Assembly (NCBI RefSeq): GCF_006345805.1
Contig: NC_043001.1
Location: 4,340,001 to 4,404,000, forward strand
Length of the DNA: 64,000 bases
Direction of reading: 5' to 3'
Source of the DNA: Octopus sinensis
Lineage: Eukaryota
This document shows, one piece after another, positions 1 through 64,000 of the stretch. A model generated the notes under the pieces. That model made no database searches, was not told the DNA's origin, and saw nothing but the letters and a program-made list of their open reading frames with translations. Both the position numbers and the translations under genes were made by a program. The first letter of the stretch is position 1. Each line of letters starts with the position of its first letter.

Positions 1-19
1 AGTGCTGAGTTGCAATTTG

Positions 20-895
20 TGCGTTTCAGAGAAATTACAGTAGAAATGGATTAACATATCTTCGTAACTAAATCCACAGGGTACAAATACTTGGTGCTAT
101 TGGAACGAGATTGTGTAGTTTAATAAAAGTCTATGTCATGAGAAATGTCTTAAATGAAATATTTAACTGGTGAATTATCCTTCTTTTTTAAGCGAATAGC
201 TCAAGCTTTTTCTATCGCCTGCTTGATTTGAATTGTCGGTGGCATTTGAACTTTGGCAGGTAAACGAGGATGGAAATCTGCAATGTATTTTGGCTGGTGC
301 GGTAACCATGCAGAAGTTTAAATATGTCATCCGGCATTCCAGGAATGGAACTGATTTACAGAGTCAATTTGGCGAACAGCAGGTTGAGTCCATTGTCTAA
401 GAAGAATGGTCCGAAACAGTACCTGGTCGTTTTCACCAGATGAGAAGAATTGCCGCTAGTTAACAGAGACTTAATTACACAAGATCATAGTAGAAAGACC
501 ATCAATCTTTCACAGATGGTGGTTGCTCAGATATACGCACGGCTTTTTGGGTTTTGTCAATATAGAGTCAATCGCTTCTATATTCGAGGACTCCGACACT
601 ATGACTGTAATATTGTCAGCGTCTGCAGATACGATTCTTCTGTGAACGAGATTCAAAGGTAAACAATTGAAAAGAGTCAGCTTTCGTCGCAAAGGCTCCA
701 ACGGAAACGCAAGGAGAAGGAACATTCCCCGCGGATTGAGCGTTCGAAGCTAAAACGTTTCAACATGTGGCCGTAAATTTGACCACCGTGTGGATGCCGT
801 TATGAAATATAGCGATCCAGTGTCAAAACCGACAGTTCTCAGGGTTCGCCGAAAAATAACGATGTTCCATCATATGAAATGCAACGACTTAAGCA
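20..895 (-). mobile_element. Decayed L1/Tx1-clade LINE ORF2 fragment (RT through C-terminal zinc finger)
   Basis: ORF 510-725 reads LLLAFPLEPLRRKL...SADADNITVIVS, resembling L1/Tx1 RT motifs LFxLALEPLLRxL and SAYADDxTV. Upstream minus-strand sequence resembles AFDxVxHxYL, WI..Y..I...V.NG and SIRQGCPLSP. A frameshifted C..CG..ED..H.F..C-like remnant lies near 35-90. Confidence 0.7.
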
Positions 896-1070
896 TCACA
901 ATATCTTCAAGAGTTTATGTAAATCAGTGTGTGAGTGGAGAGGCTTTTAGTTGACTCCAAAGTCGAAGGTATATCAAGCAGTTATACTAAAGATGTTACT
1001 GTACGCCTGGGAGACCTGAACTTTTTCGAACGGCACGCCACTAATCTAAACCGCTTCCACACGGAAAGTC
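896..1070 (+). mobile_element. RTE-clade LINE RT fragment
   Basis: Translates as SKSKVYQAVILKMLLYAWET*T...RHATNLNRFH, matching the RTE motif TKxKVYxAVVLxxLLYGxETW...RHxxxLxxFH. Confidence 0.65.
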
Positions 1071-1623
1071 AGCTAAAGCTGCTGAAAACCACTTGACAAG
1101 CGGAGGGATCAGTCACGGAGGTGCTTTCTTGAGCGGTTCTGTAAAGCATGTACAAAATCGAGGAGAGGGTTAGTCGCATGGGCAGGCAACATTTTTCGAA
1201 TGCCTGTGAGGTTACTTTCCAAAATACTGCTTTACAACTAACCGGTGGAAGGCTTTTGCAGGCAAGGGGGAGAGAACGTTACAACTACACACTCGAAACC
1301 TCGCTCAAGTGCATCGAGATAAACTTTGACCCCTCGAGAATGCAATCACAAGCTTGTCCAGCCTGCCAAAAATGCATCAATTTAGGTACCACATCCTCCG
1401 AAAGTTACTGGGTTGTAGAGACACAAATAAACGGTAGCGAAAACTCTTCCCCGTGCCAGCATAGTATCAGTCCCCGAACTGTGACAGAGACTTCAAAGTA
1501 TATAACTGAATGATCGGTCACAGCCGGATGGGCACACCATGACTCACCTTCTTCTCTCATAGGATGTCTTTCGTCATCATCAACAACGACTGACAAATTA
1601 GTAATAATAATAGTAATATATAC

Positions 1624-1626
<3 letters not shown>

Positions 1627-1706
<80 letters not shown>

Positions 1707-1730
1707 CAACAATATATGCATATATATAGG
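1627..1730. repeat. (CA)n/(TA)n compound microsatellite, representative of dozens of such tracts in the window
   Basis: Seen directly. Confidence 0.95.
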
Positions 1731-2923
1731 GAATCTATACGAAAGAAACAACAAAAAACGAAGCCTGGTGGTGTACAAAACAAACAGATGTATTAGTATA
1801 ACGCTCATAAATAGAAAACGTCTTTACATTATATGCTTTTATATATATATATATACACTTTATTATGCTGATATCCGACGAACGGGAACGTGAAGCTCTG
1901 AGTAACAGTTTTGGTGTTGTTTTGGCAACTTTATTAATAAAGCATACTACTTTACCTCCTGTATTCGAGTACTGTTTTTGTTCCATCTAACTCTCGTATA
2001 TATATTTATATGTAATAATAACCGAAAGTTTGTATGTACATACTTATGCATATATGTCTGTATCTGCGTGGGTTATGTGTGTGTGTATCTGTGTGTATAT
2101 TTGTGTGCCTGTGCACGCGCATGCATTCGTTCGTACATGCGTACATGAGTTTGTGATGTGTAGTAGTCAAATACTGGAGTCCCTAAAATCGACAGTTCCC
2201 TCCCAAGAAATTTCTGACAGTGTGCTCATTTAGGAAATATGAAACATTCGAAGCTTTTTTTTCTGCAGTGAATAACACAGCAAACCATATTTTAAATTAT
2301 AACATCTAAATAGAAAGAAATAGAAAAGGAAAACAAAGGTAGACAGGAAAAGAAAGAAGGAAAAGAAGGGATAAAGTAAGAGAAAATGGAATGGCGTGGG
2401 TGGAAGAACATACACCCATTATGAAATAATCTTTGCAAAAACACTTCTGTAAATCACGGAAAAATTTCGCCATCCATGCACATGTTTCTTCAAGAGATCA
2501 AAGGAGATGTTATATTTATTTTTGTTCTCTTGGAAATGATGAAGGATTTTCTACAATTTTCTAATTGCAGGTGAATTCAATGAAGCTTTAATGAGGATCA
2601 AAGACTAAAAGTATGAAGGCGTCTAACAGGCGGGTGTTTATTTCGTTGAAAACATGTAATTTTGAAATACATCGGTTTGGTTCTTTTGTCTCATATTTGC
2701 ATCAATTTCTGACCAGCGGCCGAGCTGGAGCATCAAAAATGATGAATTTTCAATCGAATGATTGATACAATTACTTTATGTACTTTATGTTTAAGCCAAT
2801 TGCATATTCTATCGGATCCATTTTGTCGAACGGCACAGTTACGATGACGTAGACACAACACCATCGGTTGTGAAGTGTTGTAGCGTGACAGATTCACGCA
2901 CATATTCACGCACATGTATATGT

Positions 2924-2955
<32 letters not shown>

Positions 2956-2975
2956 CATATATATATTTGTAAGTG

Positions 2976-3007
<32 letters not shown>

Positions 3008-3145
3008 TATATCTGTAAGTGTTGTTTTAATTACAATTAAACTATGATAGTTTAATACAAACGATCACCTTCTAATTGTTAATTGTTACTCTATTTCTTT
3101 TCTTATCTGAATATATATATTTATATATGTGTATGTGTGTGTGCG

Positions 3146-3205
<60 letters not shown>

Positions 3206-4700
3206 TGTATGTATGTACGTATAAATGTATCATACAAATAGATACATATTCGTGTTTTTTTTTATTATATAGGTATGTATATATACAGGGTATATACATA
3301 TATAGGACACATTTTTTCTGCTTCCGTCCAGCGTATCCATTGACAAAGACTTTATTTGCCCGTGGTTACAGTAGATGGCTCTCATCTAAGTTGCCACATG
3401 GTGCATCCATTAAAGAACTCTGAATCCTTAGCTTAGTTGAATGCATAAAATAAAATATGGACATATGTTTAGAAACAGCATTGAGTTTGTCTAGAGTGTA
3501 AACGAAACATAATGGTGTCAGAAGGAGAGCGAGGCAGCCATACTTCGGAATGAATACATTTGTTTAGAACTTTCCAGACGAAAATGAATTTAAAACTCAT
3601 GAAAATTCTCACAAACCAACAACGGCAACATAATGTTTCAGATGGTCGTATTTATTAGTCAAGTGCTACGTTAATTGAACGTATATTCTTTACAAAATAT
3701 CACATTTTAATTGCTATACTATTTAAATATCAGCGTCACCTAAAAATTGCAACATTTAAAAATATTATTTCACTCTCAGAGTAAATGAGCAGCTAATGGA
3801 TTTTCACGAAGCACAACTGATTATGGGAATATCTGTAGTCGTAATTAATGCATAATATCTTTACTAATATGTTTTTGTTATTTGAAATCACACCGTTTGC
3901 GATTTACATTCTATTTGCACAAATCCTCTCCGTAATTTGTATTCCCTTTGTTCTGCTGGCAGTCAGACATAGGTTTTTCAATATATTATCACTTTGATAA
4001 CTTTAGCAATATATTCTAAATGAAATGATGCATTCAAATACATGCTAATATAGTGAGATATCCATAATTCGGCTATTCGTCTCACACTTAATTGTGCCTA
4101 ATGCTTTGTTATATGCCATAAACTGTATATTAAAACAAAAAAACCTGCCTCAGAATATCTAATTTAGATACACATCAAACAATGGAGCCCAGTAATCAGG
4201 TAATGAATGTAGGTACGCCTACGAACAGACAGACACGCGAGCGCACACACACGCACACATATACAAACACATGAGCAAACCCCTCCCTCAAACAAGTATA
4301 TATACCTGCATATATTATATATATACCCACGAAGAAACACAGACTTACACACACACATCTATGAACATAATTATGTGCGTAAATGTATGTATACATATAA
4401 TATATATATATTATATAATATATATAGATATATATATATGTGTGTGTGTATATAGATAAATTGCATGTATGAATGTATATATGTAGGTATGTATGTACAG
4501 TATATACAGAGGCACAATTGCATAAAATGATGTTTAATCCATGATGGATGAATATTCTGACAAACAGTAATTTCTTCCTGCCGGGAACTTCATCAGGAAG
4601 GTTACTAAGTGGTGTGCCTGAAATAATTCATTATGCAATTTGGTATGCATTTATTATATATACATACATGTGGGTGTATGCGTATACACAAATAAATAAA

Positions 4701-4731
<31 letters not shown>

Positions 4732-4867
4732 AGATATAGATATACTCCCGGACGATGCAAATTTATTTAATTTTAAATGATGGTGACAGCATGGTGACAG
4801 CTCATGAGCTGAAACTATATCAAATTAAATCATGTGTGTGTGCGAGTATATACGTATGTATGCATGA

Positions 4868-5682
4868 TCTCTATATATTATAAACGGCAGTTGTCTTCTG
4901 GTGGTCTGTGTGTCTGTCAGGTTGTACCCTCACCTTGACCTGGCTTTCAACTGATTCTGATGATGAAAACTTGACACACACATTGCCCAATGTCATAATT
5001 CAAAACTAACGCAGCGAAAATTTTGAAAAGTTCCTCCAGTTCTGAAAAAAAATCGTAAATTCGACATGGGTCGAGAATCTAAGCTTTTATATGCAACACA
5101 TTTCTACAGACTGTCTAGGGGACGAACTCGACCTTTTTAACTCTCGGAACACGTGGGGTAAGTATCCCAAAATGTATAAAATGTACAAAAACGGCAAAAA
5201 AAAAAAAAAAAGCGGGCAGCAATGTGAGTGACAACAACGAAAAAGTCAAAGTGACCAAACTGAACAAACGAATGGAAAAGGTTTTTTGATGCACACGACA
5301 AAAGCGGTTTATAATAACCAAGAGTTTGCAAGTAGCGTCCAAGGACCCTTAGGGTACGTCAAAAATTTAAGGTAAAACGTTTGGGGGGTGGTAGTTATAA
5401 AGAAAGTGTAAACAAAAAAAGTATTCGAATAACTAGCGGCTGCAACAGCTATTAGCAGCAGAAGTGGCGGTGTTAGGGGTAAAGTCTCGAATGTAATTTC
5501 TTCCTGGTAGGAATTGGTTGGGTTGAATTATCGATAGCTGTTGATAGTTATTTGGGAGTGAAGAGAAGACATTGCAACCTACACATGCGCCTTCGTTCCT
5601 AGAGGGAAAGGACTAGATTGGGATTAGTCGTGCCTACTAGGGGCTCATTACATACTCGGGCAACGCCGGGCTATGCTGCTAG
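4868..5682 (+). mobile_element. Non-autonomous Helitron
   Basis: 5' end A|TCtctatatattataaa. 3' end has GC hairpin ctcgggcaacgccggg followed by CTAG|T (5679-5682). Inserted between A and T with no TSD. Same termini as 56556-56946. Confidence 0.8.
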
Positions 5683-5809
5683 TGTATGTATATATGTATA
5701 CGCACGGGTGTAGTATTCTAAGAGAAATAAAATATGAAATTATATCTTAAATTATCTTCAATTCAACACAATAAACTGGCTACTCGGCATATTATCGTGT
5801 GTGGTGCGA

Positions 5810-6925
5810 AACTAAAGATAAGACAACTGAACAGATAGACGATACAAATACGGACAGGAAGAACAAGAATTGGACGGTCAGGAAACAAGAACAGGACGAG
5901 TCATTCGTGGCCTTCTTTCTTCAGTCAAATTGTCAGATGTCTTTGAATTTCGGGCAGTTAAACTTGAGAATGTGCGATCTGGTGGCCCCCAAAAATCTAC
6001 GCTAAGAGCATTAGATTTTTTGTAAGAAAGGCAGCGAATGTGTGCGACAACAAAGACAAAAATGACGGAGAACATTGTAGACAATCATAAATAAGAAGAG
6101 TAAAACAACATATCTTTCGGTTGAGGACGAGCGAAATTGCGCTGACGTATATAAAGTGAAACCCTAAAGGCAGGAACATAGGTGATGGCCGTAAGAGGTA
6201 TTGGCGGTTGGCAGTCAGGCCAAGAAAGAAATATCATGGATTGCCGAACACTGGCGACGTGGAAGGAGAAGAGTGGTGTAGGGGGCCGCGACATGGAAGG
6301 ATTAGAAAAAAATTCAAAGGGACAGAGGAAAAGATACATGGGTGATTAACGAGGAGGAAATGTGGGAGCTAAAGATATGGATCCCCAAGAAATTTCAGAA
6401 ACGGTGAGCGAGAAAAAGAAAGGAGGAAGAAATAATGAAGAGGACTAAAAGATAGAGTGAAAGAATCTTGCAAAATTTAGATCCATACTCACTGTAAGGT
6501 GAGAAAAGGTGTATGCACGCTGCTACATGTATATATATAAATATAAAAAATGGAACGAAAATGCAATTGAGGACAAGAAGACAATGAAACAGATAGAGGA
6601 TACAGAGGCGGATAGGAAAAACAACAATAAGAGAACGAAATGGCGTGTCATTCGTTGCTTTCTTTTGTCAGTCAACTTACTAGATGTCCTTACAGTTTCG
6701 GGAAGTTACACTTGAGGCTGTTCGATGTGGTTGCCCCCACCCAAAAAAAGTTTAAGCTAAGAGCATTAGTCTTTTGTAAGAAACCTAGCGAATGTGTGCG
6801 ACAACAAAGACAAACAACGGAGAATATGGTACACGGTGACAAATTAAAAAAACAAGAATATAACAACAGGTGTCTTTCGACTGAGGGCGAATTAGACTGA
6901 GCTGTCGCACTTAAAGTGAAAGTGT
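5810..6925. repeat. Two diverged copies (about 5810-6160 and 6560-6925) of a ~350-bp interspersed repeat
   Basis: Shared blocks gctaagagcattag, gcgaatgtgtgcgacaacaaagacaaa, gtcattcgt and tctttcg..tgag occur in the same order. Confidence 0.75.
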
Positions 6926-6993
6926 AAAGGGATATATATATACATATATATATACATATATATACGCATATATATATGCATATATATACACAC

Positions 6994-7098
<105 letters not shown>

Positions 7099-7560
7099 GT
7101 ATGTGTGCTTGCCTACTAATGCGGAATTAAAACATGTAAAAGGATAAATAAAACCATTAAAATATACAACTAATTTACTTGTACTTATTAGTAGAAGGGA
7201 AAAACGTGTCAACGTATTATTTCACATAGATATATATTTTTCTGGCAACGGAATTTCTGTGCAGCTTTCTTCTGTTCGTATGTTCTACATATAACACGAC
7301 GCGTCGAATACGTTCTCGAAACTTATAACACAACACTCACAAACATGCACGCATGCACAAACACACACACACAAACGCAAACACAGAAGCACACACACTC
7401 ACACACAAATGCTCATTCACAATTATGTAAATTCCATTCCCGTTTAAGCAGTGAATTTAATTCCATTAATCATGACCGCGGGCAGCGTGTATCAAGCGAT
7501 TCTAAAATTGTAATAAGTATTTTTTATTGATATATCCGTAGTTATTGTTTTTTTTATAAA

Positions 7561-7767
7561 CATTTCTTTCAAGGCCCCGAATTTCATCGAATGCCTGAGT
7601 TTCGTTAGATGGACTTAAGTGCCTATTGGTACTTATCTTATCGATCTCCCTTCTAGGTATGAAAGCAAATTCAGCCTCGGTGGAGTTTGAAATCAGAACG
7701 TAACGGCTGACGAATTGATGCTAATCATTTTACCCGCTGCCCTGATAAATTTGTCAACTCGCCGCCT
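7561..7767 (-). mobile_element. tRNA-derived SINE, family B (degenerate)
   Basis: Reverse complement aligns with 30302-30512: aggcggcgag head, gatcgataagataagtacc core. Confidence 0.65.
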
Positions 7768-9282
7768 AAGTTTTTATATAAATATTAAGAAGATTGCGGT
7801 TTGCAATTCCACACATCTACCGCTGTTTCATCACTATATCAGCATTTTTATAATATCTATGCACAATATGTGTTACGTTAAACCTACATAGCGTTTATTT
7901 TTCTTGTACTGCAAAGGAACAACATGTTTATGAACAAAATCCGTTGGCTAAATGAACACGCATTTAGCCTTTGTCTGAGATGGTCTTATCATTTCATTTG
8001 CATAACATACTTAAGCGAAAAAAATAACATAATGAACCATAACTTCTAATTCTCTGGTGGCGATATCGAAGTGAAATAATATATAATTATAATGCTTTGA
8101 GTTTCTGCTTCGATAGAACTAAATACTATTCAGCGAATTTCCCAAGTGTATCCCTAGACTCGAATATGGGCGTTGTGAAGCGTATAACAAATTAAACAGA
8201 ATTTTTAGATATGTAATAAAAACTCTAATCACCCACGCTTAATTATAAATGCACGAATGTATAGCGTATCTAATCTCGATACACAGCGCTTGAAAGTATT
8301 TTCCTTCGCACGCAAATTATACGGTAACTTTAGCGAGAGTAGAATATAGAGAAATTATAAAATACATTCCTAATAATTAGTGTTGTGGCAAATTGTAATA
8401 ATAACAATATGAAACCGTATTAATAATACGTATAATAATGAATATTGTGTAATATGAAGGACTATTACAAATGCTAATAATATGGTATAAAATAAATCGT
8501 CTTCGAGCAATAAGGAATTATAAAAGGGAGAAAACTAATGTGAGTAGAGCAAATTAATATTAAACCAAAATGGAGATTCCAGTTAAGTGAATATTTAAAT
8601 CATTATGGCATTCGCTATTGCCTTAATAATAAGTCGGATAGAATGGGTATATTGGGGTATAACTCAGTATTCGGTTTCCAGGTATCAATTGTAATCACTT
8701 TGGTTAAATATTTTCAAAAACCAAAATAAATGTCACCACATATCCAACGGACACAAATTGAATCAATCATATACTACATCGCATAATAGACGATATTATA
8801 TTTATAGACTTAATGATGGGATATTTAATGAAGTAAATACAAATATTTACGATAAGATTGGTAATAATAAGAATAGAGGAACGAGGCAAAGGGACGTTAA
8901 AGTGGGAGGCAATAACAGAGTCGTAAATAACAACAATACTAATATTTGTGGTGGAAAAGCAACAATTGCGCACGTAGATAGTGATGAGTGTGGCTATGAA
9001 TGAGAACGCGTAGCTAGCGGTATTAATTACCGTTATGAATATATGAATACTAGAAATGATGGAAATCGTAGTACTGATGGTAATTGGATTAATTACATTA
9101 TGAACATACAAGAAAATGAAGACGGATATAATGATGTTGATATAAACTATAATAAATATATTAATATAAGATCCAGGAATTATTAAAGCAATAACAATAC
9201 GGAGATCGGTTATGATAACAATAATCCGATTGGACATAATAATAGCAATATTATCATTATTATCAATAATAATGATGATGAT

Positions 9283-9326
<44 letters not shown>

Positions 9327-9656
9327 TGATGATGATGATGGTGACGATGATAATAATAATAATAATAACAATAACAACAGCAACAGCAACAAGAAGTGGA
9401 AGAAGGAGAAGACGAATAAGAAGAAGAAGGAGACGAAGAAGAAGAAGAAGAAGAAGAAAAAGAAGAAGAATTGTATGTGTCTTAATCTATTTATATATGT
9501 ATATACGCACACACACACACATGCATATATAGGTGGGTGGGTGTTTATGTGAATATATCTATCTATCAATATCTTCTTTTTTTCTTGGATTTTCCTCCGT
9601 TTCCTGTTTCTGACAAAGAGCTTTGCGCAAAACATATATAATCTCTAACTTTATTA

Positions 9657-10092
9657 TACTGCGGCCATGCTAGGGCACCGGCTTGAATTTTCAGTCCAAT
9701 GAGTCGGCCCCAGTATTTATTTGTTTAAATCCCTGATATTTATTATATGGTTTTTCTCTTCGCAGAAGTACTAATTTACGTGGACACAAACACACCAACA
9801 CCGTTTCAAAAGTGGTTGGCAAGTGGCCAAACACAGATACTAACAGACAAACATACAGACACACAGACACACAGACACACACACACATATATATATATGT
9901 GTGTGTGTATCTTCGTGTGTGCCTGTGTATTTATACACGATGAGTTCTTTCATTTATTTCTTCAAAATACACATCCACAGGGCTTTGGTCGTTCCGAGGC
10001 TATAACAGAAGACACTTTCCGAAGGTCCCACGCAGTAAGACGGGACATCGATCCATATGGTTGTGAAATATGCTTCTTTCCTCGCAGCCACC
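9657..10092 (-). mobile_element. tRNA-derived SINE, family A (degenerate)
   Basis: Reverse complement aligns with 16635-17029, including tail ggtgccctagcatggccgcag. Confidence 0.75.
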
Positions 10093-10339
10093 CATGTGTC
10101 TTATATAAAAGCAAACGCAAATGGCGTTTAAAAACCTACGATATGTGTTTTGGTGGAATTCAAAGTATATTACATCCCAACATATAATTCACCATCAACA
10201 GGTAAAAAGATTAAACAGGTTAGATTTTAATCAGGTGAGACTTCATTAGCATGAAGAGATACAACGTTAGCTTGAACAGGCTGGTCTCTCAGAACAATCA
10301 TATATCGCAACATAATTTAATTCCAATTCCGTTGGCCTG

Positions 10340-10505
10340 TAAACAGCACCGACTACACTATCGGATTGTTTGGCGTTAGGAAACGCATCCAAATGTAGAA
10401 ATATTGCCATATCAGATTCCACAGTCAAACCCTCACCCTAATCTTCCAACCCGTGCAAACATGGGAAATGGACGTTAACCGATGATGATGATGATGATGA
10501 TGATG
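10340..10505 (+). mobile_element. 3' tail of an RTE-type LINE/SINE ending in (GAT)n
   Basis: ttggcgttaggaaacgcatcc...ccaacccgtgcaaacatgggaaatggacgttaa followed by (gat)n. Family assignment is from recall. Confidence 0.5.
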
Positions 10506-10606
10506 AACACAAACTAATTTATTGAAAGTGTTATTTTTTCAGTCAATATAATTCATCAAAACAGTCGTCAAATATGCTTTAACATTGTCAAATATCTTAT
10601 CGCGCT

Positions 10607-10950
10607 TCACTCCGTGGCCCTGCATCAGTTACCACGACGAGGGTTCCAGTTGATCCGACAAACGGAACAGCCTGCCCCCACAGACATATGTACTCTTAAA
10701 GTAGTTCTCGGGGAGATTTAGCGTGACACAGAGTGTGACATGTCTGGCACTTTGAAATACAGGTACAAAAGAAACGGGAAGAAAGAGTGAGAGAAAGAGT
10801 GCAGCAAGTGTCGTCACCACCCCTGACGGAGCCTAGTGGAGCTTTAAGTATTTTTGCTCAATAAACACTTACAACGCCCAGTTTGGGAATCTAAACAGCT
10901 ATCCTACGACCGCGAGTCCGCTGCCTTTACCACTAGGTCATTGCGTCTCC
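10607..10950 (-). mobile_element. tRNA-derived SINE, family C
   Basis: Minus strand starts ggagacgcaatgacctagtggtaaaggcagcggactcgcggtcgtaggat (A box, tRNA-like arms, degenerate B box). A possible related fragment lies at about 17330-17420. Confidence 0.7.
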
Positions 10951-11786
10951 CCACGCTTCATTTACTAACATTATAAAAGTATATCTAAACACGTTAAACG
11001 TATATTGAATTGTATATAAATAAAGGTTTGATAAACGTATATTGAATTGTATATAAATAAAGGTTTGATGAACGTATCGAATTTCTTCTTATGGAAGCGT
11101 ATCAAACCCAGGTGTTATCAGATTTATAAAATCGCATATGCGCATTAATTACAAAATTTTCCATTATCCACTTCCCAAGACTCATGGATAAATAGTCGAC
11201 ATTTTATGAATTATGTCTAATTCTAATATGATTGATGAGTGAAGGCCTACAGATTCTAAAATATATTTTGTAATGGAATAAATTCTTTGCTGTATGTTAA
11301 TAGTATAACGTTTTCCAGTAATTCACATTGATGTCGAATAGCATTTTATCTAAACGTTACAAAGCTCTTCACATTCCACCACTAAATATATATATTATAT
11401 ATCTGTAAATTAAGTATACATACTCGAAGTTATGTATGCGGTTGTGTATCTACATATAAATATGTATAACTTATCTCCCTCACACTTTCTCTCCCATCTT
11501 CTCTACATGTGTGTGCGCGTACGTATGTGTATACGTACGCTAATTTTGGCCGAATGGGAAAGAAGTGTTCAAAGCGATGTCAGCAATATGTTTTTTTTTC
11601 TTTTTTTAAAACGAATCTGAAGTTTACAATTCGTCTTCCGTGTAGGGCTTCATGTGAGGGGCCTATTTATATGCAAATCAAGCCGCTAGGCAAGCTATCA
11701 GCCTCTGTTTTATGACAGTGAGTCTTTTTGGTAATATTTTATGAATGTAACAAATATTTAGAACAGGTTAACTTCAAAAACATATG

Positions 11787-11887
<101 letters not shown>

Positions 11888-11893
11888 TGTATA

Positions 11894-12145
11894 TACAAAA
11901 TTTAGAGGACTGACCATTAAAAATGGATAACCTATGTGCTAGATATAGACGTCAAAATCGTCATCCTCCACGACGATGTGTTCTCAAAAAAAAAAAAAAA
12001 TTCAGCAAAAAACCAAAGTGTAAAAAATTTGTTTAGTTGTCAGTCCTCTAAATTTTGTAACTAAGATTTTAATCTTCGGATTTTTTTAAAATATGCTTTG
12101 TCACTGGTTTTAATTGATTAATATCAATTTCTACCCTTATTTAAT

Positions 12146-12146
<1 letters not shown>
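11894..12146. mobile_element. Foldback element within (TA)n, with a 21-bp inverted repeat
   Basis: tacaaaatttagaggactgac (11894-11914) and gtcagtcctctaaattttgta (12039-12059). Shares motifs with 26829-27133 and 54658-55119. Confidence 0.65.
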
Positions 12147-12200
<54 letters not shown>

Positions 12201-12204
<4 letters not shown>

Positions 12205-13078
12205 GAGAAGAAAGTAGGCATTAGAAATTGGTAATAAAATCCATATTCCTTTTAGAAATCTATTGAAACAAATAATACATATTCTTTCTTACAGGGGAGA
12301 ATGAAAGTAAACCTTCATATTCCAAGCTAGAAGCCAGTGGCATCAACCAGTTCCCTCAAATGACCAGGGATGGATTGTGCAAACTTCCGAAATGCATCGG
12401 CTGAGACTTCATTAAGAACCGCCTGAAACCGTGTCTCCGAGTCCTCCAGTCTGCGAGGTTTTGACTTATACACATCTCTTGTGTAAAAATCATATTGCTT
12501 GAGATCTGGAATTCTTACTGTCCCGTTCTTCTGTACTTCTACGGTACCAGTTCTCAACCTTTAGCTCCTGCAGGAAAATGGCGTTTTCACGGACAAAAAT
12601 TCAGTTCTTTATGCAGCACCGTACATATTGAGTGACTCGTGAGTCCAACTTGCGATCTGCTTGACGTGTTTATTTTTGCAGACCGCGATTAAACTTTTCC
12701 TACACTGGTGCCACGTTCTTCGCTGATCGAGATGTCATTGGACTGTCATTTCTTCTTGCATCGTTCACAGAGACCGTGGTCATCGCCTTTGCATGACCAC
12801 TTTGTATCCGGGCGTAGTGCTGCGGTCTTAACGTTCTATGCACGCCATGATCTCTGAACCAAAACAATGGAATTCCACACTTCATAGCGAGCTGCTCTCT
12901 CAGTTCGCTCCTAAGTTGTCAAGCGACCGGCCAGGTGGTAAAATAAGAAATAGGATGTAGGATAAGAAAATAAGAAATCCCCATTAGTGCTGCTTGTTAA
13001 AAAAATGATTTTTTCCTTACATCAGTGAAATTATACAAGAACATTTCTAATGGTTTGTTACTTTCCACTCACCTATTA
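12201..13078 (-). mobile_element. Internally deleted Tc1/mariner DNA transposon
   Basis: ORF 12327-12557 IPDLKQYDFY..VYKSKPRRLED...SIPGHLRELVDATG resembles the SPDLNPxDF transposase C-terminus. Degenerate TIR-like ends share gaaagta..cattagaaat at about 12201-12230 and 13043-13078. Confidence 0.7.
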
Positions 13079-13890
13079 GAGGTGTGTGTGTGTGTGCATG
13101 TTTGTGTGTGCGCGTGTGTGTGTGTGTGTGTGTGTGTTTTAATGTAAGTTATAGATCTGCAAATAACGATTTCATTGAAGGAGAAACTTTATAATGAACT
13201 CTACATAGAACACAAACTAACCCAGATACTAACCGTTGTCTGCTGAAGCGGGTATAAGAAAGCGGAGTAGCAAATCAACAGCAGCAGCATTCACGGATAT
13301 ATCAGCAGTAGAAAGCCACAAAAATATATATTTGTCAGTCGGTCACTTGTGTTCTTAAAAGAAACAACAATGGGTAATTGAAGATAACGAAATGGGTCAC
13401 TGAACGTATTTTGTCATTATCAAACAGATGAAAGCGAAGCTCTACTCAAAGAGAAATTAGAACAGGGGAAAGCAGAATCTTCCAATGAAGCGCTTTGCAT
13501 TTACTTTCAAAGTTTAAACATTTTAAATAATCAATAATGACAATTATTGTATATGTAATTCAATATTTTGATTAATTATGAATTTAGCAATCAATTTCAA
13601 TTGTACAGTTAATAAAAATCTGAAAAATAAAAATAAAATTTACCAAACAAAACCAGTGATATATCACTATAAAGTTTTGAAGACCACTAATGTTTATGTT
13701 GCAATTTCAATATAAATAAATAAAAATATAACAGAATTAAATTAGAATATTTGTTTTCAAGCTGCGGCAATTTGAACATGTAGCAAACACACAAAAGTAA
13801 ACGCGTACATGAAATTGAATTCATGAAAACACAACATGCATACATGTATGTATGTATATATGTATATATGCATATATATATATATATATG

Positions 13891-13953
<63 letters not shown>

Positions 13954-14015
13954 TCACACACATATATATATACATATACATATATATATATATATATATA
14001 CATATATATATAATA

Positions 14016-14056
<41 letters not shown>

Positions 14057-14057
14057 C

Positions 14058-14103
<46 letters not shown>

Positions 14104-14179
14104 TATATAAGTTGATAAAAATGGGAAGACAACAAAGGAAAGAAAGAGATCTCGATATTATGTAAATAGAGGAATTTAC

Positions 14180-14220
<41 letters not shown>

Positions 14221-14367
14221 ATAGATATGGATAAATATATATGCGTGTCTCTGTGTGTGTGTGTGTGTGTGTGACCATATGTGTGTATATTTATATAAAC
14301 ACATATATATATACATATATATTTATATATATATATATATATATACACTCACACACATATATATATA

Positions 14368-14566
14368 TCATAAATCAATAAACGAAGAACAACCACACAA
14401 AAACAACACGAGGGCGTGGTCCATGCTAAGTATTGGCAGACGCCCAGGGAAGGAAAGAAAGTTTGTTTTTAAGTTTCGAGGGAATCTCTTCGTCAGAAAC
14501 ATGTTAAGTCTAAGAGAAAAGGAAGACGGAGTAAAAACATATCCAACAATCCACATGTGGTTACAT
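14368..14566 (-). mobile_element. ~200-bp element with a minimal hammerhead motif (Penelope pLTR-like)
   Basis: Minus 14464-14501: tgttt-CTGACGA-a-gag attcc ctc-GAAAC-tta-aaaaca. Homologous to 19561-19760 (+) and about 9565-9635 (+). Confidence 0.6.
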
Positions 14567-15341
14567 TATGAAAACGTATACACATACATAGTGTATACAC
14601 ATATATGGTGCATATAGGGAACATTCAAAGTACTTTACTTGATGACTACTATTAAGGTGTTGATTCGTCCATCTAGTGCCATGTTGTGTCTTTGAAAATG
14701 TTATTTTATTAAGCGTTGTTATTGTCTACTAAGCGCAACAGAGAGTACCTGCCCAGGTCTGGTAAGACCCCGTCTCTCAGATGCTCGATGTTTCGGAAGG
14801 TGAAAATGAAGAAAAACGAAATTAGGATGCCATCTGCTCGGCACTGCAGATGCATTTAATACATTAGTGAAAACCGTACAAACGCGATCGAGTGGAATTT
14901 ATATATTTATATTTATCACAACACCACACCAAGAGAATTTATCGAAAAACAGAAAAGAATCAAACACAAAGGACACACATGAGCTCAGCCCTCATCAACC
15001 GTCGAGCAGCATTCTCAGAATTTTAACAATTGAATGGAAATGCTGAAAAACCATTATCACGCCTACAAGTCAATTATCGGGATTTATTCATGACAGGAAT
15101 GAAATAAGTGACGAAGAATACGGGTCAACGAAATAACTAGGATTCCGCTAAGTTTTCATTTAAGCCATCGAGGCGTAACTCCTAAACATGAGACTAAAGG
15201 AAACGCAATCATGTTCTTTGCTGAAGGACAAACTCGCCACCGCAAGAGGGACAATTCGAATATACAACTTAAGTAACGTGCACTAGAATACAATTAATAT
15301 ATCATGAGACCGCACACACGTAAATAGTCGTATATGCATGA

Positions 15342-15447
<106 letters not shown>

Positions 15448-16119
15448 TATATATAGACACACATATATAGATAGATAGTAAGATGATATATATATGTACA
15501 TGCATACATCTATCTTACTATCTATCTATATGTGTGGGTGTATGTTTGTATATATATATATATATATATACGATAAGAGACATATATATAGAGGGTACGA
15601 AGAATAACTAGAACTCAGCCAAATGTTTCGTTTTTTCGATTTTTATTTCTAAATTTCAAACATATAATTTCAGTGATTGTTAGATTAATGTGGCAAAATA
15701 ATACATAAGTCATGAATAAAATATATCGCAATAATAATTACAAATGAATCAAGACTAATGCATAATTAACTCGTCGCATGATATGTTTCCACTAAGTTGT
15801 TTGGTTATTAGATAATTGGATTGATTTATATGTTGTTGTTGGTTCATGTTTTAATGCTGTTTATTTCTGTTAATTGTTCGATACGAGCAAAACAAAATAT
15901 TTGATATCAGCTCTGCAACACTTAGTACCATCATTTGTCTGTAATAAATATGAGTGCGTGTGTTCAATGAATTTCATACATATTCACATAATGCGTTTGT
16001 ATATCCACATATATACGTAAATAAATACACACACGCACACATGTATATATATATATATATAATATATATATATATATATACGTAAATATATATGTTCATA
16101 TATGAATATACATATATAT

Positions 16120-16182
<63 letters not shown>

Positions 16183-16332
16183 TATTTATATGTGTGTGGT
16201 GTATGTGTATTTATATGTAGATATAAATATAATTATATATATACATATATATATTATAATATATGTATATATATATATATGTATATATATATGTATATAT
16301 ATATATATATATATAATATATATATATATATA

Positions 16333-16576
16333 GTTGTGTCTAGGGAAAGAGGGAAGTCATTCTCTTTTTGTACCTCATTTTTTTCACACACTCACCGGTT
16401 CAGTTTCCATTCATTTACTTACTCCTTTTTACTAAAATTTTCGTTGTTTGTTAACTGTAAACATCTATTAAAAATGTTGTAAGGCGCAAAAATAAAATAT
16501 TTAAATGAGTAGAAACTGAACCGGTGACTGTGTGAAATAATTAAGCCCAAAACCTATGACTCTCCCTAGACAACAC
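16333..16576. mobile_element. Imperfect foldback element flanked by (TA)n
   Basis: Terminal IR gttgtgtctaggga/tccctagacaac. Inner IR tttcacacactcaccggttcagtttc/gaaactgaaccggtgactgtgtgaaa. Confidence 0.65.
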
Positions 16577-16634
16577 TATATGCCTCAACCACGGGACTCA
16601 CAGAAAGAAACTTTGCAAACCAAATAATACATAC

Positions 16635-17026
16635 AGGAGTGGCTGTGTGGTAAGTAGCTTGCTAACCAACCACATGGTTCCGGGTTCCGTCCGACTGCGT
16701 GGCATCTTGGGCGAGTGTCTTCTGCTATAGCCCCGGGCGGACCAATGCCTTGTGAGTGGATTTGGTAGACGGAAACTGAAAGAAGCCTGTCGTATATATG
16801 TATATATATATATGTGTGTATGTGTGTGTGTTTGACCCCTAGCATTGCTTGACAACCGATGTGGGTGTGTTTACGTCCCCGTCATCTAGCGGTTCGGCAA
16901 AAGTGACCGATGGAATAAGTACTGGACTTACAAAGAATAAGTCCAGGGATCGATTTGCTCGACTAAAGGCGGTGCTCCAGCATGGCCGCAGTCAAATGAC
17001 TGTAACAAGTAAAGGAGTAAAAAAGA

Positions 17027-17029
<3 letters not shown>
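16635..17029 (+). mobile_element. Near full-length tRNA-derived SINE, family A
   Basis: A box tggctgtgtgg, B-box-like gggttccgtcc, internal (TA)/(TG) tract, tail ggcggtgctccagcatggccgcagtcaaatgactg plus (aagagt)-like repeats. Highly similar to 32673-33090. Confidence 0.9.
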
Positions 17030-17062
<33 letters not shown>

Positions 17063-19007
17063 CAAAGTGGAGTTGTAAGGTATCGCACGAGTGGAATTAT
17101 ATATGAAAGACGGTTTGAATATGCAATTTTAAAAGACGTTTATTTACTTTACCGGTTTAACTTTTTTAGAAAATGATTGTCAAAAGTAACATGTAAAAGC
17201 TTGGTGGTGTGAGTTACTGGTTGTCACAAAATACTACAATACATATATACATTCTCTGATGACAAGAACATGTTATGAACAGTTTACAAGGGAAAATCTT
17301 GGTGATTTGACCATGTTAAGTGTACGAGTGTCTGTAGTGTACTCAGCCTCTTGCACCTTAATATCCCAAGCCGCTGTTCTGTTGTTTGTGTCACTCTGAA
17401 AATTCAACGTCGTATCAGTCAGTTACATAAGGACCACTCTATATGGTTTTAGTAGAAATAAAAGTACTTATAAAACTGCGAGTGACTCAGAAAGACTTAC
17501 TTTTGGTGGCACTCCTCCAACATTGTGAAAAAGTGTAGTTTAGTCATTATCGCTTAGATGAGAGTCATGTATTGTTCCTGTTAAGAGTGAGTTGCTTTAG
17601 TGTTTTGTTGCATTTGTAGTTTGAAATACTCCCGGATTGTGTATGTGTGATCGAATTAAAGTTACTGATCATGATAATAAATGATTTCTTTTGATTCGGC
17701 TAGAAAAATACAAATATGCAATCTTTGTTTTTATGAACTCTCTTCATGAATGGCTGTTAAGTGGACTTTGACCAATATTACAGAACGAAAGGAAAGAAAT
17801 CATGTTTGACTTCAGAGTTCGGTAATATTAAGAATATATACGACTCGTAACCGTTGTGTCATATTGGGAAACTATACAAAATCATTATTATTGCGTGTAG
17901 GGCTTCGCATCCATATTGTTCAGCCGGTGTTGCATGAAGAAATTGTCAGACCTAGCAGTAATCCTGGAGCGCCACATCGGTAGGCAAGCTGCGTTATGCG
18001 ATTGTAGCGGTGATTCGAAACCTCTACGCTAGGTAATCGTTAATGCAGTAAGAACGAACCATAGTAGTCTCAAGTGATCAGTGTTTAAAGCAACCAATCA
18101 ATTCCAAGCCATCGCATCATTCCATTATATAGAATCTTCTGTTTTTACCCCATGAAAGACAAGTGTTGGCGCCTAAATACATTTCAGATTGATGAGAGCG
18201 GCGAAATTATTCTCACATCTCTCCTCTTACCAGCCAGAATGTAGAGGTGGCAACGCCATATGTCTGTATTGCCATAAACAAACGATCAAGGGGTGCGATA
18301 AACCAGAACACAGAGATAGAGAACAGGAATCTCCGCTGCAACAAATGTAACACAACTGTTTCCAGAGAAGTTGGGCCGTTCACATTGTACTGTTTCTATA
18401 AAGTTCGACGTAATTTCAATTTGCTATTTCTCTTGTTGTTTGTAACACTTGCTGTTGTTATATATGAAAAGTCCAGCACAGCTAAAGTCTCTGCGCAATA
18501 ATAATATGTTTTGCGAAATATCGTATCAATACATATGAATACGCGCGACACTCTTAATGAATAAATATATGCTGTACTCCACAAACGTATTTAAGGTACA
18601 AGTAACGCTGTGAAAAAAGAACCTGTTGGTGAAGTTCTTGCAAATCAAACTGTTTTAGGCAATGTGAAATTGTTTTCGTTACGATAACAAACAAAATACG
18701 TATAAATGTTATTCCTGAATGATGCATTATAGTTGTGAAAAGTAGGTATTCTGGCTTTCGAGTTAGATATTTCTAACAGTTTGAAGTTTTTAGAGATTAA
18801 GGAAACGATATGTGCTTCAACTGCACAAGGAGGATCCTTCATAAAGCAAGTTAAATATAAACCTATATAGGTAAAGTTACTGACCCACAAATGTAATAAC
18901 ACTCATAGGGTGCTGGATCAAACGACAGAGAGAAGGAGTGGGAGATGCAAATACAGATACGCATATGTGCATGTAAAATATATATATGATCTAACACTCA
19001 GAGACAC

Positions 19008-19041
<34 letters not shown>

Positions 19042-19142
19042 AATATTAGGGAATAAATCCAAACTTACCGGGAAAAATCAGATTTAGGATTGAATCCAAT
19101 TTTATAGTAAAATATTAGGCAAATCATTATTAGGCAAATCAT

Positions 19143-19489
19143 TATTAGGCAAATCATACAATGAAAAACTTAAGCCAATACATATGATTAATTATTTATA
19201 TTATTAAATATATATCAAAATTATTAAAAAAAGATAATTAGTATAACACTACGATCGTTTCATGGCTGTCCAATTCTTAAAATTTCGAGTTACAGTCATT
19301 CCTCGCTAAGTTAAATATTTAAATCACCTGAAGAATGACTGTAACTCGAAATTTTAAGAATTGGACAGCCATGAAACGATCGTAGTGTTATACTAATTAT
19401 CTTTTTAATAATTTTGATATATATTTAATAATATAAATAATTAATTATATATATTGGCTTAAGTTTTTCATTGTATGATTTGCCTAATA
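19143..19489. repeat. Near-perfect ~158-bp inverted repeat with ~31-bp spacer (Penelope-type inverted pLTR)
   Basis: Arms 19143-19301 and 19333-19489 are reverse complements. A 15-bp tandem (tattaggcaaatcat)x3 sits at the left edge. The element lies between (TA)n tracts. Confidence 0.9.
19325..19387 (+). ncRNA. Type I hammerhead ribozyme motif
   Basis: cac-CTGAAGA-atgactgt...acagccat-GAAAC-gatc-GTA-gtg: stem I cac/gtg, 8-bp stem II with one mismatch, palindromic stem III acgatcgt. Confidence 0.75.
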
Positions 19490-19513
19490 GTGTTTTATCT
19501 CTAATTTAATATA

Positions 19514-19560
<47 letters not shown>

Positions 19561-19565
<5 letters not shown>

Positions 19566-19760
19566 ACCACGTGTGTATCGTTGGCGATTTTCTACCTCCG
19601 TCTTCCCTTCCTTTGGACTTTACTCATGTTCTAACGAAGAGCTTTGCTTGAAACGCTAAATTCTCTTCCTTCCTTTCCTGATCGTCTGATAATACAGCAC
19701 GTGTACCACGTCCTCGCGTTATGTTTTTTCTTGTTCTTCTTTGTTTGGATTCCCTAAACA
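19561..19760 (+). mobile_element. Copy of the ~200-bp minimal-HHR element (degenerate core)
   Basis: Reverse-complement homolog of 14368-14566; core reads ctaacga-agagctttgctt-gaaacgcta. Confidence 0.6.
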
Positions 19761-19787
19761 TATATATATATATTTATATATACATAC

Positions 19788-19838
<51 letters not shown>

Positions 19839-19860
19839 GCATATATATATATATATACAT

Positions 19861-19892
<32 letters not shown>

Positions 19893-19911
19893 GCATATTA
19901 TATATATACAT

Positions 19912-19969
<58 letters not shown>

Positions 19970-20036
19970 CATAATATTATTATATATACCATATATATAT
20001 AATAATATATATAATATATATATATATATATACATA

Positions 20037-20084
<48 letters not shown>

Positions 20085-20192
20085 ATATATATACATATAT
20101 ATATATATAACAAAACTTACTTCGAGGAGATGAAACGAAACGAAAACGAATCGAATCGACGCGAGGGCGCTCAGTCTAATGCATATATATGT

Positions 20193-20225
<33 letters not shown>

Positions 20226-20230
<5 letters not shown>

Positions 20231-20780
20231 CATAAAAGTTGAAGCACCTCAAAGGGCAATCACAAAAAAGATAGATGGCATGACAGGCCTCGACTATTGG
20301 GGTCGACTAGAAAAGCTAAAACTCTATTCTCTCCAACGTCGTCGTGAGCGCTACATCATCTGCATGATGTGGAAAATATTCCATCAGCATTGCCCAAATG
20401 ATGTTGGCATCACCTTTAGGTACATCCAAGGCTTGGGCCCCGTGCCATCCGCCCAAAACAAAAATCGCACTCTCATCTCATAACAACAATACGGCACAAT
20501 ATTTCACCTCAATTGGCCCCGCTCTCTTAACATTACACCAAAACACATTAAAACAGAAACTGACCCTATAGGGGTCAAGAAGTCTTTGACAGATTCCTTC
20601 AAGAAATCCCGGATAAACCCCCTACACCCGGATATGTCTCTTTAAACAATAACTCTCTACTTGAGTGGGCCATAGTGCCCAAATTCTGACTGAAAGACTT
20701 CACCAGGTGGTGCTATTAAGTTAGACATGGCCTGGGCCAATAATGGCCGAAACTTATCAAAGTATCAAAGTATCAAAGTA
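20226..20780 (+). mobile_element. 5'-truncated CR1/L2-group LINE 3' end inserted in (TA)n
   Basis: [41 protein letters not shown]...KKSLDRFLQEIPDKP. 3' UTR hairpin atggcctgggccaataatggccgaaac, then an (aagtatca)n tail. Confidence 0.85.
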
Positions 20781-20791
20781 TATCATATATA

Positions 20792-20838
<47 letters not shown>

Positions 20839-20841
20839 AAT

Positions 20842-20920
20842 ACCAGGTGGTGCTATAAAGTTAGACATGGCCTGGGCCAATAGTGGCCGAAACCTATCAA
20901 AGTATCAAAGTATCAAAGTA
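20842..20920 (+). mobile_element. Second copy of the same LINE's terminal ~80 bp
   Basis: accaggtggtgctataaagttagacatggcctgggccaatag...(aagtatca)n repeats 20702-20780. Confidence 0.85.
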
Positions 20921-21157
20921 TATAGATATATTATATATATATATATATATGATTATTGATATTTTCATTCCCTCACTACTTCCGCATTTCTCTCCCTTTC
21001 TCTCTCTGTTTCTCTGTCTCTATCTGTCTCTCACTCCTTTTCTTCCTGCACCTTCTTCTCCACAATTGTCTCTATATTTTCTATATTTCTATTCACAAAA
21101 GTGCTTAGCAATCTATCACAGGCGTTTCGCTAAAATGTTTACTGTATAATGCTATAC

Positions 21158-21207
<50 letters not shown>

Positions 21208-21406
21208 CTGTAGTAGTAGTTGTTGTTGTTGTTTTTGTAGTAGTAGTAGTAGTAGTAGTAGTAGTTATTGTTGTTGCTCTATATTTACGCATATATTGAA
21301 CTTGGTAAATTTCACTTCCTCCGCAAAAGTTGAAGACGCATTCCGTCTTTGTTCACATTAGTAAATTTGTTATTTCTCTATTTCCTTTGCTACTTTGCGC
21401 TATTCA

Positions 21407-21455
<49 letters not shown>

Positions 21456-21464
21456 CCTATCTAC

Positions 21465-21504
<40 letters not shown>

Positions 21505-21647
21505 ATCTATCTATCTATCTATCTATCTACCTATCTATCTGTCTATCTATCTATCTATATATCTATCTATCTATCTGCCTATCTATATATCTATCTATCG
21601 ATCTATCTATCGGTCTATTTATCTATCTATCTTTCTATCTATCTATC
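21407..21647. repeat. (TATC)n microsatellite
   Basis: Seen directly. Confidence 0.95.
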
Positions 21648-22470
21648 TGCCCGAGATGCGGGCAGAGCGACGAAACCGCTCTGCACGCAATCGTGCAGTG
21701 TCCAGCAATTTCCCACCTGTGGGCTTATGTCGAACGACTGCTGTCACGTGTGGGACGTGTCGGTTTATCAGCCGAGTCTATCGTTAATATCGTCACGCCT
21801 CCTTCCTTCAAACGGGAAGGAAGAGCTATTTTTATCATACTTGTGGCTATGGCGAAAGAATGTATCTGGTGGACGCGTCTGAAAGGATTAGAGACAAACA
21901 CTTTCCTCTCTGGTCAATCTCTCATCAACTTCTTCAAGTATCACTTGAAGAAAAAAGTGAGAGTAGAGAGGCAAGTTTTGTCTAGTGAATGTTTTAAAAA
22001 AAGATGGGTGAATGTAGCAAGGATGGCACGTATGAATGACGAAGCCACCTTGACTATGATTCTATGAACCGTAAAAATTAATACAGAGAGTTGCTTATTT
22101 GCAAAAAAAAAAAAAAGAAATATAACATGTGACTTCATTGACCGAGGTTACCGTGGTCTTTTCCGTAGGCTTTACTTTCCACGGGTAAACCTCACCTGTC
22201 CTCCCCTTTACACTTCATATTGACATTTCTGTGATAACGATCCCTATTGATCAATTTTTTTTTCCTCTCCCCCTTTTTTTAACCCCCCCTTTTTTTGTCC
22301 TCTTTCTCTCCTTTTACGATCCCTTTTGATCGACCCCCCCTTTTTTATTTTATTTTATTTTTTATTTTATTATTATTATTATTATCTTTTTTTTTTTACC
22401 TTCAAAAGAAAAGCTCTACCTTGTAATTTGTTCTATCTGTGTGCAGCCCTGTGTGGCTAATAAAGAAACA
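21648..22470 (+). mobile_element. 5'-truncated L1/Tx1-clade LINE: zf-RVT C-terminus (to 22067) and 3' UTR
   Basis: Open frame CPRCGQSDETALHAIVQC...IWWTR...stop at 22067. The 3' UTR has hairpins and a T-rich tract. AATAAA at 22459-22464 is followed by tatctctct. Confidence 0.85.
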
Positions 22471-22472
22471 TA

Positions 22473-22526
<54 letters not shown>

Positions 22527-22755
22527 AAGATAGATATAGAAATATAGATAGATAGATAGATAGATATGATAGATAAATATATAGATAGGTAGATATACAT
22601 ATGTATGGATGTATAACTCTTCATTTGTGGGTGCTTATATATATAAATGTATACATATTATATATAAATGTATATATATACATATATATGTATATATCTA
22701 CATGCATATATATATATATAATATGTATATGTATATATACATGCATACACACACA

Positions 22756-22787
<32 letters not shown>

Positions 22788-23429
22788 GTGGGAGAAGAGA
22801 AAGGGGTGAGAGAAGGAGCAAGGGAACTTGATTGTGGCGATTTATGAAAGCTGAGTATGCGTTCGTATCGAATTTATTCATAACCTAAGCGGCATGTCAG
22901 TTTAGAGAGGGTTTTAATTCTCTAAATCTTCTACAGATGACTGCTTCCACATAAACGTCAGTCAAAGCAGTTTATAAATTATTTATGGCCCGAACAGTAG
23001 CAGCTGTGGAATTTCCTGAAATTTCTCCAATTTGTATTGTTATTGTATTAATATAGAGGCATCATATTGTACCTCGTATAAACCATACAGCATCACATAC
23101 AAACAACATGATAAATCAATATGTTCAGGTTTGTAAATCACCAGGATAATGACTTTAATACGACCAGAACAGGAACAAAGTCAGAAGGAAATGAATTTGC
23201 ATGTTAAGATGTCGGTGTTACCGTGCATGTATTTCAGTAAGCATGTACACGTACATCGGTTACGATGATCCGGAACACACTTGGCTTGTCGGGTATCCGG
23301 AATATCTTATGAGTAGGTGAAATCTCTGTCTCTTATTACATGTATCTCAACCACCATGGGGTAAAACATCGTTTAATGGAGATTTCCTTCCAGCCGTTCA
23401 ACTTGGATCAATGTGCTTCTTTATTATGG

Positions 23430-23501
23430 ATTTACTCTCGCAAGTGAATTGTTGTGTGGGAGAAAAATCCTGTTTTCCATACTTATTTTTTTGTAGGCAC
23501 T
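23430..23501 (+). repeat. ~70-bp dispersed repeat, second copy at about 25933-26003
   Basis: tttactctcgcaa.tgaattgttgtgtgggag.aaatcctgtttt.cata...tttttgtaggcact occurs at both loci. Confidence 0.8.
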
Positions 23502-24900
23502 TTTGGAGAAAAGGTAAAAACAGCGTTTATAAGATGCTACGATTATTGAAAATAAGGCGTCAAGGAAGAAATTCCAAGTGGTGCTATGTTGCACCATCTC
23601 TTTTTGCAAACAACAATTCCGAATCCACTTCACGTTGTCGGTACTGTGGTGCAGTGTCAAGTAGCTACATGAGATATCATCTATCATGCAACAAGTGAAT
23701 TAATCCAAAGACAGTTGCGAGCCACTTTGGATGTTCTTCGTTCTGACTCATTATATCATGGTTATGCGAAGAAAGAATCTAGCATAATTAATTAAGCGCT
23801 GTCAGTCGATGAGGAAACGAGTCATCATGAGAATACGATCATAAATCGGGAACAATTGATAACAGTCAACAAAGAAGTTCCTTTCTGTTTATGCTAATGA
23901 AATTAATTGTTGTGTTGTCAAAGAACATAAGGATTTGATAGACTGGTAACCTCATGTTAGATAATATTGTAGTTTTAGTGCAACAGGTTATGTTGAATCC
24001 CATGTCGTACAATGCAAAAATTAGTCCGTTCAGAATTACATTTACCATGATTTGGTGTCAAAGTATGCTTGCAAGTAAGTTTTAAGAATTTAAATAAATT
24101 TGCATCATTTGTATTTCATTCTATAGATTTTACACATGATAATACCATAAAAAAATATGCGTACCTATCTTCGCACCCAGTTTCATGAGTAAAGTTGTTT
24201 GTCATTTGTAGAACGGTAACATCACTTGTAAGAACAAACGCCAAAACCACGGAACTCGAACGCAGTGAAATAGACTTCAACAGAAGTCAAACGATATCTA
24301 GTGTCATAATTTAATCGATGTTACCGAAAAATATGGGATAATACTTTTGTATATATTCTAATTATATAAACTAGAAACTTCTAAGGATCTAAATTAATGA
24401 ATTTATCAATAATTGAGGAGCTTGCGACATCTTTCAGCAATTATTGGGACCCGTTTACATGACCAAAATCTCTCTAGATTGAGTGTTTTGTACTCGAAAG
24501 TTCTCACCACGTACATTTTTCACTCACACTAGATTGAATAAACTCGGGATCAGGATTCCGTAATTAGAAGTTTAATATCTGTATCTATTTAAAAGAAATC
24601 ACTGATTGGATTTTTAATTTCTGAGAGCACACAACAAAATATGAAATCCGAGTGGGTCCCAATGACGGTGCCTTGAAAAAAAGAATTAATGTTTGCTTTA
24701 AGCAATGGAATACCAAAATAAATGACTAAGCAAATGTTGCACAAGGTGGGGGTGGGGGACGGATTTAGACGTTCGATTGTACAATATTTTTCTTTAGTTC
24801 ATGTATGTGACTGTGGAGTGCGTATTTTTCCGAGTGTGAACATAGATTGAGTATCAGTAATCATGTATAAGTATATATGTCCTTATACAAATAAAAGCTT

Positions 24901-25045
24901 TATTTACATTATTTACAATTGGCGGATATTTGTCCTCATCTTGTTTATTGTTAACACAACGTTTCGGTTGATATACCCTCCAGCCTTCATCAGGTGTCTT
25001 GGGGAAATTTCGAACCTGGGTTCACATTTCTAAGGTATTTTTCGA

Positions 25046-25142
<97 letters not shown>

Positions 25143-25143
25143 T

Positions 25144-25175
<32 letters not shown>

Positions 25176-25227
25176 ATTATTATTATAATAATTATTATTA
25201 TTATTGTTGTTGTTATTATTATTATTA

Positions 25228-25284
<57 letters not shown>

Positions 25285-25349
25285 TCATTCCTTGGAATCG
25301 AACTCGGAATCTTGGAGTTGGTAGCCCGCGCTCTTAACCACTACGCCAT
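24901..25349 (-). mobile_element. tRNA-head/(AAT)n/hammerhead element (solo Penelope pLTR, SINE-like)
   Basis: Minus strand: atggcgtagtggttaagagcgcggg...gagttcgattcc (A and B boxes, 25281-25349), long (AAT)n/(AAC)n, HHR at 24954-24997, tail tgtaaataatgtaaata. Confidence 0.85.
24954..24997 (-). ncRNA. Minimal type I hammerhead motif (Penelope-type)
   Basis: acac-CTGATGA-a-ggctg gagggtatat caacc-GAAAC-GTT-gtgt. Stem I acac/gtgt; loopless palindromic stem III aacgtt. Confidence 0.7.
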
Positions 25350-25617
25350 TATAGTACTTTCATACTCTTACATCCAGACAGGATAAGTATATAAATCTGA
25401 TTATCTGACGATAGCCGATTCCATTAGAAGAAAGATTATTACCGGATTCAGGAATCTGTATGAAATAGGAACCGGAACTTCGTAGTTAATCTGGATATCG
25501 TGTCACATGTATAAGAAAGCCAGATATAAACTCACTGTAGTTTTAGTGAAAACAATTCAAATGTTGAAATAATAAATTTCTAAATCTCTCAGAGAGATTT
25601 ATGTCGTAGCAGCACGA

Positions 25618-25868
25618 TAAAGTAATAGTATGTTATCAACTTAATGTGACAGTCCCATAAAACCATAAAAGGGAAGAATGCTTGTGTTAGTTAGCCCTAG
25701 GAAACATCATTTTGCTGGGTGGAAGTGCTTGTCTCCACTTTGAAAACATAAGGACACAGGAAACGTGTCAAGTCCAACAGGAAACGGTGTTTCCTAGGGC
25801 TAAATAACAGTACCATTCTTCCCTTTCATGGGACTGTCACATTAAGCTGACAACATGCTATCACTTTA
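25618..25868. mobile_element. MITE-like foldback with long imperfect TIRs
   Basis: taaagtaatagtatgttatcaacttaatgtgacagtcccat...agccctaggaaaca pairs with tgtttcctagggct...atgggactgtcacattaagctgacaacatgctatcacttta. Confidence 0.75.
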
Positions 25869-26828
25869 ATTCAAAGGTTGTTCTTTAGTTCGTCACTGGA
25901 AAGCCTAAAGCGGTAATTATTTGGGAGACGTGATTTTACTCTCGCAATTGAATTGTTGTGTGGGAGGAAATCCTGTTTTGCATATTTACTTTTTGTAGGC
26001 ACTAATTCCAGATCCGGGCCGACTTGTTTCATTCAATTATCTGGATAGTAACATAAAAAAAAATACAAAAATATAAGTTTATATGAAAATGTGACTCGAC
26101 AAAGCTGCCATAAGCTGTTATCGTCCAAAGGGTCCATCACCCGATTCCAGTTCGTAGATATTTATAATGTCAATGGGGATTTATGCATGAGAATGTACTT
26201 GACGATCAACCGGATGTATGGAATTACATTAGCATTTGATCACGTGTATCACAAACAGTAAATCATAGAAAAAACGATAGGATTAGTTGCCTCGGCGTTA
26301 CCATTAAGAGAGAGGGCCGCAGATGCTCGAATATATGATATATAGAAGATTAAAGAAACGAACAATAATCTCTGGCGTGGGAATGAGGAGAAATGGTGTA
26401 GAAGGTGTGGTAAGGTAATGAAGACCATGTGGCGGTTTGCGTAGAGGGTCTTGTAGATGAATACTTTAACAGGACTAAGGTTATTACTATTTGTGAAAAA
26501 GGGTAGGGATTCATTCTTAAGCGTTTCCCAAAGGATTAATAAATCACTCATAATTTATTGAAATGAAGAATATTTTGTTCTTTGTGGGGATCATTGTTTC
26601 AGGAAGAAGTACCCAAAAACAAACACTCGAAACAACACACTTACCCCTCCCTCACAATACACTCATGCGCATCCATACGCACACACAGGCGCACCCTGAC
26701 ATTTCAAATGGTTTACTTCATGTCTATAGTTTAGCGCTTTTTCAATGCTTTCTCTGCTAATATTTTACAATGTCAGACACACACAATCACAAAATCCACG
26801 CCCCCCCCCACACACACATATGCATATA

Positions 26829-27133
26829 TAAATTAAATAATGAGAGCAGAATTTAATATTAGCGAATAATATCAATTTAAATCAGTGGCCTAGCATACTT
26901 CAAAATGTCCGAAGATTATAAATTATATTATATATATAAATAAGAGGAATAGCACAAAAGGTGCATTTCTTATATGCTACAAGAAGACTCCAAATCGCCT
27001 TACCACGAAGAATATGTTCTCAAAATTTCAGGCGTCTGCTAAAATTTCTGAGTATTTACTTTCGTGGTAAGGCGATTTGGCGTCTTCTTCTAGCATGTTA
27101 GGAATGAGCCTTGGCGGCTATTACTCTTATTTA
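26829..27133. mobile_element. Foldback element within microsatellite
   Basis: IR 26937-27133: aataagag..atgcta.aagaagac.ccaaatcgccttaccacgaa / ttcgtggtaaggcgatttgg.gtcttctt.tagcat..ctcttatt. Confidence 0.7.
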
Positions 27134-27138
27134 TATAT

Positions 27139-27204
<66 letters not shown>

Positions 27205-27269
27205 ATATATATATATATACACACATATATATATTTAATACATATGTTTGTATGCATATGTGTATGTAA

Positions 27270-27300
<31 letters not shown>

Positions 27301-27302
27301 GA

Positions 27303-27336
<34 letters not shown>

Positions 27337-27699
27337 TATATATTATATATATATATATTATATATATATATATAGAGCGAGAGAGAGTATGAAGCAAGAG
27401 GGGGATTGTTTATTGATTTGCTTACTATTTAGAAAGGCAATATCTTCAAAAATAATATTTAAATTAGTGCACTTGAAATAATCTACTGCGATCTATTTCC
27501 TCTTCTTTACGTTAAGAATTCTTAAAATAATGTGTTAATTAAACACATGTCGATTAAACAGCTATCTCTACAATGCTATTCTATTAATATTTTTAAAATT
27601 TTAAAGTATCCACTCGCTAAGTAGAACGTTTCTGCATGGATGGATCTAAAAGTAATGGCTAAAATTAAAACTTTCGTGCATTCAGATAAACTCTGGATT

Positions 27700-29670
27700 C
27701 AGTTCCTTTACATCTCATTATTGTAAAATTTAGATAAATACAAATACAAGCCAGTTCATGAAGCCACATTTTCAACTCAAGAAATGGAAGCAAAATAGAT
27801 TGAAAGCTGTTTCGTAAACCTTACAAAAGAAACTGCTAGTCAGACGAATGCAAATTTTAAAGTGTGGGAAGAATGACCGTTACAGATGAAGAAAGGATTT
27901 TACTATAACGCCTCAAATAGTGAAAGATTAGACTACCAGCTCTGAGAGGAACCGAGCGAAGAAGATTAAGTAAATTAGTGAGAAAAAACATAAAGGATTT
28001 ATTAAGGAAAATGTACCTTGAAATATAACAGATTTAAACGATTTTGCATACAACGTATTTGCTGTCGTGTTAAAAATTCTTGAGGTTAAGATCAAAAGGA
28101 AACAAACGACCAAGTCACCTGCAAGGGCCGACAATTTGAGTGCCACATTCAATTGCCCAAGTAAGTTCTTGGACGGATAGATGCCATCATAGAAAAGAAG
28201 AGGGTGAAAAAAGATACCGGAACGAACAGCAAGGAAAGTACGACAGAAAACACAACGGACTACAGGCATCTGATGAAGAATTAAGAGAAAAAATGATGCA
28301 GTGTCGAGTGAAAAACAGGAAACAAACCAGTAATTATTGAACAGGGTTTTTTAACGAAAGCGTATTCAATAAACAACTAAACAATGAAGGGGAGTCTGAG
28401 AGAATGATATGTAAGATGCTGAAACAGTAAGAAAATACAATATACCAGATGGGTCTTGGGATTCTGGCCACCCAAACTTCCCAAGCATACAGAGCTAATA
28501 ATATACCACCGTTTGTCATCGACTGTATAGAAAATGGAGCTCCAACTTGGATGACAATAGGACAGCGTTTATACAGAAGAAGAAAGAAAAGCTTATTTAA
28601 GCCAATGACCCTAGACCTATTGCATGTTTACCGTTACTCTAGACGATATCTGGCCTCAAATTAGATGTATCATGTACATTTCTAGAGAAAAGGAGAATGC
28701 TGTTCTGCTATATAAAATAAATTCTAAGGTAATAAAGGTGGTACTGGTCAGGATGAATGATTTAGCTGTTGGTGGCACTGATTACAGGTAGGCTTACGAC
28801 AATGTTCCTAACAGTGATTCTCGCAGTGCCTGGGGACGGTCAGTATCAACAGACAAAGAAATATTTGCAAAAGGCAATGTGAGTGTGAAAAGCAGAACTG
28901 ACATTTGTAAATGAATGGCTGGAAATACGAAAATACAAAAGGGCATTTTCTGGGAAGATTCGCCCTCTCAGATATACTTCGTCATTGCATAAATCCCTCT
29001 GACAAATATACTAAAAAATTACATGCCTACTTATAAAGTTAACAAATCCAAAGTGAAAATAGGTCACCTGCTTTGTATGGATGATCTCAAACGATATACA
29101 ACAGAATGAGAAAAACAGGGACCTTTGATCCAAACTGTAAGGGTATTTAGTAAACATATTGCAATGTAGTCGGGGGTAAATAAGTGCGCAGTGAACATTA
29201 TGTAGAGAGGCTGAAAGATAGGCTCTGATGACACAAAATTACCAAAAGTGTACATCATTAGATAACTTTGCAAGAATGGGGGAGAGAAATACTGCCAGGC
29301 GATAGAATGACAGAAGGACAATCAGAGGAAAAAATATTCAAATAATAAAAGAGAATTTGGGAGGCGCTTCAAACAAAATTAAATTGAAGGAACATCATTA
29401 AAGCCTTAAATACATAGGCTATGCCGGTACTGAGATGTTCTGCTCTCTTTCTGGAAACGGACGAATGCCGAACTACAGAACCTGATAGAATAACTCAAAG
29501 GCTATTCACAGTGCACAACACGTGCCATTCTATAAGTAAAACCGACAGCTTCTACCTACAAAGAAAGGAAATAGGAAAGTATTTCAAAACGCCTATGATG
29601 CTGTTCGTACTACGATACTGGGGCTAAAAATTTATATTGGGCAGATAGAAGCACGAATACTTTCAGAAGC
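27700..29670 (+). mobile_element. Heavily decayed R4/Dong-like non-LTR retrotransposon (RT region)
   Basis: Frameshifted motifs appear in the expected order: WMTIG, RPIACLP, DY..AYDNVP, KGIF..DSPS..YFVIA, HLLCMDDLKRY, LIQTVRVFS..IAM..G..KCA, IKALNT.AMPVLR.SA, DSFYLQRKE.G. Confidence 0.75.
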
Positions 29671-30301
29671 CCAGTTTTCACTCATAGGAATTCGGAGTGC
29701 ATTATATGCTTATCTAATTTAATTTAATCTGTAATGTACGTACCTCTTTATTCCTCATCTTTTTCTTCGAATTTAATTCTACACGTTTCTCTGAAATCTG
29801 TATTTGCTAACAGTCTTCAAAATGTGTTACTTATTTAATCTTCCGTGAATTTTTAATTCCAATCTATTACATTCTGCTCGTAATTTAATTACAATGTTTT
29901 AACTAAATAATAAATCCTAATGAGTTACAATATTTTATAACTTTAGCAAACGTACAATATTTACATCTTTCTGGCTCCCCTATGTTACTCCAACGCCCGC
30001 ATTTAAATATATTGATAATTTTCATTGAAATTACAGTTTTAAATATTAACTATTTGTTCTTGCAATAAATACACTTATTATTTCAGTAGCCATTGTTATG
30101 GTCTGTAGGTTGTGGGGCTGGATTGTAGTGGTGAAGTAACAGAACAACACCCACGAACAATTAACAGACGATTTTATTATTGCGTAGAAAGTCAAACTGT
30201 GTTGGCCACTTACAGATAACAACAGCAATAATTACAGACTGGAGTGAGATACTGGTGGGTGTTTACTGTAGCTTTTGATATGGCAATGCGCGGCTTGCCT
30301 G

Positions 30302-30512
30302 AGGCAGCGAGCAGAAACGATAGCATGCCGGGCGAAATGCTTACCAGTATTTCGTCTGTCTTTGCGTTCTGAGATCAAATTCCGCCGAGGTTGACTATGC
30401 CTTTTATCCTTTCGGGGTCGATAAATTAAGTACCAGTTGCGTACTGGGGTCGATCTAATCGACTGACGCTCTCCCCATATATTTCGGGCCTTGTGCCTAG
30501 AATAGTAAATGA
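30302..30512 (+). mobile_element. tRNA-derived SINE, family B
   Basis: aggcagcgagcagaa head, B box gagatcaaattcc, conserved core cctttcggggtcgataaattaagtaccagttg. Other copies at 33131-33272, about 45500-45625 (-), 61107-61330 and 61348-61557. Confidence 0.85.
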
Positions 30513-30569
30513 TATATGGCTTGCCTAGCATAACTGCAAACAATGTTGTCATACACGTGGCGACGAAAG

Positions 30570-31110
30570 TTCCTGTCAACCTCTCTGCGCCATTCGTCTT
30601 CGCTGCCCTCATGGGTCCTATAAATGCGCACCCAACGGCTTTTTATAGGAGATATGAAGTCAAAGATAATAATTTGTTAAAGAATAATCTGCCCCGGTCC
30701 TAGCTTCACGGTGGTTGGTCGGGTAATAGACCCTTCACGCGAAGCTATGGTGTTTTACGTTGGTGTCAGAACATGCATGTAGAGACTCGGTGTCAAATCA
30801 CCGCTGTATTATCTACAACCGCATACAAATCATGTGCACTCACTGACCTCATTTGGTTTCCTATAGATAATTAATTTATACCGCTAAATCTCATCACGAT
30901 ATATACCCATATACTTACATGACCTATCATTTCCCGACCAGTCGTCACATTTTTCTTTGCGATGCACATTGCATTGACTACCGTGCTACAAATCTGGACG
31001 TTTGTCAACGTATTTAATCTGGTACTTGCCCCCGACCGTGAAATACTTGCTCCTACTCCTCGCATAATGCCAATGCCCTTCCCAGTGGCAACTTCAGCTA
31101 AGCGGTAATT
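30570..31110 (-). mobile_element. Very decayed Tc1-like transposase 5' half
   Basis: Minus-strand remnants GKGIGIMRG.GAS.S, VTTGRE, VSA, VLT and VRIYR......REVDR resemble the Tc1 HTH and first catalytic region. Confidence 0.45.
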
Positions 31111-32672
31111 CAGTTATACTATCCGCATAGATTTTTGCTATTCTATATAAGTCTTTCCTCATAACATCCTACTCAGCAAGCCTTTCCCTTCAAATATCAA
31201 TAATCGCATTTTCAATTCTTCATATATTTCTCTAAATCTGCAAACGTATTATCTACCCCACACCCTTGTCATCTTTGTTAATTTCTATCTAGCTTCCTCG
31301 TATTATGACCTTATATTCTATGCCTGTCTCCTTTCAAACACACCTTTGTAAATACAAAAATATGCACATATATGTAGACGCATTCTTGCGTTATTATATA
31401 CATGATATTAGTATAAATTCTGTAGCCGGACATATTGATATATTCATATATATGTATGTGTGTGTGTCAATGTATGTGTGCATGTCGGTGTGTGTATGTT
31501 TATGTACGTAAATATATATGTATAACATTAGTGTGTGTGCGTGCTTGTATGTTCACGTGTGTGCGTGCGTGTGTTCGTGTGCGTGCATTTGTGTGTACGT
31601 AGGTTTCTGCACGCGCGAGTTTTTGCTTGCTTGCGCGTGTGTGTGTGTGTGTAGATAGTCTTGCGTTCATGAATATATAAACACGAGATTCAATCATTGA
31701 AATGTCAAATTTATTGAAAATCAAACTGAATATGAAAGCCTCTTTGAAAAAGAATTATAAACACAAAATCCATTTATATTCCCTAGAAATATACTTTGAA
31801 TGGATATCATAGAAGGAATAATGCCGTAAAATGCTTTGGTTTAATGTAAAATATCTTGGAATGTTTCCTTTATTTCTCATAGAATTCGCCTTATTATTAG
31901 TGAAAAGACACAAGTTTTTCTTTCCTTTTCTTCTACGTTATACCTTTAGTTAGAAACTATTGACATTAATCTTGCAAATTTAGGATTTTATTGGTTTTAT
32001 GAAATATTATATAATGCAGTTAATTATACTAGAATTTGTTAATATGCAGACAAGTTATGAAACATTATATTATTGGAATGTCAGAAAAATTAAGATTATT
32101 CTCTTTTATGAATAATAAATTTGAAATATGATTGTTATTTTCAATATCTATTAAATTATCAATATAGCATTTCTATAACTATTAATCCACTATATCAAAT
32201 ATTTATACCGATTATGCCTCTCTTCGTCTCTCTTCCCCTGCTCGCTTTCCCTCCCTGACTTTTCCTCCTCTTTCATCAATGAGGCATATTCATACGTACA
32301 CATATACATAGTTACATATAAGCACATATATATGCATATATATAAATATGTACCTGCATAGAAACACACACCGGTATACATGTGTGCAATAAGTGTATCT
32401 TAGTACATTAATTAAAATAGAGAGAAAGAAAAGCTTCAACAAGATTTTACTTGCTTTCCATAATAGAATTAAAACTCTATAACTACAAGAGAACATATGA
32501 ATTGAAACTTAGAAGTCAGACTTGATATTATTTGTATGAAAGACCAATGTAGATTCAATAATCCAATAGAAGAAAGCACACTCGCCAAATCACACTCGTT
32601 CGGTTTCATATTTACTTTTGAGTACAAATTAATTTCAGGAATAACATATTACAAAACTTTTATAAATATATA

Positions 32673-33090
32673 GGCCCAGGAGTGGCTGTGTGGTTAGTAG
32701 CTTGCTAACCAACCACATGGTTCTTGGTTCAGTCACACTGCGTGGAATCTTGGGCAAGTGTCTTCTGCTATAGCCCCGGGCCGACCAATGCCTTGTGAGT
32801 GGATTTGGTAGACGGTAACTGAAAGAAGCCTGTCGTATATATGTATATATATAAGTGTGTGTGTATATGTTTGTGTGTCTGTGTTTGTTCCCCTAGCATT
32901 GCTTGACAACCGATGCTGGTGTGTTTACGTCCCCGTCACTTAGCGGTTCGGCAAAAAAGAGACCGATAGAATAAGTACTGGGCTTACAGAGAATAAGTCC
33001 CGGGGTCGATTTGCTCAACTAAAGGCTGTGCTCCAGCATGGCCGCAGTCAAATGACTGAAACAAGTAAAAAAGAGTAAAAGAGTAAGAGT
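32673..33090 (+). mobile_element. Full-length tRNA-derived SINE, family A
   Basis: Collinear with 16635-17029; tail ccagcatggccgcagtcaaatgactgaaacaagtaaaa(aagagt)n. Confidence 0.9.
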
Positions 33091-33130
33091 ATACCCCATC
33101 GTACATCACTCTTTGTACAATATTCCTCAG

Positions 33131-33272
33131 TCTGAATTCCGCTGAGCTCGACTTTACGTTTCACCCTTTCGGGGTCGATAATTTAAGTACCGGTTGCGTA
33201 CTGGTGTTGATAAAATCCACTGGTCCCACTCCCCAAAATTTCGGTCCTTGTGCCTAGAGTAGAAAAGGATAT
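33131..33272 (+). mobile_element. SINE family B, 3' part
   Basis: cctttcggggtcgataatttaagtaccggttgcgtactgg...ccttgtgcctagagtagaaaaggat. Confidence 0.8.
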
Positions 33273-33727
33273 TTCTCAGTCTATAAACGAAAGGTATGCG
33301 ATGTGTTATTTTTCTTCTATTTTTGTAAATGTGTGTGATTGATCCCCAAAGATTATGGCACGATATGATATCCATTCATTAATTCTCTATGGCATGGAAT
33401 ATTTTTTATCCACCTTTTCCAAAATTTCTAAGATTTTTATTCTGCATTTCATTATTTTGGTCAAACCAAATAATTCATCGTATTTAACACCAAATTCATT
33501 GGTTGGTTGAACTAGAATAGGAAAGTAGAATCTTATTTTGGTGATCAACGATATTTTGATCGGGTCAATATATTATTTTGTCATGAGTTTACACACGCAA
33601 AAGAACTTCCGCGCGCACACACACACACACACTACACAAACATACAAATACACAAATATATATATATATAAACACGTGTGTGTGTGTGTGTTTGTGTATG
33701 TATGCGTGTGTATGTGTGTGTAGGCAT

Positions 33728-33900
33728 ATACGACGAGAGTTCATTAAAGATTTCGCCTCACCCGATTCCCAAAGACGGGGATCAACGAAAGGTGGCATAA
33801 TTATTGGTCCGTCTCTACATAGCCACCACCAATGGTGATACACCTTTTATTGCGCTTCATGAAAACTTTGAATGAATTCTTTACCTATTTCGTGTAAATA
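33728..33900 (-). mobile_element. Mariner 3' end with TIR
   Basis: Minus strand translates RCITIGGGYVETDQ*; homologous to 35299-35581. Confidence 0.65.
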
Positions 33901-35298
33901 ATTTTTAGACCGACATAAATTTCATAATTATTACCAAAGATTGGACATATATTACTGTTACGAATATTCAAGCAGAGCAATATTTTCAGGCAAGACATAC
34001 ACTTGAGGTCACTTGTTTAGAGATATTTTTTTTCATACATCGTAATATCTTTTAAGCCCGTAACATCAAGCATCAAACATAATAACGATTCAATCAGAAT
34101 ATTCCATTCTTCCTTATAGCATGAATTTCCAAGCATCACGTTACAGGAGTTACTTATTTATTTTAATTCGGCTTTTATTTTGCTCATCTGTTCATGTTTG
34201 CATTATGAAACGCAAAACGCCAGTGATATTGAAACTTAGGATATAATCTGCATATGAATGAGCATACGGTTTCATCTGGAAAACAAAGCATTAACTTCTA
34301 TCAAAACTATTTTCTAAAAACGAAAAACATTTTGTGCGAGATGAGGAAAAAACTTTTAAGTTTTCCAGATCTAATTACCTGTTTCTCTAAGAAAACAGGA
34401 CCGAAGCAGCAAGTTTAATTTTCTTTAGATATCTCAAAGCATGACCAATGATAATGATTAGAATTCGGCTCCTCTTTGGAGGGAATGTTTAAAGAATTGT
34501 GGAGACAATATAATTAAAATTTTGAAACTTTAAGGAAAATAAAGTAAATGTACACCTTTTGTTCAATGGCGTATTACAGAAAAGGTGATTATGACTGGAA
34601 TAACTATGCATACAGAGGCAGTAATTTTAGAATAAATACTGAGATTACTAAAAGTGGTTTGTGTTTTAAGACCTTTGCATGCCAACGTTAACACGTTATA
34701 TTCAATAAGAAGATGGAAACGTCGAGCGCTCATAAATATATGCGCTCTCGTACGTATTCACACACGTACTCACAAATATAGAGTACAGAGAGAGAGAGAG
34801 AGGGGGAGAAAGAGAGAGAGAGAGAGAGAGAGTCAGAGAGACAAATAGAAGAAAGCGAGAGTTAGTGGAAAATAGTAATAGAAACAGTCAATTGCAAATT
34901 CATTTCTTGGTTATAAGATTTCATGGATGGCTTAAAGAAATTTATTGCCTTACAGTTGCAATATCTTTGCTATATTACATGAATTCTATACTGTAAACAA
35001 CCTTTATAACAACAATATTTATTTTAGAGATTAAGTATTCCTATTCAATTATTGATTGGTTATGAAATTCTCGTGAGTTACTTGTTATGAAATTTACATC
35101 ATAAGCAGGGAATGCAGAGACGTAGGCTGCATGTAAATTAGCGATAAAGAAATGGTTTATCAAAAAAGAATTTCTGCGACTGAAAGACAAACATGGTCGG
35201 TTATATTGAAATTTTGAGATATTAAAATATTTTGGGATACATTATATCGAGATCCACCACCACCCCGCGACACATATACACACACAGAGTGTGTATGT

Positions 35299-35581
35299 AT
35301 ACACAAGGGAATTTCATTAAAGATTTACCCTAACCCAGTTCACAGACTTGGATAAACGAAATTTGGCATAATTATTGTCCCTTCTCTACATAACAACCAA
35401 CTGTGATACACTTCTCTCGTCCATTCTTGCAAGTGTGCAGATCTCGTCTGTAGAGGTCGATAGGTTGGGTCTGGAACCAAGACTTTACCTCGTAAATAAC
35501 TTCATTATCATTCGAAGAGTGCTTCCCCTTTATAAAAGAGTTCATGATTGGAAAGAGGTGAAAGTCAGATGGTGCGAAGTA
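35299..35581 (-). mobile_element. Mariner (DD34D-type) transposase 3' fragment with TIR
   Basis: Minus strand: FAPSDFHLFPIMNSFIKGKHSSNDNEVIYEVKSWFQTQP...REKCITVG..YVEK, matching the (YSPD)LAPSD and RWxKCI...YVE mariner motifs. Confidence 0.8.
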
Positions 35582-35583
35582 TT

Positions 35584-35615
<32 letters not shown>

Positions 35616-35631
35616 TATTTATATACATATA

Positions 35632-35662
<31 letters not shown>

Positions 35663-35681
35663 CGTATATATATATATATCG

Positions 35682-35712
<31 letters not shown>

Positions 35713-35755
35713 TATGCATATATATATATATCGTATATATATACATATATATATA

Positions 35756-35810
35756 TTAGACATGGCCTGGGCCAATACTGGCCAAAACCTTTCTAAGTTA
35801 TTCTAAGTTA
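35756..35810 (+). mobile_element. Extremely truncated 3' tail of the CR1/L2-group LINE
   Basis: ttagacatggcctgggccaatactggccaaaacc plus a short tandem tail; matches 20721-20780. Confidence 0.7.
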
Positions 35811-35863
35811 TATATATATGTATATATATATATCGTATATATATATATATATATATATATTTT

Positions 35864-38169
35864 TTAGTCAATTTAGGGTAGCAAAAAAATTCAATAGAAA
35901 TTTATCGCTACCAGCGGCCTGATGGAAAAGAGAAAATAGTCATCGACTAAATATATAAATATAACAATTTAGGAGTGACCCCAACAGGTCACTCGTCCAC
36001 CAGAAGAGCAGCCATAACTCACACCGCCAAGTAGTAGTAATTCAGAAATTAGGTGAAAATTTAAAAAACATTTACCCTAATTCATCTTTTAGACGTTGCA
36101 ACGTTTCTGTGTCATTAATGATCAAATTAGCTTAATTAAATTAAATTAAGCCAATCTACCATAGGTTACACTTCATCAGTAAAAGACCTGGGAGAGACAA
36201 ATATACACGAGGCGTCTGTATCGATGCCTACGGGATATCTGACTTAAAATTTTCAAGACTGACGTATTCGCGCCAAACTTATCAACAGTAAATATAAACT
36301 GCCGATTCAATCTCAGAATTATTCAGAAAATTATCAATTAGTCAATTTAGGGTAGCAAAAAAATTCAATAGAAATTTATCGCTACCAGCGGCCTGATGGA
36401 AAAGAGAAAATAGTCATCGACTAAATATATAAATATAACAATTAGGAGTGACCCCAACAGGTCACTCGTCCACCAGAAAGAGCAGCCATAACTCACACCG
36501 CCAAGTAGTAGTAATTCAGAATTAGGTGAAAATTTAAAAAAACATTTACCCTAATTCATCTTTTAGACGTTGCAACGTTTCTGTGTCATTAATGATCAAA
36601 TTAGCTTAATTAAATTAAATTAAGCCATCTACCATAGGTTACACTTCATCAGTAAAAGACCTGGGAGAGACAAATATACACGAGGCGTCTGTATCGATGC
36701 CTACGGGATATCTGACTTAAAATTTTCAAGACTGACGCATTCGCGCCAAACTTATCAACAGTAAATATAAACTGCCGATTCAATCTCAGAATTATTCAGA
36801 AAATTATCAATTAGTCAATTTAGGGTAGCAAAAAAATTCAATAGAAATTTATCGCTACCAGCGCCTGATGGAAAAGAGAAAATAATCATCGACTAAATAT
36901 ATAATATAACAATTTAGGAGTGACCCCAACAGGTCACTCGTCCACCAGAAAGAGCAGCCATAACTCACACACCGCCAAGTAGTAGTAATTCAGAAATTAG
37001 GTGAAAATTTAAAAAACATTTACCCTAATTCATCTTTTAGACGTTGCAACGTTTCTGTGTCATTAATGATCAAATTAGCTTAATTAAATTAAATTAAGCC
37101 AATCTACCATAGGTTACACTTCATCAGTAAAAGACCTGGGAGAGACAAATATACACGAGGCGTCTGTATCGATGCCTACGGGATATCTGACTTAAAATTT
37201 TCAAGACTGACGTATTCGCGCCAAACTTATCAACAGTAAATATAAACTGCCGATTCAATCTCAGAATTATTCAGAAAATTATCAATTAGTCAATTTAGGG
37301 TAGCAAAAAAATTCAATAGAAATTTATCGCTACCAGCGGCCTGATGGAAAAGAGAAAATAGTCATCGACTAAATATATAAATATAACAATTTAGGAGTGA
37401 CCCCAACAGGTCACTCGTCCACCAGAAGAGCAGCCATAACTCACACCGCCAAGTAGTAGTAATTCAGAAATTAGGTGAAAATTTAAAAAACATTTACCCT
37501 AATTCATCTTTTAGACGTTGCAACGTTTCTTCTTCTTTCTGTGTCATTAATGATCAAATTAGCTTAATTAAATTAAATTAAGCCAATCTACCATAGGTTA
37601 CACTTCATCAGTAAAAGACCTGGGAGAGACAAATATACACGAGGCGTCTGTATCGATGCCTACGGGATATCTGACTTAAAATTTTCAAGACTGACGTATT
37701 CGCGCCAAACTTATCAACAGTAAATATAAACTGCCGATTCAATCTCAGAATTATTCAGAAAATTATCAATTAGTCAATTTAGGGTAGCAAAAAAATTCAA
37801 TAGAAATTTATCGCTACCAGCGGCCTGATGGAAAAGAGAAAATAGTCATCGACTAAATATATAAATATAACAATTTAGGAGTGACCCCAACAGGTCACTC
37901 GTCCACCAGAAAGAGCAGCCATAACTCACACCGCCAAGTAGTAGTAATTCAGAAATTAGGTGAAAATTTAAAAAACATTTACCCTAATTCATCTTTTAGA
38001 CGTTGCAACGTTTCTGTGTCATTAATGATCAAATTAGCTTAATTAAATTAAATTAAGCCAATCTACCATAGGTTACACTTCATCAGTAAAAGACCTGGGA
38101 GAGACAAATATACACGAGGCGTCTGTATCGATGCCTACGGGATATCTGACTTAAAATTTTCAAGACTGA
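35864..38169 (-). repeat. Left arm of retrozyme-like array: ~4.9 tandem 474-bp units, HHR on minus strand
   Basis: Unit marker gtcaatttagggtagc at 35867, 36341, 36814, 37289 and 37773. HHRs at 36085-36186, 36559-36659, 37033-37134, 37507-37618 and 37992-38093. No ORF >=60 aa in the ORF track. Confidence 0.95.
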
Positions 38170-38194
38170 GAAAATAGAAAAAGAAAATAGTCAT

Positions 38195-41100
38195 CGTTGC
38201 AACGTCTAAAAGATGAATTAGGGTAAATGTTTTTTAAATTTTCACCTAATTTCTGAATTACTACTACTTGGCGGTGTGAGTTATGGCTGCTCTTTCTGGT
38301 GGACGAGTGACCTGTTGGGGTCACTCCTAAATTGTTATATTTATATATTTAGTCGATGACTATTTTCTCTTTTCCATCAGGCCGCTGGTAGCGATAAATT
38401 TCTATTGAATTTTTTTGCTACCCTAAATTGACTAATTGATAATTTTCTGAATAATTCTGAGATTGAATCGGCAGTTTATATTTACTGTTGATAAGTTTGG
38501 CGCGAATACGTCAGTCTTGAAAATTTTAAGTCAGATATCCCGTAGGCATCGATACAGACGCCTCGTGTATATTTGTCTCTCCCAGGTCTTTTACTGATGA
38601 AGTATAACCTATGGTAGATTGGCTTAATTTAATTTAATTAAGCTAATTTGATCATTAATGACACAGAAACGTTGCAACGTCTAAAAGATGAATTAGGGTA
38701 AATGTTTTTTAAATTTTCACCTAATTTCTGAATTACTACTACTTGGCGGTGTGAGTTATGGCTGCTCTTTCTGGTGGACGAGTGACCTGTTGGGGTCACT
38801 CCTAAATTGTTATATTTATATATTTAGTCGATGACTATTTTCTCTTTTCCATCAGGCCGCTGGTAGCGATAAATTTCTATTGAATTTTTTTGCTACCCTA
38901 AATTGACTAATTGATAATTTTCTGAATAATTCTGAGATTGAATCGGCAGTTTATATTTACTGTTGATAAGTTTGGCGCGAATACGTCAGTCTTGAAAATT
39001 TTAAGTCAGATATCCCGTAGGCATCGATACAGACGCCTCGTGTATATTTGTCTCTCCCAGGTCTTTTACTGATGAAGTGTAACCTATGGTAGATTGGCTG
39101 AATTTAATTTAATTAAGCTAATTGATCATTAATGACACAGAAACGTTGCAACGTCTAAAAGATGAATTAGGGTAAATGTTTTTTAAATTTTCACCTAATT
39201 TCTGAATTACTACTCCTTGGCGGTGTGAGTTATGGCTGCTCTTTCTGGTGGACGAGTGACCTGTTGGGGTCACTCCTAAATTGTTATATTTATATATTTA
39301 GTCGATGACTATTTTCTCTTTTCCATCAGGCCGCTGGTAGCGATAAATTTCTATTGAATTTTTTTGCTACCCTAAATTGACTAATTGATAATTTTCTGAA
39401 TAATTCTGAGATTGAATCGGCAGTTTATATTTACTGTTGATAAGTTTGGCGCGAATACGTCAGTCTTGAAAATTTTAAGTCAGATATCCCGTAGGCATCG
39501 ATACAGACGCCTCGTGTATATTTGTCTCTCCCAGGTCTTTTACTGATGAAGTGTAACCTATGGTAGATTGGCTTAATTTAATTTAATTAAGCTAATTGAT
39601 CATTAATGACACAGAAACGTTGCAACGTCTAAAAGATGAATTAGGGTAAATGTTTTTTAAATTTTCACCTAATTTCTGAATTACTACTACTTGGCGGTGT
39701 GAGTTATGGCTGCTCTTTCTGGTGGACGAGTGACCTGTTGGGGTCACTCCTAAATTGTTATATTTATATATTTAGTCGATGACTATTTTCTCTTTTCCAT
39801 CAGGCCGCTGGTAGCGATAATTTCTATTGAATTTTTTTGCTACCCTAAATTGACTAATTGATAATTTTCTGAATAATTCTGAGATTGAATCGGCAGTTTA
39901 TATTACTGTTGATAAGTTTGGCGCGAATACGTCAGTCTTGAAAATTTTAAGTCAGATATCCCGTAGGCATCGATACAGACGCCTCGTGTATATTTGTCTC
40001 TCCCAGGTCTTTTACTGATGAAGTGTAACCTATGGTAGATTGGCTTAATTTAATTTAATTAAGCTAATTTGATCATTAATGACACAGAAACGTTGCAACG
40101 TCTAAAAGATGAATTAGGGTAAATGTTTTTTTAAATTTTCACCTAATTTCTGAATTACTACTACTTGGCGGTGTGAGTTATGGCTGCTCTTTCTGGTGGA
40201 CGAGTGACCTGTTGGGTCACTCCTAAATTGTTATATTTATATATTTAGTCGATGACTATTTTCTCTTTTCCATCAGGCCGCTGGTAGCGATAAATTTCTA
40301 TTGACTTTTTTTGCTACCCTAAATTGACTAATTGATAATTTTCTGAATAATTCTGAGATTGAATCGGCAGTTTATATTTACTGTTGATAAGTTTGGCGCG
40401 AATACGTCAGTCTTGAAAATTTTAAGTCAGATATCCCGTAGGCATCGATACAGACGCCTCGTGTATATTTGTCTCTCCCAGGTCTTTTACTGATGAAGTG
40501 TAACCTATGGTAGATTGGCTTAATTTAATTTAATTAAGCTAATTTGATCATTAATGACACAGAAACGTTGCAACGTCTAAAAGATGAATTAGGGTAATGT
40601 TTTTTTAATTTTCACCTAATTTCTGAATTACTACTACTTGGCGGTGTGAGTTATGGCTGCTCTTTCTGGTGGACGAGTGACCTGTTGGGGTCACTCCTAA
40701 ATTGTTATATTTATATATTTAGTCGATGACTATTTTCTCTTTTCCATCAGGCCGCTGGTAGCGATAAATTTCTATTGAATTTTTTTGCTACCCTAAATTG
40801 ACTAATTGATAATTTTCTGAATAATTCTGAGATTGAATCGGCAGTTTATATTTACTGTTGATAAGTTTGGCGCGAATACGTCAGTCTTGAAAATTTTAAG
40901 TCAGATATCCCGTAGGCATCGATACAGACGCCTCGTGTATATTTGTCTCTCCCAGGTCTTTTACTGATGAAGTGTAACCTATGGTAGATTGGCTTAATTT
41001 ATTTAATTAAGCTAATTTGATCATTAATGACACAGAAACGTTGCAACGTCTAAAAGATGAATTAGGGTAAATGTTTTTTAAATTTTCACCTAATTTCTGA

Positions 41101-41652
41101 ATTACTACTACTTGGCGGTGTGAGTTATGGCTGCTCTTTCTGGTGGACGAGTGACCTGTTGGGGTCACTCCTAATTGTTATATTTATATATTTAGTCGAT
41201 GACTATTTTCTCTTTTCCATCAGGCCGCTGGTAGCGATAAATTTCTATTGAATTTTTTTGCTACCCTAAATTGACTAATTGATAATTTTCTGAATAATTC
41301 TGAGATTGAATCGGCAGTTTATATTTACTGTTGATAAGTTTGGCGCGAATACGTCAGTCTTGAAAATTTTAAGTCAGATATCCCGTAGGCATCGATACAG
41401 ACGCCTCGTGTATATTTGTCTCTCCCAGGTCTTTTACTGATGAAGTGTAACCTATGGTAGATTGGCTTAATTTAATTTAATTAAGCTAATTGATCATTAA
41501 TGACACAGAAACGTTGCAACGTCTAAAAGATGAATTAGGGTAAATGTTTTTTAAATTTTCACCTAATTTCTGAATTACTACTACTTGGCGGTGTGAGTTA
41601 TGGCTGCTCTTTCTGGTGGACGAGTGACCTGTTGGGGTCACTCCTAAATTGT

Positions 41653-41657
<5 letters not shown>
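38195..41657 (+). repeat. Right arm of retrozyme-like array: ~7.3 tandem 474-bp units, HHR on plus strand
   Basis: Predicted GTC cleavage triplets end at 38206 (partial HHR), 38681, 39155, 39629, 40102, 40577, 41050 and 41523, a spacing of 473-475 bp. The arm ends in (TA)n. Confidence 0.95.
38587..38688 (+). ncRNA. Type I hammerhead ribozyme (representative of 12 complete copies in the array)
   Basis: tctttta-CTGATGA-a-[long stem II; gtgt/acac in other copies, gtat here]-a-GAAAC-gttgcaac-GTC-taaaaga. Perfect 7-bp stem I, intact core, palindromic stem III acgttgcaacgt. Confidence 0.85.
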
Positions 41658-41674
<17 letters not shown>

Positions 41675-41683
<9 letters not shown>

Positions 41684-41822
41684 ATTGGTGAATTGAAGAA
41701 ATGGAGCTGAACGCAGATTGAACAGAAATCGTTTTATTTCATTCTACACGTGTTTCGAAAGGCAACGATTTCTGTTCAATCTGCGTTCAGCTCCATTTCT
41801 TCAATTCACCAATAATGTTTTA
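41675..41822. repeat. Perfect 59-bp inverted repeat with 30-bp spacer
   Basis: Arms 41675-41733 and 41764-41822. The spacer's minus strand contains cGAAAC-acgt-GTA. The insert continues to about 41970 between (TA)n tracts. Confidence 0.9.
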
Positions 41823-41971
41823 ATTTCAATTATCCGCACCAACGCACGGTTGGAACGCCAGATGGTTTTACCTCCAACCGTGCTGTTTACTGCTGTGATT
41901 TTTGCTACTAAGGTATCGGTTAAACTTTTGATTAATCTACTACAAGATTATTCATCTTTCTATTTCACATA

Positions 41972-42031
<60 letters not shown>

Positions 42032-43820
42032 ATATATAATATATATATATATATCGATAGAATAATTGTTTCTTGTCAGGAACAAAATAAGTTTTAATAG
42101 GACTGCAATAGAAGTTCTCTATTGGAAGAGACAAAAATATCAAACTAAAATCATTGAACAAGAAAATACAAAGTCAACCGCATGTCATTTCATAATTCGA
42201 ACATTTAATTATAGAATAAACATATAACCCGCAAGATGGAACAAAATCCATATATACAGCACGTAATAATGATCACATTGTTTATATAGGCGTTTTCGTA
42301 TACGGGACGTCGTATACTTTAGCGCTGGCTCTAAATTTTATGGAATACTCGTCGAGACAGCTGAATGTTGGGGCAAAGACATATGTGTGTATTCCAGTTG
42401 GGTTGGAATCTAAGCAGCATCATAAGAGATTCTTCACTAATGGAACATTTTGTGGATAAAAATTTTGAATGTAGAGCCGGCCAGTTCAAGATTCCTCTTT
42501 GCGAGAAGGGAATGATGAATGTCTTTGCTTAAAGAAGTTTAAAGTGAATGATTGGAATGCATTTATAAGAACCAATGGGAAAGATATGCATTGCCAGACC
42601 ATGGAATTAAATACTTGCATATGCTAAATGGTTTGTTGGTAAAATAGAAAACATATCTGGTACTTGTTACGACGGAATTTGGTGTAGACATTTGTTGAAT
42701 AAACTCAAAATGTAAGTTGAAAAGAAAGCAACGAGGTTCTGGAAAATATGTCTGAAACTTAACTGAAAGTGACAGAGGTACTGGTAGATATTTCTTGTTG
42801 CTAGGAAGAAGAAAGCAGTGACATAGAAGCGCAAGTAACACGAAAACATCCAGTTGAACGTAAATGACACCACAGTGGCAGCAGTCGACATGGTAATAAA
42901 CAAGGAAGTTGAAAGAACACTTCAATCGCATTTAATCATGATTTCTGAACGTATTAATGTTTAGTAAGCTCCGAAAGATTCATTATGTGGTTGGTGATCG
43001 AAGTCGTCTTAAATCTCAGCGTCGCATTGTCTTTCAATATCAGAAACGCTTTGAAGCAACATTTTGAAGGAAATGATTCTTTTACGACAGTTCCTGTTTC
43101 CGTAATCAAAATGCAACAACAACTAGAATGATGATACCTAAACATTTCAATGGTTATTGTACGTTTGAGGCGCTAATCAAAGATAATAGATCACTTTTAT
43201 TTAAGAGTAAGTATTTGATATTCCCAAGGCAGTGCATATCATAAATCTCACTTCTATATAATCATTGTTCACACACAAACACACACACACACACACACAC
43301 ACACGGACATACACTCACGCACACACGCATGTATGTATGTACACAGCCTTACCTTTGTAATTTATCATGTAAATAAAGCACGGAATAAATCAAAGTCTCA
43401 TAAAACCCGATGTTTCTACGACGTTCCCTAAAATTACTTTGAACATATTTCAGGTGTTCTTGTCAGGAATAAAAATTAATTCATTTATTATATTTCTATC
43501 TCTTTGTAACAAAACCACCTGTATCTTTCTCTCACTGTATTTCCCACTCTCTCCTTTTCTCCCGCTTTCTCTCTTACGATTGTTTTCTTTTTGTTCTGTA
43601 TTTTGTTTGACAGAAATTCTTGTTTCACCTTAATAGCTGCAACCTTGATATAAGTGTACATTTCCTTTGCGCATATATACATATATATGTGTGTGTTTCT
43701 GTGTATGTGTGTTTGTTTGTATGCATGCTTATTTGCACACAAACACACTAACGCACGCACAGACACACACACACACAGGCACACACACACACACACACAC
43801 CACACACACACACACACACA

Positions 43821-43863
<43 letters not shown>

Positions 43864-44267
43864 CATACATATATATATAAATATTGATATATATATATTT
43901 GAAAAAAGAAAAGAATGACGTCACTGGCTAAATCAGTTTAATTTATAATTTTTATAATTTTTCAATAATATAAATTTTACACGTTACTTCGTAAATCTAT
44001 TAAGTTCTTTGTCAACTTGTGTGGGGAGATTTAGAAAAAAAAACTTATCCCCACCCAAGGTAACAAACAACTTACTAAATCTACTAACTGAAGTATAAAA
44101 CTTATATTATCAAAACATTTAAAGACACAATAATGCATAAAACTGATATGAACTACCATGAATCCCACACCTTTTCTTATTTCGAATATAACTAACTGTA
44201 CCAAAGATCTCACACATTTTCCAATTCTGGTTTATCTATCTATATACATCTACTTAAGAAGTGGATC

Positions 44268-44752
44268 ATATAATAACAAAATAATAGATAAGACATATGC
44301 ATATATACATACATATATGTACTAGCTACATCTATATGTATATATACATGCATATATGGGTACAGGACACCAAAAAAACGTCGAACACAATAAGAAACGA
44401 AAACAAAACAAAACGAAGGACAGGGACATTTGTTTAAACAACGAAAAAATAGAGTACAAACATACAACACAAGGAAAATTCCCCTTATTCAGCCGCCTAA
44501 CACGGAGTAAGACGAAGCAGAGGCGGCTGAAGAAGGGGAATTTTCCTTGTGTTGTATGTTTGTACTCTGTTTTTTCGTTGTTTAAACAAATGTCCCTGTC
44601 CTTCGTTTTGTTTTGTTTTCGTTTCTTATTGTGTTCGACGTTTTTTTTGGTGTCCTGTACCCATATATGCATGTATATATACATATAGAGGTAGCTAGTA
44701 GATATACGTTTGTATATATGCATATGTTCTATCTATTATTTTGTTATTATAT
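44268..44752. repeat. ~230-bp near-perfect inverted repeat with 22-bp spacer
   Basis: Arms 44268-44498 and 44521-44752. ORFs 44322-44723(-) and 44356-44688(+) are mirror artefacts of it. Confidence 0.92.
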
Positions 44753-44765
44753 ATCTACCTACCTA

Positions 44766-44854
<89 letters not shown>

Positions 44855-45616
44855 ATGTCTATCTACCTGTCTATCTATCTTTCTATCTATCCATACATAC
44901 TCAGGTGTGTGTGTTTCACTGTCTCTAATTAAGCAAAGTACCTACTTATGTCATCTCTATCAGAGATGAAAGAAGTAACCGCACTGAGAAGTGGCTTTTG
45001 TCGCCACTTGAACATGGCTGTTCTGTTAAAGGAGAAAAATATCATCGGGAAAATAATTTTACAAAGACATTATGAGTGAGCTTCTCTACTCAGAGTCAAA
45101 ATTCATATTATCACATTGACTTCAACAAATGATAGATCAGATAGTATAACAGGCGGGATTGCCATGGTTTCAACGCCTACGATCAGAAAAGTACTCAAGC
45201 AGTCATGAGAGAAACGGTAGCTAAATCTGTGTAATAAAAATATTAAAGGCAGTAGGAATTGAAGGACTTACTGAAAAAATGCGGTTCAAGATATGGAGTC
45301 ATGCAGTATTGACTACGGGAAGAAAGTTTTTGTTCTTAGCGCTAATCAAAGCTGTGATAATTGCAAATACGTCTCTTTTGTAATCACTAAATTAAAACTA
45401 AACCAATAAATGTATTAATCGAGTTTATGCATCGAAAATTTTCATGTAATCTACAACTCAGTTTTAAATATTTGGGTGAAGTTAGTAATTTGAAAGGTGA
45501 GGTAAAGCGATTGCATCGGTCCCAGTGCTCGAATAGATGGATAGCTATGTTGAACTCGGCTGCATTTGGACTCAAAACGGATAAAATGCGGATAGGCACT
45601 GCGCCCGCCGTGCTGT

Positions 45617-45742
45617 CGATTCTAGCACGTCACCATGCACTGTCACACGATTCTAGCACACCACCATGCACTGTGTCTCACGATTCTACCACGCCATCAT
45701 GCACTGTCTCACGATTCTAGCATGCCACCATACTCAATGTCT
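45617..45742. repeat. 31-33-bp minisatellite, about 4 copies
   Basis: cgattctagcacg.caccatgcactgtc.ca repeated. Confidence 0.85.
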
Positions 45743-47459
45743 CCCAATTTAAAAGAAACATTTACGAAGCATGTCTGAACCAAATCAGAGATAGATGGAA
45801 TTGTTTGTAATATATGGGAGCTACTTAGAAAGCTTGATGCTTGCAAACGGAATGATATTGCCTTTGATGATGAAATCTATAATCTCATTGTCGTTGTAGG
45901 TTTGGCGATATATTTGGCAAAATGTCCTTACTTCCCTGTATATGATTACAAGCCGTTCATAAGGTTGAGTCTTTCTAACTTATATTTTGATGCAAGATCA
46001 AAAGATATAAACAGTTAATCAGGGATAGGCTCTGTTGTACGAGTAGGAAGATCATTTGCAACGATGTGGTTTCAGGTTCACTAACAAAGCGAATTACCTA
46101 CAACAAATATATTACAAGATCTAATTGGCCACTAAACTGTGAGTCTGCCTTGTAAAAAATTGGGTGTAAGACCGTCGTATACACACATACACGTGTGTGT
46201 ATGTGTGTTTTTGCGTGTGTATGTATGTGTATGTTTGTATGTGTGTATATGTGCGTATGTGTGTGCATATGCGTGTATGTATGTGCGTGTATGCTTGTAT
46301 TTGTAGGTGTGTATGTGCGTGTATGTGTGTCTGTGTGCGTGTATGTGTGTATTTGTGTGTCTGTGTGTGTACATGCGTGTTTTTTTTATAATTTCCACCA
46401 ATAATCCTTTGCTGTTTTGATTCGCTTTTGTAGCACTTATATATTGGATCTGGTTATTGAATGGATCTTCTTTTTTATTTTTTAAATAAAATGCAGGTAT
46501 GAATTCAAGGTGTTTACCTGCTGTTTCTAGCAGCTTGAGTTACCAAATAAAGTATAAATTGTTAGTTCCTACCCGTCTGCTATTCTTTAATTGATAATGA
46601 TTCGGTGATAGTTTTAGATTCGAAGGGAGAAGACAAAATATACTTTATCATAGAATAGGGATAGTGGACACGAGCTGTCTTTTTAGACATCACAAAATAC
46701 GAATTGATTTAATATTTTCTCTGCATTAAAATGTTCCCTATTTCTAGTTGGCCAGCCACGATTCCGTGAAATAGGGTTTAACAAATCAATCTATGTCAAA
46801 CAGTTATTACAACATATATAAAATAAACGATTTTTATAAATTACAATGTTATACACCTACTATACACAACAGTGTGAATACTTACTCGCATGTAATATAT
46901 ACACTCATAGAAATTTACCTCTGGGGATTGAAGTAGATTATATATCACTTATAATTCAAAATTCTTCATTTTATCCCATTAAATATCCGAAATGTGATTT
47001 GTTCTTTCGCTTGTTAATCTTTATTCTCCGTTGTTGGAATTTATCTAACATAACGGGGCGCGGTTCTTACACCTACGACGGTACTGCTCCTGCATCAATG
47101 GGCATTTTGACAGCATCCTAAGAAAAAATTCCCCTAGCTAGCCGGAAATGATTTGTGGACATACTCATGTTCCTGGCACACAGAAACGTGAACCTGTCCA
47201 ATTACCTATCTGCTTTGGCAGTGCCAGACATAGGGCAGGAGCTGCGAGACCAATGTCTTAAAATAAGATGATCCAATTGGACAAGGGTGTAAGGTGCTGC
47301 AAAGCTACAAGATGTGACAGAAAGTTCTAATTGAGGCAATATATATATGTATTTATCAACAATGAAAAATATGCACGCTTTTAGCAGATATTTTGTTCAT
47401 AACTTATTTGTGCACACGAGTGTCTGTATGTTATACATTATGTGCGTTTGTGTGTGATT

Positions 47460-47495
<36 letters not shown>

Positions 47496-47797
47496 TGGGC
47501 ACCACAAAAGAACAGAGAGAGAGGTCTATCGTGGCACAAACGATGATTAACTGGAATTAGCTGTTTTTTATTTAAATTATTTGCAAATATTGAGATAGCT
47601 TTCAGAAACTAGGTTTTCACTATTTTTTTATACGTAATCCCATAGGTTATAATCAAATAACTTTATTTATATCAAAATTACATTTTAACTGCAGAATTTG
47701 AAAATTTATAAAGCTTTCATACTGAATCTTATTGAAGCCTAAAATTAATTAAAATTTCATTCTTGTATTTGTTTTCCAACATACTTAATATGATACG

Positions 47798-47973
47798 GTT
47801 CTATATCTAAGAGATGAGGAATTATTTGCATTATTTACATTTGAAGGATATTTGTCCTCATCTTTGTTGTTAACACAACGTTTCGGCTGATATACCCTCT
47901 AGTCTTCATTAGGTGTCTTAGGGGAAATTTCGAACCTGGGTTCTCATTCTTAATGTATTTTTCGATGTTGTTG

Positions 47974-48004
<31 letters not shown>

Positions 48005-48005
48005 G

Positions 48006-48038
<33 letters not shown>

Positions 48039-48214
48039 ATTATTATAATTAGTATTATCATTATTATAATTATTATAATTATAATTATTATTATTATTAT
48101 TATTGTTATTGTTGTTGTTGTTATTATTATTGTTACTACTACTATTATTCAGGTCACTACCTGAATCAAACTCGGAATCTTGGGGTTAGTATCCAGCGTT
48201 CGTAACCACTACGC
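47798..48214 (-). mobile_element. tRNA-head/(AAT)n/hammerhead element, solo copy
   Basis: Collinear with 24901-25349 and 49453-49691. HHR at 47873-47916 has a degenerate core (ctaatga). Confidence 0.85.
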
Positions 48215-49067
48215 TTTTGTGTTGAAAATATTGTATTGAATCTTGGGAGCGGCGTCTTTACTATTTAATTCTTTATCGGTTAACTATTTAACCAATTAAC
48301 TATCTGCCTTAGGTTAACCAAACATTCAACTTTGTCAAAGTTCCTTTCGTTGCCATCCGTGACCTGAGTAATGACACGCCCTACCCATTACTCCACATCT
48401 ACCTCACGTCTCTGCCTAATTATGTGTGTGAGTGTCTCATGTTGTAGGTGTATATTCTGTATGCAGGTGAATGAGAAAGTAGATGAGACATAGGTAGCGA
48501 TACAAAGAGAGACTGTGTGCGGTATAGAGTGGGTGTGTATCTGTCTGTTTACTTCTTTAACCCTCTCTCCCTCTACACACACATACACACACATTATAAA
48601 GAGAACCTCTGTGTTTGTGATTGGCCTTCGGATATGTTCTTGAGGTCGTCGTTGAATGTTTTTGTATGTAGTGTGGTGGTGTTAGTGCTTCTCTTGTTTT
48701 GGGAATCGTACGGTTAAAATTACACTCTAATTACTCATGATCTTTTATGGTAATAACTCAGATGTTTATGCGCATATGAACTACTTACCATATATTAACG
48801 ATTAGTCTCTTGTAAAGGGCATGGTGCACGACATTTCTGAAGCCTAAAGAAAAGATATGTTAATCCTGTAATATTTCACTTTCTTGAGGTTGATATCGGC
48901 CGTAAGAACAATATTATAGACTTTGATTATTAAGTCTTTTGTCGAATGATAGATTACAATTCTCTGATGCCAAATTTCACCGAGAAATATTTGATCAAAG
49001 TAACTTTTTGAGGGAACACAGCATTGCAATGTGCAGTGTACTTGAAGTAAAGAAGAAGTAAATGTAT

Positions 49068-49691
49068 ATTATTTACATTATTTACATTTGAAGGATATTT
49101 GTCCTCATCTTCTTTGTTGTTAAAACAACGCTCCGGCTGATATACCCTTCAGCCTTCATGTCGCCCCCTCAAAATAAAGGTAGACGAACATCGCAAAACT
49201 GTGACACGAGGAGATATTTATGAATTGGGTATAGTTGATCATGTATTAAAAAACGAAAACCAGCTCCCCCTGTTGAAATAATAGACAGAGAACACCAATG
49301 GAAAATACGGAAACTAAAAGAAGCAGCACATATGCTAGGACGCAACAACCTCCTAAGCAGACCGAATGCAGATATGAGCAGCATATAGGAACCGGTATTA
49401 AGGAAGGATATTTATAAGCGCTAAAATTCACTCCATAATTGCATACGAGCATATGGCGTAGTAGTTGAGATCGCGGGCTTCTAACCCCAAGATTCCGAGT
49501 TCGATTCCAATTATTATTATTATTACTATAATTAAAATAACATCGAAAATGTACCTTAGGAATGAGAACCGAGGTTCGAAATTTCCCCAAGACACCTGAT
49601 GAAGTGTATATCAGCCGACACGTTGTGTTGTGACAAATATCCGTCAAATGTAAATAATGTAAATAATTCCTCATCTCTTAAATATAGAACT
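49068..49691 (+). mobile_element. 5'-truncated Penelope-like retroelement with upstream inverted pLTR fragment
   Basis: 49068-49159 is an inverted copy of the pLTR 3' end. 49159-49424 encodes a GIY-YIG C-terminus. 49425-49691 is the pLTR with tRNA head (49453-49510) and a degenerate HHR (49592-49628). Confidence 0.85.
49159..49424 (+). pseudogene. GIY-YIG endonuclease C-terminal fragment (Penelope ORF end)
   Basis: CRPLKIKVDEHRKTVTRGDIYELGIVDHVLKNENQLPL / frameshift / IIDREHQWKIRKLKEAAHMLGRNNLLSRPNADMSSI*EPVLRK, matching R.L..R..EH, H, and R...EA..(L)N-type GIY-YIG motifs. Confidence 0.8.
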
Positions 49692-52600
49692 GAACTAATC
49701 GTATATTAGCTTCATAGGCACTCATCTTTCGAAAGCAGAATTCAGTTTCTGCTGGAATCAGAATACCATTACTTAATATTTAAAACGCTGTAATATGTTA
49801 ACCTTCTTGCCCTTGCGCTTTACTTCCAATTACCGATAGAAATCCCTTTGAAATCATCCATCAAGTTGACCCCGCATGACAGTGTTATACATGTTAACTC
49901 ATTGAGTTTTATTCTTGCAATTACCCATCGGCATTTAGAAATAAACGATATTTTTCTGAAAGGCCTCCTCTATTATATATCCCTACTTGCAGTCTCATTA
50001 AGCGTTACAATTTATCTAAATATTTATAATATCATGCTTTGAGATAATGTTTAATGACAACGCAAGGTTTAAATTTTGAATGGATTTGAGACGGAATAAT
50101 TCTTTATTTGAGGAATTGCTCCAATAATTTCGAGTCCATATTAACGACACTGTGATAATATATTGTAGATTTCAAAACGGTTTATCTCTTAGATGTTTGC
50201 AGCACTGGCGTAGGTAGTGGGGAGGGTCGGTCTTACCTGGGCGGCACTTTGGGAGATGCTGTAGGCAATAGGGGTTATTTGTGGTATTCGAACGAGGTAA
50301 ACGGAAGAGCCATCTCGGACAGTACAGACTCTAGCCACGCTAGTTGTTCGCTGTATGTAAGACGTGGTATACGAAAACTGAATGAATATCGATGCCAATA
50401 TATTGAAATCGAATTTAATTTCACTGAGCAGAAACATTGCCATTTTACTAAGCTTATATTAATATGAGACTTAATGATCTTAGGTTAAAATGGAAACCTT
50501 CAAGAAATAAAAATGATCATCTTCGAAAAGGAGGCGCATTTTTATATTCCTTGAAATTTAAGATACATCCACATCCGTCCGTTATGTGGAATAAAGTCGA
50601 TATAATTTATAAAAGACAACTATTCTCCTGATGCGAAACGTATAAACCAAAACACGCACAAACACATGCGCACGCACGTACATACAAGCACACATACTCA
50701 GAAGCACACACATACAAATATACATATCATATATTTACGTATATGTGTTTATATTTATGCGCATGTGCATATCTCTTTTAGAATGGATTTGTGGGTTTGA
50801 GTAGAAAGAATACTCGTATCTCGATTTAATTAGGAACCAATAGAGATACAGAGTAAAAAGTTGTGCAAAATTCTGACTCTTGTAATTATAAGGTGAAGTC
50901 GATAGAATTCGACAATTTCATAAAACATCGACTCTCAGAAATTTTAGAACTTAGGTAAAATTCCTTGCTCTAAATGCTTAGTTTTCTGTATGCAATGCTT
51001 TTTGATGTCAGTTTTACGTTCTTCCTTCGCGTTTCGAGGTGCGATAAAGTAATTACTAGGCTTGAGGCGTCTCATTATTATCTTTCTCACCCCATCTCAA
51101 CCATCTCCCTCGCTCTCCCAGCCCTTGTCACAATTGACTACTCAGCAATATGAAGTCACGGGAGGCCATCCTTTATTAAGCCTCATCTAGGATTATTGAC
51201 TGACAGGCAAGCAACTTCATATCCCATAGCATGCTACAGACAGCGAAAGATGTGAAATAAGAGTGCACGAAAGGCGTGAACAGTCACATATTATATGCCG
51301 TGCAGAGTTGCAGTAAAGAAGGACTATATAAGTTTATATAATGTGAAAATATGATATGAAGAAACTTAAATGTAACTGGGTGAGGCTAAAACACAGATCG
51401 ATATCGATATCAAAACATTTCCTAAGCGCATTCGCTTGCACTGACTGCAGCTGTTCAACAATTATTTATTTTCTATCAAATCTATATGATCATTAGTAAC
51501 TTAAATACAATAGCCAAAAATATTGTCTGTTAAATATAAATTCACGTGTTTAAAAATGTAACCGATAACAATTTTTTTTAGTGAAAGCAATACCATAGTA
51601 AAAAAAAAATAAAGAGGGGAGGTAACTTGATGAATACAGCTAATTATGAATGGTAATATTATTTGGGAGAATTCTACAATTTCAGGTGAATTAACTGTCA
51701 AATGTCAAGCGAAAGTTAGAAGAATTCTATGAAACTTTATAATTCTGCAATGTTACAGACAAGACATTTTCTATTACGGAATATATGAGCAGTTTTTTAA
51801 AATTTATTTATATTTAATTTTTAATAATGATAGAATACTATGTCGTGATATCAGTAGATATAAACTATATTTTGTGCATCAAAATAACAATGACAGCCAA
51901 TAATATATATTTTTTTAATATAAAATAATATATCAATGTAAGAGTGTACAAGTTTGTGTAATATACATATATATATATATGCACACACACACACACACGC
52001 ATATATATATATAAATATATATATACATACATATACATATATATGTATGTATATATTCATGTATATATATATATGTAGATAGATAGATAGAGGAAAATTC
52101 ATATATACATATATATACAAACGCACACACACACACACATACACACACATATATATATACATATATATATATACACATATATAAGTGTATGTATATATAT
52201 GTACATACACACACACGTATACACACACACATATATATATATATATGTATGTATATAAGGATAGAAAGACATGGTGCATACATATATGTATAGATGTTTC
52301 TACTTACATGAGGTTAGATGTGTCTGTGTTGTATATGCTTCTATACATATTACGCTGGGTACCTATATACATGAACATATCTTCGTGTACACATATTGGT
52401 TTGTTTCTATGCTAACAAGTAATAACCTAAGTATATTTCACTTAGCTGACCTCTTCATTATTTCGGGTACATTGTCAATATTTTCTTCAAGTTTTTGCAA
52501 GAGAAAATATGACATCGGTGTAAAAAGGGATAAAAAAAATCTTGCAGATTCTCTAAAAACTCAATGCACAATGAAAGAGTCATTGGTAAAAAAGAGAAAA

Positions 52601-53069
52601 CTCACATTAAACATGATCTATATAAATAAACATCTATCTGCGCGCGCGCGTGTGTGTGTATTGATATGTGGTATTGGGGTGTTGTAGAGAGAGTATATGC
52701 ATACGAAACCAGGTAACAAGTCAGAAATTGATGTGGGTAAAATATTACATTCGCATACAAATGAAAAAGCATAATCATACAAATGCAGTTATGTGTATTC
52801 TTGCTTGCGTGTCTTTATCTGTGTGTGTGTGAGTGTAGGGGGACATGGCGTGTATGCGTTATTGTCTGTGTGCACGCCTATACATAAGTGTTTATATGTA
52901 TGTGCGAGGGTATGTGCAATTTAATGCTTGTATATTAATTTCGATGGACATAATGCCTACGTACAAATACATGTATACACATACATACACACACGTACAC
53001 ACACAAGTATATAAATGTATGTATTTATGTATGTATATATGCATATATATATATGTATATATATATGCA

Positions 53070-53129
<60 letters not shown>

Positions 53130-53186
53130 GATATATACATATAATATATATGTATATATATACATATCTAAATGTTTATATATATA

Positions 53187-53783
53187 CATTTCCAAATTTA
53201 TTCCTGTCGAATATTATCCGTTATTTTTGTTGTTTACAGAACCTAGCTGTTTTTTCTATTGTTTTGAATTTCACGCAAAGTGGAATTCTTATGTGTATAA
53301 ATATGCACTATATCGTATGACTAATATATAGTCTTCTTGACTAATTTTTGTGAACCTTAGACCATTGGAAATGTAAATTTTGATTGAATATTTTATTTTA
53401 ATTAAATTCCATTTCCCTTTGATATGATGAAACATTATAAGTTTCTTGATCATTTTCGGTTAAAGTTGGCGGTTTTTATTGTAGCCAGCGATTGGACAGC
53501 TTTTGTGCAGAAAAATTTGAAAAGTTAGTTCGTATGAACACGACACAAGTAGCGGTGTTTGTCTCGTGTTGTATATGTTTAACGCTAGGTTGCACCTTGC
53601 CGAAGAAGATCAGACCTTGCGAGTTCCCCCGACTTGCTAAAAGAAGATCAGAAACCAATTGGTCCGGGGTGCTAGATGGTAAATGTTTTTCATTTCAAAA
53701 TTTATTCCTGTCGAATTTTATCCGTTATTTTTGTGGTTTACAGAACCTAGCTGTTCTTTCTAATGTGTTGAATTTCACGCAAA
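53187..53783 (+). mobile_element. ~1.2-mer of a 504-bp hammerhead-bearing unit (93-bp terminal direct repeats)
   Basis: 53187-53279 is repeated at 53691-53783. HHR at 53592-53672. Flanked by (TA)n and (CA)n. Confidence 0.8.
53592..53672 (+). ncRNA. Type I hammerhead motif (CCGAAGA core variant)
   Basis: gcaccttg-CCGAAGA-a-gatc...gcgagt...acttgc...gatc-a-GAAAC-caattg-GTC-cggggtgc. 8-bp stem I with two GU pairs; palindromic stem III accaattggt. Confidence 0.75.
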
Positions 53784-53844
53784 CACACACACACACACAT
53801 ACACAAACAAAAACACACACACACACACATATATATCTACATAT

Positions 53845-54587
53845 AATTACGTGCAAATGGTTTTCGGGCATTTCACATAATCCAATGCTACACCGTTTTA
53901 AATCAGAAAAAATATTTCAAATGAAAATTTAGTACATGACGTTCATTTCAAGCTCTTTCTTAATAGCTCGTGAGGTTTCCCTTAACTCGAATAATTGCTA
54001 CAATGCAACTGACAAGTTATTTGTACAAATCCTTCCCCACGTTCATAGGTATAAGATTCCATTCATTGTGTCTGTGCTCCTAAACTTCTTCAATTTTACG
54101 TGGATTCTTCTGACGAATTCTTGTCTTCAGTTCTGTCCACATTCGCTCGACGTTATTTAAGGCAGGGCACTGAGCTGGCCAATATTCAAATGCGGTTGTA
54201 CATTCATCAGCCAGATTCTGATGTGATGCACAAGATCTGTAGCCTGATGCTCCGTCATGCTAAAAAAAAACCATACCTTCACCGAATTCTGTATCAAATT
54301 GTCATTTAGCAACTGGATGTATTTGGCAGAATTCAAGTTACCGTGAATTTTAACCAACTTTCTTGAACCATCACTTTCTATGTATCCACAAAGCTTTACA
54401 ATCTTGACGCCAAACAATATTGGTTGTTTCGGTTTCTAATAGGCGAGAATTTGTCAGAAGGCCTCCAGGAAACTTCTTGAATTGATCACTAGATAATAAA
54501 TTATCCGTTTTGGACATTTCTCTGTTTTAAAACACTGTATATTCATCGGTTTATGTGAGGTGACCGAAAACTTTTGAACGCTACTAT
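53845..54587 (-). mobile_element. Internally deleted Tc1 transposon with TIRs
   Basis: GYIESDGSRKLVKIHGNLNSAKYIQLLNDNL, QHDGA-like and WPAQCP.LN remnants. Right TIR tagtagcgttcaaaagttttcggtcacctcacataa has a degenerate inverted match at about 53845-53910. Confidence 0.8.
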
Positions 54588-54657
54588 ATATATACATACA
54601 CGCACACATATCCACACGCACACGTGTATATATTTTTATATACATATATATATATAT

Positions 54658-55119
54658 AAAAAAAATGAGGGTGAAAAAATTGGATATTAATTTAATAACA
54701 TTAGTTTAACACCAAGTGGTTTAGCGCATAAAAACTGGGATACAGTAAAAATTAATACACAACGGAAATTTTGGCGCGCTATAACGAGGACATTCGAATC
54801 ATAACTGCAAATATAATAGACTGAACCACACGTGTGTTTGGCTTTATGTTAAAATCTAGCATGCGGTTCAATAAATTATATTCATGAGGAATTCTACTGA
54901 TGAGCTGTGGATCTATTATGTAAGTAACATTGCATAATCTATTAATAGTGAAACAATTGTCTAGAATTAATCTAAATTTTTGTTATTTTTCATTTGTCCT
55001 GCTCGTTTACGTTCATAGTTGTGCTAATTCTACTTGGCAACAATTCTTGGTGGTTGAGACTATAGCGGATCTATTTTTAGCGCAAGAACGTCCACATAGT
55101 GGACCCCCTCTTATATTTG
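54658..55119 (+). mobile_element. ~460-bp monomeric hammerhead-bearing element between (TA)n tracts; diverged relative of the array unit
   Basis: Contains HHR 54890-54968. Shares tttggcgcg upstream and cttgg.gg...gag..at.gc...tct plus a terminal hairpin downstream with the array unit. Confidence 0.7.
54890..54968 (+). ncRNA. Type I hammerhead ribozyme with canonical core
   Basis: aattcta-CTGATGA-gctgt..attatgta..tgcataat..atagt-GAAAC-aatt-GTC-tagaatt. Perfect 7-bp stem I; palindromic stem III acaattgt; predicted cleavage after 54961. Confidence 0.85.
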
Positions 55120-55129
55120 TGTATATATA

Positions 55130-55167
<38 letters not shown>

Positions 55168-55369
55168 GCACGTTATCTCACAGAAGTATGTACACAGCAA
55201 AACAATTTCGAAGGAAATCAAACGGAAATTATTCTTAGTAGAATATATTATACAGGCAAACATACAAATTTGGAACACAAAACAATAAGCATTATCAAAC
55301 ACATGAACGAAATATTAATTTGACTAACATTACAAAAATATGTACACCCTAAGGAGTATTTGCTATATA

Positions 55370-55558
55370 TATAATTTGGTTTGACCGCCCTGCTTGCAAT
55401 GAGTGCATTAAATCTTCTGGGTATTGAGTCGACTAAATTTACGCATGTAATCGATGAAATTGACCTCTATTCATTCTGAGAAAATTGGGGTATTTTTCAC
55501 TTGAACCTTCCTTTTCAAAACACCCCGCAGATGTTCAATGGAGTTTAAACTAGGTGAC
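55370..55558 (-). mobile_element. Tc1 transposase C-terminal fragment
   Basis: Minus strand SPSLNSIEHLRGVLKRKV...CVNLVDSIPRRFNALIAS, matching the SPDLNPIEHLW motif. Confidence 0.75.
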
Positions 55559-55559
55559 A

Positions 55560-55790
55560 TGGTAGAACAAGGCAATACCTTGTTGCTTTTGCTCTTGGTA
55601 TGGGAGCACCATGTCGCGCACATGTGGTTGTGCTGCATGCGCTTTGTGTACTCTTATCGGACGTGTAGTCATGATGGGTATACTGCGCTTTGTACATTTG
55701 TACACCAATGTCACTTTGATGGCATGCATCGCTCCCACGATCAATGACAACAACAACAACAAAAAATATAATAATAACAATAAGAATAAC

Positions 55791-55844
<54 letters not shown>

Positions 55845-55845
55845 T
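55560..55845 (+). mobile_element. Probable 3' end of a non-LTR element with (AAC)/(AAT)n tail
   Basis: GC-richer ~180-bp block that truncates the Tc1 fragment and ends in (AAT)n. Family not determined. Confidence 0.45.
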
Positions 55846-56555
55846 ATAAAGCGTATAATCTTCTGAGTAAAACAGTAGCATAATCACTTAATCTACTGCA
55901 CAACATTTCTAGTAATGATTTTATTTACATTTCAAATTTTACAGTCGATTGGAAGTAATGATTGAAAGAGAACATTCATTCAATTAAATCCTCCATAATG
56001 TGCGTGATGATAATGAGGAGCTTCTTGTATTCCTTTCTGTGTTTAATAAGTTTCATGCTCGTAGTTCACTGAATTATTATGTTGTTAGGGCAACGTTATT
56101 CGTGTTGGTAGCTTGAAGTATAATAGAATAAGAATGACTCATAAATTTATTAGTCATAAGTGTAAATTAAGAAAAATATTTGGATTCTACGGAACAATGA
56201 AACACACAGGAACGGGGAGGTTATCTTTAGTGATTTATATCATAAATGAGATTATTATTAACAATTGCTCTGGTCTCGATGTTGCTAATTAATATCGGTC
56301 CATTGTGCTAATCTACGTTTCATGAAGAAACACTCTGTTTGCTATCGATGAATAAATACAGCTTATATCAATCATGGATGAATATATTTGCCTGAGAAGT
56401 AATAAACGGAAGCGAAGTAACTGAACGGAGGAATTACTAAAATCTTACCATATGGTACCTGTGTGTGTGAGTGTGTGTATGTGAAACGACTGCATAGAGA
56501 GATAGAGATCCTCCATTTCAATTCCGATAGCTGATATTAATGATATTATTTTATA

Positions 56556-56946
56556 CTAGCAGTATCGCCCGGCGTTGCTCGGGATTGTTTCGACCCTTTA
56601 GAATTGGGATTTTTGAAAAGTAAAAATTTTGCATTATTGTAGCTTGTTATTCTCTTTAAGTGAAAACCTTTTTGGTTGAAAAACACCGAAAATGGCGACA
56701 CAGCAGTCAAAATATCGTTAAAAAATGGATTTTCATAGAAAAAAAGCACCTTTTTGATGTAAATAATTTTTGGTGTTAACATGGTCCGATTTGAATTCTT
56801 TCTTCTACGGAAAGAAGAGCAAATCTTCTTCTATCATACTCTCAATTTTGGTCAACTTACACCACAGGGTGTCGGAGGGGATAGTGTTAGTTAAAGGCTA
56901 CCAAACCTGCCACACACAGACAACTTCAGCTTTATATATAGAGAGA
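56556..56946 (-). mobile_element. Non-autonomous Helitron
   Basis: Minus strand: A|TCtctctatatataaagc...cccgagcaacgccggg hairpin...CTAG|T. Confidence 0.8.
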
Positions 56947-59164
56947 TTTATTTCTTAAGCGCAGCTCTAGTTCTCTATAATGTCATGCATTGGAAAGTTC
57001 TTTACTATGGTTATGAATTGTTAATTACTCATGCATGGCAATAAACTGTCTGAGATCTTCAATTGCATATGCTTTTGTGTACAACATTTTCTTCCAGCTT
57101 AAACAATACAAAAAAAAAGGAAAAAGCTACCTCATGTAATTTATCATCTTAGGGTTATTTATATGAATTTCACTGACGTTTCTAATTGATCGAGATATAG
57201 TGTCGGGATTCACACCTGACAAAAAGGTCAGATGGACAGATGTTCTTAAATATGAGATATTGATGCGGATAGACAGCTAGATTTCTGGATTTCCTTCAGA
57301 AGGTATCGGATTTTCTACAAAGAAGTGACGGCCTTTGATCTACATATATGTGTGTAATTCAGCTAACTATATAATTGCGATGTTGCCCACCATTGGAACG
57401 CAGCAATTGTTCATGATCCGAAGGGTTTAGAATAGCAACATTAATCGGGAGTGATTTCATATATTTAGACAGGGATTAATTTCGCCAGCCACATTGATAT
57501 CACGCATATCTATGACTTAATTTCATGTGCCATGAAATATATAATAACAGGCAGCACGGATATTCTGGGCAATGAGCATGGTATAATCAGGTGTCGAATT
57601 ATGTGCACTGTTGAAAGATACAGGTCCCTTAACACATATAGATTTGAAAATTGGCATTACGGTCAAGGTATTGTGAACCCAAATAGCTATGTCTAAGCTA
57701 TAATATGCATAGACTTATACAGACACGAAGAGCATATTGTGTTGAAGATTGTGCTTCAGGTGTCTCTACATGTTATACATAATATTGGAAATATGAAAGC
57801 CTTGGGGACCTGACATTCATGCCATCAGGTAGATGACAAATATGTATAAGCCTCCAATTTGTAGCCATCTGGAAATCATGTGTTCATTGAATAACATCCA
57901 GGATCCATACATACATCCATGCATAGTTACATAGATATCAAATTATACAGGTTTCTATAATTTGCTTTATACAAATGTTTTATCACACTGACAGTTTCAC
58001 TTCACATATTGACCGTCTTCTGCCCACACCCCTCACAATTTGTTCCTGTTGTTGTTGCTGTCGATTTTTTATTCGGTGGTATTACGAAAATAATTACATG
58101 TGTATCCCGCTACTCGTTTTAAATATACGATAGGAAATACATTATAAAATATAGCTTCAATGTTGCAGCATAAACATTGGCAATAGAGATTGGCTACGAA
58201 GCCTAAAATTATGGGATATGACATTAACTTCATCTTTAAAAGAACTACTTCAGAATGAAGGGAATGTAATCATAGAAATTGATATAATTTTATCAAGATG
58301 ACATTTAACATATTCTTAACAGAAATATTATACTCTATATTAAGCTTATTTCAATTAAAAAAACAGAAAAAATAACAGACTATCCATAGGAGGTCTTTCT
58401 CAACTTCCAAATTTCGTTGCCTTAGATTATGATTTCTTCTTCATAACCATTTTGCTTTCTTATTCCTGTAGATATCGAATTATTAAAATGATATGTTAGT
58501 CTTTCACCAGAACACACAGAATGAAGAGCTTAAAATCTGGAGCTAATGAATATATCAAAAGGAAATATATATGTATGGGTTGTATGGCTTAAATTGTATA
58601 TAAATTATCACCCAAATTGATGAAAAAAATGATTCAAACTAAAAATTATTATGCGTATAAACACGACAAAATATATAAAAATAAACTTGAGGAATTATAC
58701 GAATTAGAAAATTACATATCACATGTTGTTTAGCGTTTGTTAGCTAATCGTTGGCTGTAAGGAGACGGCAATCTTAATTTAGAAGAAAAAAGAAATACCA
58801 GAAGCAAGGTAATATTAAAGTGAAATGTATTTATAAAATATAAGGTCAATCAACGATGCTTTTTATGTAAACGGATCCCTTATCATTATTTTTACACGAG
58901 CAACGTTGCTGTACATATTTCGTTTTTGAATGGGCGACTTGATATGCACTGATTATAAACTCTCTGAAAAACGTGTAAGCTAAATGTACAACACACGCAT
59001 ACACGCAAACATATACATACATATATGTGTGTGTGTGTGTGTGCTTGTGTTTGCGTGTATACATATGTCTATAAATGTGTGTGTATATATTTACTATATG
59101 CATGTAAATAAATAAATTACACACACATGCACACACACATACACATACACACATGCATGCATAC

Positions 59165-59228
<64 letters not shown>

Positions 59229-59240
59229 TTATGTGTACAT

Positions 59241-59275
<35 letters not shown>

Positions 59276-59766
59276 ATGCACAAGGCTGCAATCATACAAA
59301 AATATTACTACGCCTGTTGCTTCCATTTTTTTATTTGCTAAGATCCATTTTTTGAATTTATTATTTCATTTTATATTATGATGTATATAGTTATTTATTT
59401 TTTACTTTATATCATTTCGAGCATATTTTTTGAACCCGTAATCTCCAATTGATAAAAAAAAATTATACCTATATATGTGTGGATTAATTTTAAAACTGGA
59501 AAATAAAAATATTTGAAACATATGATATTCCTGGAATATATGACAGAAGCAATGTTGAAGATATAATTTGTTTTAAGCTTTTAAGCTTTCATTTTCTCTC
59601 CTGCATTATGTCAAAATTATATACGATTGAAAAGTCGCAATTCTATTTCACTGACTGGAATATCTTATTAGAGAGTGAAAAATTATCGCAAGTATATGAT
59701 ACGGCGTGTTTGAGGTCTCATTTGCACAATTACATATTCTTGGAATTAATCGCACAAAAAGTAATC

Positions 59767-59797
<31 letters not shown>

Positions 59798-60440
59798 CGT
59801 GGTTACATGTTAGCCTCTAACTTTCCGCATGTGTCAAAGTTCTACCATCTTCTCATACTCCACTTCATTCAGATTTGACAATATATTATTATTTATTGGA
59901 AATCTATTCTTTACATTTGCGCGGCCTTATTTCTTTAAATATATTCCTTTGAATATCAGCAAATATTACGTGTAATTTTATTGTGCTGCTGTGAGATTGA
60001 AATAGATTTTAAAATATTAAATTATACCCGATAGTATTCTTAATGTTATTAATGAAAACGTCATATATAACATGCTATTTTTACATATAAATAAGAGATT
60101 GTGCACGTAATAAATATTAGATTGAGTGGCACCTGTATGAACAGGTTTGGCTTCCATTCACTCAAATCAATTTATTGTCTCTCTGTCTGGGTTTGTAAAA
60201 CAGTCTCAAATCAGTGGGGTTATAAATCTACATCTCATGTTCAGAAGATAAAGATTGCCCATGCGTTATGACGCTGTTCAGCTAGCGAATATAGTTATGG
60301 TTCTCATTCTCAATTTGATGTATAATGTAGGTAGGTAAAACATACTAAGGTGTAATTAACCGAATGGAAAAGTTGCAAGGCATTGTAATACGTAAATTTA
60401 GCTGATCAAGCTTAAAGGCTTTTTCTGTTATGACTCACCA

Positions 60441-60586
60441 ATATCGAAAAATTCCTTAGGAATGAGAAACCAAGTTCGAAATTTCCCTAAGACACCTGAT
60501 GAATGCTGGAGGGTATATGAGCCAAAACGCTGTGTTAACAACAAACAAGATGAGGACAAATGTCAAATGCAAATAACGTAAATAAT
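60441..60586 (+). mobile_element. 3' part of the tRNA-head/HHR pLTR family
   Basis: atcgaaaaattccttaggaatgagaa...gacacCTGATGAatgctggagggtatatgagccaaaacgctgtg...gatgaggacaaat. Confidence 0.8.
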
Positions 60587-61106
60587 ATATAACGATGTAT
60601 AATGTAAACAAAAACATATATTTTCTAAAGCACACACAGAATAGTATTGGGTTGGAAACTTTCGACCATATTTCCTCTTGATTAGAGCTAACACTGAGCT
60701 TAACAACTCCGAAGACATGCAAAATTGTATTTTAAAATCATCTCTGGATATACGTTATTTTCAAGTATGTTATAACCCGCAGGCACAAAAACAAATTACA
60801 AACAGCCGTAATATTTTACATTCATGTTTGAAGTATAAAAATTATGAATGAAATGTGTTATTCCTTTATCGTGCCTCCAATAATAAAGGCTATTCGGTGA
60901 AAGCTGAAAAAACTGATTGCCTCCAATCAGTTAGAACCAAAGAGAAGTACCTTCCTTTCTATATTTTTACTAAACTTTATATTTATCCCAAATGAAATCG
61001 TATGCAATCGTCCGTTTGATCTGAAAGCAATATCTCTGAGTATTACACTAAATATAACAATCACTTGCAGTTTGTCACCCTGTTTTAATATTTATGAATC
61101 CCATAA

Positions 61107-61557
61107 GGCAGCGAGCTGTCAGATTCTTTAACACAGGAGGCAAATTGCTCGTCAGAATTTCGTCTGTCTCTATGGTTTAAGTTGGAATTTCGCCGAGGAC
61201 CACTTTGCATCTCAGAATTTGGGAGTCGATAGACGATACAGAACGTAACATTTAAGCTCTGGGGTCGAAGTAATCGACTCAACCGCTCTCGCGAAACTGC
61301 TGGCCTTGTACTAAAATTTTAAACCCGTATTTAAGAGGGGTAATAAGAGAGCGAGCTGGCAGAATTGTCACCGCACCTCGCAAAATATATAGCAGAATTT
61401 TGTCTTTACAATATGAGTTCAAATTCTGCCGAGGGCGAATTTCCGATTCGTCCTTTCCGTGTTGATAAAATAATTACCAGTTGAGAACAGGGTTAGCTGT
61501 AAACGATTTACATATTTCCCAGAAATTGCTGGCCTTTGCCAAAATTTGAAAGCATTA
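61107..61557 (+). mobile_element. Two adjacent degenerate SINE family B copies
   Basis: aggcagcgagctgtcaga and gagcgagctggcaga heads; gagttcaaattctgccgagg; gttgataaaataattaccagttg. Confidence 0.7.
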
Positions 61558-61744
61558 TTTACATATTTCTATTAACATCCTCTTCTCCACTAATTTAAAC
61601 CCCGAGAATTGCAGTCGTATATTATGTCATAAATCCGTTTGAAATCCTTAATCTATAACTCATAATCTTTTTCCGACTTTAAATAAGGGTAATTAGCATT
61701 TCTACATTTAATTATCAATATATATAAATTTATCAAAAATTATC

Positions 61745-61789
61745 AATATATATATATATATAATCTATATATATATATATATATATATA

Positions 61790-61842
<53 letters not shown>

Positions 61843-61884
61843 TATATATATATATATACTTATATATATATATATATATATCTA

Positions 61885-61915
<31 letters not shown>

Positions 61916-61931
61916 CTATATATATATCTAT

Positions 61932-61962
<31 letters not shown>

Positions 61963-62220
61963 CTATATATATATATATATATTATATTATATATATATAT
62001 TATAGATATATATATATATATATATATCTATATCTATATATATATATATATATATCTATATATATATATATATATTATATCTATATTATATATATATTAT
62101 CTAATATATATATATATATATATATCTATCTATATATATATATCTATATATATTATATATATCTATATATATATATATTATATATTATATCTATCTATAA
62201 TATAATTATATATCTATTAG

Positions 62221-62254
<34 letters not shown>

Positions 62255-62261
62255 TATATTA

Positions 62262-62294
<33 letters not shown>

Positions 62295-63009
62295 CTATAT
62301 ATATATTAATATATATATATATATCTATATATATATATATATATCAACCCGAGTTGATCACAGAACTGAGGCGACCCACGAAGCTACACAAAGAAGATAG
62401 CCTCTATGCAGAATGTAAGCTACTGGGAAAGACTCAAGAGATTAAAATTATATTCCCTGGAGCGTAGGCGGGAAAGATATGCCATAATATACATCTGGAA
62501 GATCCTGGAGGGAAGTGTCCTGAACTTTGGCATCGAGAGTTACGCAAATGCCAGAACTGGGCGCCACTGCTGGTGCCTAGGACTCCAAACCTGCCATCAA
62601 GATGTAGGACAAGATTCTGTGATAGCCTGGGCTTCGAGGCCCACAGCTCTTCAATATCCTCCCGAAGATCCTGAGAGACCTGCATGGGGTGGATACAGAT
62701 GTCTTAAAATGAAGCTGATCTCTTCCTCTCAGGTGTCCCAGATGAACCAACTTCACGGCAGGAGGGGCAGATGAGGGCAGCTGCATCGAACTCTCTCATG
62801 CCACCAAATAGCAGTTGCTAGAAAGCCTCATGAAGTGAAACCAGTAGCAACACCAAATGGCGGGGCCCAGCATGGCCACAGCTCATAAGCTGAAACTAGA
62901 ATCAATCAATCAATATCTATATATATCTATATATCTATATATATCTATATATATATATATATCTATATATATATATCTATATATATATCTATATATATAT
63001 ATATATATC

Positions 63010-63043
<34 letters not shown>

Positions 63044-63175
63044 ATATAATATATATATATATATCTATATATATATATATATATCTATATATATATATAT
63101 TATCATATATATATATTATTATTATATATCTATATATATATATATATATATACTATAGATATATATATATATATC

Positions 63176-63208
<33 letters not shown>

Positions 63209-63384
63209 TATATATATCTATATATATATATATATATATATATTCTATATATAATATATAATATATTAATCTATATATATATATAATATTATATATATAT
63301 CGATATATATATATATATATCTATATATATATATATAGATATATATATCTAATATATATATATCTATATATATATATATATATA

Positions 63385-63451
<67 letters not shown>

Positions 63452-63517
63452 CTATATATATATATATATCTATATTATATATATCTATATATAATTATAT
63501 ATATATCTATCTATATA

Positions 63518-63601
<84 letters not shown>

Positions 63602-63656
63602 ATATATATCTATATATGTATATAATATCTATATATGTATATAGATATCTATATAG

Positions 63657-63688
<32 letters not shown>

Positions 63689-63711
63689 ATCTATATATAT
63701 ATATATATATA

Positions 63712-63758
<47 letters not shown>

Positions 63759-63840
63759 ATATATGTATATATATATCTATATATATATCTCTATATATAT
63801 ATATATATCTATATAATTTATATATATATATATATATATA

Positions 63841-63880
<40 letters not shown>

Positions 63881-63968
63881 TATATATATATATATGTACT
63901 ATATATATATATATATTAGTGTATATATAATATATATATATCTATATATATATATATCTATATATCTA

Positions 63969-64000
<32 letters not shown>
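61745..64000. repeat. Long degenerate (TA)n/(TATC) microsatellite interrupted by a LINE fragment
   Basis: Seen directly. The irregular phase may partly reflect sequencing noise. Confidence 0.95.
62345..62914 (+). mobile_element. 5'-truncated CR1/L2-group LINE 3' end inserted in (TA)n
   Basis: MQNVSYWERLKRLKLYSLERRRERYAIIYIWKILEG...PQLFNILP...VPDEP...RAAASNSL; tail ccagcatggccacagctcataagctgaaac plus (aatc)n. Confidence 0.85.

Follow-up and report, generated by a model that had tools for sequence, protein, structure and literature searches.

Non-LTR retrozymes, as two sources describe them (PMC7229834; bioRxiv 10.64898/2026.07.22.740005), are non-coding tandem repeats, a few hundred bases long and low in G+C, which carry one type I hammerhead ribozyme per unit, reach thousands of motifs per genome and co-occur with Penelope-like elements (PLEs). 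Repeat lengths of 150-450 bp (PMC7229834) and 51-972 bp (Li et al., bioRxiv 10.64898/2026.07.22.740005) are given there, and circular RNA from such repeats was shown in coral, mussel and axolotl (PMC7229834). The minimal hammerheads of PLEs (PMC4209133) are also of type I, with a palindromic stem III, a dimer model, a helix II larger than usual and a purine A after A9; G10.1-C11.1 is retained in them, an extra base stands on one side, and helix III is all but missing (none, or 1-2 bp). In pseudoknotted hammerheads (PMC3088659; structure PMC11300833), a Watson-Crick pseudoknot between the sides of stem I and stem II replaces the non-canonical loop contacts; PMC3088659 predicts pseudoknots in about 40% of hammerheads and reports U10.1-U11.1. 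Finally, in the type III hammerheads that toad and termite HDV-like RNAs carry (PMC7936874), a short basal stem is joined to an internal loop, the 5' strand of which (GCCR) pairs with YGGC on the other arm, and to an extra capping hairpin.

The locus described here lies in a window of 64,000 nucleotides of Octopus sinensis (contig NC_043001.1) and has likenesses to all of these systems. A 474-bp repeat with a G+C content of about 0.35 forms two inverted arms inserted in (TA)n, with one hammerhead per unit and 12 copies in the window (Table 1). Among the window ORFs, none of at least 120 aa falls in the array beyond an overlap at its edge. The unit is slightly beyond the 150-450 bp range and within that of 51-972 bp, and by its sequence features the element is a non-autonomous, non-coding non-LTR retrozyme. 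Unlike the retrozymes in those descriptions, which have G-C or U-U at the base of helix II (U-U in the axolotl HHR_Amex2) and loop 1-loop 2 contacts, it has A-A, a stem II that spans 45-65 nt, a docking internal loop, a palindrome of 8-12 nt and a pair of inverted clonal arms whose 3' ends in (TA)n fall at two fixed points. The hammerhead has in common with those of PLEs the type I form, the palindromic stem III, the dimer model, the larger helix II and the A after A9, and the anatomy of the host element is PLE-type; it differs in that A faces A, a 4-bp helix III can form in the single copy and the unit is non-coding. The 12-fold repetition in the two-arm array was passed over in the earlier note on this DNA, as was the hammerhead with a paired G-U base at 54890-54968, for which a pseudoknot with the 3' flank is possible.

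Table 1. Features of the 474-bp array and of the other hammerheads, in window coordinates (unit numbering: u1 = 38682)
Feature	Position	Strand	Remarks
Flagged type I hammerhead, with 5' pseudoknot strand	38584..38689	+	first complete plus-arm copy
Predicted pseudoknot 5' flank strand AGGT	38584..38587	+	pairs with stem II internal-loop ACCT; covariation
Stem I, 5' strand	38586..38593	+	partner 38682-38689
Core C3-A9, CTGATGA	38594..38600	+	columns invariant among aligned relatives
A10.1	38601	+	faces A11.1 at 38665
Basal stem II, 5' strand	38602..38605	+	partner ACAC 38661-38664
Pseudoknot partner ACCT, 5' strand of stem II internal loop	38607..38610	+	predicted
Distal AU-rich hairpin of stem II	38611..38655	+	19 bp, one bulge
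A11.1 and core G12 A13 A14 A15.1	38665..38669	+	read in sequence
12-nt palindrome	38669..38680	+	monomer: 4-bp hairpin; two copies: 12-bp helix
Predicted cleavage site, after C17 at 38681	38681..38682	+	established hammerhead numbering
Plus arm, 7.3 unit copies (474 bp each)	38195..41665	+	7 hammerheads
Plus-arm hammerheads	38586, 39061, 39535, 40007, 40482, 40956, 41429	+	
Minus arm, 4.8 unit copies (474 bp each)	35864..38169	-	5 hammerheads
Minus-arm hammerheads	37991-38094, 37506-37619, 37032-37135, 36558-36660, 36084-36187	-	
Head-to-head junction of two 5'-truncated arms	38170..38194	.	filled with short unit pieces
Second A-A hammerhead, related but separate lineage	53587..53672	+	core CCGAAGA
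Third long-stem-II hammerhead, G-U at 10.1-11.1	54890..54968	+	8-nt palindrome

The flagged motif contains C3 U4 G5 A6 N7 G8 A9 / G12 A13 A14, A15.1-U16.1 and H17, with GAAA at 38666-38669 and the triplet GTC at 38679-38681, and its three helices, helix I being open, are backed by covariation. The intact CUGAUGA/GAAAC/GUC core, the 7-bp stem I, the A-A at the base of stem II and the 12-nt palindromic stem III proposed in the earlier note are all present at this site, stem I having seven Watson-Crick pairs plus one G-U. The consensus pair R10.1-Y11.1 is absent, with A opposite A in 12 of 12 window copies. R10.1-Y11.1 is a consensus feature with published exceptions (U-U), and the motif is classified from its letters as a type I hammerhead variant. 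With a strict descriptor the window yields 14 matches and each of 60 order-2 Markov resamplings yields none, which argues against a chance motif. No Rfam hammerhead appeared among the 150 of 173 rows listed for the window, which held AT-repeat microRNA noise only, nor at E <= 10 for two short stretches. The 65 nt from A9 to G12 in the flagged copy had been taken for one long stem with gtgt/acac at its base; they fold instead as a 4-bp basal stem, a 5x5 internal loop and a 19-bp AU-rich hairpin, the last varying freely in length and sequence among families. The basal 5' strand reads GTAT in this copy, which creates an A-C mismatch opposite ACAC, and GTGT in the other 11 of the 12.

None of the 25 aligned relatives departs from the core, the unpaired C17 and the GUH triplet included; 15 of 18 pairs show two-sided changes, and 86.6% of the cells in this alignment are paired against 64.6% in shuffles (slid controls 32-42%). 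A pseudoknot between the flank of stem I and the internal loop of stem II is predicted, and covariation is present. In 42 motif types the best helix between the 5' flank and loop II has a mean score of 9.8 against 8.0 +/- 0.3 (maximum 9.07) in 2000 shuffles. The 25 and the 42 rows are both related, hand-picked sequences, so that the shuffle counts are no probabilities. The register is nearly constant while the sequences differ (AGGU/ACCU, CUGGC/GCCAG, CUAGGU/ACCUAG), and later-fetched families agree (CAGGG/CCCUG, AAGGC/GCCUU, AGGUU/AACCU); in fixed columns just 70% of the cells pair, because the register slips by one. Several families among the motif types and later families compared lack the helix. 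In the flagged copy the last two letters of AGGT could alternatively extend stem I, and the second A-A hammerhead places AGGT at 53587-53590 opposite ACCT at 53614-53617, with a GATC/GATC stem and a 10-nt palindrome. The earlier note did not see this pseudoknot. In contrast to published pseudoknotted hammerheads, the docking site here is an internal loop within a long stem II, which pairs through its 5' strand; some families use the 5' flank of stem I for this and others the 3' flank. The toad and termite arrangement is its mirror image, with helix I long in a type III ribozyme there and helix II in a type I ribozyme here; one lineage here pairs GCCAG with CUGGC.

Stem III is self-complementary in its central 4 nt in 31 of 38 even-length types, where chance would give 1 in 16. 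For a transcript of two copies, folding predicts the double-hammerhead helix as the ground state, with inter-copy stem III pair probabilities of 0.76-1.0 in tandem RNA and a cofold minimum of -69.7 versus 2 x -27.5 kcal/mol, in line with the earlier suggestion that the palindrome enables double hammerheads in tandem repeats. In a pseudoknot-free model, the active monomer fold lies 0.7 kcal/mol above the minimum and makes up about 5% of the ensemble; in the circular monomer, the ribozyme's stems I and III reach an occupancy of just 2-4%. The models thus predict that the double hammerhead is favoured in tandem RNA and leave monomer cleavage possible. Eight of nine predicted frog retrozyme dimers showed no cleavage in vitro, according to bioRxiv 10.64898/2026.07.22.740005.

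The long stem II, the A-A and the palindrome were originally read as one distinct subtype that may cleave efficiently only as a multimer. The three traits do stand together at 38586 and 53592, the double-hammerhead fold is predicted, and palindromes are retained across families. They are nevertheless separable in the genome: a long stem II with a palindromic stem III has a G-C base in 8,329 matches (163 in the control) and an A-A base in 1,087 (22 in the control), which makes this architecture the genome norm and not a trait of A-A. A-A with a short stem II gave 2,039 matches against 98, and A-A with a non-palindromic stem III was found in a few viral contigs; the viral scan returned at least 120 matches, and 114 of the 120 listed lacked stems and were taken as chance. 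In addition, the A-A rows form no single clade, a 4-bp stem III is possible in the monomer, whose active fold lies no more than 0.7 kcal/mol from the minimum, and most invertebrate retrozyme hammerheads cleave as monomers according to PMC7761336. A distinct, multimer-only subtype is therefore quite unlikely. Another idea, that A-A requires a long stem II or a pseudoknot, was given up as well, since A-A also occurs with short stems II and the families L169-L171 have no such helix.

The history of the position points in the same direction. Close relatives of the 474-bp family with equal length carry G-C, G-U or A-U at exactly 10.1-11.1, and A-A is nested among them, with six changes on a 29-row tree; a single clade of mismatched rows is rejected (p-AU 6e-58), and the two window motifs at 38586 and 53592 belong to separate lineages. 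Within a four-row A-A clade (support 100/97), two-sided changes affect the palindrome as well as stem II (GUGU/ACAC to GCGU/ACGC), which indicates that the fold was kept after A-A had been fixed. The proposal that A-A arose as two bases inserted around a canonical G-C was abandoned, as sister sequences show substitution and not insertion. The A-A recurs at 53592-53672 as the earlier note had observed, with the core CCGAAGA. Its view that the A-A is conserved rather than decayed holds in part: the family is young and widely amplified, with A-A fixed, the core invariant and the stems covarying, which speaks against decay, whereas 10.1-11.1 is paired in 9 of the 25 aligned relatives, so that invariance does not stand. 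A-A turns up in many separate repeat families of the genome, and among the sequences compared it is recurrent and tolerated, not invariant.

It could be argued that no mismatch exists and that the adjoining G-C is the true G10.1-C11.1, with the extra base of PLEs after A9 and a second extra A before G12. The PLE consensus CUGANGAH G...C GAAA fits this idea, one of 56 core cells reads AGAAA (PMC4209133 supplement), and a G-C comes next in 24 of 25 aligned rows, most of which were found with a pattern that fixes G-C. The equal-length relatives with pairs at exactly both positions tell against it, however, as do the matches in which A-A precedes U-A, A-U or C-G (1,461 versus 700 in the control), which lie in amplifying families; this reading is highly improbable. 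According to PMC3088659, only 15.1-16.1 is a more conserved pair than 10.1-11.1, and the mismatch best tolerated there is reportedly U-U, so that A-A should lower activity. In our reading the position is relaxed and A-A is one of the states it tolerates, perhaps at the cost of a lower rate; it does not define a class of its own. A literature search on A-A at 10.1-11.1 returned nothing relevant, and published alignments or supplements may already show A-A or the architecture. The contigs X2 (record 17) and X7 (record 25), from organisms A and C, span both A positions and have no other letter there.

The element was found in 45 of 47 genome stretches examined, and the insertions share a defined anatomy. 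In the window, the plus arm ends near u140 and the minus arm at u229, both running into (TA)n. In 29 of the 32 two-armed insertions one arm stops at u140-146 and its counterpart at u228-242, and all 13 one-armed insertions end in one of these classes. The flanks are (TA)n, which masks any target-site duplication at both sides. A related 397-bp family forms tandem arrays of up to about 27 units. In 27 insertions with at least three copies, 112 variant sites are common to all copies, 10 to some and 111 to a single copy: each insertion is a clone of one monomer. The clonal insertions and the two fixed 3' ends fit a Penelope-like enzyme that copies a circular RNA template, and hence, indirectly, cleavage in vivo; clonality is also compatible with the copying of a homogeneous multimer transcript.

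Array growth at the DNA level, by satellite slippage or unequal crossing-over and with no RNA circle, would likewise make copies alike through homogenisation, and the arrays of the 397-bp family are long. Yet the inverted arms carry identical variants even in short insertions, these are dispersed over many contigs, and two fixed 3' ends combined with random 5' ends in (TA)n are what target-primed reverse transcription leaves behind, so that we give this explanation very little credence. A further alternative holds that A-A largely inactivates the ribozyme, that the element spreads via uncleaved read-through multimers and that the motif survives as a fold for protein binding or packaging. The arms traverse up to nine cleavage sites and do not start there: the 5' truncation points show no enrichment, with 6 of 73 in u1-20 where 3.1 are expected (P = 0.09; the 73 arm starts omit L011, the 33-bp middle piece of L020 and the aberrant plus arms of L022 and L025). 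The expected loss of activity points the same way, C-A and A-C states are likewise present in multi-copy families, and many PLE and retrozyme motifs are reported with low or no activity. Against it stand the invariant catalytic letters, unpaired C17 and the GUH triplet among them, and the clonal insertions, in which fixed haplotypes are many and partly shared variants few, suggesting a monomer bottleneck; this alternative seems unlikely.

The reading we favour, which we hold to be probable with some reserve, is that of a 474-bp retrozyme whose A-A type I hammerhead is predicted to be pseudoknotted and would cleave after GUC, and whose circle would be copied by a Penelope-like reverse transcriptase. 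By analogy with known retrozymes and PLEs, tandem 474-bp units would be transcribed. Cleavage after GUC would proceed best as the predicted double hammerhead of neighbouring units, and probably also slowly in the single unit. The released monomer would then be ligated into a circle by a host ligase, as in the known systems, and a reverse transcriptase, presumably of a Penelope-like helper element, would copy the circle by the rolling-circle mode into (TA)n sites. Contigs X1, X3, X5, X9, X2, X7, X13 and the unclassified X16 cover the unit, in runs only guessed to be RNA. X3 (record 9) and X5 (record 12) bridge the cleavage site, contigs of a kind that cannot separate circle, read-through RNA and DNA. 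Some contigs extend into the (TA)n flanks and none ends at the cleavage site, their RNA origin being a guess.

As to the putative helper, the insertions show the PLE traits given in PMC8557442, namely tandem and inverted 5'-truncated copies, a tail at one end and (TA)n targets, although the two 3' ends differ by about 89 nt here versus the 30-40 nt described for PLEs. The genome contains ORFs of 775-883 aa with a reverse transcriptase (RT) and, at the C terminus, a GIY-YIG domain, one family of which ends in (TA)n; the 474-bp element itself has no RT or GIY-YIG ORF. Of 5,029 candidates 150 were scored, and 20 GIY-YIG loci were compared with the unit, with no blastn match at E <= 0.001 and no unit copy adjoining a PLE reading frame at the loci examined. 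In the intact RT-GIY-YIG family with the most copies, the 1.1 kb that separate the stop from the (TA)n end contain no hammerhead core; the 3' part of a second family contains a small U-U motif. Neither family was found linked to the 474-bp unit.

If A-A hammerheads cleave, descriptors and models that demand R10.1-Y11.1 overlook a sizeable natural class, with about 3,800 above-control matches in this genome (overlapping patterns not de-duplicated) and a few viral ones. The family also offers a natural series of G-C, G-U, A-U and A-A in one background for measuring the role of 10.1-11.1. In a review (PMC7761336), non-LTR retrozyme repeats are said to have no conserved motif that indicates a helper; the insertion anatomy bears on this mobilisation, in that two fixed 3' ends, the (TA)n target and clonality are testable PLE-type signals. 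A wider reading, tentative and on balance doubtful, is that the genome holds thousands of working, uncatalogued hammerheads invisible to Rfam, in which the docked pseudoknot and the self-pairing stem III free 10.1-11.1; A-A would have been selected again and again for tuning the ribozyme towards cleavage of nascent multimers and away from the circle, and the two-armed clonal insertions with their two fixed priming points would reflect Penelope copying circular RNA from both target strands, with a hairpin followed by CUAAAUUG as signals. Should this be true, these signals would be what is needed to rebuild retrozyme transposition.

The flagged type I hammerhead reads, in order, stem I, CTGATGA, 65 nt, GAAA, palindrome and GTC, which is the layout of core, stems and palindrome described in the earlier note. 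A descriptor of the core and seven stem I pairs matched 14 times in the window and never across 60 resampled windows; Rfam showed no hammerhead family among the 150 of 173 matches listed for the window, nor at E <= 10 on two short stretches. The gtgt/acac base previously ascribed to stem II does not apply to the flagged copy, which has GTAT and is the only copy to differ from GTGT. Between A9 and G12, folding predicts a basal stem of 4 bp that opens into a 5x5 internal loop and is topped by a hairpin of 19 bp. A U4-to-C core variant (CCGA) is frequent in the genome, including multi-copy arrays, and also occurs in the fetched loci L101 and L174.

Coordinates of the hammerhead motifs, the 474-bp repeat and neighboring features in the window
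Feature	Position	Strand	Remarks
Flagged hammerhead	38586-38689		
Hammerhead copies in 474-bp repeat	both inverted blocks		12 of 14 descriptor matches
Hammerhead matches outside 474-bp repeat	53592 and 54890		remaining descriptor matches
Minus block of 474-bp repeat	35864-38169	-	ends in (TA)n
Plus block of 474-bp repeat	38195-41665	+	ends in (TA)n
Slipped hammerhead copy	37506-37619	-	slip of 10 bases after stem II, ahead of GAAA; probably inactive
CCGA core variant	53600-53606		
Diverged direct repeat	53170-53280 and 53680-53783		~510 bp apart; flanks 53592 hammerhead, ends in (CA)n; locus probably an older 1.2-unit retrozyme insertion
Long inverted repeat	44322-44688		opposite-strand frames translate nearly alike; possibly a foldback element
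Fragments	19950-20483, 21309-22067, 62370-62774		by eye, taken to resemble LINE-type retrotransposon reading frames

The A-A at the base of stem II (38601/38665) was numbered in the earlier note as a substitution at 10.1-11.1, and equal-length relatives paired at exactly these positions settle the matter: G-C in L101-L103, A-U in L104 and G-U in L105. Further states seen are A-C, C-A and A-G. A 29-row tree was built from 23 picked rows (the window copy replacing L081), five rows from families fetched later and the 53592 motif. The two letters of the trait itself were masked, and families that lack a pseudoknot with the 5' flank were excluded because they do not align. In this tree, the window family's A-A clade (support 100/97) is nested among paired rows with an A-U row as sister; placing all mismatched rows in one clade is rejected (p-AU 6e-58). 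A-A costs six changes; outside that clade, gain and return look alike in this unrooted tree. An earlier 23-row tree agrees. The position is relaxed, A-A being the commonest unpaired state among those searched. The proposal that A-A is conserved rather than decayed stands in its second half: the 15 columns invariant in 25 rows include the whole core, stems covary among aligned relatives, and two-sided changes occur inside the A-A clade, which together argue against decay. A-A may be tolerated because A10.1 presumably still offers a purine N7 to the metal bound at A9/10.1, and a stable basal stem with the pseudoknot described below may replace the closing pair; C-A families show that not even this holds strictly.

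In both A-A motifs of the window, the AGGT that immediately precedes stem I is the reverse complement of an ACCT on the 5' side of the internal loop. The best flank-loop helix averages 9.8 over 42 motif types, against 8.0 +/- 0.3 when shuffled. Within the window family's lineage, the sequence of the helix varies and its place does not: one strand lies 6-7 nt ahead of C3, the other 5-6 nt inside stem II. Families fetched later fit. In other families, the loop strand pairs with the 3' flank instead (UGACCA/UGGUUA, UGACU/AGUCA, AACUU/AAGUU); neither helix was found in some, including the commonest G-C family. Pseudoknots of such a role are known and were shown to increase rates 10- to 100-fold (PMC3088659), and the HDV-like type III motifs of PMC7936874 have the mirror-image architecture, on helix I rather than stem II.

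Long stem II, A-A and palindrome had been proposed to form one subtype, a grouping that genome-wide pattern counts do not support. Both strands were counted with the reversed pattern as control, the first 100 matches of each pattern being listed and the counts being of copies, hence array-inflated. G10.1...C11.1 with 35-65 nt between gave 8,329 matches (control 163), A-G...C-A 1,087 (22), N-G...C-(not A), which overlaps the first set, 1,105 (118), (not A)-G...C-A 211 (53), A-(not G)...A 1,461 (700), and A-G...C-A with short stem II 2,039 (98). Palindromic stem III and long stem II are therefore the norm in this genome, and the occurrence of A-A depends neither on how long stem II is nor on the adjoining pair. 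Among 120 matches listed in viral contigs, six (L191, L244, L266, L270, L275, L288) have proper stems I and II plus A-A; in such viral type I hammerhead-like motifs, stem II is short and stem III mostly non-palindromic. A separate array of about 27 units (L161-L162, G000:C1:118347244-118358254) holds a 397-400 bp A-A retrozyme with basal stem UUCU/AGAA, its mismatch lacking an adjoining G-C, and pseudoknot CAGGG/CCCUG.

Of 38 even-length types, 31 have a self-complementary tetranucleotide at the center of stem III, a feature that a monomer hairpin does not need. The suggestion that the palindrome permits a dimeric double hammerhead is borne out in the predicted fold of a two-copy transcript, where inter-copy palindrome pairing reaches 0.76-1.0 and stem I across copies ~0.95. 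Folded without the pseudoknot, which would favor the active fold, an isolated copy has that fold +0.7 kcal/mol over the minimum (~5% of the ensemble), and a circular monomer has stems I and III at 2-4%. The best reading of these models is a ribozyme that would be efficient as a double hammerhead and muted in the circle.

A 131-bp query of the genome (2.72 Gb, 13,516 contigs) returned 1,365 candidates, nearly all of the 40 scored having 98-100% identity, and the element was present in 45 of 47 stretches examined. Two head-to-head arms occur in 32 insertions. In 29 of these (exceptions L022, L023, L025), one arm ends at ~u140-146, a figure that takes in a few bases of chance (TA)n match, and the other at ~u228-242, counted from the first base after the predicted cut. 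All 13 one-armed insertions end in one of these two 3' classes; 5' ends are scattered and (TA)n lies at the flanks. Both fixed 3' ends (window 35864 and ~41660; L011-L029, L081-L100) are preceded by CTAAATTG and a stable hairpin. This hairpin/CTAAATTG motif occurs twice per unit, 89 nt apart, and may be the priming signal for the two target strands. Fixed ends are also found in related families; those of the 487-, 534- and G-C 474-bp families fall into two classes. Across 27 insertions with at least three copies, 112 variant sites are in every copy, usually in both arms, and 10 in some; the 111 in one copy include assembly errors. Each insertion was therefore copied repeatedly from one monomer sequence, in many turns around it. 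Such clonality is expected from a circular template; a perfectly homogeneous multimer transcript would yield the same.

The element has no coding capacity. The genome carries intact RT and GIY-YIG frames with a CxxxxCxxC motif ahead of the nuclease, which by PMC8557442 points to the Neptune or Nematis type of Penelope-like element (PLE); the same paper gives inverted 5'-truncated copies, a one-end tail and (TA)n targets as PLE traits. No sequence link between these frames and the 474-bp unit was found, including by blastn at E <= 0.001 against 20 GIY-YIG loci. With its non-coding unit, PLE-like insertion anatomy and PLE frames unlinked in sequence, the element is filed as a non-LTR retrozyme; the authors of bioRxiv 10.64898/2026.07.22.740005 argue that retrozymes derive from PLEs. 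One intact Penelope-like element (L142) has in its 3' part, ~510 nt past the RT-GIY-YIG stop, a small motif that resembles a hammerhead, with U-U in place of the 10.1-11.1 pair and the palindrome AGUACU. In the commonest intact family (L144, L148, L149), the RT frame is preceded by a second frame of at most 479 aa, and the 3' part has no hammerhead core.

Earlier publications describe palindromic stem III with dimer cleavage, a larger helix II and an association with PLEs (PMC4209133, PMC6765202, PMC6466107), as well as U-U at 10.1-11.1, in a natural variant (PMC3088659) and axolotl retrozymes (PMC7229834). No description of A10.1-A11.1, or of a type I hammerhead whose stem II has a docking internal loop, was found in the literature searched, some key papers and supplements lying outside its coverage. 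In the PLE alignment of the PMC4209133 supplement, a single core cell out of 56 reads AGAAA, in a row unassignable from the text, and is possibly an unremarked precedent. The motif is a real variant of a known ribozyme, probably functional judging by its sequence, and sits in an element of a known kind; the A-A hammerhead is less of a separate subtype than the earlier note proposed. Two things of value are added: the predicted pseudoknot, and insertions that are clonal and have two fixed ends.

Follow-up and report, generated by a model that had tools for sequence, protein, structure and literature searches.

Penelope-like elements (PLEs) carry minimal hammerhead ribozymes in their terminal repeats (pLTRs), which the available part of PMC4209133 defines by core motifs, an extra base after position 9, a G10.1-C11.1 pair and a palindromic helix III. 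The ORF of the anole PLE PAc begins within the hammerhead, and internal start of its reverse transcription at the tail was established in vitro (available part of PMC11167929). The pLTR start of Penelope and Chlamys is a Pol II start (PMC8557442, in the portion at hand), so that Pol II and Pol III alike would be expected to leave 5' ends clustered at the edge of the pLTR. Among non-autonomous elements, SINEs, SM-alpha and TRIMp3 are known to have Pol III promoters, and the author of PMC10886601 holds, in the accessible sections, that the autonomous partners of TRIMp3 must use Pol II. Hammerheads of pLTRs, Pol III and hammerhead in SM-alpha, Pol III promoters in TRIMp3 and PLE-derived retrozymes have each been described separately. 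A PLE family with a tRNA head in its terminal repeat is a variant hitherto undescribed in the literature searched; it is real and family-wide, and is presented here from a locus of Octopus sinensis.

Anatomy of the locus and of the family unit

The window, a stretch of 64,000 nucleotides of contig NC_043001.1, holds at 49065-49691 a dead, 5'-truncated PLE copy. It opens with an inverted and 5'-truncated terminal repeat on the minus strand (49065-49159), composed of the 3' half of the hammerhead and a short tail, which joins the ORF remnant via a 3-nt overlap. The remnant (49160-49417, plus strand, as are all following parts) is a damaged 3'-terminal piece of the PLE ORF and codes the C-terminal part of the GIY-YIG endonuclease. 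It is disrupted in three places: the frame shifts near 49275, a stop codon comes too early at 49386-49388, and a short stretch is deleted immediately upstream of the family stop codon (TAA, 49415-49417). A spacer kept in nearly all ORF-bearing copies (49418-49439) leads to the family 5'-end hot spot (49440-49441), a putative transcription start 15/14 nt upstream of A-box G9. The tRNA-derived head (49447-49509; A box 49454-49464, B box 49497-49508) is without the final ~11 nt of the family head. It is followed by an AT-rich trinucleotide tract (about 49510-49541), which in the family is (AAT)n of variable length, by an ATG that is the putative start of the ~835-aa RT-endonuclease family ORF (49562-49564), by a minimal type I hammerhead within the first codons of this ORF (49591-49629), and by a tail with 9-nt repeats (49630-49691), whose 3' end is the longer of the two that the family prefers. 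The hammerhead is dead because helix II has a 7-nt deletion and GACA replaces GAAA. All the parts listed in an earlier note on this DNA (inverted repeat, ORF remnant, boxes, tract, hammerhead remnant and tail) were recovered at the positions it gave, and its distance of ~28 bp between the ORF stop and the tRNA-like head agrees with the position of tRNA nucleotide 1 at 49447, which is 29 nt past the family stop codon. Three further copies lie in the window: two on the minus strand without ORF, starting at the head (24900-25349) and at the A box (47798-48214), and one on the plus strand with hammerhead and tail only (60440-60589).

Also in the window is a tandem array with a 474-bp unit, split into two blocks of opposite orientation, 35864-38169 (minus strand) and 38195-41665 (plus strand), of 4.8 and 7.3 units that are 97-99% alike. 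All 12 copies contain a type I hammerhead motif, in which helix II is long and helix III palindromic. It appears to be a young non-LTR retrozyme-like array, and its sequence is unrelated to the tRNA-headed PLE.

The family unit of ~2.6 kb has the order tRNA-like head, (AAT)n, ATG, hammerhead, tail, RT, GIY-YIG, stop and next head, and tandem units exist (loci L269 and L274). The ATG, found ~20 nt past the (AAT)n tract, opens a frame running through hammerhead and tail. This segment has two common lengths, 9 nt apart, and is free of stops in the ORF frame in 14 of 24 natural copies and in none of them in the other two frames. The total ORF has 835-838 aa, compared to 826 and 834 aa of homologs whose N-terminus aligns just downstream of the tail. 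The tail is not the end of the element: it continues into coding sequence. The terminal repeat thus appears to be the 5' end of the gene, with hammerhead and tail as the predicted first codons of the ORF, and so the head would form nearly the whole 5' UTR and not merely a 3' appendix. A profile of 164 hammerheads, whose core is fixed by the search pattern, matches the minimal features given in the part of PMC4209133 consulted. Their stems pair in 87% of cells, with no covariation beyond that of shuffles, and Rfam gave no tRNA or hammerhead among the 150 of 173 window matches listed nor in a better-preserved copy. The traits of EN+ PLEs are present, namely a single RT/GIY-YIG ORF, tandem pLTR units, inverted pLTR pieces and the minimal hammerhead motif.

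Note that another repeat and a trinucleotide-tailed LINE are often found inside the (AAT)n tract (L228:3100-5760, L040, L049, L052, L057), suggesting that the tract is a target for insertion or recombination.

The ORF-to-tRNA-head junction is fixed in this PLE family. A junction query gave 2892 candidates, and the 40 that were scored all span the junction; the ORF is followed by the head in 29/29 other fetched junction loci, a count drawn with a query biased toward the junction. The bias was remedied with 55 copies chosen by the RT region or the 5' part of the ORF and not by the junction. The ORF end is kept in 36 of them, with a full head next in 30; the remaining six are deletions or breaks, three with part of the head, and no other standard junction occurs among the 36. 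The junction is also bridged by contigs from four other organisms (C-F) and by RNA reads of a fifth (B). It is therefore not unique to the locus; uniqueness was the outcome that the earlier note had named as fatal to its reading.

A 24-nt head pattern and a 26-nt tail pattern have 907 and 5446 exact matches, respectively, in the 2.72-Gb genome, which exceeds chance since the reversed controls give 0 in both cases. Blind sampling of 599,800 bases met three insertion sites, all three starting at the head; scaled from these three, the genome total is about 14,000 sites, with a wide interval of roughly 3,000-40,000. Roughly ten thousand SINE-looking octopus repeats are in practice PLE terminal repeats. 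The copies are dispersed as singles or inverted pairs and tied to the ORF, and do not form non-coding tandem hammerhead arrays. In the pattern-selected set they are ~93-95% identical to the family majority (94.7% for head-start copies, n=53, versus 93.3% for ORF-bearing copies, n=14). No intact ORF copy was found, the longest natural frame having 551 aa. Due to this identity and to the lack of an intact ORF among the copies, the family looks old and inactive in this genome. Three unplaced contigs (L232, L233, L234) carry copies of the near-full-length insertion L221 that are 97-98% identical to it and are likely its haplotype or segmental duplicates.

The encoded protein and the tRNA-derived head

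The RT is present, with RVT_1 above the Pfam cut-off in two family copies. Pfam GIY-YIG has no match in the window peptides, in 11 peptides or in 40 alignment members, and the 551-aa frame has no Pfam match of any kind. The Atlas clusters closest to the C-terminal domain are GIY-YIG clusters (0.96), with the family on 15-21% of their members, and 4 of 27 distant homologs match GIY-YIG, two above cut-off and two jointly with RT. Homologs with both RT and GIY-YIG were found, with the single ORF order RT then GIY-YIG of EN+ PLEs. The endonuclease catalytic residues are conserved, as is a CCHH set (C46, C48, H67, H84), and linker cysteines were not seen. A structure model (pLDDT 92.7) matches I-TevI (Z 9.7, rmsd 2.6, 86 residues aligned), followed by other GIY-YIG nucleases; the best Foldseek match is also I-TevI, but with an E of only 0.17, and a PDB sequence search was empty. 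An earlier model from a shallow alignment (pLDDT 48.6) was set aside. Homologs, Atlas clusters and predicted fold together identify the C-terminal domain as a PLE GIY-YIG endonuclease. The GIY-YIG assignment made in the earlier note thus stands on these grounds and fails by the Pfam HMM; the peptide, for which a negative HMM search had been named as a refutation, keeps its identity as a PLE GIY-YIG by fold and homologs though the Pfam model missed it. The clade is likely Penelope/Poseidon. The named homologs of the protein come from Octopus, and the closest PLE relatives share 42-68% protein identity with it. Many proteins ~60% identical to this endonuclease (P0001-P0078) are encoded on long contigs of another source.

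The head is closest to the host tRNA-Arg(TCT), the best of eight isotypes tried, with 51/79 identical columns (~65%; z 6.7), and the Ala, Cys and Ser tRNAs are nearly as close. tRNA-Thr, the first guess, and then tRNA-Ser were considered as source, neither surpassing Arg(TCT). Both boxes, A and B, are preserved, but the cloverleaf is lost. ARAGORN detects no tRNA for this family. The tRNA derivation put forward in the earlier note is hence borne out by the boxes and by the alignment to host tRNAs, on which the probable origin of the head rests, and finds no echo in ARAGORN or Rfam. The search for a donor SINE found none. The fetched DNA holds two further tRNA-headed, SINE-like families (L335:2331, L336:2567 and L020:2898), which are only ~50% like the head.

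Copy ends, terminators and proposed transcription from the head

Copy ends were mapped on 91 of the 907 exact head matches, the first listed, from contigs C1-C2. Family sequence is lost 0-18 nt before A-box G9 in 70 of these 91 copies, 16 of them exactly at -15. The 5' ends lying 7-18 nt before the A box account for 55/91 heads, a rate of 55/604 per nt (0.091) versus 19/4051 (0.0047) upstream, which is a 19-fold difference. A short palindrome with a stem of only 4 bp spans the hot spot; fold-backs there make up 11 of the 70 junctions, and without them the mode is still -15 (12/59). The 5' ends of 72 tail-selected copies fall in the hammerhead region (18), in the tract (14), inside the head (4, in its 57 nt), between +6 and -27 (25) and further upstream (11). 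Loose ends at -15 are found in four of four other organisms. Pol III usually starts 13-14 nt before A-box T8, and the family 5' boundary lies 13-14 nt before it.

The head is where most genomic copies start, and about three-quarters of the heads have no ORF upstream. The tail and the ORF start are spanned by 30 of 54 copies, eight of which reach the head: four begin at its start (-4, -5, -10 and -15), two within it, and two run into the preceding unit. A head-start unit is joined behind an ORF fragment in 6 of these 30 tail-to-ORF copies. The simplest reading of these ends is an RNA with its 5' end at -14/-15 that continues into the ORF. The 3' ends of 72 copies form two clusters ~30 nt apart (15-25 nt and 46-61 nt past the anchor), which is the PLE tail signature with an optional 30-40 bp tail and two RT start sites. 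The inverted tail copy that the earlier note had placed upstream of the ORF is present and is a family-wide trait: an inverted element piece precedes 62/91 head-bearing copies and 0/91 controls (49/70 head-start and 13/21 ORF-bearing copies). Head-start and ORF-bearing copies are inserted by the same machinery, because both share the 3' tail signature and the inverted upstream pieces.

The sense strand of the family majority has no TTTT over 2.6-2.7 kb; in decayed copies the density is 0.63 per kb. At equal T content, each intact ORF of two other PLE families from this genome carries 9-13 TTTT (3.8-4.9 per kb), and ten other retroelement ORF pieces have 23 in 8.0 kb, while a third control PLE family has only 1.3-2.2 per kb; note that the control ORFs belong to another PLE clade. 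A metagenome scan for DNA of headless close PLE relatives found none. Base shuffling predicts 5.0 TTTT (P 0.006), synonymous shuffling 2.5 (P 0.049), third-position sampling 4.0 (P 0.011), a Markov-1 model 2.4 (P = 0.098) and a Markov-2 model 1.6 (P = 0.18). GGGG is likewise absent from the family majority (expected 3.9). Low Phe content explains part of the deficit and is the same in the closest long homolog (14 vs 14 Phe). As a sign of Pol III read-through, the deficit is suggestive and not decisive.

RNA-seq of organism B gave 6,700-9,900 family reads per run, equally from both strands, of which 71-76% run into unlike sequence as read-through, with no pile-up of starts or ends and no discrete transcript. 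Unstranded libraries and an old family would hide Pol III RNA; the RNA-seq lends Pol III no support. No recurring intron-like gap was detected in the terminal repeat among the joints listed (15 of 84), and no clear intron acceptor motif in the repeat, the RNA data being unstranded read-through.

Judged from these data, the whole element is probably transcribed from the head, which would be its promoter, read by Pol III or at the least driving transcription. The capture of a tRNA promoter within the pLTR, the central proposal of the earlier note, gains support as a putative promoter and fits the 5'-end pile-up at the expected Pol III start. Pol III would bind the A and B boxes, start at the boundary (-14) and, meeting no terminator, traverse the ORF and, where units are in tandem, continue into the following one. 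R2 elements provide a precedent for translation of uncapped RNA. The RT of the element would start internally at the tail. A start at the tail near the RNA 5' end would copy only tail, hammerhead, tract and head, yielding the SINE-like head-start copies that are the majority, and a start at a downstream tail would yield ORF-bearing, 5'-truncated copies like that at 49065-49691. At the RNA 5' end the RT would often fold back or jump, which would produce the inverted pieces as well as the ORF fragments with an attached head-start unit. In its strict form, for which we see an even chance, the 2.6-kb protein-coding RNA would itself be a Pol III transcript, the tRNA-derived promoter having replaced a Pol II one and all terminators having been purged, and the SINE-like family would be a by-product of the same RNA.

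The data must be weighed against other origins of these ends. Pol III could make only a short head-to-tail RNA, a SINE that arose within the PLE and uses its RT, while expression of the ORF would depend on Pol II, either reading in from host promoters or starting at a promoter that went unseen. This would account for the excess of heads devoid of upstream ORF and for the abundant both-strand read-through in RNA-seq, and would suit the view that Pol III is too weakly processive for autonomous elements (PMC10886601, accessible sections). It is nevertheless unlikely: from the head to the ORF end there is no terminator and thus no reason for Pol III to stop, four of the eight informative copies start at the head and enter the ORF, and by their identity to the majority the head-start copies look barely younger than those bearing the ORF. 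The head might instead be a passenger, a tRNA-derived SINE fragment fixed in the master element, and the pLTR start could reflect either a conventional Pol II start or stalling of the RT at the palindrome, lying next to the A box by coincidence. We find this distinctly improbable, given that both boxes stayed intact though the stems were lost, that the boundary has the usual Pol III geometry and that the joints listed show no recurring gap. The palindrome across the hot spot, where the 11 of 70 junctions fold back, favors an RT stall, but its stem is short and the 59 other junctions still peak at -15. The weakness of the TTTT deficit under Markov models and the Pol II starts of the Penelope and Chlamys pLTRs (available part of PMC8557442) remain on the side of the passenger. 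Practically no credence is left for the chance insertion of an independent SINE beside a PLE fragment at 49065-49691 only. Head-start copies are common, with two in the same window, yet this explanation is refuted by the identical junction in the 30 of 36 ORF-selected copies and in other organisms; in addition, hammerhead and tail belong to the coding part of the PLE.

Comparison with known systems

Closest to the octopus family are PLEs of the Penelope/Poseidon type such as the anole PAc, which in its available description (PMC11167929) likewise has a single ORF in which GIY-YIG follows RT, pLTRs built from tandem units, inverted pieces at insertions, a hammerhead overlapping the ORF start and two RT start sites with an optional 30-40 bp tail. 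A tRNA-derived promoter is not part of that description. In D. virilis Penelope and in Chlamys-3 the pLTR contains the start site and an intron (PMC8557442, portion at hand), whereas in the octopus PLE the 5' UTR is made of tRNA head and microsatellite and no intron was seen. Other octopus PLE families (L357-L362) have zinc-finger-type linkers and intact ORFs of 775-883 aa in many near-identical copies, by which they are probably young; an A/B-box scan of these families found no tRNA head.

The octopus head has the SINE2 traits of tRNA derivation and A and B boxes. The head-start copies resemble tRNA-derived SINEs, including the octopus families OK, OR1 and OR2, in their A/B-box head, short length and tail recognised by a partner RT. 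SINE tails derive from LINEs, which act in trans. SINE2 elements are non-autonomous and separate from their partner, whereas the octopus head is fixed inside an ORF-bearing element and its body consists of the first codons of the ORF. OK, OR1 and OR2 were reportedly described by Ohshima and Okada in 1994. OR1 and OR2 are CORE SINEs, whose heads the octopus head may resemble. The short head-to-tail form may already have been named as a SINE, the OK family being a candidate. The available part of PMC13282606, on O. vulgaris repeats, gives Penelope and SINE totals only. In the full-text literature searched, no PLE or other autonomous element with a tRNA-derived promoter came to light. The organization of the octopus family would let a SINE arise in cis, with SINE and partner in one molecule.

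Non-LTR retrozymes (bioRxiv 10.64898/2026.07.22.740005, available text) are likewise non-autonomous hammerhead repeats derived from PLE pLTRs, but they form tandem arrays, unlike the dispersed octopus copies; that text has no occurrence of tRNA, Pol III, promoter or octopus. The TRIMp3 elements Cassandra, Helenus and Ajax also have a small-RNA-derived Pol III promoter in the terminal repeat, probably acquired via SINE insertion (PMC10886601, accessible sections). These LTR elements measure 0.3-1.3 kb, have PBS and PPT and are non-autonomous, while the octopus carrier is an RT-encoding PLE. If the preferred reading, transcription from the head by Pol III, is true, a PLE whose 5' UTR is a tRNA head and which has no terminators is a counter-example to the argument that autonomous partners must use Pol II, and it raises the question of how translation proceeds on a Pol III transcript whose first codons contain a hammerhead. 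The Schistosoma SM-alpha elements share with the octopus head-start copies the outline of a Pol III-type promoter followed by a hammerhead (available parts of PMC6765202 and PMC8490949). As described there, SM-alpha is non-coding, has a canonical hammerhead and is without known coding partner; the octopus family differs in having its promoter-like head and minimal coding hammerhead within an autonomous-type PLE, and offers a model for the origin of SM-alpha-like elements.

What the first reader, a model, noticed from the sequence alone, without database searches (positions are those of the whole stretch)
53187..53783. Second HHR unit (504 bp) captured as a 1.2-mer, with stems fully covarying relative to the array
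Seen: 93-bp terminal direct repeats 504 bp apart enclose an HHR whose stem I (gcaccttg/cggggtgc) and stem III palindrome (accaattggt) differ completely from the array unit yet still pair. Flanking motifs are shared: ctcgtgt upstream and ggtaaatgttttt just downstream of the HHR. Inference: terminal redundancy is expected from reverse transcription slightly more than once round a circular RNA (or a partial-tandem pLTR). The covariation indicates selection on the fold across a diverse family.
Basis: partly seen in the sequence, partly recalled or inferred. Interest (0 to 1): 0.75.

Follow-up and report, generated by a model that had tools for sequence, protein, structure and literature searches.

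The report
Hammerhead retrozyme copy, Penelope-style insertion
This is an old 1.2-unit copy of a non-coding jumping element that carries a hammerhead ribozyme fold; its relatives across the genome end at two fixed sites and form single-haplotype arrays, which likely records a Penelope-type reverse transcriptase copying round a small RNA circle.

Summary
Observation confirmed: 93-bp direct repeats (87/93) 504 bp apart enclose a type I hammerhead fold with a CCGAAGA core. The copy belongs to a genome-wide superfamily (2,265 motif hits, 0 in control) whose stems covary (stem I 240/270, stem II 150/180 cells paired; ten different stem III palindromes). CCGA is a subfamily trait (24 vs 57 CTGA), not decay of this copy. 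Ends are only half permuted: 5' ends scatter, 3' ends fall at two fixed sites ~100 nt apart, running into (TA)n. In head-to-head insertions one arm ends at each site (16/17 array-family loci, 25/29 in this family): the Penelope 'tail'. An intact Neptune-like PLE in the genome inserts the same way but shares no detected pLTR sequence. Young arrays (up to ~12 units per arm) carry one haplotype in both arms (0.13% within, 1.6% between loci), favouring a monomer, likely circular, template. This copy is atypical (3' end ~40 nt short of site 1, arms 6.5% diverged) and alone cannot prove a circle. Verdict: new member of the non-LTR retrozymes; cleavage, circles and partner untested. The scan noted a similar hammerhead/Penelope insertion in another genome.

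The parts
53187..53690 (+). One 504-bp monomer of retrozyme family B (permuted; starts 27 nt after the predicted cut)
53187..53279 (+). Left copy of the 93-bp terminal redundancy (carries 5 of the 6 arm differences)
53691..53783 (+). Right copy of the redundancy; 3' end at +119, followed by (CA)n, about 40 nt short of site 1
53169..53177 (+). Probable 5' extension (9 nt matching the unit), separated from 53187 by a 9-nt TA run
53584..53676 (+). Type I hammerhead fold: stem I 53592-53599/53665-53672 with an upper helix, core 53600-53606 (U4C), stem II 53608-53649 flanked by A and A, GAAA 53651-53654, palindromic stem III 53654-53663, predicted cut after 53664
53678..53690 (+). Superfamily motif just downstream of the ribozyme; role unknown
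   Evidence: 2,265 hits with the GAAAC..GTC anchor, 0 control
53312..53318 (+). Site 1 (+158): first preferred 3' end of family copies, the likely RT start
53421..53428 (+). Site 2 (+268): second preferred 3' end; site 1 to site 2 is the ~110-nt tail
35864..38169 (-). Family A (474 bp) insertion, left arm, about 4.8 units, 3' end at site 2 (+229)
38195..41665 (+). Family A insertion, right arm, about 7.3 units, 3' end at site 1 (about +133)
54890..55121 (+). Third, more diverged hammerhead fragment (CTGATGA core, palindromic stem III), ending about 160 nt after the cut in (TA)n

Best explanation
The segment is a 1.18-unit genomic copy of a non-coding hammerhead-fold element (non-LTR retrozyme) that is likely copied into AT microsatellites by the reverse transcriptase-endonuclease of an autonomous Penelope-like element, likely from a small circular RNA. 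Shown: a closed ~420-504 nt unit in many subfamilies, covarying hammerhead stems, 3' ends at two fixed internal sites followed by (TA)n, scattered 5' ends, head-to-head arms that use one site each, one haplotype per young insertion. Inferred steps: multimeric transcripts self-cleave (palindromic stem III suggests dimeric folding), monomers are ligated to circles, a PLE protein cuts (TA)n and primes cDNA from both DNA ends at site 1 and site 2, runs through the ligated cut site for a fraction of a round up to ~12 rounds, and the 5' ends are joined to each other or to the target. This copy went round about 1.2 times; its 3' end was primed off-site or later trimmed.
For: 2,265 motif hits vs 0 control. 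Stem I 240/270 and stem II 150/180 cells paired vs shuffle maxima 206 and 109; 31 of 45 stem III are perfect palindromes of 10 different sequences. 37 of 40 3' ends at two sites. Site1/site2 pairing of arms: 16 of 17 (family A), 11 of 12 and 14 of 17 in family B. Family A: 66 singleton and 9 shared minor alleles in 52,608 cells; 5.4 fixed differences per ~329 columns between loci; 16 haplotypes in 19 loci; 6 loci with private alleles in both arms. Units read through the cut site without a break. Circular folds z -5.1 and -3.7. An intact two-ORF RT/GIY-YIG element with ~99% identical copies has two 3' ends 35-40 nt apart, (TA)n targets and the same one-site-per-arm inversions. Same tail and internal RT starts in PMC11167929, PMC8557442, PMC3846280.
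Against: No RNA evidence: only contigs of guessed RNA runs. No retrozyme-like pLTR in 101 PLE-bearing loci other than separate insertions, so the partner is unidentified. Single haplotypes also follow from local expansion after a short insertion; L094 and L103 show local duplication, and long-read polishing may even out units. This copy's 3' end is off-site, its arms differ by 6.5% and share no rare allele. Family B 5' ends pile up mildly just after the cut (12 of 22 within +1 to +30, hand count, biased sample), hinting at linear cleaved templates. In PMC11167929 uncleaved RNA was the dominant substrate in vitro. U4C lowers activity in vitro (passage in PMC3088659).
Confidence: 0.75

Rival explanations
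1. Same PLE-dependent element, but copied from linear multimeric or partly cleaved RNA; long arrays then grow locally by unequal crossover, and no circle is needed.
For: Local duplication patterns at L094 and L103; mild excess of family B 5' ends just after the cut; HHR cleavage not needed for PAc insertion in vitro (PMC11167929); local amplification is the model in the Discussion of 10.64898/2026.07.22.740005. Fits this 1.2-mer as well as a circle does.
Against: Singletons outnumber shared minor alleles 66 to 9 and 10 of 19 loci have none shared; private alleles are fixed in both inverted arms at 6 loci; the young family has the long arrays and the older family at most about 2.4 units, the reverse of slow growth.
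Confidence: 0.17
2. The units are only 5'-truncated pLTR ends of an autonomous PLE (partial tandems), not an independent element.
Against: The unit closes on itself in every multi-unit copy, up to ~12 times per arm; the PLE at L172 has its own different pLTR and is younger (~99% to siblings) than the B arms (94%); no RT or endonuclease ORF continues from the unit in the 90 loci scanned.
Confidence: 0.06
3. A TRIM/LTR-like element or a chance local duplication with 93-bp terminal repeats.
For: Terminal direct repeats around a non-coding core.
Against: No other of 28 loci has these ends; redundancy length varies from none to more than one unit; no TSD at this locus ((TA)n left, (CA)n right).
Confidence: 0.02

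Closest known systems
Non-LTR retrozymes of animals (Cervera and de la Pena 2020, PMC7229834; Li et al. bioRxiv 10.64898/2026.07.22.740005)
   Same: Non-coding, low-GC tandem units with one type I HHR each; self-paired predicted circle; monomers to multimers; co-occurrence with PLEs.
   Different: Units of 418-504 nt are at or above the reported 150-450 bp; long interrupted stem II; A on both sides of stem II in 31 of 45; U4C subfamilies; two fixed 3' ends, head-to-head arms and (TA)n targeting were not found in the parts of these papers that I read or term-searched. RNA not shown here.
EN+ Penelope-like elements, Neptune-type and Poseidon PAc (PMC11167929, PMC8557442, PMC3846280, PMC4209133)
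   Same: Tail between two internal RT start sites, present on one arm of inverted insertions; 5' truncation and inversion; microsatellite/AT-rich targets; HHR with an extra base before stem II and palindromic stem III.
   Different: No ORF; tail ~95-110 nt instead of 30-40; up to ~12 exact units per arm; 3' junctions show short TA microhomology, whereas PAc priming was non-homologous in vitro.
CCGA-core hammerheads of viroid-like RNAs (passages in PMC9608096, PMC3088659)
   Same: U4C change in the CUGA turn.
   Different: There a rare sequence variant; here fixed in subfamilies of two separate clades, one of which forms young arrays.

Membership tests
Non-LTR retrozyme | Type I hammerhead motif in each unit | tested here: met
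   core variant U4C in this copy; no Rfam hit at gathering score
Non-LTR retrozyme | Short non-coding tandem unit, monomers to multimers, dispersed | tested here: met
   unit lengths 418-504, slightly above the published range
Non-LTR retrozyme | No LTR, PBS, PPT or 4-bp TSD anatomy | tested here: met
   Variable redundancy and ends; PBS/PPT not searched; TSDs unreadable in (TA)n
Non-LTR retrozyme | [quoted passage not shown] | tested here: inconclusive
   Not met by this copy (one HHR); met by family B loci L010 and L024 and by family A
Non-LTR retrozyme | Self-cleavage of the RNA | not testable with these tools
   Needs a cleavage assay
Non-LTR retrozyme | Circular monomeric RNA in vivo | tested here: inconclusive
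   contigs of guessed RNA runs only, family A query
Non-LTR retrozyme | Co-occurrence with an autonomous PLE | tested here: met
   sequence link to its pLTR not found
Autonomous EN+ PLE | RT and GIY-YIG ORF between pLTRs | tested here: not met
   L172 adjacency is a separate, later insertion
Autonomous EN+ PLE | Tail, 5' inversion, microsatellite target (works like a PLE) | tested here: met
TRIM / LTR retrozyme | Fixed LTRs with TSD; type III HHR in the LTR | tested here: not met

The most novel reading that the evidence does not exclude
These insertions are direct fossils of twin-primed rolling-circle retrotransposition: one dimeric PLE enzyme primes both ends of a cut (TA)n site at two different positions on a single circular retrozyme RNA and copies it up to a dozen times per arm in one event. 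That would explain the PLE tail and inverted arms and show that retrozyme arrays are born long, and that U4C hammerheads are good enough to sustain the cycle.
Probability: 0.4. Interest if true: 0.72.

Novelty: new member of a known kind. Interest (0 to 1): 0.5.

Why it matters
How animal retrozymes move is proposed but thinly evidenced: the 2020 paper names PLEs as candidates and the 2026 preprint says it has limited evidence on the life cycle and invokes local expansion. Here genome anatomy alone ties a retrozyme superfamily to PLE-type priming and to a monomer bottleneck at insertion, in a genome that also holds an intact young PLE with the same insertion pattern. That makes the circle-template model and the origin of the PLE tail directly testable in vitro. 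The locus itself is an ordinary aged copy.

Tried and rejected
Rfam gathering scan of the window: 0 hits. RNA: no holder on record as RNA; contigs of 4 guessed RNA runs gave no joints or ends, no evidence either way; only family A was queried. L090 PLE fragment as partner: opposite strand, decayed, no Pfam hit. L172 co-insertion or shared pLTR: rejected on age and on the PLE's own pLTR. L119: a 5'-truncated retrozyme piece in an old PLE 3' region, no ribozyme. The nhmmer profile was contaminated by TA flanks, so only hits on its 5' part were read. CCGA as private decay: rejected. Downstream motif as splice donor: considered, untested. Arm-haplotype test on this copy: uninformative. Literature: searches for octopus + hammerhead (+ Penelope) and PLE tail/inverted/twin priming listed nothing describing this family; subscription papers, Repbase/Dfam and supplements were not seen, so prior annotation as an unclassified repeat or PLE is possible. 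The primary U4C paper was not held.

Full report
Observation. The window is G000:C5:4340001-4404000 of a 2.72-Gb, microsatellite-rich genome; that it is probably a cephalopod is my recall, not a result. 53187-53279 and 53691-53783 match at 87 of 93 bases at offset 504. Between them lies a type I hammerhead fold: stem I, CCGAAGA, A, a four-pair stem II with internal loop and hairpin, A, GAAA, palindromic stem III, predicted cut after 53664. The fold is the MFE but not unusually stable (z -1.06), and Rfam gives no hit. Flanks are (TA)n and (CA)n with no TSD. The 504 unit (family B) and the 474 array unit (family A) share only 13-21 nt BLAST matches. Positions below count from the predicted cut (+1).

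Family. Family B is dispersed: 1,292 candidates, 90 matches among 40 scored. An anchor pattern of the ribozyme's 3' half plus the downstream motif has 2,265 hits and 0 in the reversed control. From 55 loci, 101 anchor hits gave 82 with a core (19 had none, dropped) and 45 distinct ribozymes. Stem I is paired in 240 of 270 cells (shuffle mean 188, max 206), stem II in 150 of 180 (mean 85, max 109), with G-C/A-T and T-A/C-G swaps; 31 of 45 stem III are perfect palindromes of ten sequences (hand count). Caveats: the core was picked by best pairing and the shuffles ignore relatedness. An A precedes stem II in 37 of 45 and an A follows it in 31; an extra base at the 5' side is a PLE ribozyme trait (PMC4209133). 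Unit lengths seen in tandem: 418, 441, 456, 468, 472-475, 484-487 and 504.

The core. Exact patterns give 24 CCGA and 57 CTGA cores in family B. CCGA also occurs in the clade near family A, including a young array. So U4C is inherited and probably arose twice. One paper says the change did not affect self-cleavage in a viroid (PMC9608096 passage), another that it lowers activity in vitro but suffices in vivo (PMC3088659 passage).

Ends. In 28 family B loci (30 fetched, 2 duplicates dropped) 37 of 40 3' ends lie at +144-173 or +268-281; BLAST ends run a few bases into the TA target, the true ends being about +158 and +268. Eleven of 12 two-armed head-to-head loci have one arm at each site. A second set chosen by short patterns (25 loci, 1 lost to a script error, 2 duplicates) gave 14 of 17. 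In family A, 17 of 19 loci are two-armed and 16 of them pair about +133 with about +229; inner 5' ends are scattered over the unit. These loci were top hits, so they favour young, long arrays. This is the PLE tail: an extension on one of the inverted ends (PMC8557442, PMC3846280 passages) lying between two internal RT start sites (PMC11167929). The focal copy runs from +27 (perhaps +16) once round to +119. Its end is one of the three off-site ends; L219 ends similarly at +124. Its arms differ at 6 sites, 5 on the left arm, share no rare allele, and the unit is 33/504 from the family majority: an old copy.

Template. In family A, after masking 137 of 474 indel-prone columns, units within a locus show 66 singleton and 9 shared minor alleles in 52,608 cells, while loci differ by 5.4 fixed sites per ~329; there are 16 haplotypes in 19 loci and 6 loci carry private alleles in nearly all units of both arms. 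Each insertion therefore passed through one monomer, and arms cross the cut site up to about 12 times without a break. A circle explains this most simply, as proposed in PMC7229834 and PMC4209133. Against: L094 and L103 show local duplication; singletons may be read errors; 12 of 22 short family B arms start at +1 to +30, as a cleaved linear template would give; PAc used uncleaved RNA in vitro. For the focal 1.2-mer a circle and a partly cleaved dimer cannot be told apart.

Partner. A GIY-YIG search found 147 matches among 150 scored of 5,029 candidates, including a family with a 466-aa ORF1 and a 765-aa RT-CxxCxxC-GIY-YIG ORF ('Neptune-like' rests on the linker described in PMC8557442, no tree was built). 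Copies are ~99% alike, form partial tandems, end at two sites 35-40 nt apart in (TA)n, and at L270 and L273 use one site per inverted arm. It fits by age, target and pattern, but no similarity of its pLTR to the retrozyme was found in 101 PLE-bearing loci. At L172 it abuts site 2 of a family B insertion whose arms are 94% alike, so it came later.

Comparison and verdict. The element meets the testable features of non-LTR retrozymes, fails those of autonomous PLEs and TRIMs, and inserts like a PLE. Cleavage, circles and the partner are untested. Papers seen: 10.64898/2026.07.22.740005 part 1 of 5, Discussion, term passages; PMC7229834 parts 2-3 of 6 and passages; PMC11167929 parts 1-2 of 4; PMC4209133 parts 1-2 of 4; passages only of PMC8557442, PMC3846280, PMC3088659, PMC9608096. 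No supplements were read; they may list such elements. New member of a known kind; interest 0.5, carried by the family-level mechanism rather than this copy.

Noticed in passing
window 35864-41665: The 474-bp array is one two-armed insertion (about 4.8 inverted plus 7.3 direct units) with site 2 and site 1 ends in (TA)n and a single haplotype.
   Followed up: yes
window 54890-55121 (+): Third hammerhead element with canonical core and palindromic stem III but without the downstream motif, 1.1 kb from the focal copy, ending in (TA)n.
   Followed up: partly
window 24993 (-), 49596 (+), 60496 (+): Three copies of another repeat with a CTGATGA core in a shared context, probably a different PLE-type ribozyme repeat.
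   Followed up: no
L172 4736-8400 (-); L168-L171, L177, L244-L273: Young intact two-ORF Penelope-like family with overlapping ORF1 (466 aa, no convincing Pfam hit) and RT/GIY-YIG ORF; its pLTR has repeated CCAAT- and CRE-like boxes and no hammerhead passed my scan, only a degenerate look-alike by eye.
   Followed up: partly
L168 1-1653 and 5934-7591: PLE copy flanked by a 99% identical 1.65-kb duplication that includes 1.1 kb of unrelated flank: 3' transduction or tandem duplication.
   Followed up: no
L175 773-999 and 1489-1715; L119 2690-2880: Another hammerhead-bearing repeat family in inverted arrangement ending in (TA)n, unrelated in sequence to families A and B.
   Followed up: no
L094, L103: Shared minor alleles among neighbouring units show local duplication after insertion at a minority of arrays.
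   Followed up: partly
window 53327-53343 and 38818-38830 region: Both families have a small conserved hairpin just downstream of site 1, as the PLE has a hairpin between its two ends; a candidate RT recognition element, untested.
   Followed up: no
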